The position numbers and the translations under genes are program-made. Shown in pieces: positions 1 through 64,000 of a stretch of DNA of 64,000 bases. The stretch comes from Longimicrobiales bacterium. GTDB taxonomy: Bacteria > Gemmatimonadota > Gemmatimonadetes > Longimicrobiales > Gaopeijiaceae. Within the stretch, counting starts at the first letter, position 1; every line of letters begins with the position of its first letter. Where the stretch lies: NCBI GenBank assembly GCA_965202985.1, contig CBDBCF010000001.1, forward strand, positions 2,855,940-2,919,939, in the 5' to 3' direction. The notes beneath the pieces are model-generated. The model ran no database searches, had not been told where the DNA came from, and worked only from the letters and a program-made list of their open reading frames with translations.

Positions 1-85
1 AGCAGGTGCAGGCGTACGACTCGCTGCTGACCGTCCGCTACGAGGGTCGGGGTCAACGAGGAAGTCGGGGAAGGGGAGGGAAGCG

Positions 86-1450
86 ATGAACAGGTGGATC
101 GCGTTCGCCGCAACGGGTCGCGCGATGCGAAGAAGGCCGGGGTCGGCGCCGACGTGGCGGGTCGCGCTGGTCGGGACGGCTTTGATGACGGGAGGGATGC
201 TGCCGCAGACGGCGACCGCCCAGGAAGCGGGCGATTCGATCTCCTTGGAAGAGGCGCTCGAGCTGGCGCTGGTCCACAGTCCTGAGCTGGCCCAGCGGCA
301 GGCGGCCCTGTCCAACGCGGACGGGACCCGGCGGAGGGCGTGGGGCTCCTTTCTTCCCAACGTCAGCGTGGGCTCCGGGGCGTCGGTGCAGAGTCAGGAC
401 CGCTTCGACCCGAGCACGCAGCGCGTCGTGACCGGAAGCGCCGACTCCTACAACGCTTCGCTGAACGCGTCGTATCAGCTCTTTCAAGGCGGACGAAAGT
501 TCTCGGAGCTGGATCGGAGCGACGCCCAGATGCTGGAGGCCCAAGCCCGGTTGCGGGATCAGCGCTTCGTTCTTCTCCTGCAAACGCGGACCCTCTTCGT
601 GAACGCGCTGCGCCAGTCCGAACTGGCGACGGTGGCCGAAGCCCGAGTGGCGCGCGCGGAAGAGAGTCTCGAGATCACGCGAACCCGCGTCCGGCTGGGA
701 ACCGGGACTCGGTCGGACAGCCTGCGGACCCGCTTGGAGCTGGCCAACGCGCGCCAAGCGCTGCTGCAGGCTCGGAACCAACTGCGGTCGGCGCAGTTCG
801 CTTTGGGACGCCAAGTCGGCGCCGCGGGACCCGCTCTGCCGCGACCGCCCGGCGACTTGGACCCGGCGCCTCTGGCGCTGTCCGAGGAAGAGATCGTGGA
901 GTTGGCCGAATCCGTTTCGCCGGCGGTCCTGGCCGCTGAAGCCGCCGCGTCCGTGGCGCAGTCGGCGGAAGGGAGCGCGCGCAGCTCGTACTTGCCGTCG
1001 CTCTCGGTGTCCTCGGGCTACACCTGGGCCAACCAGCAGGCGGCCCTGACCGGCGGCGCCACGAGCTGGAACGTCCGCGTGTCGGGCAGCTACCAGCTCT
1101 TCGACGGCTTTCAGCGGTCCGCCAACCTGAGCCAGGCCTCGGAGACCCGGCGCGTGGCCCGTCTGACCGAAGAGGACGCCCGCCGCGGCGTGCGCCAAGA
1201 CGTGGACGCGGCGATTCGGACGCTGGAAACCCAGGAGCAGGCCATCGCCATCGCCCGCGAGGCCGTGGCCGTGGCCGAAGAGGACCTTCGCTTGGTGCGC
1301 GAGCGGTACGCCGTGCAGATGTCCACGGTTCTGGACGTGATCACCAGCCAGGTGGCGCTGGACCAAGCTGAAGCAGATCTGGTCTCGGCGCGGTATGACT
1401 ACGTGGTAGCCAAGGCGGAACTCGAATCGATCGTGGGGAGGACGTTGTGA
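86..1450 (+). CDS. TolC family outer membrane efflux protein
   Basis: Signal-peptide-like N-terminus, [11 protein letters not shown], two OEP-type repeats (FLPNVSV/YLPSLSV...YQLFxG), first gene of an ABC efflux operon. Confidence 0.9.
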
Positions 1451-2193
1451 TGGACGGAAGCGGAAACGGCGCCGGCAACGGCGCAAGCGCGGACCCGGGC
1501 GTCGTCATTCGGACGCAGGACCTGCGGAAGTACTACGTGCTGGGCGCCGAGACGGTGCGGGCGGTCCGGGGCGTGGACCTGGAGATCCGGCGCGGCGAGT
1601 TCGTCGCCATCATGGGGCCGTCGGGCAGCGGAAAGTCCACCTTCATGAACCTGATCGGCTGCCTGGACACGCCCACCGACGGCGAGTACTGGCTCAACGG
1701 CCGCCGCGTGTCGGAGCTGTCGGACGACCAGCTGGCGCGGGTGCGGAACCGGGACATCGGCTTCGTGTTCCAAACCTTCAACCTGCTGCCCCGGGCCACG
1801 TCGCTTCACAACGTCGAGTTGCCGCTCATCTACGCGGGAACGCCGGCCAAGGAGCGGCGCCGGAGGGCCGAAGAGAACCTGAGACGCGTGGGGCTGGCCG
1901 ACCGCATGGGACACAAGCCGCCGGAGCTGTCCGGGGGTCAGCGGCAGCGCGTCGCGATCGCTCGGGCGCTGGTCAACGCGCCGGCGCTGCTGCTGGCCGA
2001 CGAGCCGACGGGGAACCTGGACTCGCAGACTTCGCGCGAGATCGTGGACATCCTTCGGCGGCTGAACGAGTCGGGCCAGACGATCCTTCTGGTGACGCAC
2101 GAGCCGGACATCGCCGCCGCCGCGTCGCGCCAGGTGCACTTGCACGACGGGGTGGTGGAGCGGGACTTCCTCAACTCGGGAGCCATGAACTGA
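1450..2193 (+). CDS. ABC transporter ATP-binding protein (MacB/LolD-like)
   Basis: Walker [10 protein letters not shown], signature LSGGQRQR, Walker [13 protein letters not shown]. Confidence 0.95.
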
Positions 2194-3725
2194 TGCTTGG
2201 CGGACGAACTCTCCGGGCAGGACGCGGCATGCCCGCGGCGCTGGCGCTCGTGGGCTTGGCCGTTGCCGCGTGCGGGCAAGCGCCGGAAGAAGCCGGGGTC
2301 GTGGTGCAGACGGCGCCGGTCGAGGTCCGGGACATGCGGATCACCGCCGAAGCGGCCGGCGAGCTGGAGCCGGTGCACAAGGTGGAGGTCAAGTCGAAGG
2401 CCTCCGGCGAGATCCTGCAGCTGTACGTCGATTCCGGCGACGAGGTCGAGCCCGGCGCGTTGCTGGCGCGGGTGGACCCCAGGGATGTGGAGAACGCGCA
2501 CGATCAGGCGGTGGCCGACTTGGACGTGGCTCAAGCGCGCCTGTCGATCGCCCAGGCTCAGCTGTCACGGTCCCAAGAGCTGCTGGAATCGGAGGTCATC
2601 ACGGCCCAGGAGTACGAACAGCGTCAGCTGGAGCACGCCAACGCCCAGGCCGCCCTGGTTCGAGCGCAGACCAACCTGGAGCTGGCCGAACTGCGCCTGA
2701 CCGACGTGACGATCCGGGCACCCATGGCGGGCACGGTCCTGGAGAAGCAGGTGGAGGACGGCCAGGTGATCCAGTCCGCCACCGGCAACGTTTCGGGCGG
2801 CACGACCTTGTTCGTCATGGCGAACTTGGACGACATGCGGGTCCGCACCTTGGTGGACGAGACCGACATGGGACCGCTTACCCCCGGGATGGTCGCGACG
2901 GTGAGCGTGGAGGCGTTCCCGGATCGGACGTTCCAGGGCCGGGTGGAGAAGATCGAGCCGCAGGCGGTCGTGCAGCAGAACGTGACGATGTTTCCGGTGA
3001 TCGTGCTGCTGGACAACCGGGCCGGGTTGCTCAAGCCGGGCATGAACGCCGACGTGGAAGTGCTGGTGGACGAGCGGCCCGGCGCGCTGACGGTGCCCAA
3101 CAACGCCGTGGTGGACCCTCGCGAGCTGGCGCCCGCAGCAGAGGTGCTGGGCCTGGATCCGCAGGCCGTCGCGGTGGACCGGTCGGCTTGGCCTCCGCTG
3201 ATGGCGCAGGCCGCGGCCCGCAGCGGCGCGTCGGGGCCGGGAGTCGGCGGGCAGGAGGCCGTCGCGGGCCGAGGAGGTCCGGGGGCCGCGCTTGGTGGAG
3301 AGGGCATGGCGGGCATCCGGGCCCGAATCCAGTCGGGCGAGATCACCCCGGATTCGGCACGAGCGCTCTTCGCGGCGGCTCGGGGTGCGCGCGGCGGCGC
3401 CGGAGCCGGGGCTCGCGGGGGTCGGGGCGCAATGAACTTCGGGGCCGGCGGCGCAATGGCCGGTGCGGGAGCGCGGCCGGCGGCCGGCGGGTCCACGGGA
3501 GAACCCTCGTACCGGCCCGCCATCGCCTTCGTGGTCGACCAGGCCGGCGAGATTGCGGCCCGCCCGGTGGTCATCGGCCTCAGCGACTGGGACTTCGCGG
3601 AAATCCTTGCGGGCCTGGAAGAGGGCGAGGAACTGGCCCTCATTGGCGCGGCCCAGCTTCAGGCCCAGCAGCAAGAGCGCATGGAGCGGATGCGCAGCCG
3701 CATGGGCCGGCCTTTCGGGGACTGA
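2193..3725 (+). CDS. MacA-like periplasmic adaptor (membrane fusion protein), lipoprotein
   Basis: Lipobox VAAC, VEVKSKASGEI lipoyl motif, coiled coil, TIRAPMAG, LKPGMNADV. Confidence 0.9.
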   Translation: MLGGRTLRAGRGMPAALALVGLAVAACGQAPEEAGVVVQTAPVEVRDMRITAEAAGELEPVHKVEVKSKASGEILQLYVDSGDEVEPGALLARVDPRDVENAHDQAVADLDVAQARLSIAQAQLSRSQELLESEVITAQEYEQRQLEHANAQAALVRAQTNLELAELRLTDVTIRAPMAGTVLEKQVEDGQVIQSATGNVSGGTTLFVMANLDDMRVRTLVDETDMGPLTPGMVATVSVEAFPDRTFQGRVEKIEPQAVVQQNVTMFPVIVLLDNRAGLLKPGMNADVEVLVDERPGALTVPNNAVVDPRELAPAAEVLGLDPQAVAVDRSAWPPLMAQAAARSGASGPGVGGQEAVAGRGGPGAALGGEGMAGIRARIQSGEITPDSARALFAAARGARGGAGAGARGGRGAMNFGAGGAMAGAGARPAAGGSTGEPSYRPAIAFVVDQAGEIAARPVVIGLSDWDFAEILAGLEEGEELALIGAAQLQAQQQERMERMRSRMGRPFGD

Positions 3726-3726
3726 C

Positions 3727-4941
3727 GTGTTCATCGTAAAGGAGACGTTCGTGGTGGCGCTGGCGTCGATCCGCGCCAACGCGCTGCGGTCCGCACTGAC
3801 CACGCTGGGCATCGTCATCGGCTCGGCGGCGGTAATCGCCATGGTGGCGCTGGGCGAAGGGGCTCAACGCCGCGTCCAAGAGCAGATCGAGAACATGGGC
3901 ACCAACATCCTCACCGTCCGGCCGGGTCAGGGCTTCTTCCGCGGCGTGGCCAGCGGCAGTCGGCGGCTGGAAGAGGACGACGCCGTGGCTTTGCGCAATC
4001 AAGTCGGGGACCGGTACCAGATTGCGCCCGAGATCGAGAGTCGCCTGCAGGTGTCGTACCTCAGGTGGAACTCGTCGAACTCGGTGGTGGGGACGTGGCC
4101 GTCGTACTTCTCGGTCCACGACCACGAGATCGCCCACGGGCGGTTCTTCGACGAGGGCGAGGTGCAGGGCCGGCGCAAGGTCGCCGTGCTCGGGTCCAAC
4201 GTGCCCGACGAACTGGGGACGCCTCCCGGCTTGCTCGTGGGCCGCCGCATCCAGATACGGGGCATCCCCTTCGAGGTCGTGGGCGTGCTCAAGGAGAAGG
4301 GCGGCGCGATGTGGATGCAGCCCGACGACCAAGTGTTCGTGCCGTTGTCCACGGCCATGTACAGGGTCATGGGAGGACGCGACCGGCTGCGGTCTATCTA
4401 CGTCGCCGCGCCTTCTCCCGAGCTGCTGGACCCGGCGTGGGCGGACATCGACCGGGTCGTCCGGCGCGAGCACAGGATCCTGCCCACCGAGGACGCCGAC
4501 TTCAGCATCCAGCGGTCGTCGGACATCTTGGAAACGTTCGGCGAAACCCAGCAGACGTTCAACCTGCTGCTGGCCGGAATCGCCGCCATCAGCTTGCTGG
4601 TGGGCGGGATCGGCATCATGAACATCATGCTGGTGAGCGTGACCGAGCGTACCCGCGAGATCGGCGTTCGCAAGGCCTTGGGCGCCACCCGCAAGACGAT
4701 CCTGTTCCAGTTTCTGATCGAGGCGCTGGTTCTGTGCGTGATGGGGGGCGCCCTGGGCGTTCTGACCGGCGTGGGGAGCGCCGAGGCGATCCGGCGAACA
4801 GCGGAATGGAACGCCATCGTGGCGCCCGAAGCCGTCGCCGCGGCGCTGGGCTTCTCGGCGGCGATCGGACTCTTCTTCGGAATATGGCCGGCTCGGCGCG
4901 CCTCGATCTTGGACCCGATCGACGCCCTGCGGTACGAGTAG
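3727..4941 (+). CDS. ABC transporter permease (MacB/FtsX family)
   Basis: RSALTTLGIVIG, GGIGIMNIMLVSVTERTREIGVRKALGA, DPIDALRYE; GTG start at 3727 inferred. Confidence 0.95.
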   Translation: MFIVKETFVVALASIRANALRSALTTLGIVIGSAAVIAMVALGEGAQRRVQEQIENMGTNILTVRPGQGFFRGVASGSRRLEEDDAVALRNQVGDRYQIAPEIESRLQVSYLRWNSSNSVVGTWPSYFSVHDHEIAHGRFFDEGEVQGRRKVAVLGSNVPDELGTPPGLLVGRRIQIRGIPFEVVGVLKEKGGAMWMQPDDQVFVPLSTAMYRVMGGRDRLRSIYVAAPSPELLDPAWADIDRVVRREHRILPTEDADFSIQRSSDILETFGETQQTFNLLLAGIAAISLLVGGIGIMNIMLVSVTERTREIGVRKALGATRKTILFQFLIEALVLCVMGGALGVLTGVGSAEAIRRTAEWNAIVAPEAVAAALGFSAAIGLFFGIWPARRASILDPIDALRYE

Positions 4942-5802
4942 CTATCGCTCCCGCGGGTAGCGGATCACGACCCGCAAGCGCCGGCGCACCACGGTGAGTT
5001 CGTACGGAACCGGCGAGCCCGAGAGCGCGGCCCGTAGTTCCGTCAACGTCGCCACATCCCGCCCGGCCAGGGAGACGATGACGTCGCCCGGCCGGAACCC
5101 GGCCACGGCCGCCGGAGTCGAGGCCAGCACGTCGGTCAACAGGACGCCGGCCCCCACGCCGAAGTAGCGTCCCAGCTCGACGCCGAGGTCCCTGGCGCGG
5201 GCGCCTCCCAGGACGAATGGGCTCCCGGCCGTGCGCGGCGACGTCACACGAAACCCCATCGCCACCGGGGGGACGGTGTCGGTGTGCTGGGCCCCGGAGT
5301 CGCCCCTGCCCAGCTCGGCTTCGCCGGTGGACAGCACGCGAAGCAGAGAATCCATGGTCCGGAACAGCCGCGACTGCGCGCGCACGAAGCGGTCCGCGGC
5401 CAAGCCGGCGTCGATCGCCGGCGGACGCTGGCCGGCCACCACGGTCAAGGCGTGCTCGGCGCCGTCTCGAACCACGGTCAGCCGCAGCATCTGGCCCGGC
5501 GACAGCTCCGACGCCGCGCGCGCCAGCCCGCCGCCGGAAACCGGTGCGCCGTCCACGGCGACGACCACGTCGCCCGGGCGCACGCCTCCGCGGTGGGCGG
5601 GGCCGCTCCGATAGACGTCGGCCACGACCACGGACTGGCCGACCGCGTCGAATCGGATCCCGACCCAACCCCGAGCCTGGGCGAACGCCGGTTCCTGAGC
5701 GGTGCCGCTGGCAGCGCACGTGGCCGCCACCGCCGCCAGAAGGGAAGGGGAGCGGAGGCGTGCGGGCCGGCGGCAGGAGCGGGCGCGGGAGCGGATCGAC
5801 AT
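4942..5802 (-). CDS. Secreted PDZ-domain protein (two PDZ domains)
   Basis: GWVGIRF...SGPAHRGGVRPGDVVVAVDG and TPAAVAGFRPGDVIVSLAG; signal peptide; downstream of sigma/anti-sigma. Confidence 0.8.
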   Translation of the reverse strand: MSIRSRARSCRRPARLRSPSLLAAVAATCAASGTAQEPAFAQARGWVGIRFDAVGQSVVVADVYRSGPAHRGGVRPGDVVVAVDGAPVSGGGLARAASELSPGQMLRLTVVRDGAEHALTVVAGQRPPAIDAGLAADRFVRAQSRLFRTMDSLLRVLSTGEAELGRGDSGAQHTDTVPPVAMGFRVTSPRTAGSPFVLGGARARDLGVELGRYFGVGAGVLLTDVLASTPAAVAGFRPGDVIVSLAGRDVATLTELRAALSGSPVPYELTVVRRRLRVVIRYPRER

Positions 5803-5810
5803 CAAGCGGC

Positions 5811-6464
5811 TCAGTGCCAGCCGTCGCGGCTGATGCTGCGCAGGAGCTGCTGCCGCTCGGCCACCATCGTCGCGAGGATCTCGTTGAAGACCGGATCGGC
5901 CGGCGCCTCTTCCACGGCGGCGCGGCTGGCGGCCCAGATCGTTTCGACGGCGGCTAGGCGAGAGGCCGGATCCCGGGGGGCCGACACGGGTTCGCCCGAC
6001 CCGAGAAGACGCTGGTAGTCGTCGTAGGCGGCGGCCCACGCTTCTTCTGCGCTCTGGACGGCGGCTCGGGCGTCCTCCAAGCTGGCCGGGGCCGCGTCGT
6101 CGCGCGCAACCGCGGTCGCGCCGTCGCTGGTCTGCGGCTCGGGCGCGACGCCCACGGTCCAGCCGAACGCGGTACCGCCCGTGAAGAGCACCAGCGCCGC
6201 GGCCGCCTGCACCCACTTGCGCCACGGCTGGTGCTGGCCCACCCGCTCCCGCAAGAGGCCGGCGGCCGCCAACCGCGCCCGGATCGCCTTCCAGCCGTCG
6301 GGCGGCGGCAAGACGTCCGGCAAAGCCCCCAGCGCGGCCGTCTGGGCGCGGAGCGCCTCCAGCTCGCTGCGCAGCGCAGGGTTTGCGTCCAGGGCTGCCT
6401 GCTCCTTCGGCGTCGGCGGCTCGCCGACCAGCCGCGCCAACTGTTCCAGGCTCAACCGCTCCAT
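5811..6464 (-). CDS. Putative anti-sigma factor (single TM)
   Basis: MERLSLEQLARL start with GGAGG SD, central TM WVQAAAALVLFTGG, overlaps ECF sigma stop. Confidence 0.65.
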   Translation of the reverse strand: MERLSLEQLARLVGEPPTPKEQAALDANPALRSELEALRAQTAALGALPDVLPPPDGWKAIRARLAAAGLLRERVGQHQPWRKWVQAAAALVLFTGGTAFGWTVGVAPEPQTSDGATAVARDDAAPASLEDARAAVQSAEEAWAAAYDDYQRLLGSGEPVSAPRDPASRLAAVETIWAASRAAVEEAPADPVFNEILATMVAERQQLLRSISRDGWH

Positions 6465-7012
6465 GCTTCTGCCTCCCTTGTTTCCAGTTCGTCTTCGTAG
6501 CCTGCGAGAAGGACGCGCATCTTCGCGCGCGCCTTGAACAGCTGGGACTTGGACGTGCCCGGAGTCACCCCCAGCGATTCGGCGATCTCCTCGTGCGTCC
6601 ACTCCTCCACGTCGTGCAGGATCAACACTTGCCTCATGCCGGGAGGAAGCTGGGCCAACGCCTCCTCCAGCCTTCGCCCCAGCAGCGGGTCGCCGGTCCG
6701 GGGCGCCACGGGCACCACCTCCGGGAACGGCGCCTCCAACTTCTTCCTCTTCTGCTCCTTGCGCTGGGCTTGAATCGCAGTGTTGACCGCGATCCGGTGC
6801 AGCCACGTCGACAACCTGGATTCGCCCCGGAACCCGGGAAGCGCCCGGATCGCCCGGATCCAAGCCTCTTGGGCGTAGTCGTGCGCCAAGTCGTCGTCGC
6901 CCGCAATCCGACGCACAACGGCGTAGACGCGCGGCGCGTACCGGTCGTAAAGGGCGCGGACCGCCCGCTCGTCGCCTTCGCACGCCTTGCGAATCAGTTC
7001 CGCTTCGATGAT
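6452..7012 (-). CDS. ECF (sigma-70 group 4) RNA polymerase sigma factor; start uncertain
   Basis: DYAQEAWIRA, FRGESRLSTWLHRIAVN, HEEIAESLGVTPGTSKSQLFKAR. Confidence 0.9.
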   Translation of the reverse strand: MIEAELIRKACEGDERAVRALYDRYAPRVYAVVRRIAGDDDLAHDYAQEAWIRAIRALPGFRGESRLSTWLHRIAVNTAIQAQRKEQKRKKLEAPFPEVVPVAPRTGDPLLGRRLEEALAQLPPGMRQVLILHDVEEWTHEEIAESLGVTPGTSKSQLFKARAKMRVLLAGYEDELETREAEAWSG

Positions 7013-7110
7013 CCCAAGTCCGGTTGCCTGTGCTCGTTCCGTACCTCGATGAGACGCGGACGGGGCGCGGAAAGGTTGCCGCAGCCGCCGGCCCGTGCAA
7101 CTTATCGGTG

Positions 7111-8307
7111 ATGAACCTTCCCGGCGCGTCCCACTTGGAGTGTACCTGGACCGGACAGGTCCTCGAGTCCGAGCAGCTGGCCGGCTTGTCTCCCGCGGAG
7201 AAGCCGCTGTTCGCCCGCTACGACTTGGCGTCGCTGCGGCAGCGCTTCGCGCCCGAGGCGTTGCGGGGCAGGGAGCCCACGTTGTGGCGCTACGCCGAGG
7301 TCCTGCCCGTCCGAGACCCGGCATGTCGGATCACGCTGGGCGAGGGGTTCACGCCGTTGCTGGAGTCCGCCCGGCTGGCCCGGTCGCTGGACGTGGGCCG
7401 CTTGTGGATCAAGGACGAGGGCCAGAACCCGACGGGGTCGTTCAAGGACCGGGGGCTGTGCCTGGCCGTGTCTAGGGCGCTTGAACTGGGGGCCGAGGCC
7501 CTGGCGATCCCTTCGGCCGGGAACGCGGCAGGGGCCAGCGCCGCCTACGGAGCCCGGGCCGGACTGCCCGTGCACGTGGTGGTGCCGTCCGACACGCCGG
7601 CGCCGATCCTGGCCGAGATACGCGCTCTGGGCGCCGACTTGCAGCTCCTGGACGGCTTGATCTCGGACTGCGCGCGGGTCGTTCGGGAAGGCTGTCGCAA
7701 GCACGGCTGGTGGGACCTCTCCACCTTGAAGGAGCCCTACCGGATCGAGGGCAAGAAGACGATGGGCTACGAGCTCTTCGAGCAGCTGGACGGACGGTTG
7801 CCCGACGCGATCGTGTACCCCACCGGCGGCGGGACCGGCTTGGTCGGCATGTGGAAGGCGTTCGACGAGATGGAAGCGCTGGGCTGGATCGGGGCGGAAC
7901 GGCCCAAGATGTTCACGGTGCAGGCGGACGGGTGCGCGCCCATGGTGCGGGCGTGGGAAGAGGGACGGGACGAAGCGGGGACGTGGGAGAACGCGGTCAC
8001 GTACGCGGCGGGGCTGCGGGTTCCGGGGGCGGTGGGGGACTTCCTGATCCTGCGGGCGCTGCGCGAGTCGAAGGGAGGGGCCGTGTCGGTCGCCGACCGC
8101 GAGATGGCCAAGTGGGTGGAGACCGTGGGGCGGGCGACCGGGATCTTCGCCGCGCCAGAGGGCGGCGCGACGGCCGCGGCGGTGCCCAAGCTGCGGCGGA
8201 TGGGACTGGTCGGCGCCGAAGACGAGGTGGTGCTGTTCAACACCGGCAGCGGTCTCAAGTACGTGGGCATGTCGCCTGCGGACGAACGATCGAGCGCGGA
8301 CGGGTGA
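7111..8307 (+). CDS. thrC: Threonine synthase (PLP, fold type II)
   Basis: ITLGEGFTPL, NPTGSFKDRG (PLP Lys), SAGNA, PTGGGTG, FNTGSGLKY. Confidence 0.9.
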   Translation: MNLPGASHLECTWTGQVLESEQLAGLSPAEKPLFARYDLASLRQRFAPEALRGREPTLWRYAEVLPVRDPACRITLGEGFTPLLESARLARSLDVGRLWIKDEGQNPTGSFKDRGLCLAVSRALELGAEALAIPSAGNAAGASAAYGARAGLPVHVVVPSDTPAPILAEIRALGADLQLLDGLISDCARVVREGCRKHGWWDLSTLKEPYRIEGKKTMGYELFEQLDGRLPDAIVYPTGGGTGLVGMWKAFDEMEALGWIGAERPKMFTVQADGCAPMVRAWEEGRDEAGTWENAVTYAAGLRVPGAVGDFLILRALRESKGGAVSVADREMAKWVETVGRATGIFAAPEGGATAAAVPKLRRMGLVGAEDEVVLFNTGSGLKYVGMSPADERSSADG

Positions 8308-8317
8308 GCCGCCTGCC

Positions 8318-8581
8318 GTGACGGGGGAACTGTTCGTCGGGCTGGCGGTGCTGGCCCTGGCGGCTGGTTGGATTGCGCGGCGGCGCATCGGGCGGCGGAT
8401 TCGCCCGCGGCGGCCCGGCCTGTCGGACGAGGACGTGCGCCAGATCGAGGAGACCGGCGTGCTGGTGCAGACGGGGGATTCGCCGGTGGGGGGCGACGAG
8501 CCCTTGGACATGAAGGCGATCCGCGAGGAGGAGGACCGCTTCTGGTCGTCGGAGTCCTGGGACGAGGCCGAAGAGTACTGA
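8318..8581 (+). CDS. Small membrane-anchored hypothetical protein
   Basis: N-terminal TM, acidic C-terminus, good codon usage. Confidence 0.6.
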   Translation: MTGELFVGLAVLALAAGWIARRRIGRRIRPRRPGLSDEDVRQIEETGVLVQTGDSPVGGDEPLDMKAIREEEDRFWSSESWDEAEEY

Positions 8582-8702
8582 CGCGGGTCCGGCGGGCGCG
8601 TGCCCCCCGCGACCGCGTTACCTTCTTGGACCGCCTGCCGCCCGGATTCCCGCCGCTCGGATTGCCTGGCGTCTCCCTTCGCCGACTCGAGGTCAGCCGC
8701 GC

Positions 8703-9716
8703 TTGACTCGCTTGGTCGTTCCGCGCCCTTCCGTCGCTAGGCGATGTCCCCTGCCGACCTCGACCGGTGCCGCACCTGGGTCGTGCTTGTCGCTGGCGCT
8801 GGCGCTAGCCCTGGCTCCGGCGGGCTGTTCCTCTCCCCAGCCGACGCCGGAGGCCGCTCCGCCGCCCCTTCCCGGCCCCGCCTTGGCGCTCCTGGAGCCC
8901 GATACCGTCCGGGCGCGCAGCCTGGGCGAGGGCGTCTGGTACCGCTTCGTATGGTCGGCTCGCGGGCCGTGGGCCGTGCACTTGGTTTCCGCAGAGACGG
9001 AGCGTTGCGACGTGGGCCTCTCGGTCGTCCCCGCGAGAAGCTCCGAAGAGGGCGGCCGTCAGCCGATGAGGGTGTCGGAGATGGCGCCCGCTGCTCCGGC
9101 CGAAGCGTTGGCGGGCGTCAACGGCGACTTCTTCATGCGCGATGCGGGAGGTCTGCCGGTGGGCTCCGAGGTCACGTCGACGACGCGACGGCTCTCCGAC
9201 CGGCCCGCGTTTGCATGGGGCTCCCGAGGCGCCCCGTGGATCGGCGCGCCGTCTCGAAGCGGCGACGGCTTCGTGGCGTTCGGTCGCGACACCATTGCCG
9301 CGGACGGGTCACCCGGCTCGGATGCGCTTCAGGTCGTGGGCGGCTACCCCGAGCTGCTGGACCAGGGCCGGCGCGTAGGCGACTTGGCGGTCGAGGCCAG
9401 ACCGGCGTTCGCGTCCTCGCGCCATCCTCGTACGGCCGTCGGGTTCGACGCCGAAGCGAGAGTCCTGTGGCTCGTGGTGGTGGACGGCCGGCAGGCCCCC
9501 TACTCGGAAGGCATGTCCCTTCCCGAGCTGGCCGACCTGTTCGTGTCCCTAGGGGTGGGCGACGCCTTGAACCTGGACGGCGGCGGGTCCTCCACCATGA
9601 CTTTGGGCGAGCGCGTCGCCAACCGTCCATCGGACCTGTCCGGCGAGCGCCGAGTCGGGAACAGCCTCTGGGTGGTCAGGGACCCAGCGGCGTGCGGCGC
9701 CGTTTCCCCGCCGTAA
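8703..9716 (+). CDS. Phosphodiester glycosidase (NAGPA) family lipoprotein
   Basis: GVNGDFF, RHPRTAVG, VVDGRQ, ALNLDGGGSST. Confidence 0.85.
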   Translation: MTRLVVPRPSVARRCPLPTSTGAAPGSCLSLALALALAPAGCSSPQPTPEAAPPPLPGPALALLEPDTVRARSLGEGVWYRFVWSARGPWAVHLVSAETERCDVGLSVVPARSSEEGGRQPMRVSEMAPAAPAEALAGVNGDFFMRDAGGLPVGSEVTSTTRRLSDRPAFAWGSRGAPWIGAPSRSGDGFVAFGRDTIAADGSPGSDALQVVGGYPELLDQGRRVGDLAVEARPAFASSRHPRTAVGFDAEARVLWLVVVDGRQAPYSEGMSLPELADLFVSLGVGDALNLDGGGSSTMTLGERVANRPSDLSGERRVGNSLWVVRDPAACGAVSPP

Positions 9717-9726
9717 GGCTCTGGCC

Positions 9727-12700
9727 CTACCTGTCCGGCGGCCCGGAGTTCCACGACACCGAAGCGCCCACGTAGCCGCCGCGGGCCGGCCCCGGCTCGA
9801 AGTAGCGGCCGCCGAAGGCGTTCACCACCACCGAGGACGCGTATCGGGCGTCGGTGGCGTTGGTGATCCCCGCGAAGGGCGAGAACCGCACCGAGCCGGC
9901 CTGCAGGTCCGTGGCCCCGAAGCGCAGGCCTACGAGGGCGTAGCCGGCGGCTTCGGCTTGGTTGGCGTCGTCGGCGGGCGTCTGGCCGCGAACCTCTAGG
10001 CGGAGTTCACCGAACCAGGCTCCGCGGACGGTGCGCACCGCGGCTTCCAGATGGTGGGGCGCCACGCCGGGGACTCGGTTGCCGGAGAACGAACGGTCGT
10101 CCACTGCGAAGTCGTCGAAGCGCGCGTCCACGAAGCTGTAGGCGATTCGGCTGGACAGCGACGGGGACGCCACGGCGCGGACCGACGCCTCCACGCCCCG
10201 TATCGTGGACTTCCCGGCGTTGCGGAAGAACCGCCGTCCCGGCGCCCCGGCCACCTCGAAGGGGACCAACTGGTTCGCCAAGCGCGTCGAGAAGGCGGCC
10301 AAGTCGTACGCGATCCCGGCGTCGTCGGGGCCGTCGCCCCCCAGCCCCAGCGACCCCCGCACTCCCGCCTCGACCGTCCACCCGTGCTGCGGGTCCAGGC
10401 CGGGGTTCAGGCCGCCGGCTCGGTCGGCTTGGTTGGCCAGCTCGGTCGTCGTCGGGGTCTCGAACGATCGGGCCACGGACGCGAAAAGGCCGTGGCGCCC
10501 CAGGTCGGCGTACAGGCCCAGCGACGGGTTGATCGCGCTCATCGCGCGCGTTCCCGAGTCGTCGGGGTTCTCCGAGTTCACGAACCGGTCGTCGGCCCGG
10601 AAGGCGAAGTGGTCGAAGCGCACGGCGCCGGCCATCTCGACGCGGGCGCTCAGGGGAAGTCGCGCGTGTCCGAATACGGCCGCCGCCCGGACCCGCTCCT
10701 GCTGGTCCAGGGTCAGGTCGCCCGCGCTGCCGCCCACGTTGGCGAAGTTCCGGCGGTCGTCGCTCTGCACCTCCGCGTCGGTGCCGAAGCCCAAGCGCGC
10801 CGTGCCTCCGCTCGTAGGCCACCCCTTGGTCAGGACCAGGCGCACCCCGCCGCTGTTCCGGGTCAGGTCGATCACCTGCGTGGGGATGGGGTTGTCGAGC
10901 ACCCGCCTGGCGCCGTAGGCCGACGCCTCGGCTTCCAGTCCGCCCAGCGGCCCTTGCCACGCCGCGCCCGCCTGCATCTGCCGCACGTGCTTGCGGGTTC
11001 GCCGGGCCACGTTGAACCCCCAGGCCTGGTTGCTGCCTTGGTCGAAGAGGTCGGCGGGCAGCGACCCGGGGTTGAGCGCGTCCAAGTCCACGCCCGCCAG
11101 CCGGAACGTCAGCGAGCCCCCGCCGGCGCCCAGCGAAGCTCCAACGTTGAGCGTCTGCCGGGCACCCCCCGCGTAGGGGTTCTCGCCGCTATCGGACGGG
11201 TTGTCGCGGAAACCGTCGAGACGGGTCCTGCCGTAGCTGGCGCGGTACTGCACGCCGCCCGCGGTCCCCGACCCCGAAACCTCGGTGCGCAGCATCCCGT
11301 TGGAGCCGCCCGCGAGCACGGCGCCTTGGCGCCAACGGCCGGCAAAGGGTTCGGCGCTTCGGAACAGGAGTACGCCCCCGGCGGCGTTCCCGTACCAAGC
11401 GGCGGCCGGTCCCCGCAGAGCTTCCACGCGCGCCAGAGAGCCGATGTCCAAGTGGTCCAGGGTGGACTGGCCGTCGGGAAGCGTGGCCGGGATGCCGTCC
11501 ACGAGGACCTTGATCCCCCGAACGCCGAACTGGGACCGGGCTCCGAAGCCGCGAATCGATATGCGCTCGCCCACGGCCAAGTTGTGCCGGTTTTGGACGC
11601 GAACGCCCGGCAAGGCGTGAAGGGCCTCCTCGATCGAAGTCCCCGCCGCGCCCTGCGCGATTTCCTGCCGGGTCAGGACCGAAGCCGCAAAGGGAAGGCG
11701 ATCCAGTCGCGCCGGCGACCGCAAGACGGACACCACGATGGGGGCCAGGGTCACCGTGTCCTTCGCGGGCGGGGCCGGGCGGGAAGCGGTGCGGGGGGCG
11801 GTCGTCGTCGGGGAGAAGGCGCTCAAGGCCCCGAACACGCCCAAGGCCCCGAAGACCCCGAGGGGGCTCCCGACCAGCGTTGGAGTGGCGGCCCCGGCGG
11901 AAGGGGCGGACGAGCGAGCGGGGCGTGCGTCCGAGGCTGGAGCGGCGGGTGCGCGGGGCGGACTGCCGTCCAAGCGGCGACGTTCCTGTCGCGTCTGGTT
12001 GCCGGTGCCGACGCGCAGGTCGAGGGTGAAGTAGGGGTCCTGAGCCGAGATGCGGATCGTTCGCTCCCTGGCCGCTATCAGGTCCGACAGGTGGTACGCG
12101 GTCTCGAAGCGGGCGTTCTTGAGCGTCGCTTCGTCGGCGTCCGCCAGCACCTCCACTTCCAGGGGCGTGTCGACGGGGACCCAGCAAGCCAAGTAGCGGC
12201 CCGAAGCGTCCGTCGCGACGGCCACGCCGCTGTTTCCCTCGCGAAGGGTCGTCACGCCTTCCTCCGCCGATACGCCGTACCCGCGCCAAAGAACCCGGAC
12301 CAGCGCGCCGACCATGGGCTGGCCCAGCGAGTCCGCGACTTGGCCGGCCAGCACGCCCGTTGCGCGCCCCGGATCGGCGCCCGGAACCAAGGCCCTTTCG
12401 GCGGGCGGCTTCGCGTGCCGGCAGATGCGGGCCACCGCCCGGCCCACCGACGGCGCCGCGAAGTTTACCTGGGCCGGCGCCTCGTTCCCCTCTCCGATCT
12501 CCACCTGGAAGGGCTCGGCCGAGTAGCCGTAGCGGTCCAGGTACGGATGGGAAAAGTTGACCGCGTACACGCCGGGGCGGAGGTGGGTCACCTCGAAGCG
12601 GCCTTCTCGGTTCGTGACGACTTCGGCGCCGCCGCCCTCCAGGAAGACGCGCGCGCCCGGCAGGCCTTGGCGGAGACTGTCAAAGACGATCCCGGCGATG

Positions 12701-13923
12701 CGTCCTCCCTTGTCCGCCCGCAGCACCAGCCCTGCGTCGCCGTGGACCTGGAGCACATCGCCGCCCTGCACGGTGATCCCGTCCAGCGTAGTGGCCATGT
12801 GCTTGGTCAGAGGGTTCGTGGAGACGGCGGCCCGGGGCATTCGGATCTCCCACGAATGAACGATCCAAGTGCCGTTCGGCAGTGCGCGGAACGACACTCT
12901 GCCGCCTGGATTCGCCGAGAGAAGCACGCCCGGGATGTCCAGGTTGCGGTAGCGAAAGTCGAGCCACTGCAACTGCGCGGTCGCCGGGTCCAGCCACAGC
13001 GTGCCGGCCACGTCGGCGACCCGGCGGCCGGGCACGGGCTCGAAGGCCAGGCCGACCAGCCCCGGTGCGCGGTCCTCGTCCTGTTCCAGCTTGAAGCAGT
13101 GCGCGTCCAGGAAGAGATCGGAGAGGAGGACCGCGGCGTCAGGGGCTCGGTACGCGGACTCGCTCGGCGAGAAGACCGCGAAGCCGTTCCGCATCAGCGA
13201 GTCGGCGGGGAGGGCCACGAACGGCGCCTTGCGGTAGCCCTGGTCGAAGGTGCGGTCCTCCGACAGCACCACGCGGCCTTCGCGGTCCATCTCCCGCCTG
13301 ACCCCCATCATCTCGTACCGGTACATGCCCCGACTCTGGGTCCACGCGGCGGCGGCCAGCGCCTTCCGGGCCTCTTCCCAGACGCGGGTCACGGCCAGCC
13401 CCTCTTCCGGACGCACGCGGCACCGCCGGTCGGCGCGGGCCTCCAAGCCGTCCAGCGACACGGCCTCCACCGCAGCCGCCATGGGCGGGTCGAGCAGCGT
13501 CACCGTGTCGCCGGCGGCCAGCTGGAAGGGGCCGGCCTCCGTGGACGCGTAGCCGATCCGGTCCGCCCGCAGGCGGTATCGTCCCGGTGCCAGCGCGGTC
13601 AGCCGGAAGAGGCCATTGTCGCGCGTCAGAACCTGCTCGACCGACCGTCCGCCGGCGTCCACCAGCGTCATCATTGCGCCCCCGATGCCTTGTCCGCCCG
13701 ATTGGGCCGCCTCTACCAACCGGCCCAGCACGACCTGGGCCGGAGAGCCGGTCGCGACGACAGGGCTCGCGACGGAGAACAGGCCAGCCGCGACGGAGGC
13801 GGCGGCCCAGCAGAGGGCAAAGCGAGTGCGCGGTCGGGGCAGGGACGACCTCCGAGTGCGGGGTCCGGTCTTGCCGGGTAGCGGGTCTACTGGATTCCGG
13901 CGCGTGATCCGATCGCCGGGCAC
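9727..13923 (-). CDS. Carboxypeptidase-regulatory-like repeat protein fused in frame to a TonB-dependent receptor; start uncertain
   Basis: N-half: repeated G(R/Q)V...GA.V...T...G.F domains; C-half (~9727-11800): plug ISIRGFGARSQFGVRGIKVLVDGIP, VEALRGP, barrel ending FEPGPARGGYVGASVSW. Confidence 0.8.
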   Translation of the reverse strand: MPGDRITRRNPVDPLPGKTGPRTRRSSLPRPRTRFALCWAAASVAAGLFSVASPVVATGSPAQVVLGRLVEAAQSGGQGIGGAMMTLVDAGGRSVEQVLTRDNGLFRLTALAPGRYRLRADRIGYASTEAGPFQLAAGDTVTLLDPPMAAAVEAVSLDGLEARADRRCRVRPEEGLAVTRVWEEARKALAAAAWTQSRGMYRYEMMGVRREMDREGRVVLSEDRTFDQGYRKAPFVALPADSLMRNGFAVFSPSESAYRAPDAAVLLSDLFLDAHCFKLEQDEDRAPGLVGLAFEPVPGRRVADVAGTLWLDPATAQLQWLDFRYRNLDIPGVLLSANPGGRVSFRALPNGTWIVHSWEIRMPRAAVSTNPLTKHMATTLDGITVQGGDVLQVHGDAGLVLRADKGGRIAGIVFDSLRQGLPGARVFLEGGGAEVVTNREGRFEVTHLRPGVYAVNFSHPYLDRYGYSAEPFQVEIGEGNEAPAQVNFAAPSVGRAVARICRHAKPPAERALVPGADPGRATGVLAGQVADSLGQPMVGALVRVLWRGYGVSAEEGVTTLREGNSGVAVATDASGRYLACWVPVDTPLEVEVLADADEATLKNARFETAYHLSDLIAARERTIRISAQDPYFTLDLRVGTGNQTRQERRRLDGSPPRAPAAPASDARPARSSAPSAGAATPTLVGSPLGVFGALGVFGALSAFSPTTTAPRTASRPAPPAKDTVTLAPIVVSVLRSPARLDRLPFAASVLTRQEIAQGAAGTSIEEALHALPGVRVQNRHNLAVGERISIRGFGARSQFGVRGIKVLVDGIPATLPDGQSTLDHLDIGSLARVEALRGPAAAWYGNAAGGVLLFRSAEPFAGRWRQGAVLAGGSNGMLRTEVSGSGTAGGVQYRASYGRTRLDGFRDNPSDSGENPYAGGARQTLNVGASLGAGGGSLTFRLAGVDLDALNPGSLPADLFDQGSNQAWGFNVARRTRKHVRQMQAGAAWQGPLGGLEAEASAYGARRVLDNPIPTQVIDLTRNSGGVRLVLTKGWPTSGGTARLGFGTDAEVQSDDRRNFANVGGSAGDLTLDQQERVRAAAVFGHARLPLSARVEMAGAVRFDHFAFRADDRFVNSENPDDSGTRAMSAINPSLGLYADLGRHGLFASVARSFETPTTTELANQADRAGGLNPGLDPQHGWTVEAGVRGSLGLGGDGPDDAGIAYDLAAFSTRLANQLVPFEVAGAPGRRFFRNAGKSTIRGVEASVRAVASPSLSSRIAYSFVDARFDDFAVDDRSFSGNRVPGVAPHHLEAAVRTVRGAWFGELRLEVRGQTPADDANQAEAAGYALVGLRFGATDLQAGSVRFSPFAGITNATDARYASSVVVNAFGGRYFEPGPARGGYVGASVSWNSGPPDR

Positions 13924-14095
13924 GCGGTCCGGCTCCCAAGGTAATACTCGGGTGGACGACGGGTGCACTGGCGGACCTTGCACGCCTGGGCGCAGGCAAC
14001 TAGGATCAGGATCACAGCTGGGTCGTTTCGGTCCGTATGGCAGTTGGCCTGCGGGGGAGCGTGCCGGAGTCCAACTTTCCCAACAAGGAGGGAAC

Positions 14096-14482
14096 ATGTC
14101 CAAGTGGTCCAAAGAGAACATCGTCAAGGTCGTCGTTGGCCTCACCGTCGTCGCTGCAGCGGGGTGGGCCGGGGTGCTCTGGACCGAGGCTTGGTCCGTG
14201 GGCACCTACGGGGCCTACGTCATCGCACTCGGGTTGCTGGGCGGTATCGTGTGGGCCGCATGGAGACTCGGGTCGAGAAGGACGAAGAAGGTTGGGGTGG
14301 CGATGGCAGCGCTGGTCGCTGTCGGGGGACTGCTGATCGTTACCCTTGGCGCACCGGAGGTCTGCGCCGATGGTGGGTGTGCGAACGAGGCGTGCGTCCG
14401 AGACTTGCCTTGCCTCGTGACGTGTCCGCCTTGCAACGGCAGCCCATTTGACCCGGGCACATGCTGGTACGCAATGCACTAG
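14096..14482 (+). CDS. Small 3-TM protein with a Cys-rich C-terminal peptide
   Basis: AAGGAGG SD before ATG 14096; three hydrophobic segments then a 7-Cys tail. Confidence 0.7.
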   Translation: MSKWSKENIVKVVVGLTVVAAAGWAGVLWTEAWSVGTYGAYVIALGLLGGIVWAAWRLGSRRTKKVGVAMAALVAVGGLLIVTLGAPEVCADGGCANEACVRDLPCLVTCPPCNGSPFDPGTCWYAMH

Positions 14483-14517
14483 CGTCGCCGCCGAATCCGA
14501 CCGCCCGGCGCGGGTTG

Positions 14518-15633
14518 ATGGGATACCCAGCGCGACTTGCCTTCTTGCTGGCTCTGGCGGGGTGTTCGTCGTCCGGGCACGGTGCTGTCGCGCCTTCACT
14601 TGCGATCGACGAGTCCGAATCGTGTCGCGATTGCGAGATCGCCTTCCGAACAGTCGCGTTGCTGGGAGGCGACGACGATCCCGGTTCGGTGTGGGGCAGA
14701 GCGGCGGGAGACGGGTGCATGGTCGGGCAGCTGAGCACAGGCGAATTCTTGCTGGGCGGGGTTGCAGGCGGCGGCGACATCTTCGTCTACGACGAGGACG
14801 GGAGGTTCGTGCGGGCTATGAACCGCGAGGGCCAGGGGCCCGGCGAAGTGCAGGGCATGGCCCGTATCTGGGTAGGACCGGGCGATACGCTCTTCGTGGC
14901 GGACGACGGGAACAACCGATTGCAGGTCCTGACCTCTCAAGGCGAATACGTTCGCTCCTTCGGGATGCCAGCGCCTTATCGCCGGTTCGCTCGTTTAGGT
15001 ACGGGAGACCTCGTCTTCGCTCGATCCGTGACGAGTCCCGGCGACGACACATTCGTTCTGGTCGATGCTGTCGGCCGGGAAGTCGAAAGGTTCGGCCCGT
15101 CGATGGTCGCCGAGCCGGACCTGGAGCGAGTTCTTGCAAGCCCTCGTCCCGGGACGGAAGCGACCTTCTGGGCAGCCAGCATGTGGCGCTACGCCGTCCA
15201 CGAATGGAGCGCGCGGGGCGCGACCGAGCAGTCGCTTACTCTGAAGCGAACGTTGGTGCGGGAAGCCGACTGGTTTCCGGCGTACCCGGAGTTCGGTGCC
15301 GAAGTGTACGAGTCCGCTCCGCCGCCGGCGGCACTGCACCACGTCTGGGAGGACGACGAAGGGCTTCTCTGGACGTACGTCTTGCTGCCGGACCCGGATT
15401 GGCACCCGGGCATTCCGTTCAACCCGCGCCCCGCTTGGCACCGCGACACCTTCGACCACCGGGTCGAGGTGATTGATCCGTCCTCGGGCCGCCTCGTCGC
15501 CGTCGGCCAACACGAGGACAGGTTCTCTCCCGTGTGCGGCAGCAAGCTCATGTACGCGGTGACCGAGACTCCAGCCGGCGACCTGCGCGTAAAGGTCGTG
15601 GAGCCCTACCTGACGAGAGGGCCTTCCGAATAG
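14518..15633 (+). CDS. Six-bladed beta-propeller (NHL/TolB-like) lipoprotein
   Basis: Lipobox LAGC; REGQGPGEV; DTLFVADDGNNRLQV. Confidence 0.75.
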   Translation: MGYPARLAFLLALAGCSSSGHGAVAPSLAIDESESCRDCEIAFRTVALLGGDDDPGSVWGRAAGDGCMVGQLSTGEFLLGGVAGGGDIFVYDEDGRFVRAMNREGQGPGEVQGMARIWVGPGDTLFVADDGNNRLQVLTSQGEYVRSFGMPAPYRRFARLGTGDLVFARSVTSPGDDTFVLVDAVGREVERFGPSMVAEPDLERVLASPRPGTEATFWAASMWRYAVHEWSARGATEQSLTLKRTLVREADWFPAYPEFGAEVYESAPPPAALHHVWEDDEGLLWTYVLLPDPDWHPGIPFNPRPAWHRDTFDHRVEVIDPSSGRLVAVGQHEDRFSPVCGSKLMYAVTETPAGDLRVKVVEPYLTRGPSE

Positions 15634-15703
15634 CGATTAACCTTCAGTGGCATCTGACGCCGCTGGTCCACTTTGACGCACTATAAGCGCGAAAGGACAT
15701 CCG

Positions 15704-17635
<1,932 letters not shown>

Positions 17636-17822
17636 CGCCCCCGACGGTCTCATCTTGACCGCTCGCCGGGACGAGTGGTCGCAGCCGTGCGCTTCGACTA
17701 CCCGGAGGACGTCGTTCAAGGGGTCGTTGTCGATTCGAGGCTCGGGCAAGGAGGGGGGCTGGGAACTTTTTTCTGGTTTGTGAGGTATAAGGGGCAAACA
17801 TTCCTTCAACGGGGAGCGATCC

Positions 17823-18344
17823 ATGAGGGCACAAACGGCAGAAACCACGGTCAGCGAGGAACTCTTCGGCAAGCTGGTCATGGAGCACTGGCCGCGGCTC
17901 GTGCAGCAGGCCGAGCAGTACCGTGGCCGGGCCGAGACGGCAGAGGACATCGCGCAACGGGCAGTCATCAACGCCCATGGGCAGCTTCACAGGCTGAAGA
18001 ATCCCGAGAGGGCCGGGCGATGGCTGGCGAAGTTCGTGCAGTTCGCAGGACTCAAGTCCGTGGCGAAGCGGGCAAGGCGACGGGAGCTGCTTCAGGCCCA
18101 CGGCCTGCCGGACCGCGGACACGCCAAGTCGCCGGAGGAGCTCATGCTCCTGGAGCTGGAGGACGAAGCGCTGGACCGGGCGATCGACGAACTGCCCGAG
18201 AGGTGGCGCACCGTCGTCCTTTCCCGCCTAGCCGGACTCTCCGTGAGCGAAACGGCAGCCAAGCTGGGAATACCCGAGGGCAGCGTGAAGTCGTACACGC
18301 ACAGGGCCGTCTGCGTTCTCCGCGAGGCGGTGGCGACGACCTGA
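17823..18344 (+). CDS. ECF RNA polymerase sigma factor
   Basis: AEDIAQ region 2; AIDELPERWR...GLSVSETAAKLGIPEGSVKSYTHRA region 4. Confidence 0.85.
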   Translation: MRAQTAETTVSEELFGKLVMEHWPRLVQQAEQYRGRAETAEDIAQRAVINAHGQLHRLKNPERAGRWLAKFVQFAGLKSVAKRARRRELLQAHGLPDRGHAKSPEELMLLELEDEALDRAIDELPERWRTVVLSRLAGLSVSETAAKLGIPEGSVKSYTHRAVCVLREAVATT

Positions 18345-18504
18345 ACCACCGCGTTTCCAGAACCCCTCCGCGACCGATTCTCGGTTCTTGGGCTCGGGAA
18401 ACGCGATGGGTCGGGAAGCGAATTCTGCCCGGCCGACGACCTTACCCACGTGCTGCAATAGGATCAGACGCCCAGCCTAGTACCCAGCGGTGAACTGGTC
18501 GGGC

Positions 18505-18826
18505 CTAGGTCGCCACTCGGGCCAGCAACTCCCCGACCGTGTCGCACTCGATGACGTCTGCCGCCGCGTCCAGCTGGTCGCGTCCGTCCAGGCCGCCGAT
18601 CACGCCCCGACAGTTGCCCGGCCGCGTCCGCGCCGAACTTCTTGGCCACCAGGCGTTCCAGGACCTCCCGCCGCCCTGTCCGACGACCTTCCGCTCGCAG
18701 CCTTGCCATCTCTTCTTCGATCTGTGTGTACATCTGCCTGCCTCCGTCAAGTTGGTGATCTTCGACAGTTCCTCTTCCGAACGGCCCCACTGCCGCGCCC
18801 AACGCCCACAGCGCGAACGCCTCCGG
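18505..18826 (-). pseudogene. Degenerate tandem duplicate of the Rpn 3' end (copy of 18961-19311)
   Basis: High nucleotide identity to the adjacent Rpn 3' end; MYTQIEEEMARLR and GLDGRDQLDAAAD..ECDTVGEL retained with frameshifts. Confidence 0.9.
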
Positions 18827-18960
18827 TATCGATGCGCCACACCATGTCGGCCTGTCGGCGCGAGCTTGGAGGCCGACGCGCTCGAGGCCAGGTATCGGTC
18901 GACGGCGGCGCAGCTCCCGGAACCGGGCCACCTCGGACAGCGGGAGAGAACTTGGCTGGA

Positions 18961-19212
18961 CTAGTTGGCGAGCCGGGCGATCAGCTCCCCGACCGTGTCG
19001 CACTCGATGACAGCGTCCGCCGCCGCGTCCAGCTGGTCGCGTCCGTCCAGGCCGCCGATCAGGCCCGACAACTGTCCGGCCGCATCCGCGCCGAACTTCT
19101 TGGCCACCTGGCGCTCCAAGAGGGTCCTGGCTTCCCGGCGGCCCTCTCGGCGGCCTTCCCGGCGGCCCTCGTCCCGCAGCCTTGCCATCTCTTCTTCGAT
19201 CTGCGTGTACAT
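18961..19212 (-). CDS. Putative internally translated small Rpn protein (RpnS-like antitoxin)
   Basis: In-frame ATG (MYTQIEEE) preceded by GGAGG at 8-nt spacing. Confidence 0.55.
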   Translation of the reverse strand: MYTQIEEEMARLRDEGRREGRREGRREARTLLERQVAKKFGADAAGQLSGLIGGLDGRDQLDAAADAVIECDTVGELIARLAN

Positions 19213-19974
19213 CGCTCTTGCCTCCGTCAAGTCGGTGATCTTCGACAGTTCATCTTCCGAACGTCCCCACTGCCGCGCCGCGCCCAACGCCCACAGCGCG
19301 AACGCCTCCGGGACCCCGGCGTGCTCGGGACCGGGATACGCCTCCAACACCTCGTCCAGCACGGCCCGGACCTTCCCCGTGCCGCCGTCCCGCTCGAGCT
19401 CCCTCAACCAAGTCAGGATGCGCGGCTTCCGCAAGCTTCGCCCGGGCACCGCACGCATGTCAAGCACTTGGTACGGCAGCCGGACCGAGAGGTCGCGGAG
19501 CTGGGGCAGCGTGGGCGAGATCAGGTCCGCGATGTCGAGGCGGGCGTCCCAAGGACGGGGGCCGTTGTGGACGACGCAGACGACGACGGGGGGTAGCCGG
19601 TGGTCGGCACCGGACGGCGTCTCGCGGATTAGGTTCTCGTAGGCGTCGGTCACGTAGCGGAGGACGCGGGCGGCCATGGAGGGGTCGACCCGGGACTGGA
19701 ACTCGAGGAGCAGGACCATAAAGCCGGGGCGGTGTCGGAAGTCGACGCGCCAGATCATGTCGGCCTGTCGGCGTTCGAGCCGGGAGTCGACATGCTCCGG
19801 CGTGACCTTGCGCATCGAGTCGAGGTCGAGTTGGTCAGCCCATTCGGGAGCGAGGTAGTCTTCGAGGAGTTCTGCGACGGTGGGGGCCTGGGAGAAGAAG
19901 AACTTGTAGACCTCGTCGTGCTTGCGGCGTGGTGGGCGGTGGGAGCCGTGAGACTCTCGGTGGGCGTCGTGCAA
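18961..19974 (-). CDS. Rpn family recombination-promoting nuclease / putative transposase
   Basis: HDEVYKFFFS, RQADMIWRV, LLLEFQS..DPSMAARVLRY, LPPVVVCVVHNG..PW, EGRR repeats; AGGAGG SD before TTG. Confidence 0.92.
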   Translation of the reverse strand: MHDAHRESHGSHRPPRRKHDEVYKFFFSQAPTVAELLEDYLAPEWADQLDLDSMRKVTPEHVDSRLERRQADMIWRVDFRHRPGFMVLLLEFQSRVDPSMAARVLRYVTDAYENLIRETPSGADHRLPPVVVCVVHNGPRPWDARLDIADLISPTLPQLRDLSVRLPYQVLDMRAVPGRSLRKPRILTWLRELERDGGTGKVRAVLDEVLEAYPGPEHAGVPEAFALWALGAARQWGRSEDELSKITDLTEARAMYTQIEEEMARLRDEGRREGRREGRREARTLLERQVAKKFGADAAGQLSGLIGGLDGRDQLDAAADAVIECDTVGELIARLAN

Positions 19975-20062
19975 CGGGGCCTCCTGTGGGGGCGGGGTTC
20001 GCGGATTCGCGGAGGCCCTCGGGGGCGCTCCGGGCCCGGGGGAATGGCTGGGCCGGAAGCAA

Positions 20063-20114
20063 GATGCACTCGGAAATTGGGCGTTTGGATAGCTGGATCG
20101 GCCTCAATTTCGTC
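20063..20114 (-). promoter_or_regulatory. Conserved upstream element of Rpn gene 1
   Basis: GACGAAA-N11-CCAGCTATCCAAACGCCC-N12-CATC, matching 33616-33667. Confidence 0.6.
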
Positions 20115-20301
20115 CACGGCGAAACGACCCGGTCTGCACCCGCCTGCCGAAGTCGCCGGCAGGTGTTGGCGCCGGACGGGCCGCCGTAACTTTGATTCCC
20201 CCTTGCCCCGCCGGAGCTGAATGCGATGCGCGCCAAGTCCGTCTGTTCTCGTCTTCTCTTCATGGCGACGGCGCCGGCAGCAAGCGCCCGAGGCCGTTAG
20301 C

Positions 20302-21603
20302 GTGGACGGCGAAGGGGCGGACGCGGTTGCGCGCGGCTTGCCCCCGCATCCCTTTGCGGAACGGCGTTGCGCCGTCCTGTCCCAGCTGGAAGACGGTTCC
20401 ATGCTGCTCCCTGCCTCGCCGGTTCGCTTCAAGAACGGCGATTCGGAGTACCGGTACCGGCCCGCGTCCGAGCTCTTCTACCTGACCGGCTGGGAGCTGC
20501 CGGAGTGCATCGCGCTGCTCCGGGGCTTCGCCGACGAGGACAGGTTCGTCCTGTTCACGGCCGAGCCGGACCCGGCCCGGGAGCTGTGGACGGGGAAGCG
20601 GCCGGCGCTGGCCGAAACGAAGGAACGGTTCGGGGCGTGCGCCGTCCACCCGCTGGAGCGCTTCGACGCGCTGGCGCCGGGCCTGCTGGCGGGGGGAGAT
20701 CGGGTCCTGTATCGGCTGGGCGAGTCCGGCACGTGCGACCGGGCCGTGCGAAGCGCGTTGGCGAAAGGGCGGGCGCTGTGGGCACGCCGGGGGGCCGGGT
20801 TGCGCACCGTGGCCGACCCGGGGACGATCCTGGACGAGATGCGCGTTCGGAAGGACCCGGCGGAAGTGGCCCGCATCCGGGAGGCGGCGCGCATTACGGC
20901 GGAGGCGTTCCCGGAGGGGCTGGCCTGCGTGGCCGACGGGGCGGGGGAGTGGGAGGTGGAGGCGGCGCTGGAAGCCGGGTTCCGGCAGCGGGGCGCCCAG
21001 GGGCCGGCGTTCGCCACGATCGTGGCCGCCGGCGAGGCCGCATGCACCCTTCACTACGTCGCCAACGACCGGCGCATGAGGGCCGGCGAGCTGGTGGTGG
21101 TCGACGCCGGCGCCGAGTTCGGCTGGTACGCCGCCGACGTGACGCGAACGGTGCCGGTCTCCGGGCGGACGAGCGGGTTGCGGCGGGACGCCTGGGAGGT
21201 GGTGCGACGGGCCCAAGCCGCTGCGGTGGGCGCGTGCGGACCCGGCGTGGCCGTGGCGGACGTTCATCGGGCGGCGGCGGAGGTCGTGGCCGAAGGGCTG
21301 ATCGCGCTGGGCGCGGTCCGGGGGCCGGCTGGGCGAGTGCTCGAAGAGAAGGCGTACCGGCCGTTCTTCCCGCACAACACGTCGCACTGGCTGGGCCTGG
21401 ACGTGCACGACCCCGGGACCTACGGCGCGCTGGCCCCCGGCATGGTCCTGACGGTGGAGCCCGGACTCTACTTCCACCCTGGAGCGTGTCCCCGGCGACC
21501 GGGGCTGGAAGGAACCGGCATCCGCATCGAAGACGACGTGCTGGTGACCGAGGACGGCGCCGAGGTCCTGACCGCCGCGGCCCCTGCGCCCGCCTGCCGA
21601 TGA
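20302..21603 (+). CDS. pepP: Xaa-Pro aminopeptidase
   Basis: YRYRPASELFYLTG, TLHY, VDAG..YAADVTRT, HWLGLDVHD, TVEPGLY, GIRIEDDVLVT. Confidence 0.93.
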   Translation: MDGEGADAVARGLPPHPFAERRCAVLSQLEDGSMLLPASPVRFKNGDSEYRYRPASELFYLTGWELPECIALLRGFADEDRFVLFTAEPDPARELWTGKRPALAETKERFGACAVHPLERFDALAPGLLAGGDRVLYRLGESGTCDRAVRSALAKGRALWARRGAGLRTVADPGTILDEMRVRKDPAEVARIREAARITAEAFPEGLACVADGAGEWEVEAALEAGFRQRGAQGPAFATIVAAGEAACTLHYVANDRRMRAGELVVVDAGAEFGWYAADVTRTVPVSGRTSGLRRDAWEVVRRAQAAAVGACGPGVAVADVHRAAAEVVAEGLIALGAVRGPAGRVLEEKAYRPFFPHNTSHWLGLDVHDPGTYGALAPGMVLTVEPGLYFHPGACPRRPGLEGTGIRIEDDVLVTEDGAEVLTAAAPAPACR

Positions 21604-22451
21604 GCGCCCTGGTACGGTGTTTGGAGCGCCCCGGCCCCCTGGCGGCCGCCGAACTTCGGCCGCCGCGTTCCGACTTGGCGCCGGCGCGCAGCATGGATGT
21701 GTGGATCGACCTGCACCACTCCCTGCAGCGGCTTTCGCGGGCGGGCGCCTTCGTGTTGCTGACCGACGACGCCGTGGGGAGCGCCGAAGAAGAGAGCCTG
21801 GCCCACTTGGCGGCCAACTTGGGGGACGGCGGCGGCTTCCGGAGCGTGGTGCCGTTCCTGACCTGCAAGCACTCCTTGGACTACTGCCGCCTATTTGCTA
21901 GGCGCGCTGCCAGCCTGGGCGTGGCGGGACTGGCCGTGGTGGGCGGCGACGAGTCCGTGGGACCGCCTCGGTGCGTACCGCACGGTCAGGACCTGCGCCG
22001 GTTGATTCGGGAAGATCAGCCGGAGCTGGCGCTGGCCGGATGGGCCAACCCGCATCGGGACCCCGAGCGCCAAGCCCGCTTCGCGGCAGCCCCCGGTTTC
22101 AGCGCCGACTTCGTACTGACCCAGGTGGTGTCGCACCACTCCCTGGACCGCGTCGAGCGCTTTCGGCGCGAGCTGGCCCGACTGGACGTGGCGCTGCCCG
22201 TGGTTTGGGGCGTGTTCATGTATCGCAGCGCCAACCCGCGCACGCTGGAACGCCTGGGCCGGTTCTTCCCCGTGCCGGCGGCCGAGGTTGCCCGCGAGTT
22301 CGGGCGTGGCGACCGACCGGAAGAGATATGTGCGCGGTCGATTCGCGCGTTGCGGGACGCGGGCGCCGACAAGGTCTACGTGAGCAACCTGGGCAGCCGG
22401 GACGCCGCCGGCGAACTAGCCCGCGTGGTGGAGGCGGCGGAGAGCAGCTGA
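21600..22451 (+). CDS. Methylenetetrahydrofolate reductase-like protein
   Basis: AELRPP, LTDDAVG, VPFLTCK, VVGGD, GWANP, FVLTQV resemble the MTHFR TIM barrel; next to met genes. Confidence 0.6.
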   Translation: MSALVRCLERPGPLAAAELRPPRSDLAPARSMDVWIDLHHSLQRLSRAGAFVLLTDDAVGSAEEESLAHLAANLGDGGGFRSVVPFLTCKHSLDYCRLFARRAASLGVAGLAVVGGDESVGPPRCVPHGQDLRRLIREDQPELALAGWANPHRDPERQARFAAAPGFSADFVLTQVVSHHSLDRVERFRRELARLDVALPVVWGVFMYRSANPRTLERLGRFFPVPAAEVAREFGRGDRPEEICARSIRALRDAGADKVYVSNLGSRDAAGELARVVEAAESS

Positions 22452-22466
22452 AGGCGGGTCGCGCGG

Positions 22467-24312
22467 TCAGCGGGGCAGATCGAGCACGAACGCTGCGGCC
22501 GGTCCCGGAGACGCAACGACGTGGACGCCGGCGACGTGGGGGGCCAGTTCGGCCACGATCTCGCGGGCGACCTCGGCGCCTTCGCGGACGACGTGCTCCT
22601 TGCCGCGCGACGCGGCCGCGCGCATTCGCGTCACCACGATGTCCGGCACGTGCACGCCGGGGACCTCGTTTTGCAGAAACTCGGCCTGCGTCGGGGTCTC
22701 CAGCAGCTGGATCGTGGCCAGCACCGGAACGTCCGCCCCGTCGGCCGCCGTCTTGGCTTCTTCCAGGAACGCCAGCAGGTGCTCGGCATCGAAAACGGGT
22801 CGCGTGACCGTGAACGCCGCGCCGGCGTCCACCTTCCAGCGAAAGCGTTCCAGCTCTCGCGATCGGTCCCGCGCCCCCTGCGAGAGGACGACGCCGGCGA
22901 CGAATCCCGCCGGCTCGCCCGTCTCGTTGCCCGACGGGTCCCGACCCGTGTTCAGCCCCGCGACCACGTTGGCCAGCCCGATCGAATCGATGTCCACCGT
23001 GGCCCCCGACCCGGCCGGCACGCCGACCGGAAGCCCGCCCGTGTCCAGAAGCAGGTTGCGGACGCCCGATGCCGCGGCGCCCAGCAGGTCGGCGATCATT
23101 GCCGGCAGGGTTCGGCCCCTGCACGTGCAGTGAAGCACCGGTTCCGCCGCCGGCTCGGCCGCGTTGCTGCCCGCCACCAGCGCCGCGGCGGCCGAGGCGC
23201 TCATCCGGGCGGCGGTTCGGTCCTCGTGCACGACCGCGAAACCGGCCCCGGCCCGGGCAAGGCGCCGGCAGCGGGACAGCAGCTCGGAGGCGTCCCACCC
23301 GCTGGGCGGCACGACGCGGACCAAGGCGACGAACTCTCCCGCGGCCAGCTGTTCCCCCAGACGCGACCTCTCCTTCAACGGAGGCGCCGCCTTCCGCGCC
23401 GGGCTCTCCGACGGATCGCGGAGCACCCTTGCCGGCGGCGTTCGGGGTTGAAGGGCGGCCACTTCCTCGCGGATCCGGCGCACGTGCTCCGGCGTGGTGC
23501 CGCAGCATCCGCCCACCAAGCGCACCCCGGCCTGGATGAGGCGGCGGGCGTACATGGCCACGTAGTCGGGTCCCGCCAAGTACATCGTCCGATTCCCGAC
23601 CGCCCGCGGAAGGCCCGCGTTGGGTTGCGCGGCCAGTGGCAAGCGCGTCGCCGCCGCCATTCGCTCCACGCCGTCCAGGATGACCGCCGGTCCCAGCGAG
23701 CAGTTGATGCCCACCACGTCGGCCCCCCACGCCTCGGCCGCCCGCGCCGCCTGCTCCACCGAAGCGCCGAACGACGTGGCGCAGTCCTCGCCCACCGTCA
23801 CCTGCGCAACCACGGGAAGGTCGCAGCGGCTTCGCACCGCCCGCGCCGCCTGCTCCATCTCGGAGAGGTCGGAGAAGGTCTCGAGCACGAAGCCTTCGAC
23901 GCCGCCCTCCAGCAAGCCGTCCACCTGGCGTCCGAAGTACGCTTCCGCCTCGTCCAGCGACGTGGGGCCGAGCGGCTCCAACCGTATCCCCAGCGGACCC
24001 ACGGCGCCGACCACCGCAGCCCGTCCCGACGCGGCCCGCCCCGCGATCTCGGCGCCGCGGCGGTTCAGCTCTTCCGTCCGCTTGTCCAAGCCGTGCGAAG
24101 ACAGCTTGACGGGGTTCGCCCCGAAGGTGTTGGTGGCGACGATCTCCGCTCCCGCCCGGACGTACTGCTCGTGCACATCCTCCACCAGCGCCGGGTTGGA
24201 GGCGTTGAGCTCGTCGTAGCAAACGTTCATGAAGACGCCGCGGGCGTACAGCACCGTGCCCATGGCGCCGTCCATGACGTGGACGCGCCCGTCGGAGAGC
24301 ATCTCGCGGAGA

Positions 24313-24320
<8 letters not shown>
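22467..24320 (-). CDS. Bifunctional homocysteine S-methyltransferase / MTHFR (YitJ-like)
   Basis: [34 protein letters not shown]-terminal MTHFR domain with FLQNEVPGV. Confidence 0.9.
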
Positions 24321-28239
<3,919 letters not shown>

Positions 28240-28441
28240 GTCGCCCACCCCTTTCGCGTGGGGGCGTTGGCGCTAGGCTTTTTAGCAGTCAGGCCGCAAT
28301 ACGCCGCAAATCGCCGTGGTCGTTCCGCCCGCGCGTTGCCCCGTGTCGGGCGCCGTCGCGAGCATTCCAACGATAGCCGAATCCCCGGAGGGGTTCCATG
28401 TTGCGACCGCCCCCGCCCGCCAGCCGAGAGAACGAGGCCCC

Positions 28442-28954
28442 GTGAGCGAAAGCCAGTTCGGCGCCGTGCCGTTCACGCTCAAGCGCAGCACCGACCTGTG
28501 GGACCGCAAGGGCTACACGACCAAGACCGAAACCGCCCACGGCCTGGTGCGACTGGAGGGCGGCCGACTGGTCGTTCAGTGGCGGCTGGCCGTGCACACC
28601 GAGTCGGTGGGCAGCGCCTCCTGGACCAAGGAGGAAGAGATCGAGCCCGTCCGCGAGACCGTGATCGCCTTGGAGCGCGTGGCCGGCGCCAAGGTGACGG
28701 GCAGCAGGCGCGGGTTCCTGCGTCCTCCCAAGCTGGTGATCGCCGCCGCGGACCTGATGGCCTTCGACGAGATCGCCGGCGGCCAAGGCCTCAAGCTCAA
28801 GCACCCCGCCAAGCTCGTCTTCCGCATCGGCCGTCGAGACCGCCTGGCCGCCGAGGAGTTCGCGGCCGAACTGGCGCTGGCCCTGGCCCGGTTGCCGGGA
28901 CGAACGGCCGTCGCCGGCCCCGCCGCTCTCCCGTCGCCCGAGGAACGGAGCTGA
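28442..28954 (+). CDS. Hypothetical protein
   Basis: Clean ORF with host-like codon usage; no recognisable motif; start uncertain. Confidence 0.6.
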   Translation: MSESQFGAVPFTLKRSTDLWDRKGYTTKTETAHGLVRLEGGRLVVQWRLAVHTESVGSASWTKEEEIEPVRETVIALERVAGAKVTGSRRGFLRPPKLVIAAADLMAFDEIAGGQGLKLKHPAKLVFRIGRRDRLAAEEFAAELALALARLPGRTAVAGPAALPSPEERS

Positions 28955-28956
28955 CC

Positions 28957-29690
28957 GTGCCTGCTCGTCCAGCCAGCCGGATTCCCGTGGGGAGCCAGTT
29001 CTCTCCAACTTGGTGTCGTTGCCGGACTTCCTGGACGCGGCGATTCGGCACTCCGGCGACAAGGAAGCCCTGGCAATAGCGGTATGGCAGCCGCCCGTTA
29101 GGATCTGCACGGTGCGGAAGATGCCGACCAAGCGACGGGCCAAGCTCCCACTGGAGGCCGCCGTGCAGTACGGCCTTCTGACGTCCAGAGAGTATCGCGC
29201 GACGGACTTGGCAGAACAGCTGTCTGTACGGACGGGCCCATCTCTCTACGACCGATTCGCCCGGCATATTCTCCTCAACTGCGGCGGGCTCCGGGTCGTG
29301 GAAGCCGTTCTGCAGATGCAAGAGGACGACTTGCGCGTCACCGGCGACTCGCTGGCCAAATTCCTGACTACCCAAGGCTTTTACGTGGCCGAGCACAACA
29401 CGGCCGTCAACACTCTGCGCATGTGGTTGTCCAAGGCCAGCATTTTTCCCCAAGGCAGGTCCGGTGCCTGGACGGTCAACACGGTTGCAAAAGAACGGAT
29501 TCTCGGTCTCGACGACACCCAAGTTTTCACGTTGGCGGGCCTGACAGTTGCGCAGGTCGCCTTTGTCGAAGGCCTCTGCGTTCTGCGGCCGTCTGGATGG
29601 ATCAAAGCCAGCGACGTCCGAGATTGGGCGGAGACGTTTCGGGGGGTCTCGATTGGCAGAGGATCGTTGCCTTCGGAGGTTCTCGAGCCA
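28957..29690 (+). pseudogene. Truncated, frameshifted gene; possibly N-terminal part of a restriction endonuclease
   Basis: IPVGSQFSP|LVSLPDFL frameshift near 29008; FARHILLNCGGL, TLRMWLSKA; lower GC; sense breaks at ~29690. Confidence 0.5.
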
Positions 29691-30392
29691 GTTGTGATCC
29701 TCCGAATGCCGATAGAAGGCGTTGAGCGGCTCCCCTCTGCTGGGATCTCGAACCCCATAGCCGAACAGGGCGTGAATCTCTGTCGTCAGGGTTTCCCATT
29801 TGTCGCGTGATTCCGATAAGCGCAACAGCATGTTTCTCAACACGGTGGCGCCGCCACCTCTCGACAATCGAATTCGCAACACGTCTTCCTCGAGGATGGA
29901 TTCTGTCTCCTCGATCTGCAGCGAAGACGGAATGTAGACGGCGGAAAACGGATCAAGGCCGCAGATTCGCAGTTCTTGGACACCAACGGCGTCGGCCGGT
30001 CGAACGGCCATCGTCCCACTGGTCTTGAAGGCCAGCTCGAGAGCGACCTTCCATTCTTCTGTGTGGATGGCCAAGACTATGGGTTCACTCACTTCTCGGT
30101 CATGCCACAGGTGAACGAGGGTCGTGACGGCTACCGAATGTACGCCGTCAAGCAAGGTTGGGACGTAACCGCCGTCTCCCATGCGCATCGCGTCCTCGGA
30201 CTCGCCGCGCAACCACCCGGACGCCTCGTCGTCTTGTATCCAGTGGTGCCAAGCCTCCGCCCACAACGCAATTGCCTGCAACACCGTCGTCTTGCCGCAG
30301 TTGTTCGGTCCCACCATTACGATCTGGTCGTCGAGCTCGAACGTAGCGTGTCGAAACCGCTTGAAGTTCCGGACTTCCAACTTGCGGATCAT
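29682..30392 (-). pseudogene. Truncated ABC/AAA ATPase (paralog of 37808-39544)
   Basis: MIRKLEVRNFKRF, Walker A GPNNCGKTTVLQAIALW; similarity ends before ABC signature/Walker B. Confidence 0.8.
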
Positions 30393-30767
30393 TTTGGGAC
30401 CTCGGTACGCATGCGGTTCGCTCGGGGGACGAACAGCTTTGGGGCGTCACTCCAAACCACTCGGCCACGGCGGAGCCAGTAGTGGCACTGGCAGGGCAGG
30501 GCGGCGACGTGTATCGACGGATGGAGCGAGAGCGTGCCGTCCATGTGTTCCGTGATCCGCCAGCGGCGGCTGCACCTGGGAGGCAACGTCCAGGTTGACA
30601 ACGCGACGACATACCCGACGGGGACACGGGACGGCGGCGTGGAAGGGGTGTCGGCGTCCGCCTACGACGTATACCGTGCGGCGCTGGGGCTCATCGGGAA
30701 GGTCGTCCACCCACTCGGTGCGGTACGGCCGAAAACGCGCGACGACGTTCGCAAGCCACCTGATCAT
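30389..30767 (-). pseudogene. DUF6527-like Cys/His protein, +1 frameshift near 30566
   Basis: DDLPD...VPCPRRVC...NL in one frame; RWRI...TLSLHPSI...CQCHYWLRRGRVVW in the next. Confidence 0.75.
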
Positions 30768-30771
30768 CGGA

Positions 30772-32166
30772 TCATCGGACGACGTTGTTCTGCACGAGGA
30801 CGCTAGCGTCGCCCGTACCGACGTACTTGGCGAAGAGCGGATGCGGATCGCCGGAATCGGGCGTTGCCTCGTAGTCGCCGTGGACTAGGCGCAGCCGCTG
30901 GGTCGCGAAGTTGCGGTTCGGATCGAGGCGGTACGAGTGCATGCGCGCCAGGAAGTCGTTGAACGCCAAGCACGCCGCCTGCATGTTGACGGAGATCACC
31001 GCCGGCTGGTCCTCGCCAACCTCTTGAAGATAGCCGGCTGTCCGCTGCGTCTCGTAGTGGTCCGGGTCGTGTCGCCGCCAGTTTTCGGCCGTGACTTGCT
31101 CCATGGTGTACGCTCCGCGGGAGAGCAGGTTGCTTCCGTCGGGGTGAACGTAGTGCGCGACCGCGTCGGCGTCGGCAAGCCCGCCTTCGCCGTCGGCGTC
31201 CAAGTTGACCCCGACCTCGAAGTAGGGTATGCAGTATGCGCTCGCCAGGCAATCGAGGTGGTACCGGCCGGACGCGGAATCGACGCAGCCGAAGAGAACG
31301 TCGCAGTCGATCAACGCCTCCGTCGCTTCCCGCGAGTCCGTCAGGCAACGGTAAGTGTCCACCGACGTGCCGAGGCCCATCCTCTCCACGGCTCGTCGCA
31401 GCGCGTCCACCTTGGGCCGCCCCGCATGGGCGTCCTCCATCGAGCCGTTGACGATGCGGTTCAGGTTCTTCGGTTCCATCGCGTCGTCGTCCACCATCAC
31501 AATCGCGCCTACGCAGTTGCGCACCAGCAGCTCGATCACGACGCTGCCGGTCCCCGAGCAGCCGACCACGCCGACCCGAAGCGACCGGAGCAGGTCGAGC
31601 GTTCCCCGGCCAAAGGTCTGGGCAATGCGCGTCTCGTGCTCCTCGACGCCTGCTTTCGCGACGCCGCCCCGCTTCCAAATGCGAATGTCCTCGCCGACGC
31701 TGCACACGGCGCTCGCTTCGGCGAAGTTGCCGTCGGGTTTCAGCGTGCGCGCCCTGATCGCCGAATCCGGCGTCATGATCGCGGAGCCGTTCATCCTGTC
31801 GTCGTCGAACCACGAGGAGATCGAATCCAACAGCTCTCGGTCCGTCCGGTCGTCCAGTTCCGAGAAGCGTGGATTGCCCGTGGGGTGCGAGTGAATCGTG
31901 ACGATCGACTGGCCGTTTCGGTCGATGGACTCGATGCGGTCGGGCTCGAGGTGGTCGGCGAATGGCCAGGACACGAAGTCCTTCTTCCTTTCCGAGCGCC
32001 GGTGGGGGAGCAGGAGAAGATCGGCGACGACAAGGCGCTGGTGCAGCTTGCCGGTTCCCTGGTTGCAAACGAGCACGGCGGCAGCCTCGAGGCCGTCGCC
32101 GGGGAACAGGTGATCCGACAAGCGACGGTGCTGGCTGGCGGTCATGGCCAGCAGGGCGCTCCTCAT
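30772..32166 (-). CDS. JAB/JAMM peptidase - ThiF/E1 adenylyltransferase fusion
   Basis: HLFPGDGLEAAA...HSHP...FSELDD (JAMM); VVGCSGTGS, DDDAMEPKNLNR, FGCVD (E1). Confidence 0.9.
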   Translation of the reverse strand: MRSALLAMTASQHRRLSDHLFPGDGLEAAAVLVCNQGTGKLHQRLVVADLLLLPHRRSERKKDFVSWPFADHLEPDRIESIDRNGQSIVTIHSHPTGNPRFSELDDRTDRELLDSISSWFDDDRMNGSAIMTPDSAIRARTLKPDGNFAEASAVCSVGEDIRIWKRGGVAKAGVEEHETRIAQTFGRGTLDLLRSLRVGVVGCSGTGSVVIELLVRNCVGAIVMVDDDAMEPKNLNRIVNGSMEDAHAGRPKVDALRRAVERMGLGTSVDTYRCLTDSREATEALIDCDVLFGCVDSASGRYHLDCLASAYCIPYFEVGVNLDADGEGGLADADAVAHYVHPDGSNLLSRGAYTMEQVTAENWRRHDPDHYETQRTAGYLQEVGEDQPAVISVNMQAACLAFNDFLARMHSYRLDPNRNFATQRLRLVHGDYEATPDSGDPHPLFAKYVGTGDASVLVQNNVVR

Positions 32167-32585
32167 CGGCCCGTCTCCGCCTTGAGCTCGTTCCTGGCGT
32201 ACTGGACATGCTTGGCAATGCTGTCCTCTCCGGGGTTCCAGTCGTAGTGCCGGGACCACCGCTGCCAGTTCGTCTCGAAGTGCGCTTCCTCTGCGAGGGC
32301 GCCAATCTCTTGGCCGTCGAGCCGAGCCAGCCGCGGGTAGAAGTAGAACATGTCCAGCCCCGCCCCGGGATAGCCGGTCGGGATCAGAAGCATGAGCGTG
32401 CTCCGCTCCCGATCGTAGCCTGGCGGGATCGGGAAGTCCTCGATGAAGAGGCCCCACTTGCAGTTGCCGGGTCCCTCCGCCTTGCGTTTCCAGGACGAAC
32501 CGTACTCAGCGTCGAACGCGTCCAGGTACTCCTCGTCCTCCGGCGGCAATTGGTAGGGAGGCGACGAGCGGTCCGGCTCGTCCAT
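32163..32585 (-). CDS. Prokaryotic E2/UBC family protein (family E-like)
   Basis: FPIPPGY...LLIPTGYPGAGLDMFYFYP...WQRWSRH; overlapping start/stop with neighbours. Confidence 0.88.
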   Translation of the reverse strand: MDEPDRSSPPYQLPPEDEEYLDAFDAEYGSSWKRKAEGPGNCKWGLFIEDFPIPPGYDRERSTLMLLIPTGYPGAGLDMFYFYPRLARLDGQEIGALAEEAHFETNWQRWSRHYDWNPGEDSIAKHVQYARNELKAETGR

Positions 32586-33337
32586 CAGCCCTGTTGCGCT
32601 TGCCTGCGGACGGTCTCGAAGCGCTCGACGCCGGGTTCTGCGAGATCGACCTCCTCGTGGGCCTCGATCCTGATCCGCCGTCCTCCGCGAAGCTTCTGGT
32701 TGAGGGCCCAGTCGATGGTGCGCTTTGCCACCAGCGCCAGTATCTCCGCCCCGGAGATCACGCGCTTCTCGACCACGAACCTGTCGCGGTCCACGCGGAT
32801 GCGATAGCGGTGCCACCGGGGAGGCCGTCGCTCGTGCTTGGTGCACTCCTCGACGTCCACGGCGGTCTCGCCGGGCGCGTCTACCGGGTGCGGCACGACG
32901 AAGTACGAGTCCGTGGCCTGGACGACAACCGTGGTGCCGTCCGGAATCTCGACGTCGACGCCTTCGTCCGTGCCGTCCTCGACCGTGGCGAAGAGGCGGC
33001 CGCAGGAGACCTCGTCGTCGCGTCCGGCCAACTCCTCGGCGGCGATCTTGCCACCCTCCACGCGAACCTCTCTGTCGCCGTTGAACTCCGGCGTTACGGC
33101 GCGGGGCGGACCCGAAGCCGCGTCCCCAGCCGCATCCGCGAAAGCAAACTTCTCTCCGCCGCATACAAGGACGACCTCGGATGCCGCGAGGGGCGTGCTT
33201 GGCCTTTCGTCGCGGACGAGGAAGAGGGTGTCGTCGTCGCCGGTGCCCGCGAGCACGCGCAGTCGGCCGCCGGACACGAGCCCTGCTTCGGCCGCATGAC
33301 CGCGGCCATCGATGAAGACAGTGACGATCCCAGCCAT
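32585..33337 (-). CDS. Multi-ubiquitin-like domain protein ending in Gly
   Basis: [10 protein letters not shown]; about three beta-grasp-like repeats; YRIRVD..ISGAEILAL..VDLAEPGVERFET; C-terminus AQQG. Confidence 0.85.
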   Translation of the reverse strand: MAGIVTVFIDGRGHAAEAGLVSGGRLRVLAGTGDDDTLFLVRDERPSTPLAASEVVLVCGGEKFAFADAAGDAASGPPRAVTPEFNGDREVRVEGGKIAAEELAGRDDEVSCGRLFATVEDGTDEGVDVEIPDGTTVVVQATDSYFVVPHPVDAPGETAVDVEECTKHERRPPRWHRYRIRVDRDRFVVEKRVISGAEILALVAKRTIDWALNQKLRGGRRIRIEAHEEVDLAEPGVERFETVRRQAQQG

Positions 33338-33475
33338 CCGATCCCTCCTCCACTCGCTCGGGCCGGTCGGTTGCCGGGGGGCCAGCGACCGGCGGATCAA
33401 AGCCAATGTCGCACGCGGGGCCGGAGGGCGTCAACGGCAGCGGACAGCCCGACATCGTCCGGCGGGCAGGGAAGC

Positions 33476-33529
33476 CCGGGATGCCGCACCACAATGTCCG
33501 GTCGCCGCGCCGCTTTGCCCAGCACTCGC
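33476..33529. repeat. 54-bp direct repeat, copy A (53/54 identical to 37631-37684)
   Basis: ccgggatgccgcaccacaatgtccggtcgccgcgccgctt(t/c)gcccagcactcgc. Confidence 0.95.
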
Positions 33530-33615
33530 ACCGGGAGCAAGGCCAGTTCCGGACGTTCAGGATCCCTTGTGCGACAAGGGCATGGTGCGGATTCGCAGGT
33601 GTACGCAAGACATCC

Positions 33616-33667
33616 GACGAAAGTGTGTCCCAGCCAGCTATCCAAACGCCCCGTTTTCGGCCCCATC
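33616..33667 (+). promoter_or_regulatory. Conserved upstream element of Rpn gene 2
   Basis: Same GACGAAA-N11-CCAGCTATCCAAACGCCC-N12-CATC as upstream of Rpn gene 1. Confidence 0.6.
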
Positions 33668-33730
33668 GTTTGGGTGTCCGCCCCGAGAGGCGGCACGAGC
33701 CCCCGCGCCCAGAAAGGCCGCTCGCCCCCA

Positions 33731-34888
33731 ATGGACCGACACCGCAACGAACACCAACTGCCCGACCACGACCCCGACTCGTCGCAGCAGCCCGACTGCG
33801 TGGCCGATGCCCCGGACTCCCAGGACGACGCGCCCCAAGAGCGCGAGCGCCGTCGCCACGACCAGACCTACAAGGCCCTCTTCGCCCACGGCGCGGCGAT
33901 CGAATCGCTGATCCGCGACTTCCTGGCCGTCGAATGGCACCAGCACCTCGACCTCGGCACCGCCGCGCTCGTCCCCACCGAGACGATCTCCGAGGGCCTC
34001 AAGCGCAGGCTGGCCGACTTCGCGCTCCGCATCTGGTTCAAGGGTGGCGAGGCCTCGGTCGTCTTCCTGGTCGAGTTCCAGGCGTCCCACGATTCCGACA
34101 TGGCGCTTCGCACGTTGGACTACGCGATCGGGATGGTCGAGGCGTTGCGGGCCAACCCGAAGATGCTGGACCCGGGGGACGCCGTGCCCCTGCTCCTTTC
34201 CTGCGTCCTCCACACCGGTCCGAAGCGCTGGCCGGCGGAGACGAGCTTGGCCGCCTTGACGCGCACGCCGGAGTCGCCGCCGGCCGTGGCGCGCGCCGTA
34301 GCCGGCTTCGGCACCGCGCACCGCTGCGTCGTGCTTGACTTGCAGTCGGCGTCGGCGGAGGGCTTGTTGCCGGCGGACTCGTTGCTGGGCTGGCTGGGCG
34401 CGTTGGAGCGGGCGCCGCTGGGGGACGCCTTTCCGCGCGTGCACGCCTCGTTGGCGAGGCATCGGGCCGGGGAGGGGCATCGTTCGTTCCGGCGGTCGTT
34501 CGCCAGGTGGACGGACGAGCGGATGCGAGCGGCGGGCGTGCCGGCGGAGCGGACGGAGGTTATCGTGCAGGGGATCATTCAACCCGAGGAGGCGCTGGAG
34601 ATGGGCCAGACGTACTACGAGGAGTGGGTGGAGGGACACGAGCGCAGGGGCATGGCGAAGGGCGTGAAGCGGGGCGTGAAGAAGGGCGTGGTCCGGGGTC
34701 ACCGGGAGATGGTGCTTCGTCTGGCGTCGCGGAAGTTCGGGGCGGAGACGGCGAAGCGTCTGGAGGGGCTGGTGGGGTCGATGGGTCCCGAGCAGCTCGT
34801 GCAGGTGGGCGACGCCGTTGTGGACTGCGACACGGGCGACGACCTGCTGGCCGAGGCGGCGAACGGTGCCTCCGCTAGCTTAGCTTAG
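33731..34888 (+). CDS. Rpn family recombination-promoting nuclease / putative transposase
   Basis: HDQTYKALF, RRLADFALRI, FLVEFQASHDSDMALRTLDY, VLHTGPKRW, xGxx repeats, RKFG C-terminal domain. Confidence 0.9.
   Translation: MDRHRNEHQLPDHDPDSSQQPDCVADAPDSQDDAPQERERRRHDQTYKALFAHGAAIESLIRDFLAVEWHQHLDLGTAALVPTETISEGLKRRLADFALRIWFKGGEASVVFLVEFQASHDSDMALRTLDYAIGMVEALRANPKMLDPGDAVPLLLSCVLHTGPKRWPAETSLAALTRTPESPPAVARAVAGFGTAHRCVVLDLQSASAEGLLPADSLLGWLGALERAPLGDAFPRVHASLARHRAGEGHRSFRRSFARWTDERMRAAGVPAERTEVIVQGIIQPEEALEMGQTYYEEWVEGHERRGMAKGVKRGVKKGVVRGHREMVLRLASRKFGAETAKRLEGLVGSMGPEQLVQVGDAVVDCDTGDDLLAEAANGASASLA
34601..34888 (+). CDS. Putative internally translated small Rpn protein (RpnS-like antitoxin)
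   Basis: GAGGAGG 8 nt before the in-frame ATG (MGQTYYEEW). Confidence 0.55.
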   Translation: MGQTYYEEWVEGHERRGMAKGVKRGVKKGVVRGHREMVLRLASRKFGAETAKRLEGLVGSMGPEQLVQVGDAVVDCDTGDDLLAEAANGASASLA

Positions 34889-37794
34889 CCCGGAGGGCGC
34901 GTCGCCTTGCCGCCGTGCACCGTCGGCTCGGCGCACCAGCTGTCGCGCAACGTGGCCAGTGGTTCCAGCAGCGTTTCGGGCAGGCCAAGCACGTCGACCA
35001 GAAGCAACCGGTCCAACTCGTGGCGAGCGTCGTCTCGGTAGGCCTCGTTGGCAGGAAGCATCTCGCGGTCGACAAGCTCGTCGAACAGGCTTTCCGACGC
35101 GGCGATCTGTGCGGGCGACAGGTCGCGGGGGTCCAGCACCAGCAGCTCCGGAAGGCGACTGATCGTGAGCATGGCGCGGCCCTGCTGCTGACGACTGCCG
35201 ATCCACCAGAAGCACATGAGGCCAAGCGTGCTGTTGGCCCAGAGCGCCAAGGGCTTCTCCCATTCCGCGCGCTTCGCCAGGAAGTTGGGCCATGCGCGGC
35301 CCCCGATGCTCTTTCCGGGCGTCAAGCACGCCGCCAAGCTCTGCGAGTTGATCTGGAAGTCGCGGCTGAAGTGCAGTCGGGAGGCCGTTTCCTGCCATAG
35401 GTCGACGGCGCGTCGCCGGAGTCCCTCGCGCACGACGCCCTCTTGGGCCGGGGCCACGACCAGGCTTCGCTCCCTGTCGGCGTCGTGCGACCACAGCACC
35501 GGGTAGAGCGGTCGGTCTCGCGCCGCAAAGATGTCGAACGGTCCTCGGGGCGAGCCGTCGGGATGCTTGCCCGAGATGTCGCGGTCCAGCTTGCCGCGCA
35601 TTCCCAGGGCGCCCAGGCGCGTCATGGGGACTCCCGGTCGGTCGTTCGTGCGCGGCAACACTAGGCGGCCGGCGTGCAACGCAAGCATGGCGTCGGCCAA
35701 CTCCGGCTCGCGCAACGCCGCGCAGCCGCCTTCGGACACGGGTGCCCGGACGAACGTGCCGGCGTCCTGGTCGCCCAGGCTGAACCGCCCGCCTCGGCGG
35801 TCCGTGGGCAAGCGCCGAACCGCGCGCGCCGTTTCCGCCGCCTCGGCCAAGCTCCGGGGTCTCCGCAGAAGGTTGACGAACAGCGCGTCTCCGGACGGCG
35901 CGTCCAGGTCCTGCTTCCGGGTTGCGACCACCAGCACTTCGGCCATCCCCGTGTCGGCGGAGAAGGCGCGGTCGGTGTTGCCGCTGGCCGCAATCGACAC
36001 GACCAGCAAGTCCTGGTAGCATCTGTACACCAGCGCTCGAGCCGGCGCCCACGAACCGCCCTGTACGAACGCCGCGGGCAAGACGAGCGCGATCACGCCG
36101 CCGGGCTTCGTCTTCGCGTGCGCCAAGTCCACGAAGTGCGAAGCCAGCCCCGCGTTCCCGGTTCCCGCCGGCGAATCCAGGTTCTTGCGGATGCGCGCCA
36201 GCCGGTCGGACATGGCCCGCTGCTCGGCCTGCGACGTGTCGAAGCCGGCGAACGAAGGCACGGGCACGTCGGTGGCCTCGTGGTTGGTGGGGCGGGTGAA
36301 CGGCGGGTTCATGATCAGCAGGTCGCCGCTCTCGTGAGGCAGTTCGACGGAGCGGGGGTCCGCGCCGTTGGGGGTCGCCCCGATCCCGAACGCGGCTTTG
36401 CGGCCCGTCCCGAAGATCGAACGCGCGACCTCGTCTTCCAGCAGGTCCAGCGAACCCAGCGACAGGGGCCGGCCCGCGTCCTCCTGTTCGCCGTAGGGCA
36501 TGGTGATGATCCGCGTGTCTCGAAAGGTGACGGCCGGGTGCGCGCCGGACAGGATCGAGGCCGTCAGGTGCGTGGCCGCCGGCATGATGTCGGCCGCGAT
36601 CAGCGCCTTCTCCATCATCGTCGGGTGCAGGTCCGCGTCGTTGCCCCCGGAGCGCCGGTGGCGCGCGCGCACGGACTGATAGGCCGCGTTCAGGAGGGTG
36701 CCCGTGCCGCACGCCATGTCGGCGATGCGCAGCTCGGCCACGGCCTTGGCGTCGGCCCAGTCCACGCTCAGGCGGTGCGTTGCCAGCTCCGCGAGCAGCA
36801 CGGCCGAGGCCGGGAGCGTGTAGAAGGTGGCCAGGAACTTGCGGTCCACAATGAGGCGCTGAAACATCTGGCCCGACAGGTCGTGGGTCGTGCTCGCTCC
36901 GTGTTCCGACATCTTCAGCGCAAGCCGCTCCAGGCGTTCCAAGATGTCGTTCGCCATGCGGTTCGGCATCGGCGTGAGCAGGTCGGTGGCGATCTTGAAG
37001 ATCGGCCAGTAGTTGACCTCTCGCAGAATGCGTTCCCAGCAATCGAGCAGCAGGTGCTTGTCGAGTCGCCGGAACGGCTCGCGATGCATCTCGCGGAACT
37101 CCGGGACGTCGTGAGAACCGACAAGGCTCGTGTGAAAGATCAACGCGTTGGCGACGATCGCCATCGCCATGCGCGTGGTCTGCTCGCTCTCTTCCTGATG
37201 AAGGTCGCGGGCAAGCCGTTCCAGCGAGTTGGTCCGGCGCCACTCGACGTACTCCTCCAAGCGTGCCGCCGCTTGGCTGACGCCCTCTTCCAGCATTGCC
37301 GCGCCTTCCGCGACCCGCGCCTCGGACAGCGACGCGTGCTCGATGCACGTCGCCAAGGCGTCCACGCCGCCCCACAGCCATCCCGTCTCCGGCCAGCGCT
37401 TGGGCTCGCCCGGCGCGTCCGCGAAGACGGCGTATCGAAAGCGGGCCGAGGCCACCCTCGTCGCCAATTCCTCCTGGTCGGCCACGACAAGCTCGTCCGG
37501 CAGCAACACCGCCACCGACTGCTCGACGGGCCTCTCCGTCGCCCTCATGACCTTGCCCAGACGGGCGCAGGCGTCGGCTTCCACTTCCGAGCCCGGCGCG
37601 AACTCGGTCTCCACAATGACCACCTGCCCGCCGGGATGCCGCACCACAATGTCCGGTCGCCGCGCCGCTTCGCCCAGCACTCGCGACTGCTCGACCCCGA
37701 TTCCCCCGCGCCAGCCTGGGTGCTTGTTGCGCAGGACTTCGGCCAAGTGGACGTTGACCGTGGCTTCGTTGTTGGCTGCTTTCGCGACTTGCAC
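34885..37794 (-). CDS. Type IIG-like restriction-modification fusion (nuclease + N6-adenine methyltransferase + TRD)
   Basis: RPDIVV...IVETEF nuclease-like motif; FYT, motif I ADMACGTGTLL, motif IV IMNPPF. Confidence 0.85.
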   Translation of the reverse strand: MQVAKAANNEATVNVHLAEVLRNKHPGWRGGIGVEQSRVLGEAARRPDIVVRHPGGQVVIVETEFAPGSEVEADACARLGKVMRATERPVEQSVAVLLPDELVVADQEELATRVASARFRYAVFADAPGEPKRWPETGWLWGGVDALATCIEHASLSEARVAEGAAMLEEGVSQAAARLEEYVEWRRTNSLERLARDLHQEESEQTTRMAMAIVANALIFHTSLVGSHDVPEFREMHREPFRRLDKHLLLDCWERILREVNYWPIFKIATDLLTPMPNRMANDILERLERLALKMSEHGASTTHDLSGQMFQRLIVDRKFLATFYTLPASAVLLAELATHRLSVDWADAKAVAELRIADMACGTGTLLNAAYQSVRARHRRSGGNDADLHPTMMEKALIAADIMPAATHLTASILSGAHPAVTFRDTRIITMPYGEQEDAGRPLSLGSLDLLEDEVARSIFGTGRKAAFGIGATPNGADPRSVELPHESGDLLIMNPPFTRPTNHEATDVPVPSFAGFDTSQAEQRAMSDRLARIRKNLDSPAGTGNAGLASHFVDLAHAKTKPGGVIALVLPAAFVQGGSWAPARALVYRCYQDLLVVSIAASGNTDRAFSADTGMAEVLVVATRKQDLDAPSGDALFVNLLRRPRSLAEAAETARAVRRLPTDRRGGRFSLGDQDAGTFVRAPVSEGGCAALREPELADAMLALHAGRLVLPRTNDRPGVPMTRLGALGMRGKLDRDISGKHPDGSPRGPFDIFAARDRPLYPVLWSHDADRERSLVVAPAQEGVVREGLRRRAVDLWQETASRLHFSRDFQINSQSLAACLTPGKSIGGRAWPNFLAKRAEWEKPLALWANSTLGLMCFWWIGSRQQQGRAMLTISRLPELLVLDPRDLSPAQIAASESLFDELVDREMLPANEAYRDDARHELDRLLLVDVLGLPETLLEPLATLRDSWCAEPTVHGGKATRPPG
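37631..37684. repeat. 54-bp direct repeat, copy B (inside the R-M nuclease motif)
   Basis: Matches 33476-33529. Confidence 0.95.
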
Positions 37795-37807
37795 CGGTTG
37801 GCTCCTC

Positions 37808-39544
37808 CTAGGTCGAGGCGGATTCGGCGACTCGGGCGATGGCGTCCAGCTTTTCTTCGACTTCGGGAGCGATCTCGTCCTTTGGGACGTGCTTGGCGAG
37901 CACGTGAAAGTTCTTCTTGGCCATTGCGTTGGGAAGGTCCAGCTCGCGGTAGTAGGAGTCGAAGAGCGGGACCAGGAAGTCGTCGCTGACTTTGATGTCG
38001 GCGTCCCACGGCGATCCCTTGCCCAGCGTCTGCCGCGCGGCTTCCATCTCGGCGATGGCTTTGCGCATGGCCGTCACGTGCCTGTGGGACTTGGGCGCTT
38101 GGGACAACGGGCCGAGGACGCCCAGGCCGGCATCGCCCGCGGCAAACGCCTCCAGCGTGGTCTGCGTGCACAGATATTTCTCGATCTCCCGTTGCTTCCA
38201 CTCCGTGCATTTCAGAGGGGCAGCGGGCTTGGGCGCCGTCCCGCCCAGCCGGTCGAAGATGGCAATGCCCCGAAGGTGGGGAACCGCCTCGCGGAGACCT
38301 TGGAAATGCCTCTGAACTTCCGAAACGTGATTGCCTACGTAGCGCACGAAGGGGCGCTCGAGAGCACGAAGTGCGTCGTCGTGACCCAGCCTCCGCGCAA
38401 AGGCATGGAGAATGGCCAAGTCCGTGGAGCCTTCCAAGTAGAGTATCCATCCCGTTTGCTCCGCCTGATAGTAGTCCTCGAAGCCGATCTCCTTCAATGC
38501 TTTCGCCACCTGACTCCCGCCGTGCGGATCGCCCAAGCGGTGTGGAGAACCCACGAACGCAACGACCAAGTCGCGTCCCGCGGCCTCGTTGAGCACGACC
38601 TCGGAATGGGTTGCGGCCACGATCTGGCTTCCGGTTTTCTCGGCCACTTCGGTCAAGACGCTGTATGTTTGGCGTTGGCGGAGGATCTCCAAGTGTGCAT
38701 CGGGTTCGTCCAGGAGCAGGACCGCGCCACGGTTGGCGTACATGTAGGCGAGCAGAAGCAGTGTCTGTTGAAGGCCTCTTCCCGATGCGGACAGGTCCAG
38801 CGTTGCGCCTCGCTCCCGGTAGCTCATGGCGATCTCGCCCCGTTGCGCCACGTACCGGGGCGGCTTGATTCGCGCTCCGAACATGTCTTCCACGCGATGC
38901 GCCAAGTGGTTCCATCGCTCGGGCGATTCCTCGTAGAGGCGGTGGCAAAGGTTGCGCAAGACGTCCGCGGTCCGCCCTTCGCCGATCCGAACCTCCACGG
39001 CGCCGGGGTCCAAGCGCACTTCGGTCGCCGCCAGGCCCGACATCGGAGGCAAGTAAGCGACGCGGACATCGACGGCCTCCGTCGGGATCGACATGCGGTC
39101 CGGGTTCTTGCCCTCGCCCGTCCGCAACGGCCTGCAATAGAACGATTCCTCGTTGGCGTAGTCGAACTCCAGACCGCACGCCCAGTTTCGCCCTGCGGAA
39201 ACGCCTTCTACGACGATCTCGACCAGCACGTTGGACGTGCGCTGACGGCCGTCGTCCCTGCGAACTTCCCGAACATGAAGGTCGCGCCATAGGAGCTTGG
39301 CGACCGGCACGGGAACCGCCACCAAGTCCCGTCGGTTGACCGCTACGCTGGGGCGCTTCCACGGAGCGTCTTGCACCCCCCGCTTCTCGGCCCAGCGCTG
39401 CAGGCCCGCGTGCCACAACGCCAGCGCCTGAAGCGCGGTCGTCTTGCCGGAGTTGTTGGGTCCGACGAACACGACCGGGCTGGCCAGCTCGACCTCGGCG
39501 TCTTCGAAACGCTTGAAGTTGCGAACTACCAGCTTGGTCAGCAC
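37808..39544 (-). CDS. ABC/AAA ATPase with C-terminal TOPRIM-like domain (OLD-like)
   Basis: GPNNSGKTT, SGRGLQQ signature, LLLDEPDAHL, ATHS, YLEGSTD...IFD...REIE. Confidence 0.88.
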   Translation of the reverse strand: MLTKLVVRNFKRFEDAEVELASPVVFVGPNNSGKTTALQALALWHAGLQRWAEKRGVQDAPWKRPSVAVNRRDLVAVPVPVAKLLWRDLHVREVRRDDGRQRTSNVLVEIVVEGVSAGRNWACGLEFDYANEESFYCRPLRTGEGKNPDRMSIPTEAVDVRVAYLPPMSGLAATEVRLDPGAVEVRIGEGRTADVLRNLCHRLYEESPERWNHLAHRVEDMFGARIKPPRYVAQRGEIAMSYRERGATLDLSASGRGLQQTLLLLAYMYANRGAVLLLDEPDAHLEILRQRQTYSVLTEVAEKTGSQIVAATHSEVVLNEAAGRDLVVAFVGSPHRLGDPHGGSQVAKALKEIGFEDYYQAEQTGWILYLEGSTDLAILHAFARRLGHDDALRALERPFVRYVGNHVSEVQRHFQGLREAVPHLRGIAIFDRLGGTAPKPAAPLKCTEWKQREIEKYLCTQTTLEAFAAGDAGLGVLGPLSQAPKSHRHVTAMRKAIAEMEAARQTLGKGSPWDADIKVSDDFLVPLFDSYYRELDLPNAMAKKNFHVLAKHVPKDEIAPEVEEKLDAIARVAESAST

Positions 39545-39595
39545 GTGCGGCCCCCCATGGCCTGGTTGACCGATGGCCACGCCGGCCGAATCAAG

Positions 39596-40249
39596 CTAGC
39601 GCATCCCCTCTATAAGATCATTCATCGCCCCCATAAGGTTGTCGTACTTGACGTTGGCCTTTCCGCACGCAGAGTCTTCCATGATGAAATCGGTCAGCGG
39701 CCTAAGGCCTATGCCCTTCTGCGTGGGCCACTTCAAGTCCATCGCCTTTACGTCCAGCAAGTGAAACGTCCAGTGGCGCAAATCCAGCGGCTCGGGCTTG
39801 AACTGATTCGGGTCGCGCTGGTCCCCCTCGTCGGGGCGGCTCAACAACGAGCACACGTAGATGTCGGCGATCCTCCGGGGCGGATCCAGACTCTCGCTCT
39901 TGCCCGTCTTCGGGTTCCACGCCCACTTGCGTGGGGCGATGTCGTAACGGATCGGATGACGCTTCTTCTTCTGGGGCCACGCTTGCGCATAAGCCGCGCT
40001 CTTGACCTCGATCTTTTTGTCCAAGTACTCGAGATCCCAGCCTGCCCATTCGTCGCGCGGCTCGTCGGCCACGCCTAATGCTCGTGCAACGAGGAACTCC
40101 GCAAGCACGCCGCGGTGTACGTTGTTCAGCAGGTCCGAGGCGGACCACTGCCAATACTCCCGCACCGTCATCTGCTCCGAACAGCCCGAGAAAGGCTCCT
40201 GCGGCGACAAAGGCTTTTGCCGCTTGCTGGTTGTTGTTGCGTTGCCCAC
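39596..40249 (-). CDS. Putative PD-(D/E)XK nuclease
   Basis: RGVLAEFLVA...WAGWDLEY...IEVKSAAY. Confidence 0.65.
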   Translation of the reverse strand: MGNATTTSKRQKPLSPQEPFSGCSEQMTVREYWQWSASDLLNNVHRGVLAEFLVARALGVADEPRDEWAGWDLEYLDKKIEVKSAAYAQAWPQKKKRHPIRYDIAPRKWAWNPKTGKSESLDPPRRIADIYVCSLLSRPDEGDQRDPNQFKPEPLDLRHWTFHLLDVKAMDLKWPTQKGIGLRPLTDFIMEDSACGKANVKYDNLMGAMNDLIEGMR

Positions 40250-40348
40250 GACCCGGCTCCTTTGGCGAGAAGATCAATGACATGACAATGAATCAATACG
40301 GAATGTTGTCGGGATGCGCAAGAGATGGAAGAGCGGACCGGACCTCAC

Positions 40349-42721
40349 TCACGCGCCATACGGCACCCAGATGTTCTTCACGCGGGTGGCTTGACGCAGC
40401 ACGAACTCGCAGTCGGGCGCGTCTTTCCCGGCGCCGAGCGCCCGCCAGTCCACGGTGCCCGCCCGGTCCACCCAGACGCGCTTCAGGTTGCCGGCGGACA
40501 GCCGCTCGGCCTCTTCGGACAGCGCGTCGCCCGCGAAGTCCCACAGCTGATCCACGTCGTCGTGGGAGGCCAGGGCGGGGAAGACCTCTTCGTGAACGCC
40601 CGACAGCACGTTCACGACGCCCGGGGGCACGTCCGAGGTCTCCAGCACCTGAACCAAGTCCAGCGCGGGCACTGGCCATCGGCTGGACGCCAGCAGCACG
40701 ACGGCGTTGCCCTGGGCCGCGGCGGCGGCCATGGGACCCACGACCCCGGCCAGCGGCGAACGGTCGCCGCAGCGGATCACCACCGTGCCCACGGGTTCGT
40801 TCATGGCCAAGACCACGTTGCGGAACGGCGTGGAGTGCACGCGGCCGTCGAACTTGTCGGCCCATGCCGCAAAGGTGAAAAAGGCGCGGACAGCGGCGTC
40901 CACCTCGTGAGCGCCCTCGTCCCCGCGCCCCAGCGCACGGGCGAACTCGCCGGACCGGGCCGCCAAGTTCTCGCCAAGGAAGTACAAGATCTGGGCGCGG
41001 ACGTGCCCGCTGGTCGCCGCCCACGCTTGCCGAGCCTTCGCCGCCGCCTCCGCCGCGTCCCGCGCGTCCTTGCGGTTGCCCCGAGGCACCTCGACGGTGG
41101 GCAACCCGCCGGGGCCGGCCACGGTCAGGGAGTAGTCGCCGTCGGGCCGCCGCTGCTTGCCGCCGATCCACAGCTTGCGCGTGCGGTCGACGGAGTTCGG
41201 CTGGAACCCGTCCGTCTCGACGCCGTCTTCTTCGGCGCGGATTGCGCTGTCCCGTCTCGGCACCGGCTTCAAGTACTCCCACATCCCCTCGCGGCCGCCC
41301 TCGCGCCCGAAGCCGGACTCCCGGTAGCCGCCGAACCCCGCCGCCGCGTCGAACATGTTGGTGCAGTTGATCCACACCGTGCCGGCCTTGATCGCGGGCG
41401 CCACGTCCAGCGCCAAGTTCACGTCCTCGCTCCACACGCTCGCGGCCAAGCCGTACCGCGTGTCGTTGGCCAGCGCCACGGCCTCCGCCGGAGTGCGGAA
41501 AGTCAGACTCACGATCACCGGCCCGAAGATCTCCTCGGTGGCCAGGGGGCTGGACGGCTGGACGCCAGTGCACAAGGTGGGCGGCAGGAACAGGCCCTCT
41601 TCCGGCACGGGGCACGACGGCCGCCACACCTCCGCGCCGTCGGCTTCGCCCTGTTGCAAGTACCTCTGTATGCGGTCGAACTGGACCCGGTCCACGACCG
41701 CGCCCATGTCCATGGCCTTGTCCAGAGGGTGACCGACGCGAAGCGTCTCCATGCGGTTCCGAAGCCGGTCCAGGAAGTCTTCCTCGACGCCTTCCTGCAG
41801 CAGCAGCCGGGAGCCCGCGCAGCACACCTGTCCCTGGTTGAGCCAGATGCCGTCCACTACGCCCTCCACTGCGGCGTCCAAGTCCGCGTTCTCGAAGACC
41901 ACGAACGGCGACTTGCCGCCCAGCTCCAGGGACAGGCCCTTGCCCGAGCCGGCGGTGGCCACGCGAATCTCGCGCCCCACCTCCGTGGAGCCGGTGAAGG
42001 CGACCTTGTGCACGCCCCGGTGGCGCACCAGCGCCGCGCCGGCCGCGCCGTCGCCCGTCACGATGTTGAGGACGCCGGGCGGCAGCCCCGCCTCGTGGGC
42101 GACTTCGGCGAAGAGCAGCGCCGTGAGCGGCGTGTACTCGGCGGGCTTGAGAACGACCGTGCACCCCGCGGCCAACGCCGGCGCCACCTTCCACGCCAGC
42201 ATCAGCAGGGGGAAGTTCCAGGGAATGATCTGGCCCGCCACGCCGACCGCCTCGTAGGCGGGAAACTCGCTGTCGGCCAGCTGCGCCCAACCCGCGTGAT
42301 GGTAGAAGTGACGGATCGCCAGGGGCACGTCCAGGTCGCGCGACTCTCGGAGCGTCTTGCCGTTGTCCAGCGACTCCAGGACCGCGAACAGTCGGGAGCG
42401 CTTGTGAAGCCGGCGGGCGATGGCGTACAAGTGGTGGGCGCGGGCGTCGGGGCCGGCCTGGCGCCAGGGGTGCAGAGCAGCCGCTGCGGCTTGCACCGCC
42501 CGGTCCATGTCGGCCTCCGTGCCGAAGCGGAACCGAGCCAGCCGCCGACCGTCGGCGGGGCAGCGCGTGTCGCGGAGGTCGCCGTCGCCGGCGAACCACT
42601 TGCCGTCCGCGTAGTGACCGAACTCGCGCCGGCCGTCGTCCAGCCACTCCATCGCTAGGCGGTCGCTCTCGGGGGCCGGGCCGTAGTCGGGCTTCAAGAA
42701 GGCGTCGCGCACTTGGCTCAT
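40349..42721 (-). CDS. Aldehyde dehydrogenase (full domain plus degenerate second domain)
   Basis: IPWNFP, LKPAE, FTGSTEVG, LELGGKSP, NQGQVCCAGSR, EEIFGPV; paired with deoC. Confidence 0.93.
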   Translation of the reverse strand: MSQVRDAFLKPDYGPAPESDRLAMEWLDDGRREFGHYADGKWFAGDGDLRDTRCPADGRRLARFRFGTEADMDRAVQAAAAALHPWRQAGPDARAHHLYAIARRLHKRSRLFAVLESLDNGKTLRESRDLDVPLAIRHFYHHAGWAQLADSEFPAYEAVGVAGQIIPWNFPLLMLAWKVAPALAAGCTVVLKPAEYTPLTALLFAEVAHEAGLPPGVLNIVTGDGAAGAALVRHRGVHKVAFTGSTEVGREIRVATAGSGKGLSLELGGKSPFVVFENADLDAAVEGVVDGIWLNQGQVCCAGSRLLLQEGVEEDFLDRLRNRMETLRVGHPLDKAMDMGAVVDRVQFDRIQRYLQQGEADGAEVWRPSCPVPEEGLFLPPTLCTGVQPSSPLATEEIFGPVIVSLTFRTPAEAVALANDTRYGLAASVWSEDVNLALDVAPAIKAGTVWINCTNMFDAAAGFGGYRESGFGREGGREGMWEYLKPVPRRDSAIRAEEDGVETDGFQPNSVDRTRKLWIGGKQRRPDGDYSLTVAGPGGLPTVEVPRGNRKDARDAAEAAAKARQAWAATSGHVRAQILYFLGENLAARSGEFARALGRGDEGAHEVDAAVRAFFTFAAWADKFDGRVHSTPFRNVVLAMNEPVGTVVIRCGDRSPLAGVVGPMAAAAAQGNAVVLLASSRWPVPALDLVQVLETSDVPPGVVNVLSGVHEEVFPALASHDDVDQLWDFAGDALSEEAERLSAGNLKRVWVDRAGTVDWRALGAGKDAPDCEFVLRQATRVKNIWVPYGA

Positions 42722-42723
42722 CG

Positions 42724-43686
42724 CTACCCCAGGGCGTGCCGGTGAAAGGCCGAGTAGCGGCCCGTGACGTGATGTTCAAGTTGCCGCTCGATGTCGGCCA
42801 GAAGCGAGCTTGCGCCGATCCGAAACAGGGCAGGGTCCAGCCAGGAGTCCCCCAGCTCCTCCTTGACGAGGACCATCCACGCCAGGGCGTCCTTGGCCGT
42901 GGAGATGCCGCCCGCGGCCTTCAACCCGACCCGAAAGCCCGCGCGGCGATGGTACTCCCGTACCGTCCGCGCCAGCACCAGGCCCACGGGAAGCGTGGCG
43001 TTCACCACCTCTTTGCCCGTAGACGTCTTCACGAAGTCGGCGCCGGCCATCATGGCCACGGCGGCGGCCTTGCCGGCGTTGGCCAGCGTGCCCAGGTCGC
43101 CGGTGCCCAGGATCACCTTCATGTGGGCGTCCCCGCACGCCTCGCGGTAGCGGGCGACCTGGTCGTAGAGTCTCTCCCAGTCGCCCCGGAGCACGGCCTC
43201 CCGCGTCACGACAACGTCCACTTCCCTCGCTCCGGCGGCCACGGTCTCGCGAATCTCGGCCAGACGGGTTCCCAAGGGCGACAGAGCAGCTGGAAAGCCC
43301 GTGGAGACCGCTGCCACCTGCACCTCGCTTCCCTCCAGCGCGCGCACCGCGACCGGCACCATCTCGTGGTACACGCATACGGCCGCGGCCGCGAACTCTC
43401 CCGAACCGACGCCCAGGGCGCGGAGCAAGTCCGCTCGCACGGGCCGGCGCGCCTTGCCGCACAGTCGGCGCACGCGGCCCGGCGTGTCGTCGCCCGCCAA
43501 GGTCGTCAGGTCGGTCAAGGTCACTGCCCGGAGCAGCCACCCGGCCTGGGCGTCCCGCTTCACGGACCGCCGTCCAGCCAGGGCGAGCGCACGACGTTCC
43601 GCGGCGCTGCGGTTGGCGCGAATTCGCCGAACCCAGCCCAGGTCGAAGGGCTGGCCCGGGTTCCGGTCGGTCGAGTCGGCGGTCAC
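42724..43686 (-). CDS. deoC: Deoxyribose-phosphate aldolase
   Basis: DLTTLAGDDT, AVCVY, STGFP, GADFVKTSTGK, KAAGGI, RIGASSLL. Confidence 0.95.
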   Translation of the reverse strand: MTADSTDRNPGQPFDLGWVRRIRANRSAAERRALALAGRRSVKRDAQAGWLLRAVTLTDLTTLAGDDTPGRVRRLCGKARRPVRADLLRALGVGSGEFAAAAVCVYHEMVPVAVRALEGSEVQVAAVSTGFPAALSPLGTRLAEIRETVAAGAREVDVVVTREAVLRGDWERLYDQVARYREACGDAHMKVILGTGDLGTLANAGKAAAVAMMAGADFVKTSTGKEVVNATLPVGLVLARTVREYHRRAGFRVGLKAAGGISTAKDALAWMVLVKEELGDSWLDPALFRIGASSLLADIERQLEHHVTGRYSAFHRHALG

Positions 43687-43865
43687 CAGTCGGCGTTCGA
43701 GGCAGGGTCGGGGGCGTGGCCGCAAGCTCCGGGCGGAAAGCAGCCGGAAGGTGTGGCGCAAGCAAGGCGCGAGAAGCGAAGATAACGACCAAGCCCGCCT
43801 GTCCGCGCCCGACGGGGTGCGCGGCAGTAGTTTCCTTCTCTTCCCACAAGGAGGATCTTCGGAAA

Positions 43866-45341
43866 GTGGCGGAATCCGTAGGGCGGCTGCCCCGGCTCGT
43901 CATCCGCGTGGTCGGGGCCGCGGCGGCTTTGTTCTACCGCGTGGACCGCCACGGCCCGGCCCTGCCCCCGGGCCCGGTGATCGTGGCGGCCAACCACCCC
44001 AACAGCCTGCTGGACCCGGTGCTCGTCTTCCGGTGCAGCGAGCGCGCCACCCGCCCCTTGGCCCGGGCGCCGCTTTTCGACAAGCTCCTCCTGGGCAGCG
44101 TGATCCGCGCTCTGGGCGCGATCCCCGTCCACCGGCGCCAGGACGACCCCGACAAGATGCACTTGAACGAGGAGATGTTCCGCGCCGCGGTGGACGTGCT
44201 TCGGGGCGGCGGCGCCATTCAGGTTTACCCGGAAGGCCGTAGCTACTCCGGGGGCCGCTTGGCGGAGTTTCGGACCGGCACGGCTCGCATCGCGCTGCGG
44301 GCGGAGGCGGCCGCTGACTGGCGACTGGGGCTGTCGATCGTCCCCGTGGGCATCACCTACTCGCGCCAGGAGCGGGCCAGGACCGCGGTCGTGGTGCGGT
44401 TCGGCGAAGCCTTTGCGTGCGCCGACCTCGAAGGTGGATTTCGCCGCGACCCCGTGGCGGCGGCGCAGACGCTCACGCGGCGAATCGAGGCGGCGATCCG
44501 CGCCCAGACGCTGAACTTCGTGCATCCGGGCGACCGAGCGCTGGTGGAGCTCGCCGAGCAGATGTACGTGCGCGAAGTCCGTTGGGTGCCGTGGCGAGCG
44601 CGCGAACGGCTGGGCACGCGCTTTCCCCGTCTGCAACGCTTCGCGGCGGGGTTGGAGTGGGTCCGTCGGGAGTCGCCGGACGAGCACCGGGCGCTGGTGG
44701 GCATGGTGGAACGGTACGCCGCGCTTCACACCCACGTTGGCGCGGGCTCGGGAGACGTGCCACCCCGATACGGCCTGGTGCCCGTGGCCCGCTACATCGC
44801 GGTTCGGGGGACCCTGCTGGTCGCGGCGTTTCCGTTGGCCGCGGCGGGCCTGGCGGCATGGGTACCGGTGACCCGCCTGTCGGACTGGGTGGTGAAGCGG
44901 AGCGATCCCGAGTTCGAGGTCAAGGCCACGTACAAGTTGACGGCCCTGCTTTTCGGGGGTGCGCTCGCGTGGAGCTTGTGGATCGGACTGGCTTATGTCG
45001 CCAGCGGTGCCCTGGCTGCCGCGTTCGTGGCCGGGGCCGTCCCCGTTTGCGGTTACGTGGCGGTGCAGTGGCTGGATCTCGCGAAGGAGGTTCGCGAGGA
45101 CACCGCGCTGTTCCTGCGCCTTCGGGGTCGCCCGCATCTCCGGGAGCGCTTCGCCCGGGCACGGTTCGAGCTGGTCCGCGCGTTCCGTCGAGTGGAACGG
45201 CGACTGCTTCACGCCGAAGAAGCCGCGTCCGCGGCTCGGGGAGGCTCACTTGACGCCGGCCCGCCGCTTGAGGGCTCCCGGAAGTTGCCGTCCGCCCACG
45301 ATCGGGACAAAGTTCCGGCCTCACCCCCGTCCGACAGTTAG
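43866..45341 (+). CDS. Phospholipid/glycerol acyltransferase (PlsC-like) with C-terminal TMs
   Basis: ANHPNSLLD (NHxxxxD), YPEGRS, IVPVGITY. Confidence 0.85.
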   Translation: MAESVGRLPRLVIRVVGAAAALFYRVDRHGPALPPGPVIVAANHPNSLLDPVLVFRCSERATRPLARAPLFDKLLLGSVIRALGAIPVHRRQDDPDKMHLNEEMFRAAVDVLRGGGAIQVYPEGRSYSGGRLAEFRTGTARIALRAEAAADWRLGLSIVPVGITYSRQERARTAVVVRFGEAFACADLEGGFRRDPVAAAQTLTRRIEAAIRAQTLNFVHPGDRALVELAEQMYVREVRWVPWRARERLGTRFPRLQRFAAGLEWVRRESPDEHRALVGMVERYAALHTHVGAGSGDVPPRYGLVPVARYIAVRGTLLVAAFPLAAAGLAAWVPVTRLSDWVVKRSDPEFEVKATYKLTALLFGGALAWSLWIGLAYVASGALAAAFVAGAVPVCGYVAVQWLDLAKEVREDTALFLRLRGRPHLRERFARARFELVRAFRRVERRLLHAEEAASAARGGSLDAGPPLEGSRKLPSAHDRDKVPASPPSDS

Positions 45342-45384
45342 GATGTCGTACGAGGGCGACGCGAAGCGGACTCGAGGGCGGCGC

Positions 45385-45481
45385 GGGGGCGGATCGGGAC
45401 TGGTGTTCCGTCTGGTCTTCAAAACCAGTGCGCCCGGCTAAAATCCGGGTGGGTGGGTTCGATTCCCACACGCCCCCGCCA
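45385..45481 (+). tRNA. selC: tRNA-Sec (UCA)
   Basis: Anticodon loop CTTCAAA in stem CTGGT/ACCAG, 6-bp D stem with TGGT loop, long variable arm, GTGGG-TTCGATT-CCCAC, ends GCCA. Confidence 0.93.
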
Positions 45482-45644
45482 TCCACCGCCTCCTGCCGTC
45501 CGGCCCCTGTGGAACGTCCGGCGAGCCGCGACGCGCTCGGGTCCTGAAGTCTGCACCCCCGCCTTCGCGGATACGACCGTCCGCGGAGTTCTCGGCGCGG
45601 ATTCGAATTGCGTTGGGCTGGTATTCCGCTAAACTGACTGAGCA

Positions 45645-48227
45645 ATGACTCGAAGACACAAGCTAAGGCCGTGTTGGTTGTTCCTGCTCACGATTGCCTG
45701 CGAGTTCGGCGCCCACCCCGCCGCACCGGAACGAAGTGCGCCCGTTCCGCCACAGCCCAGCCCCGATGCCGCAATCGCTGCGGACCACGCTCCGGGAGCC
45801 TCCGTTCGCGTGTCGCCCGTGGGCTACGTCGCCTTCACCCGCTCCGGCGCCAGGGCCAAGTCCTTCGCCTTCTCCGCCCGTCTCGTGGACAGCGCGGGCG
45901 CTTCCCTGTCGATCCCGGCCGGCGGCCTCGATTGGTCGATCAGGCCCGGCCGCGCGTTTCGCGTGGAAGGCGACAGCGTGGCCGGCGACCGGCGGACGGC
46001 CAAGCTGGTCGTGCGGGCGTCGGCCGGAGGGCGCGACGCGGTGGTGGCCGGCCACGGCGCCGCCGCCGACACGGCGTTCGCCGAGAACTGGGAATGGATG
46101 ACGCCCGACTTCCAGTGGGAAGGCGACCTGTGGACTCCCGCGGGCGAGTCGCGATGCGCCCGGGTCTCGCAGGCGAGCGGCGCCTCGGAGATCGCCTTGG
46201 CGGACTTCGATCTGTACGTCGCGTCCTTCGACCCGGCCGCCGTCCAAGTGGACTCGGCCTCGCTGGTGTCGGGCGGTCGAGCCGTGCGCGTCTGCTTCAC
46301 CGCGCGCGGCTCCGGCGCCACCGGCCTGGCCATGGCCGGACGGGACGCGGCCAACCACCGCTTCTGGGGGTGGCACCGCGATCACGTCGTCTTGGCCCCT
46401 CCGCTCTCTCTGGGCTTCGAGCACGGCGAGCAGTACGAAATCGGCATCGGGCAGCGTACCGACCTGAACGCGCGCCTTCAAGACGGCCACGGCGCTTCGG
46501 TTGTCTTGGACGACGCAAGCGCCGTCTCCTGGACCAGCGGCGACGCGGCAGTGGCCACCGTGAGCGGCAACGGCGCGGTCGTCGGCGTCGCCTCCGGGAC
46601 GGCGGCAGTGTCGGCGGCGTACCGGAGCCTGACCCGCCGCGCCGTCGTGGACGTGTACGAAATCACGGGCGGGCGAGTCGGCGAAGAGATCGTCTGCATC
46701 TCGACGCGACGGGGCGCCGTGAGGTGCTGGGGCCACAGCGAAGAGGATATGCTGGGCTACGCCGTCGGCGACACCGAGATCGTCGTGCGACCGACGCAGG
46801 TGGCCAACGTGGACATGGGTGCCAGAGTCCGAGCAGTCTTCAATGCAAGCAGCCGCGCCGCGTGCGCCATCACGGCCTCGACGGAGCTTCGTTGCTGGGG
46901 GAACGGCAACTGGGGCTCGCTGGGTTATGGGAACGACCGGAACTTCGGCAAGTACTCGGTCCCGCGAGCCGCAGGTCCCGTCCCGCTGGGAGGCACCCCG
47001 GCCTACGTGGGCGGAGGCCCGGCCGACCACTTCTGCACGGTGCTGGTTTCCGGCGGCCTGCGTTGCGTGGGCAGCAACTTGGCGGGGCAGGTGGGCTACG
47101 GCGTGTCTCACGCGGCCAACCGGGTCGTGGGCGACAACGAGACGCCGGCCGCGATGGGCGACGTGCCCTTGGGCGGCAAGGCGGTTCACGTGGCCACGGG
47201 AGGAAGGGCGGGGATGACCTGCGCCGCGCTGGAGAACGGGCGCGGACGGTGCTGGGGGATCAACGCCAACGACTGGGTTCCCGCGACGGCCACCGTGGAG
47301 ACGCCGACGTACGGCCTGGGGTACGGACGCGCACAGGGGTACGACTCCCCGATCGGCGACGACGAGACCCCGGCGGACGTGGGGGACCTGCCCGTGGAAG
47401 GCCGTATCGTCCAGTTCGCGGTAGGCGGCTACCACATCTGCGCTCTGCTGGAAGGCGGCTCGGTTCGGTGCTGGGGAAGCAACTACCACGGCAACTTGGG
47501 CGCGGGACGGGGCGCCCACGAGTACGCTGCGGACGCCGCCGAGTCGGTGGAGCTGGTCTTCCCGCATCCCGTGGTGCAGATCCAGGCCGGTTGGTCCCAC
47601 ACTTGCGTGCTCATGGAGAACGGGGCCGTTCGCTGCTGGGGTGCCAACTTCGACGGTGCCCTGGGACTGGGGGACACGCGAGGGCGGGGGATCACCGAGT
47701 CCGCCGAGTTCGTTGAAAACGTGCGACTCGGGGGTCCGGCCGTCCGGCTTCTGGGCTCGGGCCAGTACGAGAACTGCGTCGTCATGCGGGCGGGCGGGCT
47801 GCGCTGCTGGGGCGCCAACTGGAATGGCCACTTCGGCTACCCCTTCAAGGAGGATGTGGGCGACGACGAGCACCCGGCGGATGTGGGCGACATCTTGGTG
47901 TTCCCGGGGCCGGTTCCGGCAGGGCGCCTGGGGACGACGAACTTGCCCGGCCGGGCATTCGGAGCGCCGCCGCCCGCCGTTGCCGCGTTGCCGTCAGTTG
48001 CGCTTCCGGTGCCCACGTCGGCCCCGCCTCCCCCGGTTCTGGTGATCGACTGGGAGGAGTGGAAAGAAGTCCGACGCCGTAGCGCGCCCGGCAACGCCGG
48101 GTCGCAAGGCTGGCCCACCCAAGGCCCGCTCCGACCGTGGGTCGGCCCCCTGGTCGGCGCCGGCGGCTGGATCGCGCCCTCGGCGGTGCCGGCGTCCACG
48201 GCGTGGATCAAGGTCGCAAAGCGATGA
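45645..48227 (+). CDS. Secreted RCC1-repeat / Ig-like domain protein
   Basis: Multiple HxC...GxVRCWG.N..G.LG repeats; Big_2-like WTSGDAAVATVSGNGAV; lipobox-like TIAC. Confidence 0.85.
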   Translation: MTRRHKLRPCWLFLLTIACEFGAHPAAPERSAPVPPQPSPDAAIAADHAPGASVRVSPVGYVAFTRSGARAKSFAFSARLVDSAGASLSIPAGGLDWSIRPGRAFRVEGDSVAGDRRTAKLVVRASAGGRDAVVAGHGAAADTAFAENWEWMTPDFQWEGDLWTPAGESRCARVSQASGASEIALADFDLYVASFDPAAVQVDSASLVSGGRAVRVCFTARGSGATGLAMAGRDAANHRFWGWHRDHVVLAPPLSLGFEHGEQYEIGIGQRTDLNARLQDGHGASVVLDDASAVSWTSGDAAVATVSGNGAVVGVASGTAAVSAAYRSLTRRAVVDVYEITGGRVGEEIVCISTRRGAVRCWGHSEEDMLGYAVGDTEIVVRPTQVANVDMGARVRAVFNASSRAACAITASTELRCWGNGNWGSLGYGNDRNFGKYSVPRAAGPVPLGGTPAYVGGGPADHFCTVLVSGGLRCVGSNLAGQVGYGVSHAANRVVGDNETPAAMGDVPLGGKAVHVATGGRAGMTCAALENGRGRCWGINANDWVPATATVETPTYGLGYGRAQGYDSPIGDDETPADVGDLPVEGRIVQFAVGGYHICALLEGGSVRCWGSNYHGNLGAGRGAHEYAADAAESVELVFPHPVVQIQAGWSHTCVLMENGAVRCWGANFDGALGLGDTRGRGITESAEFVENVRLGGPAVRLLGSGQYENCVVMRAGGLRCWGANWNGHFGYPFKEDVGDDEHPADVGDILVFPGPVPAGRLGTTNLPGRAFGAPPPAVAALPSVALPVPTSAPPPPVLVIDWEEWKEVRRRSAPGNAGSQGWPTQGPLRPWVGPLVGAGGWIAPSAVPASTAWIKVAKR

Positions 48228-50632
48228 GTCGCCGCCGCCGTCCGGCTCGGGTCCTCCTAGCGGTGCCCCTGGCGTGGCTGGCCGCCTGCGGCGGAGGAGA
48301 CGACGGCGGCGGCTCCACGGTGACGCCTCCGCCGCCCGTCGCCGTGGCGTCCATCGACCTGACCGCGACGACCACGGAGCCCGCCGTCGGGACCTCCGTT
48401 CCCGTGACCGCCCACGCCCGGGACGCCTCGGGCTCGCCCGTGGCCGGCGTGGGCATCGGTTTCACGGTCGGCGCCTCATCGGGAAGCGTGTCGCCCGCAT
48501 CCGCAACGACCGACGCCTCCGGGGCCGCTTCCGCCACCTGGACGGTGGGCACCGCTCCGGGGCAGCAGACGCTCACGGCGCGGTCGGCCAGCATCTCCAA
48601 GAGCTTGACCGCGAGCGTGGTGCCCGGCCCCCCGGCCCGGGTCGTCGCCGACGGCGAGACGGAGGTCGTGGCCGATGTCGGTGCCACCTTGGTGGACGCG
48701 GTGGCGGTCGTCGCCCGAGACCGGTACGGCAACCCGACACCGAACGTGGAGGTCGCCTTCCAGGTCGTGGCTGGCGGCGGCGGCGCCAACCCCGCCGTCG
48801 GGCGAACCAACACCGCAGGCCGGGCGTCGACGACCTGGACGCTGGGAGCGGCCCCGGGCCGGAACGTCTTGGACGCCAGGGTGGGCGACCTGGATGCCGT
48901 GACGTTCGTCGCCCACGCCTTCGGAAACGCGCTGGCGATCCTGCGAGCCAGGCAGGAGCGTTGGCCCGAAAGCGACGAGATCGCCCTCGAGGGGTGGCGG
49001 ATGGAGCGGATCTCCGACGCGGTGGTGACGGTGGACGGCGCTCCGCCGGCCGAGATCGTGGTCCTGGACTCGGCCCGCGCCGTGATCCGCCAGGCGCCCC
49101 TTCCCGCTTGGAGGGCCGCCGGCTGCGCCCTGGAGCGCCCAGGGGAGCTGGCGGTCGTCGCCCCGAGCACGGCGTTCAACGCGCAGGTCAGGCGCCTCCA
49201 CGGCCCGGTCGTCGCGCTCCGCGCGGGCGAGGAGCACCGCTTCGACGGCAACGAGACGTGCCTCCGCGTCGCGGGCGGCCGGGGGGGAGGGGGGGGCTAC
49301 GTGCTGGCCGCAGTGGACCGCGCCTACATCGACGACGCGCGCCACGTCTCCGAGGAGTGGCACTACCGAGGCGGCGCTCCCTTCCACATGCTGCTGGCCG
49401 ACAGCACGTCCGGGGCCGGGGCGCCCCATCGAGTCCGCGCGCGGTCGGCGGTGCCCACGCCCGATCCGACGGCCCGGCGCCCGGATCACGTGCGCGTCCA
49501 CCAGCCCGGGGCGTTCGCCGTTCAGGAAGACGTGTACCAGCGCGCCACGCCCTACGTGGTGGACGAAGAGTTCGACTGGTACACCGGAGACGGGCGCGAA
49601 GGCACGTTCCGCGTCATGGCGCTCTACCCGCCGAACGTGGTCCTCGCCGTCTTCAAGGACGACCTGTCGTCCCTGTGGACCGACGCACGCGCCCTGGCCA
49701 TGGACTCGCTCTTCATGTCCCTGGGGTCGCCCGAGGTCCAGGCGATCTACGAGGCCTCCTTCGGCGAGGGTCCCGCCGAGACCAGCGCCGAGACCGGCCA
49801 GATGCTGGTGATGTTCCACGACGGCGACCCTTCGGACGCCACGGGCTTGACCTACTCGGCGTCGAACTACCGCCAGTCCACGGTGCACTTCCGCCGCAAC
49901 CCCTACTGGGACGACAACTCCTGGTACTACAGCCTGGTGGCTCACGAACTCGGCCACGCCTGGCAGTTCAAGGCGGTCGGGCGTGTGAGCGCGGTGTGGA
50001 GCGGCGAAGGGATCGCCAACTGGATCGCCCAAGAGAGGCTCCGACACGTGGTGGGCCTCGAGCTGGACGCCAACCACAACGCGCATGTGGAGCTGCAGGG
50101 CTGGCCTCTTCGGCTTCCCGAGACCGGCGACTTCGTGGCCGGATACCGCGAGAGCCATCCCTTCCTTGCGTTCCTGGTGACGCGGCTCGTGCTCGACCAC
50201 GGTCAGTCGTACGCCGCCGCTGCCCGCCGGGTCGTGGTGGGGGCGTCCGAAGGCTGGCACGGGCGCTACTTCACGGCCTACGACGCGATCGAATACGACC
50301 CTGCCGGAGGGCTGACCAACCGCATGCGCCAAGTCGTGGACGGGTGGGACGCGGTCGAAGCCCGCCTGGACTGGATGGTCTCCTTCGCCCTGGACGACCG
50401 AAGCAGCCTAGGTCGCTACCGCACTCCCTTCGTGCGAGGCGCGTCGCAGCACTACAGACCGTACCACAGCTTCCACATGGGAAGAAGCGCCAGCGTCTCC
50501 GAGAACTTCGCCGGCGGCGGCAACTATTATTTCGAGCTCGTGGGCGACGGCGCCTTGCACATCGTGGCGAACGACGGCGCGACGCTTGCGGACGGGCCCC
50601 GGATGGCCTGGAAGCTGGTGAGGTGGCGGTAG
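48224..50632 (+). CDS. Ig-like (Big_1) lipoprotein with HExxH metallopeptidase domain
   Basis: Lipobox LAAC; TTDASGAASATWT repeats; AHELGHAW...WSGEGIA gluzincin-like motif. Confidence 0.75.
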   Translation: MSRRRRPARVLLAVPLAWLAACGGGDDGGGSTVTPPPPVAVASIDLTATTTEPAVGTSVPVTAHARDASGSPVAGVGIGFTVGASSGSVSPASATTDASGAASATWTVGTAPGQQTLTARSASISKSLTASVVPGPPARVVADGETEVVADVGATLVDAVAVVARDRYGNPTPNVEVAFQVVAGGGGANPAVGRTNTAGRASTTWTLGAAPGRNVLDARVGDLDAVTFVAHAFGNALAILRARQERWPESDEIALEGWRMERISDAVVTVDGAPPAEIVVLDSARAVIRQAPLPAWRAAGCALERPGELAVVAPSTAFNAQVRRLHGPVVALRAGEEHRFDGNETCLRVAGGRGGGGGYVLAAVDRAYIDDARHVSEEWHYRGGAPFHMLLADSTSGAGAPHRVRARSAVPTPDPTARRPDHVRVHQPGAFAVQEDVYQRATPYVVDEEFDWYTGDGREGTFRVMALYPPNVVLAVFKDDLSSLWTDARALAMDSLFMSLGSPEVQAIYEASFGEGPAETSAETGQMLVMFHDGDPSDATGLTYSASNYRQSTVHFRRNPYWDDNSWYYSLVAHELGHAWQFKAVGRVSAVWSGEGIANWIAQERLRHVVGLELDANHNAHVELQGWPLRLPETGDFVAGYRESHPFLAFLVTRLVLDHGQSYAAAARRVVVGASEGWHGRYFTAYDAIEYDPAGGLTNRMRQVVDGWDAVEARLDWMVSFALDDRSSLGRYRTPFVRGASQHYRPYHSFHMGRSASVSENFAGGGNYYFELVGDGALHIVANDGATLADGPRMAWKLVRWR

Positions 50633-50666
50633 CGAAGTCCAGAGTTCCTACGCTGTCTTTCCGCCA

Positions 50667-51611
50667 ATGAGCATAGGTCCGGTCCACGTCGTCGTCAATC
50701 CGACCTCGGCGGGAGGGCGAGGCCGCAAGGCGGGGCGCAGAATCCTCGAAGCGCTAGCCGGGTCGGTTCCCATTCAACCGCGCTTCACCGGGTCTCCCGG
50801 TCACGCTTGTCGCTTGGCTGCCGAAGCGGCCGCGGCCGGAGCGTCCCGGATTCTCGTGGTGGGCGGAGACGGAACCGTGCACGAAGTGGCGGCCGGGCTG
50901 CTGGGGTCGGGGCGGGAGGTCTTGCCGCCCGTGGCCGTCCATCCGGTGGGCACCGGGAACGACTTCTTTCGCATGACGCGGGGGGGACGTCGCCCCGAGG
51001 ACGCGCTTGCCTTGTTGCGAAACGGGGTCGTGAAGCGCTTCGACGTGGGCCTCGTGCGATGGGAGGGCGGGGAGCGGACCTTCGTCAACCTCCTTGGGCT
51101 GGGCGTGGACGTGGACGTGCTTCGGCGCCGGTCCAAGTACGCCCGGTTGCCGGGGCTGGCCCAGTACTTGGCGGCGTTCCTGGACGCCGTTGTCGGCTTT
51201 CGCCCGCCGGACGTGCGGATCGACGCCAGGGGAGGCGCATGCGGCGACGGCGGCAACGTCACCCTCTCCGGTCCCGCCACGCTCGCGACGGTCACCGTGG
51301 GCCCCTCGATCGGCGGCGGGTTCATGATCAGCCCCGAGGCCCGGGCCTCCGACGGACTCCTCGATCTGTGCCACGTGGCGGCCCTGAACTGGCGCCAGGC
51401 GGTCGGCTTGGCGCCCCGCGCGATCCGGGGGACTCACGGCGCCTCGGAGCAGGTCACCCTCGGCCGCCTCAAGGAAGCCGTCGTGCGACCGGCGAACGCC
51501 GAGCCGATCCACTTCGAGCTGGACGGCGAACTGATCCCGACGCCAGCCCGAGAACTTCGCATTCGGGTGATGCCCGGCGCACTGCCGGTGCTGGTTCCCG
51601 CCCGTGCTTGA
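50667..51611 (+). CDS. Diacylglycerol/lipid kinase family protein
   Basis: VNPTSAGG, GGDGTVHEV, PVGTGNDF, DGLLD, ELDGE. Confidence 0.9.
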   Translation: MSIGPVHVVVNPTSAGGRGRKAGRRILEALAGSVPIQPRFTGSPGHACRLAAEAAAAGASRILVVGGDGTVHEVAAGLLGSGREVLPPVAVHPVGTGNDFFRMTRGGRRPEDALALLRNGVVKRFDVGLVRWEGGERTFVNLLGLGVDVDVLRRRSKYARLPGLAQYLAAFLDAVVGFRPPDVRIDARGGACGDGGNVTLSGPATLATVTVGPSIGGGFMISPEARASDGLLDLCHVAALNWRQAVGLAPRAIRGTHGASEQVTLGRLKEAVVRPANAEPIHFELDGELIPTPARELRIRVMPGALPVLVPARA

Positions 51612-52302
51612 AGGCGTGGCCCGAAGGCTCATCCTTGCAGCCGCCTTGGCCGTCGCCTCGGCCCTGGCGGTGGGGCTGGTGGTTTCCGGCGGCGCGGTCG
51701 CGGCCCAACAAACGACCGAAGCCGGCGACAGCGTCCTGGTCCCGCCCGGCCCCCGGTCGCCGTCCGACTCCGCCTCGGGTCCAGGTCCGGCCGGGGCGTT
51801 CCTGCGCGGCGTCCTGGTCCCCGGCTGGGGGCACGCGGCGTCCGACGCAACCACACGCGGCGTCTTCTACTTCGGCGCCGAGTCCCTGGCAGGATGGATG
51901 CTCTACAAGACCGCCCGCCGTCTCGGTACGGCTCGGGAGCAAGCCGCCCTTTGGGAAGAACGGGTCGGCCAAGCGCTGGTTGCACAGGGCGTTTCGGAGT
52001 CGGTGGAGCTGGAGGCGGCTCTGGAGGCCGACGACGACGTGGCGCGAGCCCGAGGACTAGTATCCGCGCGCGAAGAGCAGCGGGAAGACTGGCTGGCGGT
52101 GGCGATCTTCACGTTGCTGGTGTCGGGGCTGGACGCCTTCGTTTCGGCCCACCTCCAGGAGTTCCCCGAGCCCCTGACGATCGAAGGCGACCCGGCAGGC
52201 GGGCGCGTCGAGGTCGGCTTCCGAGTTCCCGCGACTCCCTGGCGGGGTCGGCCTACCCCTGCCACTCGTGGAGCACCGGCCTCCCCGACTCGCCGATGGT
52301 GA
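51604..52302 (+). CDS. Hypothetical membrane protein (DUF5683-like)
   Basis: LVPGWGH...DAFVSAHL pattern. Confidence 0.6.
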   Translation: MLEGVARRLILAAALAVASALAVGLVVSGGAVAAQQTTEAGDSVLVPPGPRSPSDSASGPGPAGAFLRGVLVPGWGHAASDATTRGVFYFGAESLAGWMLYKTARRLGTAREQAALWEERVGQALVAQGVSESVELEAALEADDDVARARGLVSAREEQREDWLAVAIFTLLVSGLDAFVSAHLQEFPEPLTIEGDPAGGRVEVGFRVPATPWRGRPTPATRGAPASPTRRW

Positions 52303-53005
52303 CGTACGACCTGTGAATCACCCAGTCGCCGGAGTTGACGTAGAAGCGCCCGGGCGCAAGCTCCTGCACGACGGGGGCGTGGCTGTGGCCCAGCGCGACG
52401 ATGTCCAGGTCCGGCTCGTCCTTCAACTTGGCGGCCGCCCACGCCGCCAGGAACGCGACCCGCCGAGGGTTGGGCGGGGCCGACGCGCCGCTCGGACCGG
52501 TTCCTTCTCGAACCCGAGTCCGCGACACTCGATCGGCGACCCACGCGCCGACGTCGGGGTGCAGCCACTTGAACAGTCGCCGCGTGACGCGCCCCCGCAA
52601 CACGAGCCGCAGCAGCCGATACCCCAAGTCACCCTTCCCCAGCCCGTCTCCGTGAGCCAGGTACGCGGACTTGCTTCCAAGCCGCAATCGCAGCGGCTCC
52701 TGGTGGAACTCGATCCCCAGGCGGTCCCGCAGGTACGCGCCTCCCCACCAGTCGTGGTTGCCGCCCATGAGGAGCACGGGAACGCCCGCGTCCACCAAGT
52801 CCGCCAGGAGGGCGAGGACCCGCACGTGTTCGCCGGGCACCACGCGCCCGTACTCGAACCAGAAGTCGAAGAGGTCGCCGTTGACGATCAGCCGACTCGC
52901 GGACGCCTTTGCGTGGAGGAGCCAGCGCCGAAAGGCGGCCTCGGTGGCGCCGGGGACCGCTCCAAGGTGGATGTCGGATACGAGGAACACGGGCTTGGAC
53001 GACAT
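52253..53005 (-). CDS. lpxH: UDP-2,3-diacylglucosamine diphosphatase
   Basis: SDIHLG, GDLFDFWFEY, GNHD, HGDG, GHSH, NSGDW. Confidence 0.88.
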   Translation of the reverse strand: MSSKPVFLVSDIHLGAVPGATEAAFRRWLLHAKASASRLIVNGDLFDFWFEYGRVVPGEHVRVLALLADLVDAGVPVLLMGGNHDWWGGAYLRDRLGIEFHQEPLRLRLGSKSAYLAHGDGLGKGDLGYRLLRLVLRGRVTRRLFKWLHPDVGAWVADRVSRTRVREGTGPSGASAPPNPRRVAFLAAWAAAKLKDEPDLDIVALGHSHAPVVQELAPGRFYVNSGDWVIHRSYVTIGESGRPVLHEWQG

Positions 53006-53843
53006 GACTGCCGAAGCTAGGCGCACGCGGCGAAAGGCGGTAGAGAAGGGGCGCTACGGTCCGGGCCCCCTTCCGGCAGCCGCATGCGCCGCCCGGCAAC
53101 CTGCCGCCCGAACCCTTGCCGGACGACGTCGGACCGTCCCGTGCCTCGTCGCGCTCCTCTGCGTCGGTTTGGCCGTCGCGACCTCGGCGTGCGTTGCGGG
53201 AAGAGGTGCGCCCCCGACGGCGGAGCCTCCGCCGGACCCGCGCCGCCACGTCCTGGTCGCCGAGCACTCGACCCGACTTCGCCAGCCCAGCAAGCTCGTC
53301 TTCAGGTGGAACGCGCGGGAGCCGGACTTTCGCGGGTCGGGAGTGGGGGTGGCCCGCGTGGAGCCCCCCTATCGAGCGCGCCTGGACCTCTTCCTGGACA
53401 ACGGGGAGAGCGCCGCCGTCGCCGGCTTGGTGGGCGACCAACTTCGCATCCCCGGGGACGTGTCTCCCGCGCTGGTGCCGCCGCCGGCGTTGCTGTGGGC
53501 GGCGTTCGGGGTCTTCCGTCCCGGCGACGACGCCGAGTTCGCGAGCGGACGGGTAGAAGGAGGCCGGCTCGAAGTCGAGTATGCGCTGCCCGCCGGCGAC
53601 CGCCTGCGGTTTCGGTTGCGAAACGGCGTGGTGCGGGAAGCCGCGCGCCTGGAAGACGGCGCGGTGGTCGAGCGGGTTACCGTGTCGGGCGAGAGAAGCG
53701 CGCCGGGGCTCGAAGGGGGGTCCTACCCTTCGGACGCCACCTATCGTAATCTACCGGACGTCCGCGAACTCAAGCTGGAGCTGGAATCGGTCGAACATGT
53801 GGACCCCTTTCCGCCGGACATCTGGGACCCGGCCGGCCCGTGA
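53004..53843 (+). CDS. Hypothetical lipoprotein; start uncertain
   Basis: Hydrophobic segment with TSAC lipobox; EPPYRARLDLF; ends FPPDIW. Confidence 0.55.
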   Translation: MTAEARRTRRKAVEKGRYGPGPLPAAACAARQPAARTLAGRRRTVPCLVALLCVGLAVATSACVAGRGAPPTAEPPPDPRRHVLVAEHSTRLRQPSKLVFRWNAREPDFRGSGVGVARVEPPYRARLDLFLDNGESAAVAGLVGDQLRIPGDVSPALVPPPALLWAAFGVFRPGDDAEFASGRVEGGRLEVEYALPAGDRLRFRLRNGVVREAARLEDGAVVERVTVSGERSAPGLEGGSYPSDATYRNLPDVRELKLELESVEHVDPFPPDIWDPAGP

Positions 53844-54366
53844 GCCTGGCCTCCGCGCCACGGGTCGGGCGTGGACGGCCGCTGTCGCAGCGGCAACGGC
53901 GCTCTCCGCGTGCAACTACTCGTTCCGGGCCGGCGCCGGCTTGCCCGAACACGTGCGCACGCTGGCCGTGGTCCCGTTCGAGAACGAGACCGCCCGCTTC
54001 GAACTGACCCAGGAAGTCCACCAAGCTCTCCTTCGCCAGGTTCCTCGGTCCTTGGGGCTGACCCAGGCGGGCGAAGAGTCCGCAGACGCCGTCCTCAGCG
54101 GCGCCATCCTCCGGTACGAGCTCACGGCGCCCCTGTACAGGCGGGGGGCCGAATCCGAGAACCTTCAAGTCCTCCAGCGCGAAGTCGTGATGGTGGTGCA
54201 GGTCGAGCTCCTGGACCGGACGGAGAACGTCATCCTGTGGGACCAGCAGCAGCTGCGAGTCCAAGGACAGTACCTGGACGCCAGCGAGACCGAAGACGTG
54301 GGGCGGGCGGAAGCCGTCGAACTCCTCGTGCAAGAGATAGTGGACGGCGCCCAGTCCAACTGGTAG
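53797..54366 (+). CDS. lptE: LptE family LPS-assembly lipoprotein; start uncertain
   Basis: LSAC-NYSF..G.LP.HVRTLAVVPFENET; ends QSNW. Confidence 0.75.
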   Translation: MWTPFRRTSGTRPAREPGLRATGRAWTAAVAAATALSACNYSFRAGAGLPEHVRTLAVVPFENETARFELTQEVHQALLRQVPRSLGLTQAGEESADAVLSGAILRYELTAPLYRRGAESENLQVLQREVVMVVQVELLDRTENVILWDQQQLRVQGQYLDASETEDVGRAEAVELLVQEIVDGAQSNW

Positions 54367-54442
54367 ATTCGCCGCCGCGGCCCCCAAAGGGTCGGCCTGC
54401 CGCGCCAACGACAACCCCCAACTCTCGAGACGCCCCCCGGAG

Positions 54443-54931
54443 GTGGCCGGCTTGATTCGAACCGCTGGACTCTGGGCCGTGCTGTTCGCCCTGTGGCTGC
54501 TGCTTTCGGGCCACTACGAGCCCCTCTTCGTCGCCTTCGGCGTCGGGACCTGCACGGTGGCCGTCCTGGTGGCGAAGCGGATGGGAACGCTGGACGCCGA
54601 ATCGGCCCCGTTCCACTTGGCAGGGCGGGCGGCGGCCTACCTGCCGTGGCTGGCCTGGGAGGTGCTGCGCTCGAACATCCTGGTGGCCCGCACCATCCTC
54701 TCGCGCCGGATGCCGATCGACCCCGCAATCGTCCACTTCCGCTCGTCGCAGAAGACGGACTTGGGCCGCTTCGTCTACGCCAACTCCATCACCTTGACTC
54801 CCGGCACGGTGACGACGGGCGTCGTCGGCGACGACCTCGAGGTCCACGCCCTCTCCCAAGCGCACGTCGACGGCTCCGAGGAGAACGACATGAATCGGCG
54901 CGTGTCCGCGCTCGAGCAGGGCAGGGGCTGA
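54443..54931 (+). CDS. mrpE: Na+/H+ antiporter subunit E
   Basis: WLLLSG, ANSITLTPGTVT, VHAL. Confidence 0.9.
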   Translation: MAGLIRTAGLWAVLFALWLLLSGHYEPLFVAFGVGTCTVAVLVAKRMGTLDAESAPFHLAGRAAAYLPWLAWEVLRSNILVARTILSRRMPIDPAIVHFRSSQKTDLGRFVYANSITLTPGTVTTGVVGDDLEVHALSQAHVDGSEENDMNRRVSALEQGRG

Positions 54932-54938
54932 CCGGGGC

Positions 54939-55268
54939 GTGTTCGCGGCGGTTGCGGCGGCTCTGCTTGCCGCCATGATCATGGTCATGTGCCGGGCGCT
55001 GCTGGGGCCGACGGCCTTCGACCGGGTGCTGGCGCTGAACAACCTGGGCACCAAGACGGTCGTGCTCATCGCGGTCCTGGGCTTCCTTTCGGGCCGGCCG
55101 GACTTCCTCGACCTGGCCCTGGCCTACGCCCTCATCAACTTCATCGGCACCGTCGCCGTCCTGAAGTACTTCGAGTTCGGCGACCTGGGCGCGGGCGTTC
55201 GCCGGCCCCGCGTCGGGACCGCTGCCCCCGAACCGCCGACCGCCGTCACCGGGCAAGCGGCGGAATGA
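54939..55268 (+). CDS. mrpF: Na+/H+ antiporter subunit F
   Basis: GPTAFDRVLA, DLALAYALINFIGT. Confidence 0.9.
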   Translation: MFAAVAAALLAAMIMVMCRALLGPTAFDRVLALNNLGTKTVVLIAVLGFLSGRPDFLDLALAYALINFIGTVAVLKYFEFGDLGAGVRRPRVGTAAPEPPTAVTGQAAE

Positions 55269-55627
55269 CGGCCTTCTTGTTGGACGCCTTGTCCTGGCTC
55301 TTGCTGGGCCTGGGGGTATTCTTCACCCTTGTCGGCGCCTTGGGAATGCTGCGCCTGCCGGACGTCTTCGCCCGAATGCACGCCGCCGGCATGACAGACA
55401 CCATGGGTGCCGCCCTGATCCTTGTCGGCCTCTGCTTTCAAGCCGGCGACGCGGCCGTGGTCGCGCGACTGCTCCTGGTCGTGGCGTTCCTCTGGTTCAC
55501 CGGCCCCATCTCCACCCATGCGGTGGCGCGGGCCGCGCTCGAAACGGGCGTTCGACCGCTCACGGGAACGGCTGCGCGACCCGGGCGCTCCCAAGCCCTT
55601 GAAGGAGGCCCGGCATCGAGACCGTAA
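55265..55627 (+). CDS. mrpG: Na+/H+ antiporter subunit G
   Basis: GMLRLPDVFARMHAAG, PISTHA. Confidence 0.9.
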   Translation: MTAFLLDALSWLLLGLGVFFTLVGALGMLRLPDVFARMHAAGMTDTMGAALILVGLCFQAGDAAVVARLLLVVAFLWFTGPISTHAVARAALETGVRPLTGTAARPGRSQALEGGPASRP

Positions 55628-56181
55628 CCGACATCGTTCTGCTCACGCTGCTGGCGGCGGCGGCCCTGGCGCTCCTCAAGATCCGCAACCTCTTCGCCGT
55701 GGTGATGTTGGCGGGCATCTACTCGCTGCTCTCCGCCGGGCTCTTCACCGTTATGGACGCGGTGGACGTGGCCTTCACCGAAGCCGCGGTCGGAGCGGGG
55801 ATCTCCACCGTGCTCTTCTTGGGCGCGCTGGCGCTGACGGGCCGCGAAGAGAAGAAGCCCGCGCGCGGAGGCCGCCGCGTCGTCGCGCTCGCGGTGGTGA
55901 CCGTCACAGGGGCCGCGCTGATCTACGGCACCTGGGACATGCCGCCCTACGGCGACGCCGCGAACCCGGTCCACCACCATGTCGCCGATCACTATCTGGA
56001 AGAGACCAGCCACGAGATCGGCATACCCAACGTGGTGACCGCGGTGCTCGCCTCCTATCGGGGCTACGACACCATGGGCGAGGTCACGGTGGTGTTTGCG
56101 GCGGCCGTGGCCGTGCTGCTCCTGCTGTCGGGCGCGGCGCCCGCCTCCCGCCCAGGTGCGGTGCCCGCCTCCCGCCCATGA
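55615..56181 (+). CDS. Mrp antiporter DUF4040/MnhB-like subunit; apparent ATC start
   Basis: DAVDVAFTEAAVGAGIST, PNVVTAVLASYRGYDTMGE. Confidence 0.85.
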   Translation: METVTDIVLLTLLAAAALALLKIRNLFAVVMLAGIYSLLSAGLFTVMDAVDVAFTEAAVGAGISTVLFLGALALTGREEKKPARGGRRVVALAVVTVTGAALIYGTWDMPPYGDAANPVHHHVADHYLEETSHEIGIPNVVTAVLASYRGYDTMGEVTVVFAAAVAVLLLLSGAAPASRPGAVPASRP

Positions 56182-56612
56182 GGGAAGAGTTCATCCTGCG
56201 CGTGGGCGCCAAGGTGCTGGCGCCGTTCATCGCGACCTTCGCCCTGTACGTCCACTTCCACGGCGACTACAGCCCCGGCGGCGGCTTCCAGGCGGGCGTG
56301 ATCCTGGCCGCCACCTTCGTCCTCCTGACGCTGGTTTACGGCTTGGACGCGGTGCAGCGCGTGCTCCCGCCCTGGTTCGTGCAGGGCTGCGCGGCGCTGG
56401 GCGTGCTCGTCTACGCTGGCACCGGCTTGGTCGCGATGGCGCTCGGCGGGAACTACCTGAGCTACGGCGCATTGGCCCACGACCCCAAGCACGGGCAGCA
56501 CTACGGCATCCTCTTGGTGGAGGCCGGCGTCCTGATCACGGTGTTCGGCGTCATGGTCGCGATCTTCTACCTGTTCGCCGGGCGCGCCGGCAAGGAGCCC
56601 GCGAAGTCGTGA
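56178..56612 (+). CDS. mrpB: Na+/H+ antiporter subunit B
   Basis: HGDYSPGGGFQAGV. Confidence 0.9.
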   Translation: MREEFILRVGAKVLAPFIATFALYVHFHGDYSPGGGFQAGVILAATFVLLTLVYGLDAVQRVLPPWFVQGCAALGVLVYAGTGLVAMALGGNYLSYGALAHDPKHGQHYGILLVEAGVLITVFGVMVAIFYLFAGRAGKEPAKS

Positions 56613-57025
56613 GCCGCCTCGTCTCCCAGGTCGTCGCCGACTACAACTACTGGATCGTCGTCGTCCTGATGATGATCGGCTTCTACATCCTTATTTCTCG
56701 CGGTAATATCATCAAGAAACTCGTTGGTCTGAACGTATTTCAGACGTCCGTGTTCATGCTTTACATTAGCCTCGGCAAGATCTCCGGGGGCACGGCCCCG
56801 ATCCTTCTCTCCGGCGGCCACGGGGCCGCCGCCGAACACAGCGCGTCGAGCGGGCAAGTGGTCTACTCCAACCCGCTGCCCCACGTGCTGATCCTCACGG
56901 CGATCGTGGTGGGGATCGCGACGACCTCGGTGGGCCTAGCCCTGGCCGTGCGCATCAAGGAAGCCTACGGGACCGTGGAAGAGGACGAGATCAACGAGGT
57001 CGAAGCCGCCATGGACGGTCCGTGA
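56609..57025 (+). CDS. mrpC: Na+/H+ antiporter subunit C
   Basis: NIIKKLVGL, NPLPHVLILTAIVVG. Confidence 0.9.
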   Translation: MSRLVSQVVADYNYWIVVVLMMIGFYILISRGNIIKKLVGLNVFQTSVFMLYISLGKISGGTAPILLSGGHGAAAEHSASSGQVVYSNPLPHVLILTAIVVGIATTSVGLALAVRIKEAYGTVEEDEINEVEAAMDGP

Positions 57026-58509
57026 CCGAGCACGTTCCGATCCTCCAGGTGGTGGCGCCGCTGGTCCTGGCGCCCGTCTGCGCCCTCCTGCGAAACGCCA
57101 AGCTGGCGTGGGCCGTCGCGTTCGCCGGCAGCTTGGCGGCGCTTGCGGCCGCGCTCTTCAACCTGTCGACGGCAATGGCGATCGCGCCCGCCGCGACGTC
57201 GTACGCCATCGGCGACTGGCCGCCGCCCTTCGGAATCGAGTACCGGATCGACGTGGTCAACGCCTGGGTGCTGCTGGTGGTCTCGACGATCGCCGCGGTC
57301 GCGTCCGTCTTCGCTCGCACCAGCGTGGCGCACGAGGTCGAGGCCCGTCGCGTGCCCCTCTTCTACGCCGCCTACCTGCTCTGCCTGGCGGGGCTTCTGG
57401 GGATCGCGGCCACCGGCGACGTCTTCAACGTTTTCGTCTTCCTCGAGATATCGTCGCTCTCCGCCTACGCCCTCATCTCGCTGGGACGCGACCGCCGCGC
57501 CCTGACTTCCGCGTTCCGCTACCTGATCATGGGGTCGGTGGGCGCCACCTTCGTCGTCATCGGCATCGGTCTCTTGTACGCCATGACGGGCACCTTGAAC
57601 ATGGCGGACCTGGCCCAGCTGCTTCCCGGCGTGTGGCACACCAACACCGTCAAGGTGGCCTACGGCTTCCTGGCGGTCGGCTTCTGCCTGAAGCTGGCCC
57701 TGTTCCCCCTCCACCTCTGGCTGCCCAACGCCTACACCTTCGCTCCCTCGACGGTCACGGCCTTCATGGCGGCCACGGCCACCAAGGTGGCGGTCTACAT
57801 GCTGCTGCGGTTCTTCCTGACCGTGTTCGGCGCGGCGTTCTCGTTCGAGATCATGGGGCTGGACCGAGTCCTGCTGGCGCTGGCCGTGGCGGCGATCTTG
57901 AGCATGTCGCTGGTGGCGATCTTCCAGACGAACGTGAAGCGACTGCTCGCCTATTCGTCCGTCGCGCAGATCGGCTACATGATCCTGGGACTCTGCCTGG
58001 CGTCGGTGACGGGCCTGACCGCGACCCTGCTGCACCTGTTCAACCACGCCCTCATGAAGGGCGCCCTCTTCATGGCGCTGGGCTGCGTGGCCTACCGGAT
58101 CGGATCGGTGCACGTCGACGCCATGGCCGGCCTGGGCAGGCGGATGCCCTGGACGATGGCGGCGTTCGTGGCGGGAGGCCTGAGCCTGGTGGGCGTTCCC
58201 CTGACGGTGGGCTTCGTCAGCAAGTGGTACTTGGTGCTGGGCGCCCTGGAGCGCGGCTGGTGGCCCGTGGCCGCGCTGATCCTGGTCGCTTCCGTCATGG
58301 CTCTGGTCTACGTCTGGAAGGTGGTCGAGTCCGCCTACTTCCGCGAAGCTCCCGACAACGGCGACAAGCCCCCGACCGAGGCGCCGCTGGGGCTCCTGGC
58401 GCCCACCTGGACGCTCGTGTTCCTGAACCTGTACTTCGGCATCGACGCCGGACGCACGGCCGCCGTGGCCGAGCGCGCCGCGCAAGTCTTGCTGGGGACG
58501 GCGCCATGA
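57022..58509 (+). CDS. mrpD: Na+/H+ antiporter subunit D family
   Basis: DVFNVFVFLEI, KLALFPLHLWLPNAY, KRLLAYSS. Confidence 0.9.
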   Translation: MTEHVPILQVVAPLVLAPVCALLRNAKLAWAVAFAGSLAALAAALFNLSTAMAIAPAATSYAIGDWPPPFGIEYRIDVVNAWVLLVVSTIAAVASVFARTSVAHEVEARRVPLFYAAYLLCLAGLLGIAATGDVFNVFVFLEISSLSAYALISLGRDRRALTSAFRYLIMGSVGATFVVIGIGLLYAMTGTLNMADLAQLLPGVWHTNTVKVAYGFLAVGFCLKLALFPLHLWLPNAYTFAPSTVTAFMAATATKVAVYMLLRFFLTVFGAAFSFEIMGLDRVLLALAVAAILSMSLVAIFQTNVKRLLAYSSVAQIGYMILGLCLASVTGLTATLLHLFNHALMKGALFMALGCVAYRIGSVHVDAMAGLGRRMPWTMAAFVAGGLSLVGVPLTVGFVSKWYLVLGALERGWWPVAALILVASVMALVYVWKVVESAYFREAPDNGDKPPTEAPLGLLAPTWTLVFLNLYFGIDAGRTAAVAERAAQVLLGTAP

Positions 58510-59951
58510 TTCTCGCGCTCGTCGTGCCCTCGGCGGCCGCGTTGCTCGTGATCGCCTTCCGGTCCCGGCCCAACGCGCGCGAGGCCGCCAGCTTGGCCGC
58601 CGGCGTCGTCCTCTTCGCCGTGGTTCTCCAGGTCTACCGGGACGTGACCGGCGGCGCGCGCCCCGAAGTGGTGTTGGCGGAGCCGTTCCCGGGCATCCCC
58701 CTGGCGCTGGAGGCCGAGCCGCTGGGGGTGCTCTTCGCCTTGGTGGCGTCGTTCCTGTGGATCGTCACCACGCTGTACTCCATCGGCTACATGCGGGGTC
58801 ACCACGAAAAGAACCAGACGCGCTTCTACGCCTTCTTCGCCTACGCCATCGCGTCGGTCATGGGCGTGGCCTTCGCCGCCAACCTCTTCACCCTGTTCGT
58901 GTTCTACGAGATCCTGTCGCTGGCCACCTTCCCGCTGGTGACCCACGCCGGCACCGAGGCCGCCAAGCGCGCCGGTCGCGTCTACCTGGGCATCCTGTTC
59001 TCCACGTCGATCGTCTTCCAGCTGCTGGCGATCGTTTGGACCTACCACCTGGCGGGCACGCTGGACTTCCGGGACGGGGGCATCTTGGAGGGGCGGGCCG
59101 CCGCCGCCGTGGTTCCCGTGCTGCTGGGCCTCTTCGTCTTCGGGATCGGCAAGGCCGCGGTCATGCCCTTCCATCGCTGGTTGCCCGCCGCCATGGTCGC
59201 GCCCACCCCGGTCAGCGCCCTGCTGCACGCGGTGGCCGTGGTCAAGGCCGGCGTCTTCGCCGTGCTCAAGATCACCGTGTACGTGTTCGGCATCGACTTC
59301 GTGGCCGCCACGGGGGCCTCGGTGTGGCTGATGTGGGTCGCCGCCGCCACGATCATCCTGGGTTCGCTGGTTGCGTTCACCAAGGACAACCTGAAGGCCC
59401 GTCTGGCCTATTCCACGGTGAGCCAGCTGTCCTACGTGGTGCTGGGGGCCATGCTGGCCAACCACTTGGGCGTCGTGGGCGGGGGAATGCACATCGCCAT
59501 GCACGCCTTCGGCAAGATCACTCTGTTCTTCTGCGCGGGCGCCGTCATGGTGGCGGCCCACAAGACCGAGGTAAGCCAGCTGGGGGGGCTGGGGCGCACC
59601 ATGCCCGTGACCTTCGCGGCCTTCTTCGTGGGCACGCTCTCGATCGTGGGGCTTCCGCCGGCGGGGGGCTCGTGGAGCAAGTGGTTTCTGGGGCTGGGCT
59701 CTCTGGAAGCGGGCCAAGCCGGGCTTGTTGCGGTGCTCATGATCAGCTCGCTCTTGTCGCTGGCGTACCTCATGGAGATTCCCTTGAAGGGCTTCTTCGG
59801 CAAGCGGACTTCGCCGCCGGAGCGCGCCGGCGTGCACGAAGCGCCTACGCCTTCCCTGATCGCCATCGCGACGACCGCCGTCGCGTGCCTCCTCCTGTTC
59901 GCCCACCCGGACCCGCTCTACCGGCTGGTGGCCCTGGTGACGGGACCGTGA
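58506..59951 (+). CDS. Na+/H+ antiporter subunit D family (second)
   Basis: KAAVMPFHRWLPAAMVAPTPVSALLHAVAVVK, LKARLAYST. Confidence 0.9.
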   Translation: MILALVVPSAAALLVIAFRSRPNAREAASLAAGVVLFAVVLQVYRDVTGGARPEVVLAEPFPGIPLALEAEPLGVLFALVASFLWIVTTLYSIGYMRGHHEKNQTRFYAFFAYAIASVMGVAFAANLFTLFVFYEILSLATFPLVTHAGTEAAKRAGRVYLGILFSTSIVFQLLAIVWTYHLAGTLDFRDGGILEGRAAAAVVPVLLGLFVFGIGKAAVMPFHRWLPAAMVAPTPVSALLHAVAVVKAGVFAVLKITVYVFGIDFVAATGASVWLMWVAAATIILGSLVAFTKDNLKARLAYSTVSQLSYVVLGAMLANHLGVVGGGMHIAMHAFGKITLFFCAGAVMVAAHKTEVSQLGGLGRTMPVTFAAFFVGTLSIVGLPPAGGSWSKWFLGLGSLEAGQAGLVAVLMISSLLSLAYLMEIPLKGFFGKRTSPPERAGVHEAPTPSLIAIATTAVACLLLFAHPDPLYRLVALVTGP

Positions 59952-60295
59952 GCACGCGCGGCCCCGAAGTGAACGCCCCCGGTCCGCAGGCGAACGCCGA
60001 CTCGCGAGCGAACGCCCGGAGTCCGGAAGCCGCCGCCCATGCCCCCGATGCCCATGGGCGCAACAGCGTCCCCGCGCCCTGGGCCAAGTTCTGGCTGGGC
60101 GTGCTCTTCGGCGGCGGCGGCGTCGTGGCGCTCCTGGACCTGTTGCGGGACCGGGCCCACGCCGACCACCCGTGGGAGCACGGGCTGTTCTTCTACGCCT
60201 TGTACGGCTTCGTGGGGATATCCCTCCTGATCGTGCTGTCGAAGGGTCTGCGCCGCCTGGTCATGCGCCGAGAGGACTACTATGACGACGCCTAG
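59948..60295 (+). CDS. Small 2-TM protein of Mrp operons
   Basis: FYALYGFVG...MRREDYYD. Confidence 0.75.
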   Translation: MSTRGPEVNAPGPQANADSRANARSPEAAAHAPDAHGRNSVPAPWAKFWLGVLFGGGGVVALLDLLRDRAHADHPWEHGLFFYALYGFVGISLLIVLSKGLRRLVMRREDYYDDA

Positions 60296-60382
60296 CCGCC
60301 ACGCGCAGACGGAAGCCGGAGCCGCGCGCCGGCGCGCCCAGGCGGTCGGGCCGAGCGTCCCGCCGCCGCACCGAGCAGCCTG

Positions 60383-62089
60383 ATGTCGTTCTCCGGCGTC
60401 CCCCCGTTCCTGGTCTTCTTCGTCGGCGCGCTGCTGACGCCCTTCGTTCGGGGAACGGCCCGCAAGAGCCTGTTGCTGCTGATCCCCGTGGCGGGCGCCG
60501 TCAACGTCTGGGGCCTGCCGGACGGCTACGTCCTTGGCTACGACTTTCTGGGCTATGCGCTCGCGCCCGTGCGCGCCGACCGACTCAGCCTCCTGTTCGG
60601 CTATCTGTTTCACTTGGCCGCCTTCATCGCCGTCACCTACTCGCTCCACCTGAAGAAGGAAGACGACGACACGGTCCAGCACACGGCGGGACTGGTCTAC
60701 GCGGGCAGCGCCTTGGGCGCGGTCTTCGCCGGCGACTTCGTGACGCTGTTCGTGTTCTGGGAGCTGCTGGCCGTCAGCTCCGTCTTCCTGATCTGGGCGC
60801 GACGGACCCCCGCCTCCCGCCGGGCCGGGATGCGCTACCTGCTGGTGCACGTGGTGTCGGGCGTGGCTCTTCTGGCCGGCGCCATGGTGCGGGTCCACGA
60901 GACGGGCAGCTTGGAGTTCAACCTGGTGGGGCTCGACGGTCCGGGCGGCTGGCTGATCTTCCTGGCGCTGGGCGTCAAGGCGGCGTTCCCGCTGGTCCAC
61001 AGCTGGCTGATCGACGCCTACCCGGAAGGGACGGCCACGGGCACGGTCTTCCTGAGCGTCTTCACGACCAAGGTGGCGGTCTACGCGCTGGCCCGGGCGT
61101 TCCCGGGCACGGAGGCGCTGGTCTACGTGGGCGCGGCCATGGCGTGCTTCCCGATCTTCTACGCCGTCATTGAGAACGACCTGCGGCGCACGCTGGCCTA
61201 CTCCATGATCAACCAGATCGGCTTCATGGTCTGCGGCATCGGGGTCGGCACCAGCTTGGCGGTCAACGGCGCCGTGGCGCACGCCTTCAACGATGTGCTC
61301 TTCAAGGGCCTTCTCTTCATGTCCATGGGCGCGGTCCTCCACATGACGGGCAAGACCAAGGCGTCCGAGCTGGGCGGGCTCTACAAGACGATGCGCTGGA
61401 CGGCCATGCTGTGCGTCGTGGGCGCGGCGTCGATCTCGGCCGTCCCCCTGTTCAACGGCTTCGTCTCCAAGTCCATGATCATGTCCGCGCTCATCTACGA
61501 GGGCTACGGCTGGGTTTGGCCGGTCATGCTCTTCGCGTCCGCAGGCGTGGTCGAGCACGCGGGCGTCAAGATCCCCTTCTTCGCCTTCTTCGCTCACGAC
61601 TCGGGAATCCGCACGCGCGAGCCTCCGTGGAACATGCTCACGGCGATGGCCGTCGCGGCCGCGGCGTGCGTGCTGATCGGCGTGTTCCCGGGCCTGCTCT
61701 ACGGCCTGCTCCCCTTCGACGTGGACTACAGCCCCTACGACTTCGGGCACGTCCTGACCCAGCTCCAGCTGCTGTTCTTCGCCGTTGCGGCGGTTGCGGT
61801 CTTCCAGCTGCGCAAGATCTACCCGGCCGAGATCCCGTCCGTGAACCTGGACGCCGATTGGGCTTACCGCCGAGCCGCGCCGCGCTTGGTCCGGAGCGTG
61901 GGAGCCGCCGTGTCGGCCGCGGACGCCGCCTTCCGACGCCGGGCCGTCCAAGCGGTGCGACGGGTGCTGGGGGGCGCGTTCCAGCTCCACGGGCCCTGGG
62001 GCGTACTGGGGCGCACGTGGCCGGCGGGGAGCATGGTGCTCTGGGTTGCGATCCTGTTGGCCGCGTTCCTCTTGCTCCAGTTCTTCTGA
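60383..62089 (+). CDS. Na+/H+ antiporter subunit D family (third)
   Basis: LFVFWE, HSWLIDAYPE, ENDLRRTLAYS, HAFNDVLFKGLLFM. Confidence 0.9.
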   Translation: MSFSGVPPFLVFFVGALLTPFVRGTARKSLLLLIPVAGAVNVWGLPDGYVLGYDFLGYALAPVRADRLSLLFGYLFHLAAFIAVTYSLHLKKEDDDTVQHTAGLVYAGSALGAVFAGDFVTLFVFWELLAVSSVFLIWARRTPASRRAGMRYLLVHVVSGVALLAGAMVRVHETGSLEFNLVGLDGPGGWLIFLALGVKAAFPLVHSWLIDAYPEGTATGTVFLSVFTTKVAVYALARAFPGTEALVYVGAAMACFPIFYAVIENDLRRTLAYSMINQIGFMVCGIGVGTSLAVNGAVAHAFNDVLFKGLLFMSMGAVLHMTGKTKASELGGLYKTMRWTAMLCVVGAASISAVPLFNGFVSKSMIMSALIYEGYGWVWPVMLFASAGVVEHAGVKIPFFAFFAHDSGIRTREPPWNMLTAMAVAAAACVLIGVFPGLLYGLLPFDVDYSPYDFGHVLTQLQLLFFAVAAVAVFQLRKIYPAEIPSVNLDADWAYRRAAPRLVRSVGAAVSAADAAFRRRAVQAVRRVLGGAFQLHGPWGVLGRTWPAGSMVLWVAILLAAFLLLQFF

Positions 62090-62090
62090 C

Positions 62091-63038
62091 GTGGCGCGTC
62101 TGAAGGTCGGCGTCTACGACCCGGGGTCGGCCACGGGTCCGCCCCTCGAAGGCGTCCTGCGCAGCTGGCCCTCGGCCGGCGCCGAGTTCCGAGCGCTGGG
62201 CCATGCCCCAACGGCGCCGCCGCGCGCCGGGGCGACCGCCGCCGACGAGTGGCTGGACGCGCTGGTCAACGGAGACGTGGACTTGGCGATCTGTCCGTTG
62301 GACGCCGTGCGCGCGACGCTGGACCACCAGGTCGAGGTTGTGGGCGTTCCCAGTCGTGGCGACCCCCGCGACGCCCTGCTGGGAGCCGCCGAAGTCTCGA
62401 CCGACCTTGGGTCCCTGCCGCCCGGAGCGGCGGTGGCCGTGCCGGACCTTCGGGCCGCGGGGCTGCTGGGCGCGCACCGTCGCGACTTGGCCGTGGTCCC
62501 CGCCGGAGATCTGGCGGACGACTTGGCCCAGGTCGACGCCGGCGGCCTGGACGCCGTGGTGACTTCCTTCCACCGGATCGCGGGCACCTCCCACGAGAAG
62601 CGGGCCGGCCAACTCTTCTCGCTGAGCGAGTGGGTTCCCGCACCGGGGCAGGGCGCTCTTGCCATCTTGGCGCGCCGGGACCGGGCCGTCACGCTGGAAC
62701 TGGGCGAGCACCTAGTCCAGCGCGAACGGTTGCGCGCCGTCCGCGCCGAGCTTGCCGCGGCCCGTCACCTGGGCCTGCCGCCGGGCTGCGGCCTGGGCGT
62801 CTTGGGGCTTCCGTTTCGGCGGGGGATTCGCCTACGGGGCATGGTGACCGGGGACGCGGGCCGGCAGGTCGTGCGCGCCGAAGCCACCGTTTGGGAAAAG
62901 GGTCCGACCGAGGCCGGCATCGCCCTTGCCCACGCATTGCGAAGACGAGGAGCGGAGCTCTGCGGCGGTCCCGCCGCGTGTCCCGCGGCCGCTTGGGAGC
63001 GCTCGTCGGTCCCGCCGACCGGCCCGTCTCGGACCTGA
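62091..63038 (+). CDS. Divergent hydroxymethylbilane synthase (HemC)-like protein
   Basis: RGDPRDALL, LPPGAAV, LDAVV, PAPGQGALAI; most catalytic motifs absent. Confidence 0.7.
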   Translation: MARLKVGVYDPGSATGPPLEGVLRSWPSAGAEFRALGHAPTAPPRAGATAADEWLDALVNGDVDLAICPLDAVRATLDHQVEVVGVPSRGDPRDALLGAAEVSTDLGSLPPGAAVAVPDLRAAGLLGAHRRDLAVVPAGDLADDLAQVDAGGLDAVVTSFHRIAGTSHEKRAGQLFSLSEWVPAPGQGALAILARRDRAVTLELGEHLVQRERLRAVRAELAAARHLGLPPGCGLGVLGLPFRRGIRLRGMVTGDAGRQVVRAEATVWEKGPTEAGIALAHALRRRGAELCGGPAACPAAAWERSSVPPTGPSRT

Positions 63039-63049
63039 CGCCCGCACCA

Positions 63050-63580
63050 ATGCACTCAGCTGGTCCGCCGCCGGCGCTCGCTCGTCCCCCGGCGCGCGCG
63101 CCTCGGTCGAAGGTGCTCTCGCATCGCCAAGCGGTCGAAGCGTTCGGTCCGGGCCGATCGTTCCGACTGGTCTTCACCAACGGCTGCTTCGACCTGCTGC
63201 ACCCGGGGCATGTGGAGTACCTGTCGCGCGCTCGCCAGAAGGGCGACGCCCTGCTCGTGGCCGTCAATACGGACGCCTCGGTGCGCCGTCTCGGCAAGGA
63301 CCGGGCCCGTCCCTACGTGGACCAGGACTCGCGCGCGCTCGTCGTGGCGGCGCTGGAGTTCGTCGACTGCGTGACCCTGTTCGACGAGGACACCCCGGCC
63401 GAGTTGATCGCCCAGCTCGAGCCCGACATGCTGGTGAAGGGCGGCGACTACGCGCCGGAAGCGATCGCGGGCGCCGACTTGGTGAAGGACCGCGGAGGCA
63501 CGGTGACGACAATCCCGCTGGTGGCCGGCCACTCGACCACCGCGCTGGCCCGCCGCATTCGCGCCTCGCGGACGCCGTGA
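63050..63580 (+). CDS. rfaE2: D-glycero-beta-D-manno-heptose 1-phosphate adenylyltransferase
   Basis: VFTNGCFDLLHPGH, NTDASVRRL, VKGGDY, STT. Confidence 0.92.
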   Translation: MHSAGPPPALARPPARAPRSKVLSHRQAVEAFGPGRSFRLVFTNGCFDLLHPGHVEYLSRARQKGDALLVAVNTDASVRRLGKDRARPYVDQDSRALVVAALEFVDCVTLFDEDTPAELIAQLEPDMLVKGGDYAPEAIAGADLVKDRGGTVTTIPLVAGHSTTALARRIRASRTP

Positions 63581-64000
63581 GCCCGCCGGCGTTCCTGCTG
63601 GCCACGCGAAACCCCGGCAAGGCCGCCGAGGCGATGCGCATCTTCGCTGCGGCCGACGGTCCCCGGCTGATCGCGCTCGCCGAGTCGGGGATCGCCGAGT
63701 CCGCCGAAGAGGACGAGTTGGAGCGCTTCGACACCTTCGAGGCGAACGCATCCGCCAAGGCGCGCTACTTCGCGCGACGCTCCGGCCTGCCGACGATCGC
63801 GGACGACTCGGGGCTGGAGGTGGATGTGCTGGGCGGTCGCCCCGGCGTGCGCAGCAAGCGCTTCGCGAGCAGAGCCGACTACCCGGGCCTGTCTCGGGGC
63901 CAAGCCAACAACCGGCACCTGCTGCGCTTGCTCGAAGGCGTTTCCGACCCCGAGCGCCGAGCCCGCTACGTGTGCGTGGCCGCCCTCGTCCGGCCCGCGG
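63577..64000 (+). CDS. rdgB: Non-canonical purine NTP pyrophosphatase (HAM1), runs off the window
   Basis: LATRNPGK, TFEANASAKA, ADDSGLEVDVLGGRPGVRSKRFA. Confidence 0.9.
   Translation, partial: MSPPAFLLATRNPGKAAEAMRIFAAADGPRLIALAESGIAESAEEDELERFDTFEANASAKARYFARRSGLPTIADDSGLEVDVLGGRPGVRSKRFASRADYPGLSRGQANNRHLLRLLEGVSDPERRARYVCVAALVRPA

Follow-up and report, generated by a model that had tools for sequence, protein, structure and literature searches.

A Type I Bub operon coupled to a likely OLD/PARIS-2-like ATPase-nuclease gene in a Longimicrobiales bacterium

Introduction

What does an ABC ATPase gene do when it is coupled to the end of a bacterial ubiquitin-like conjugation operon? The question is raised by a locus in a 64,000-nucleotide stretch of a Longimicrobiales genome (the window). 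The Type I Bub operon of Citrobacter sp. RHBSTW-00271 (BubAB-BubCD-BubE, formerly 6E.1/DUF6527) was characterised by Ye, Gong, Chambers and Corbett, with structures 9ea4, 9eav and 9eae (PMC11601596). ATP-dependent BubA conjugation via oxyester intermediates was demonstrated for the Citrobacter proteins and the DUF6527 protein, BubE, was described as a serine protease with a Ser-His dyad. The chemistry of Bub is solved, but its biological role still lacks a target or a defence: phage protection is reported for no Bub operon and a target was found for none (PMC11601596).

Results

The window operon consists of five tightly packed genes on the minus strand in the order bubA-bubB-bubCD-bubE-ATPase (Table 1). 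The Ubl and E2 genes join as TGATG and the E2 and E1 genes as ATGA; a 4-base gap separates the E1 and DUF6527 genes, and the DUF6527 and ATPase genes again overlap as ATGA. A preliminary description made from the sequence had claimed five coupled genes with TGATG and ATGA junctions and a Ubl ending in AQQG with a free Gly, and all of this was found again when the window was re-read. The profile search that it had proposed gave Pfam matches above the gathering score for all five genes: Multi_ubiq PF14452 for bubA (residues 178-242), Prok-E2_E PF14462 for bubB, Prok-JAB and ThiF for bubCD, DUF6527 PF20137 on the second frame of gene 4 and AAA_15 on gene 5. Models for the Ubl, E2 and DUF6527 genes of the window are absent from PADLOC v2. 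Viral contigs searched with BubCD patterns gave zero matching stretches, and no RNA holder is listed for the window stretch.

Table 1. Features of the operon and of the adjoining rearrangement, in window coordinates
Feature	Position	Strand	Details
bubA, ubiquitin-like protein	32585..33337	-	250 aa; ends AQQG-stop, free C-terminal Gly
bubB, Ser-type E2	32163..32585	-	140 aa; D78, S111, H113; PF14462
bubCD, JAB/JAMM peptidase fused to Tyr-type E1	30772..32166	-	464 aa; E27, H92, H94, D105, R237, Y379
bubE, DUF6527 serine protease, frameshifted pseudogene here	30389..30767	-	two frames; PF20137 on 30389-30601
ABC ATPase + likely TOPRIM domain, N-terminal 237 codons	29681..30392	-	remainder at G000:C2:111892-112837
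Rearrangement breakpoint, common 7-mer TCTCGAG	29681..29687	.	same 7-mer at G000:C2:112831-112837
Restriction-endonuclease-like gene, N-terminal half	29010..29687	+	outside operon; 72% identity to G001 gene

Genes 1-4 are almost certainly a plain Type I Bub operon (BubA, BubB, BubCD, BubE). The beta-grasp fold expected of the Ubl was recovered in a relative, whose BubAB model (L009) matched Citrobacter Ubl3 (9d5a) over 244 columns (E 2e-8), and BubA likely comprises three beta-grasp domains; Ubls of Type I Bub have one to three, and end in Gly or are cleaved behind it. BubB matched Citrobacter BubB (9eav_D, E 1e-24), with S111, H113 and D78 corresponding to Citrobacter S333, H335 and D299, and, as had been noted, it has a single Cys (C42). 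BubCD matched Citrobacter BubCD (9ea4_A, E 3e-72): E27, H92, H94 and D105 align to the JAMM residues E28, H91, H93 and D104, in agreement with the earlier view of an intact JAMM motif, while R237 and Y379 correspond to the adenylation R227 and the crossover-loop Y370. All six residues are invariant in 15/15 aligned clade members. The E1 stretch 354-386 is Cys-free, so the absence of a Cys stood, whereas DGSNLLSRG as the nucleophile site gave way to the crossover-loop Tyr. The possibility that another part of the E1 supplies a catalytic Cys was rejected, since Tyr379 aligns to the experimentally tested Y370.

The locus had been called Bub-like and Cys-independent; Cys-independence held, and "Bub-like" understated a plain Type I member. 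Similarly, the DUF6527 protein had been taken for a Zn-binding accessory and is more than that, being published as the Ser-His protease BubE (PMC11601596). In the ATPase-linked clade the Ubl and E2 are fused in 10/16 loci and split in 6/16. The split arrangement, with the free Gly that it gives the Ubl, was considered as a novelty and rejected, because the same paper, which describes the Ubl-E2 fusion in its main text, also has separate genes in at least 31 rows of its Table S1.

The fifth gene is broken in the window, and its fragment is 68% identical to an intact 548-aa gene (locus L001). In the intact relatives, AAA_21 and AAA_15 were found in 13/13, and GK(T/S), DEPD and THS (Walker A, Walker B and H-loop) are invariant; in the window fragment Walker A alone remains in place. 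The ATPase fold matches PtuA, SMC heads and AriA, and an AriAB profile matches 13/13 family members, extending into the C-domain. There the invariant residues are Y-x-E-x3-D, D, EIExY and K, which we take to be TOPRIM motifs. Atlas neighbours are DUF4435 (0.95) and OLD-like TOPRIM (0.91). Structural alignments to 8u7i (Z 12.8, rmsd 10.8 over 384), 9lp9 and 6p74 run over the whole length and cover GajA, Eco8 OLD and TsOLD, with TOPRIM chains surfacing only in such whole-length alignments. Pfam DUF4435 matches only 2/15 C-domains (E 0.07), and the C-domain profile run against solved structures returned chance matches and no TOPRIM. The window fragment and its paralogue score below the NCBIfam curated cut-offs. 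Judged from these sequence and fold comparisons, the product is likely an ABC ATPase with a TOPRIM nuclease domain, OLD/PARIS-2-like. A complex prediction for BubAB and the ATPase of L009 scored 0.29, below the 0.32 mark, and does not enter the argument.

The preliminary description had also seen damage in the last two genes, and both lesions were found. A one-base insertion shifts the frame of bubE near 30567-30600, placing its Ser-His pair and two Cys in the second frame, and the ATPase loses homology after residue 237. The latter is not a simple truncation: the ATPase is split by a precise reciprocal rearrangement with the restriction-endonuclease-like gene, the halves being swapped so that both C-terminal halves meet at the 7-mer on C2. 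The endonuclease half lies at G000:C2:112832-113488 and an intact 442-aa homologue of the gene is found in L136; its label derives from a putative PD-(D/E)xK motif and from a convergent methyltransferase-like ORF. Simple deletion of the ATPase end was ruled out, as both C-terminal halves were located on C2, and the two contigs are compatible with either inversion or translocation. A resident CTCGAG-cutting enzyme as the cause was unsupported, with CTCGAG ranking 12th of 64 six-base palindromes in avoidance (observed/expected 0.62).

An assembly artefact hiding an intact operon in the cell is very improbable indeed. Contigs from runs X1 and X7 do have one base fewer at 30567, which keeps bubE in frame, and continue beyond the breakpoint with sequence unlike the window's, but they also depart from the window at many further sites and come from other strains. 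A 2847-base contig from run X4 matches 28300-30999 and shows no difference across both lesions; X4 may be the window's own sample, so that it checks the assembly and not the generality of the strain. The reciprocal junction exists on C2 as well, where the far half of the ATPase has its own stop and frameshift.

The neighbourhood survey of homologous operons placed the ATPase start directly behind bubE or bubCD in 17/17 close loci from five phyla, and behind Bub in 0/68 informative distant Bub loci. A Bub-coupled ATPase as fifth gene was not found in the published literature. A quickly built ATPase tree followed the BubCD tree, with agreement at the deep forks, and pairwise identities of the two proteins were correlated (Spearman 0.89, from 91 non-independent pairs). 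The ATPase drifts faster than BubCD (mean identity 50% versus 70%), and the pairing persists where BubCD identity is as low as 58% and ATPase identity as low as 35%. The Bub-linked ATPases form one clade and the association therefore arose by a single gain; without L052, support for the ATPase-linked clade is weak (0.447). In reverse, Bub genes precede each of the 11 ATPases that reach at least 680 bits on the Bub-linked profile; 10 of these ATPases are rows of that profile and one (G269, L130) was found via the ATPase alone.

Defence loci of the genomes examined often contain members of the family, and in 6/10 genomes checked the Bub-linked copy is the sole member at E<=1e-40. Paralogues of this copy, the nearest included, are found within or next to restriction-type loci that lack Bub; the closest (G000:C1:2298847, and a copy upstream in L001) come after helicase/restriction genes. 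Other neighbours vary between loci on both flanks. A divergent ImmA/IrrE (CapP-like) peptidase motif is found upstream in 6/15 loci checked.

In 13/17 loci the ATPase frame is complete, and Walker A/B, the H-loop and the acidic residues of the C-domain are invariant; in 4/17 the gene is broken, as it is in the window. Losses occur on either side of the pair. L001 has bubE deleted with an intact ATPase, and bubE is also gone from related strains of runs X4 and X8; L017 has a frameshifted bubCD with an intact ATPase; in L005 and L011 the Bub genes are intact and the ATPase is a stub or frameshifted; and in L002 both bubE and the ATPase are broken, as in the window. Assembly errors may account for the frameshifts of L011, L015 and L017.

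Discussion

We favour, as a judgement about evenly balanced between right and wrong, that the fifth gene encodes a co-expressed, self-contained abortive back-up nuclease, probably not itself a tagged target. This is because its paralogues occur without Bub, because class 1 OLD proteins work as single genes (PMC10568477), because ABC ATPase-TOPRIM genes are frequent passengers within other defence operons (10.1101/2024.01.29.577857) and because the parts of the operon are lost independently. The unbroken coupling in close loci, its absence from the distant ones and the agreement of the trees are also counted in its favour, as is shared control on account of the CapP-like motif. By residue conservation with Citrobacter, BubCD would adenylate the C-terminal Gly of BubA, take BubA on Tyr379 and pass it to Ser111 of BubB, which would join it to a target lysine; BubE would strip it off. 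From what is known of the family, the ATPase domain would sense infection, like OLD and PARIS ATPases, and release the TOPRIM domain, whose cutting of tRNA or DNA would bring the cell to arrest. Both modules would be kept together by a common promoter and by selection as layers of one mobile defence cassette, which moves between bacteria that are marine and probably sponge-associated.

The preliminary description had proposed the ATPase both as a coupled companion, which the close loci bear out, and as a possible effector or target, against which restriction to one clade and independent loss of parts speak. A direct effector or target, in which cysteine-free tagging gates the nuclease, is a tentative and on balance improbable reading. 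It draws on the unbroken association in close loci, the stop-start overlap, the congruent trees, the reverse matches with one locus reached from the ATPase alone, and the joint breakage in the window and L002. In the version we consider, about as doubtful, BubA attached to the ATPase would activate the nuclease, as would a BubA-tagged phage protein or a BubA filament recognised by the ATPase domain, and BubE would deactivate it; CBASS Cap2, which primes a cyclase, and class 3 OLD proteins, which are guarded by retrons, offer parallels. The loss of bubE in L001, which keeps an intact ATPase, and in the related strains fits this poorly, however, as do the distant loci, by which Bub can do without the ATPase; moreover, nearly all reverse matches were in the profile to begin with, and the closest paralogues follow helicase/restriction genes. 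Clearly improbable in our view is a neutral hitch-hiker, brought behind bubE a single time in a mobile cassette and since carried along by linkage, without shared function or any gain from co-expression. The single, weakly supported clade, the abundance of the family in defence loci of these genomes and the broken copies would suit mere linkage, but most loci keep the full frame with its invariant motifs, and the other neighbours differ from locus to locus.

Several observations sit less comfortably with a back-up nuclease. Retention over five phyla is steadier than that of the usual passenger and would fit direct coupling equally well. The Bub-linked copy is often the sole family member, the TOPRIM call is indirect, several frameshifts are possibly assembly errors, and phage defence has been shown for no Bub operon (PMC11601596).

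A clade with a nuclease-type gene coupled to Bub over five phyla makes a concrete five-gene system. If tagging does gate the nuclease, bacterial ubiquitination and abortive infection would be newly linked, the OLD nucleases would gain a further class defined by context, and Bub would have its first biological output; if not, the locus would be one more layered defence cassette. With the ATPase cut in two and a stop and a frameshift in its far half, the back-up is dead in this strain; the de-tagging protease is frameshifted, so that only BubA, BubB and BubCD could still work. Two broken genes make the window copy ill suited to experiments; intact operons are present in L003, L009 and L012.

Comparison with known systems

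The window operon shares with Type I Bub of Citrobacter the gene order, the JAB-E1 fusion with JAMM motif, adenylation Arg and crossover-loop Tyr, the Asp/Ser/His of the E2, the Ser-His pair of DUF6527 and a Ubl, likely of three domains, ending in Gly. It differs in that Ubl and E2 are separate genes, in the aligned Cys pattern of BubE (CxxxC...CxC versus CxCxC...C in Citrobacter), and in its coupled downstream ATPase-TOPRIM gene, this gene and bubE being broken here. Type I/II Bil (bacterial ISG15-like) anti-phage operons likewise combine Ubl, E2, JAB and E1 in one operon, with a multi-beta-grasp Ubl. They have catalytic cysteines, separate JAB and E1 genes and no DUF6527 (PMC11601596), whereas in the window the JAB is fused to the E1 and Tyr and Ser occupy the catalytic positions, a Tyr/Ser chemistry. 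Nearest to the fifth gene are the OLD-family nucleases (P2 Old, TsOLD 6p74, GajA, the retron Eco8 effector) and fused PARIS AriAB, which share its N-terminal ABC ATPase with Walker A/B and H-loop and the conserved acidic residues of the C-terminal domain. OLD proteins have no partner (class 1), a helicase (class 2) or a retron (class 3); the partner of the fifth gene is a Bub operon.

The operon has a Type I Bub core

The window holds five closely packed minus-strand genes, as the preliminary description had it. In 5' to 3' gene order the junctions were TGATG, ATGA, a 4-base gap and ATGA. All five products scored above their own Pfam gathering score (Multi_ubiq, Prok-E2_E, Prok-JAB with ThiF, DUF6527 and AAA_15). 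Upstream lie a YhgA/Rpn-like gene, an N6 methyltransferase-like gene and a paralogue of the ATPase gene. The YhgA/Rpn-like gene (PF04754) adjoins bubA; over 20 matches related to it occur elsewhere in the genome, including one at 97% identity. The paralogue encodes a full-length ATPase-TOPRIM and sits directly upstream of the methyltransferase-like gene (both within 34885-39547). At least four homologues of the latter gene occur in this genome.

Genes of the operon and other features in the same genome (C1 and C2 are its contigs; other coordinates refer to the window)
Feature	Coordinates	Strand	Remarks
bubA	33337-32585	minus	250 aa, AQQG-stop at end
bubB	32585-32163	minus	140 aa
bubCD	32166-30772	minus	464 aa
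bubE (DUF6527)	30767-30389	minus	two frames needed to read gene
ATPase gene (fifth)	from 30392 onward	minus	
YhgA/Rpn-like gene	33671-34735	opposite to bubA	
N6 methyltransferase-like gene	34885-37794		969 aa
ATPase-TOPRIM paralogue	37808-39547		
Second ubiquitin-like locus	G000:C1:about 282150-285908		outside window
Methyltransferase-like ORF	C2:113485-114594		convergent

The first four genes are a Type I Bub core. The E1 matched the solved Citrobacter BubCD (E 3e-72) and the E2 matched Citrobacter BubB (E 1e-24). By counting along alignments to the residues tested in PMC11601596, we placed the JAMM residues of BubCD at E27/H92/H94/D105, its adenylation residue at R237 and its E1 nucleophile at Y379 (Citrobacter Y370), and the catalytic residues of the E2 at D78/S111/H113. 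The mapped BubCD residues were invariant in 15/15 aligned clade members. A Bub-type operon with a serine E2, as first proposed, is borne out by these matches, with S111 and Y379 at catalytic positions. The suggested structural check of the Ubl was also positive: the predicted fused BubAB of a relative, L009 (mean pLDDT 71, linkers low), matched Citrobacter Ubl3 across 244 columns, and its match to BubB had an rmsd of 1.5. The fourth gene had been called a DUF6527-like, Zn-binding accessory; the family assignment held, and the protein is more than an accessory, PMC11601596 describing BubE as a weak Ser-His protease that strips conjugates.

A second ubiquitin-like locus was labelled by eye as a short Ubl-E2-like ORF, a 489-aa JAB-E1 fusion (30% identical to BubCD), a 338-aa ORF and a 215-aa ORF; no DUF6527 match was found there.

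The fifth protein is likely a TOPRIM nuclease

Motifs and a predicted structure indicate that the fifth protein is likely a TOPRIM nuclease of OLD/PARIS-2 type. Intact members have Walker A, Walker B and the H-loop. In the model of the homologue from L003 (pLDDT 82), the first 360 residues matched PtuA, SMC heads and AriA, and the whole aligned loosely end to end with GajA (Z 12.8, rmsd 10.8, 384 aligned) as well as with the retron Eco8 OLD protein and TsOLD. The PADLOC AriAB profile matched 13/13 members and extended into the C-domain, where Y-x-E-x3-D, an additional Asp, EIExY and a Lys, which we take to be TOPRIM metal ligands, were kept in 15/15 rows. Atlas neighbours of the C-domain were unnamed clusters, DUF4435 (0.95) and OLD-like TOPRIM (0.91). 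Counting against TOPRIM, Pfam DUF4435 matched only 2/15 C-domains (E 0.07), and a C-domain profile found no TOPRIM among solved structures.

PMC10568477 sorts OLD proteins by their context into single genes, Gabija partners and retron partners. AriB is a tRNA nuclease (PMC12409363), and other defence operons often carry an ABC ATPase-TOPRIM gene as a passenger (10.1101/2024.01.29.577857). Twelve paralogue loci were viewed with 1.5 kb flanks, a 13th being the upstream copy in L001. By eye, several of the 12 lay amid methyltransferase, type III restriction or helicase ORFs, and others had unrelated neighbours.

The fifth gene is tied to one Bub clade

Scanning of GTDB genomes gave 78 matching stretches, 17 of which encoded a BubCD relative (60-89% identity). 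The proposed neighbourhood survey was positive at all 17 close loci: an ATPase start lay directly behind the Bub genes, after bubE in 15 and after bubCD in L001 and L002, from which bubE is gone. These loci are labelled as coming from five phyla (Gemmatimonadota, Pseudomonadota, Latescibacterota, Nitrospirota, Binatota) and from one unclassified bacterium. The ATPase was full length in 13/17, interrupted in L002, frameshifted in L011, a 31-residue stub in L005 and, read by eye where the profile missed it, a 10-codon stub in L015.

A metagenome control scan returned at least 596 stretches, with 470 relatives among the matches listed. No ATPase followed Bub in the best 80 of these 470 (39-58% identity; at least 300 bases past bubE in 61) or in seven plasmid records examined from 55 carrying BubCD. 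The total is thus 0/68 informative loci, which represent 60 distinct BubCD. A FastTree built from 97 distinct BubCD placed the 18 ATPase-linked sequences in one clade (support 0.447; 0.988 when L052, with no ATPase start within the about 230 bases available, was included), and we therefore count a single gain rather than 18 independent ones.

The reverse search applied ATPase profiles to 251 + 201 + 53 + 126 genomes and scored just 5 to 27 candidates in each. Of the 16 places that passed, 11 were behind Bub genes, one was directly before bubA (L001) and four were away from Bub. With the Bub-linked profile, 11/11 places at ≥680 bits lay behind Bub; 10 of them are rows of that profile and only G269 (L130) was new. 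The Bub-linked copy was the sole match at E≤1e-40 in 6/10 genomes searched for paralogues. In a quick IQ-TREE of 29 ATPases, 16 Bub-downstream rows clustered (support 99, inner fork open) with two other copies, G000:C1:2298847 and the upstream one in L001, both of which follow helicase or restriction genes. Main groups agree between the ATPase and BubCD trees, and pairwise identities over 14 loci (means 50% and 70%, respectively) gave a Spearman coefficient of 0.89, the pairs not being independent.

The second half of the ATPase is a patchwork in L008, L010 and L017, which suggests recombination. L008 (7740-9377) and L010 (7740-9347) agree at 94% in BubCD and at only 46% in one segment of the ATPase, in which L008 is 85% like L017 (7739-9394); this patchwork lies at the ATPase-TOPRIM junction. 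In L001:3000-9067, ATPase-TOPRIM genes flank the Bub genes on both sides, each about 40% identical to the group of the other, and a clean deletion of bubE has left a 25-base gap.

The window copy is decayed

The last two genes are damaged, as suspected: bubE is split over two frames and the ATPase gene is broken by a rearrangement. Of 15 sequencing runs with matching sequence, whose recorded sources are sponge metagenome, marine metagenome or a coded organism, we compared 4. In X4, which may be the window's own source, a 2847-base contig equals 28300-30999 with zero differences and spans both lesions. In X1 and X7 the contigs are one base shorter at 30567, so that bubE is in frame there, and they continue past 29681 with a sequence that differs from the window. 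A related strain with bubE deleted, like L001, is present as well in X4 and X8.

The break in the ATPase gene marks one side of a precise reciprocal exchange. At TCTCGAG (29681-29687) the N-half of a restriction-endonuclease-like gene is joined to the ATPase N-half, and both C-halves are joined at the identical 7-mer, G000:C2:112831-112837. The former gene has an intact 442-aa homologue in L136; the ATPase C-half carries a stop within its YVEG motif and a frameshift. BubE and the nuclease are therefore both lost in the window strain, and the bubA, bubB and bubCD frames are still open. The 7-mer includes the palindrome CTCGAG, with no base gained or lost. This one rearrangement disables two defence genes, and the methyltransferase-like ORF accompanies the restriction-endonuclease-like one.

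Possible role of the fifth gene

By analogy with the published system, BubA would be adenylated, carried as a Tyr and then a Ser oxyester, joined to lysine and removed by BubE. The fifth protein is a putative sensor-nuclease. We favour, with roughly even confidence, a co-expressed, self-contained back-up: near paralogues serve other loci, the ATPase is missing from most Bub operons and the parts are lost separately. L001 lost bubE and kept an intact ATPase; L017 has a frameshifted bubCD and an intact ATPase, and L005 and L011 have damaged ATPases beside intact Bub genes, though single frameshifts may be assembly errors. Long co-inheritance with Bub would also suit an ATPase-TOPRIM gated directly by BubA, which we consider rather doubtful, and the single origin would suit carriage by neutral linkage, which seems unlikely. 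A divergent CapP-like peptidase motif, upstream in 6/15 loci checked and absent from L001-L003, fits shared regulation.

Comparison with known systems

A word search for 'ATPase' and 'TOPRIM' gave no occurrences in PMC11601596, its supplements or PMC11601603, the only papers in which we found DUF6527. The 6e operon row in the available part of PMC1779556 has no ATPase, and our literature search, with subscription journal versions outside it, found no paper pairing Bub with an OLD-type nuclease. In PMC11601596, Citrobacter conjugation is ATP-dependent and proceeds via Tyr and Ser oxyesters, and no phage protection is reported from any Bub operon. Its main text describes Ubl and E2 as fused in all Type I operons; in its Table S1 the first 31 rows have separate Ubl and E2 genes. 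In the ATPase-linked clade they are fused in 10/16 loci and split in 6/16. Compared with the published CxCxC cluster, BubE of L003, L005-L009, L011, L013 and L017 lacks the second Cys but has a new one two residues past the last (CxCH), retaining four possible Zn ligands. The window holds a decayed copy of a known kind of operon, extended by an undescribed fifth gene that is limited to one clade.
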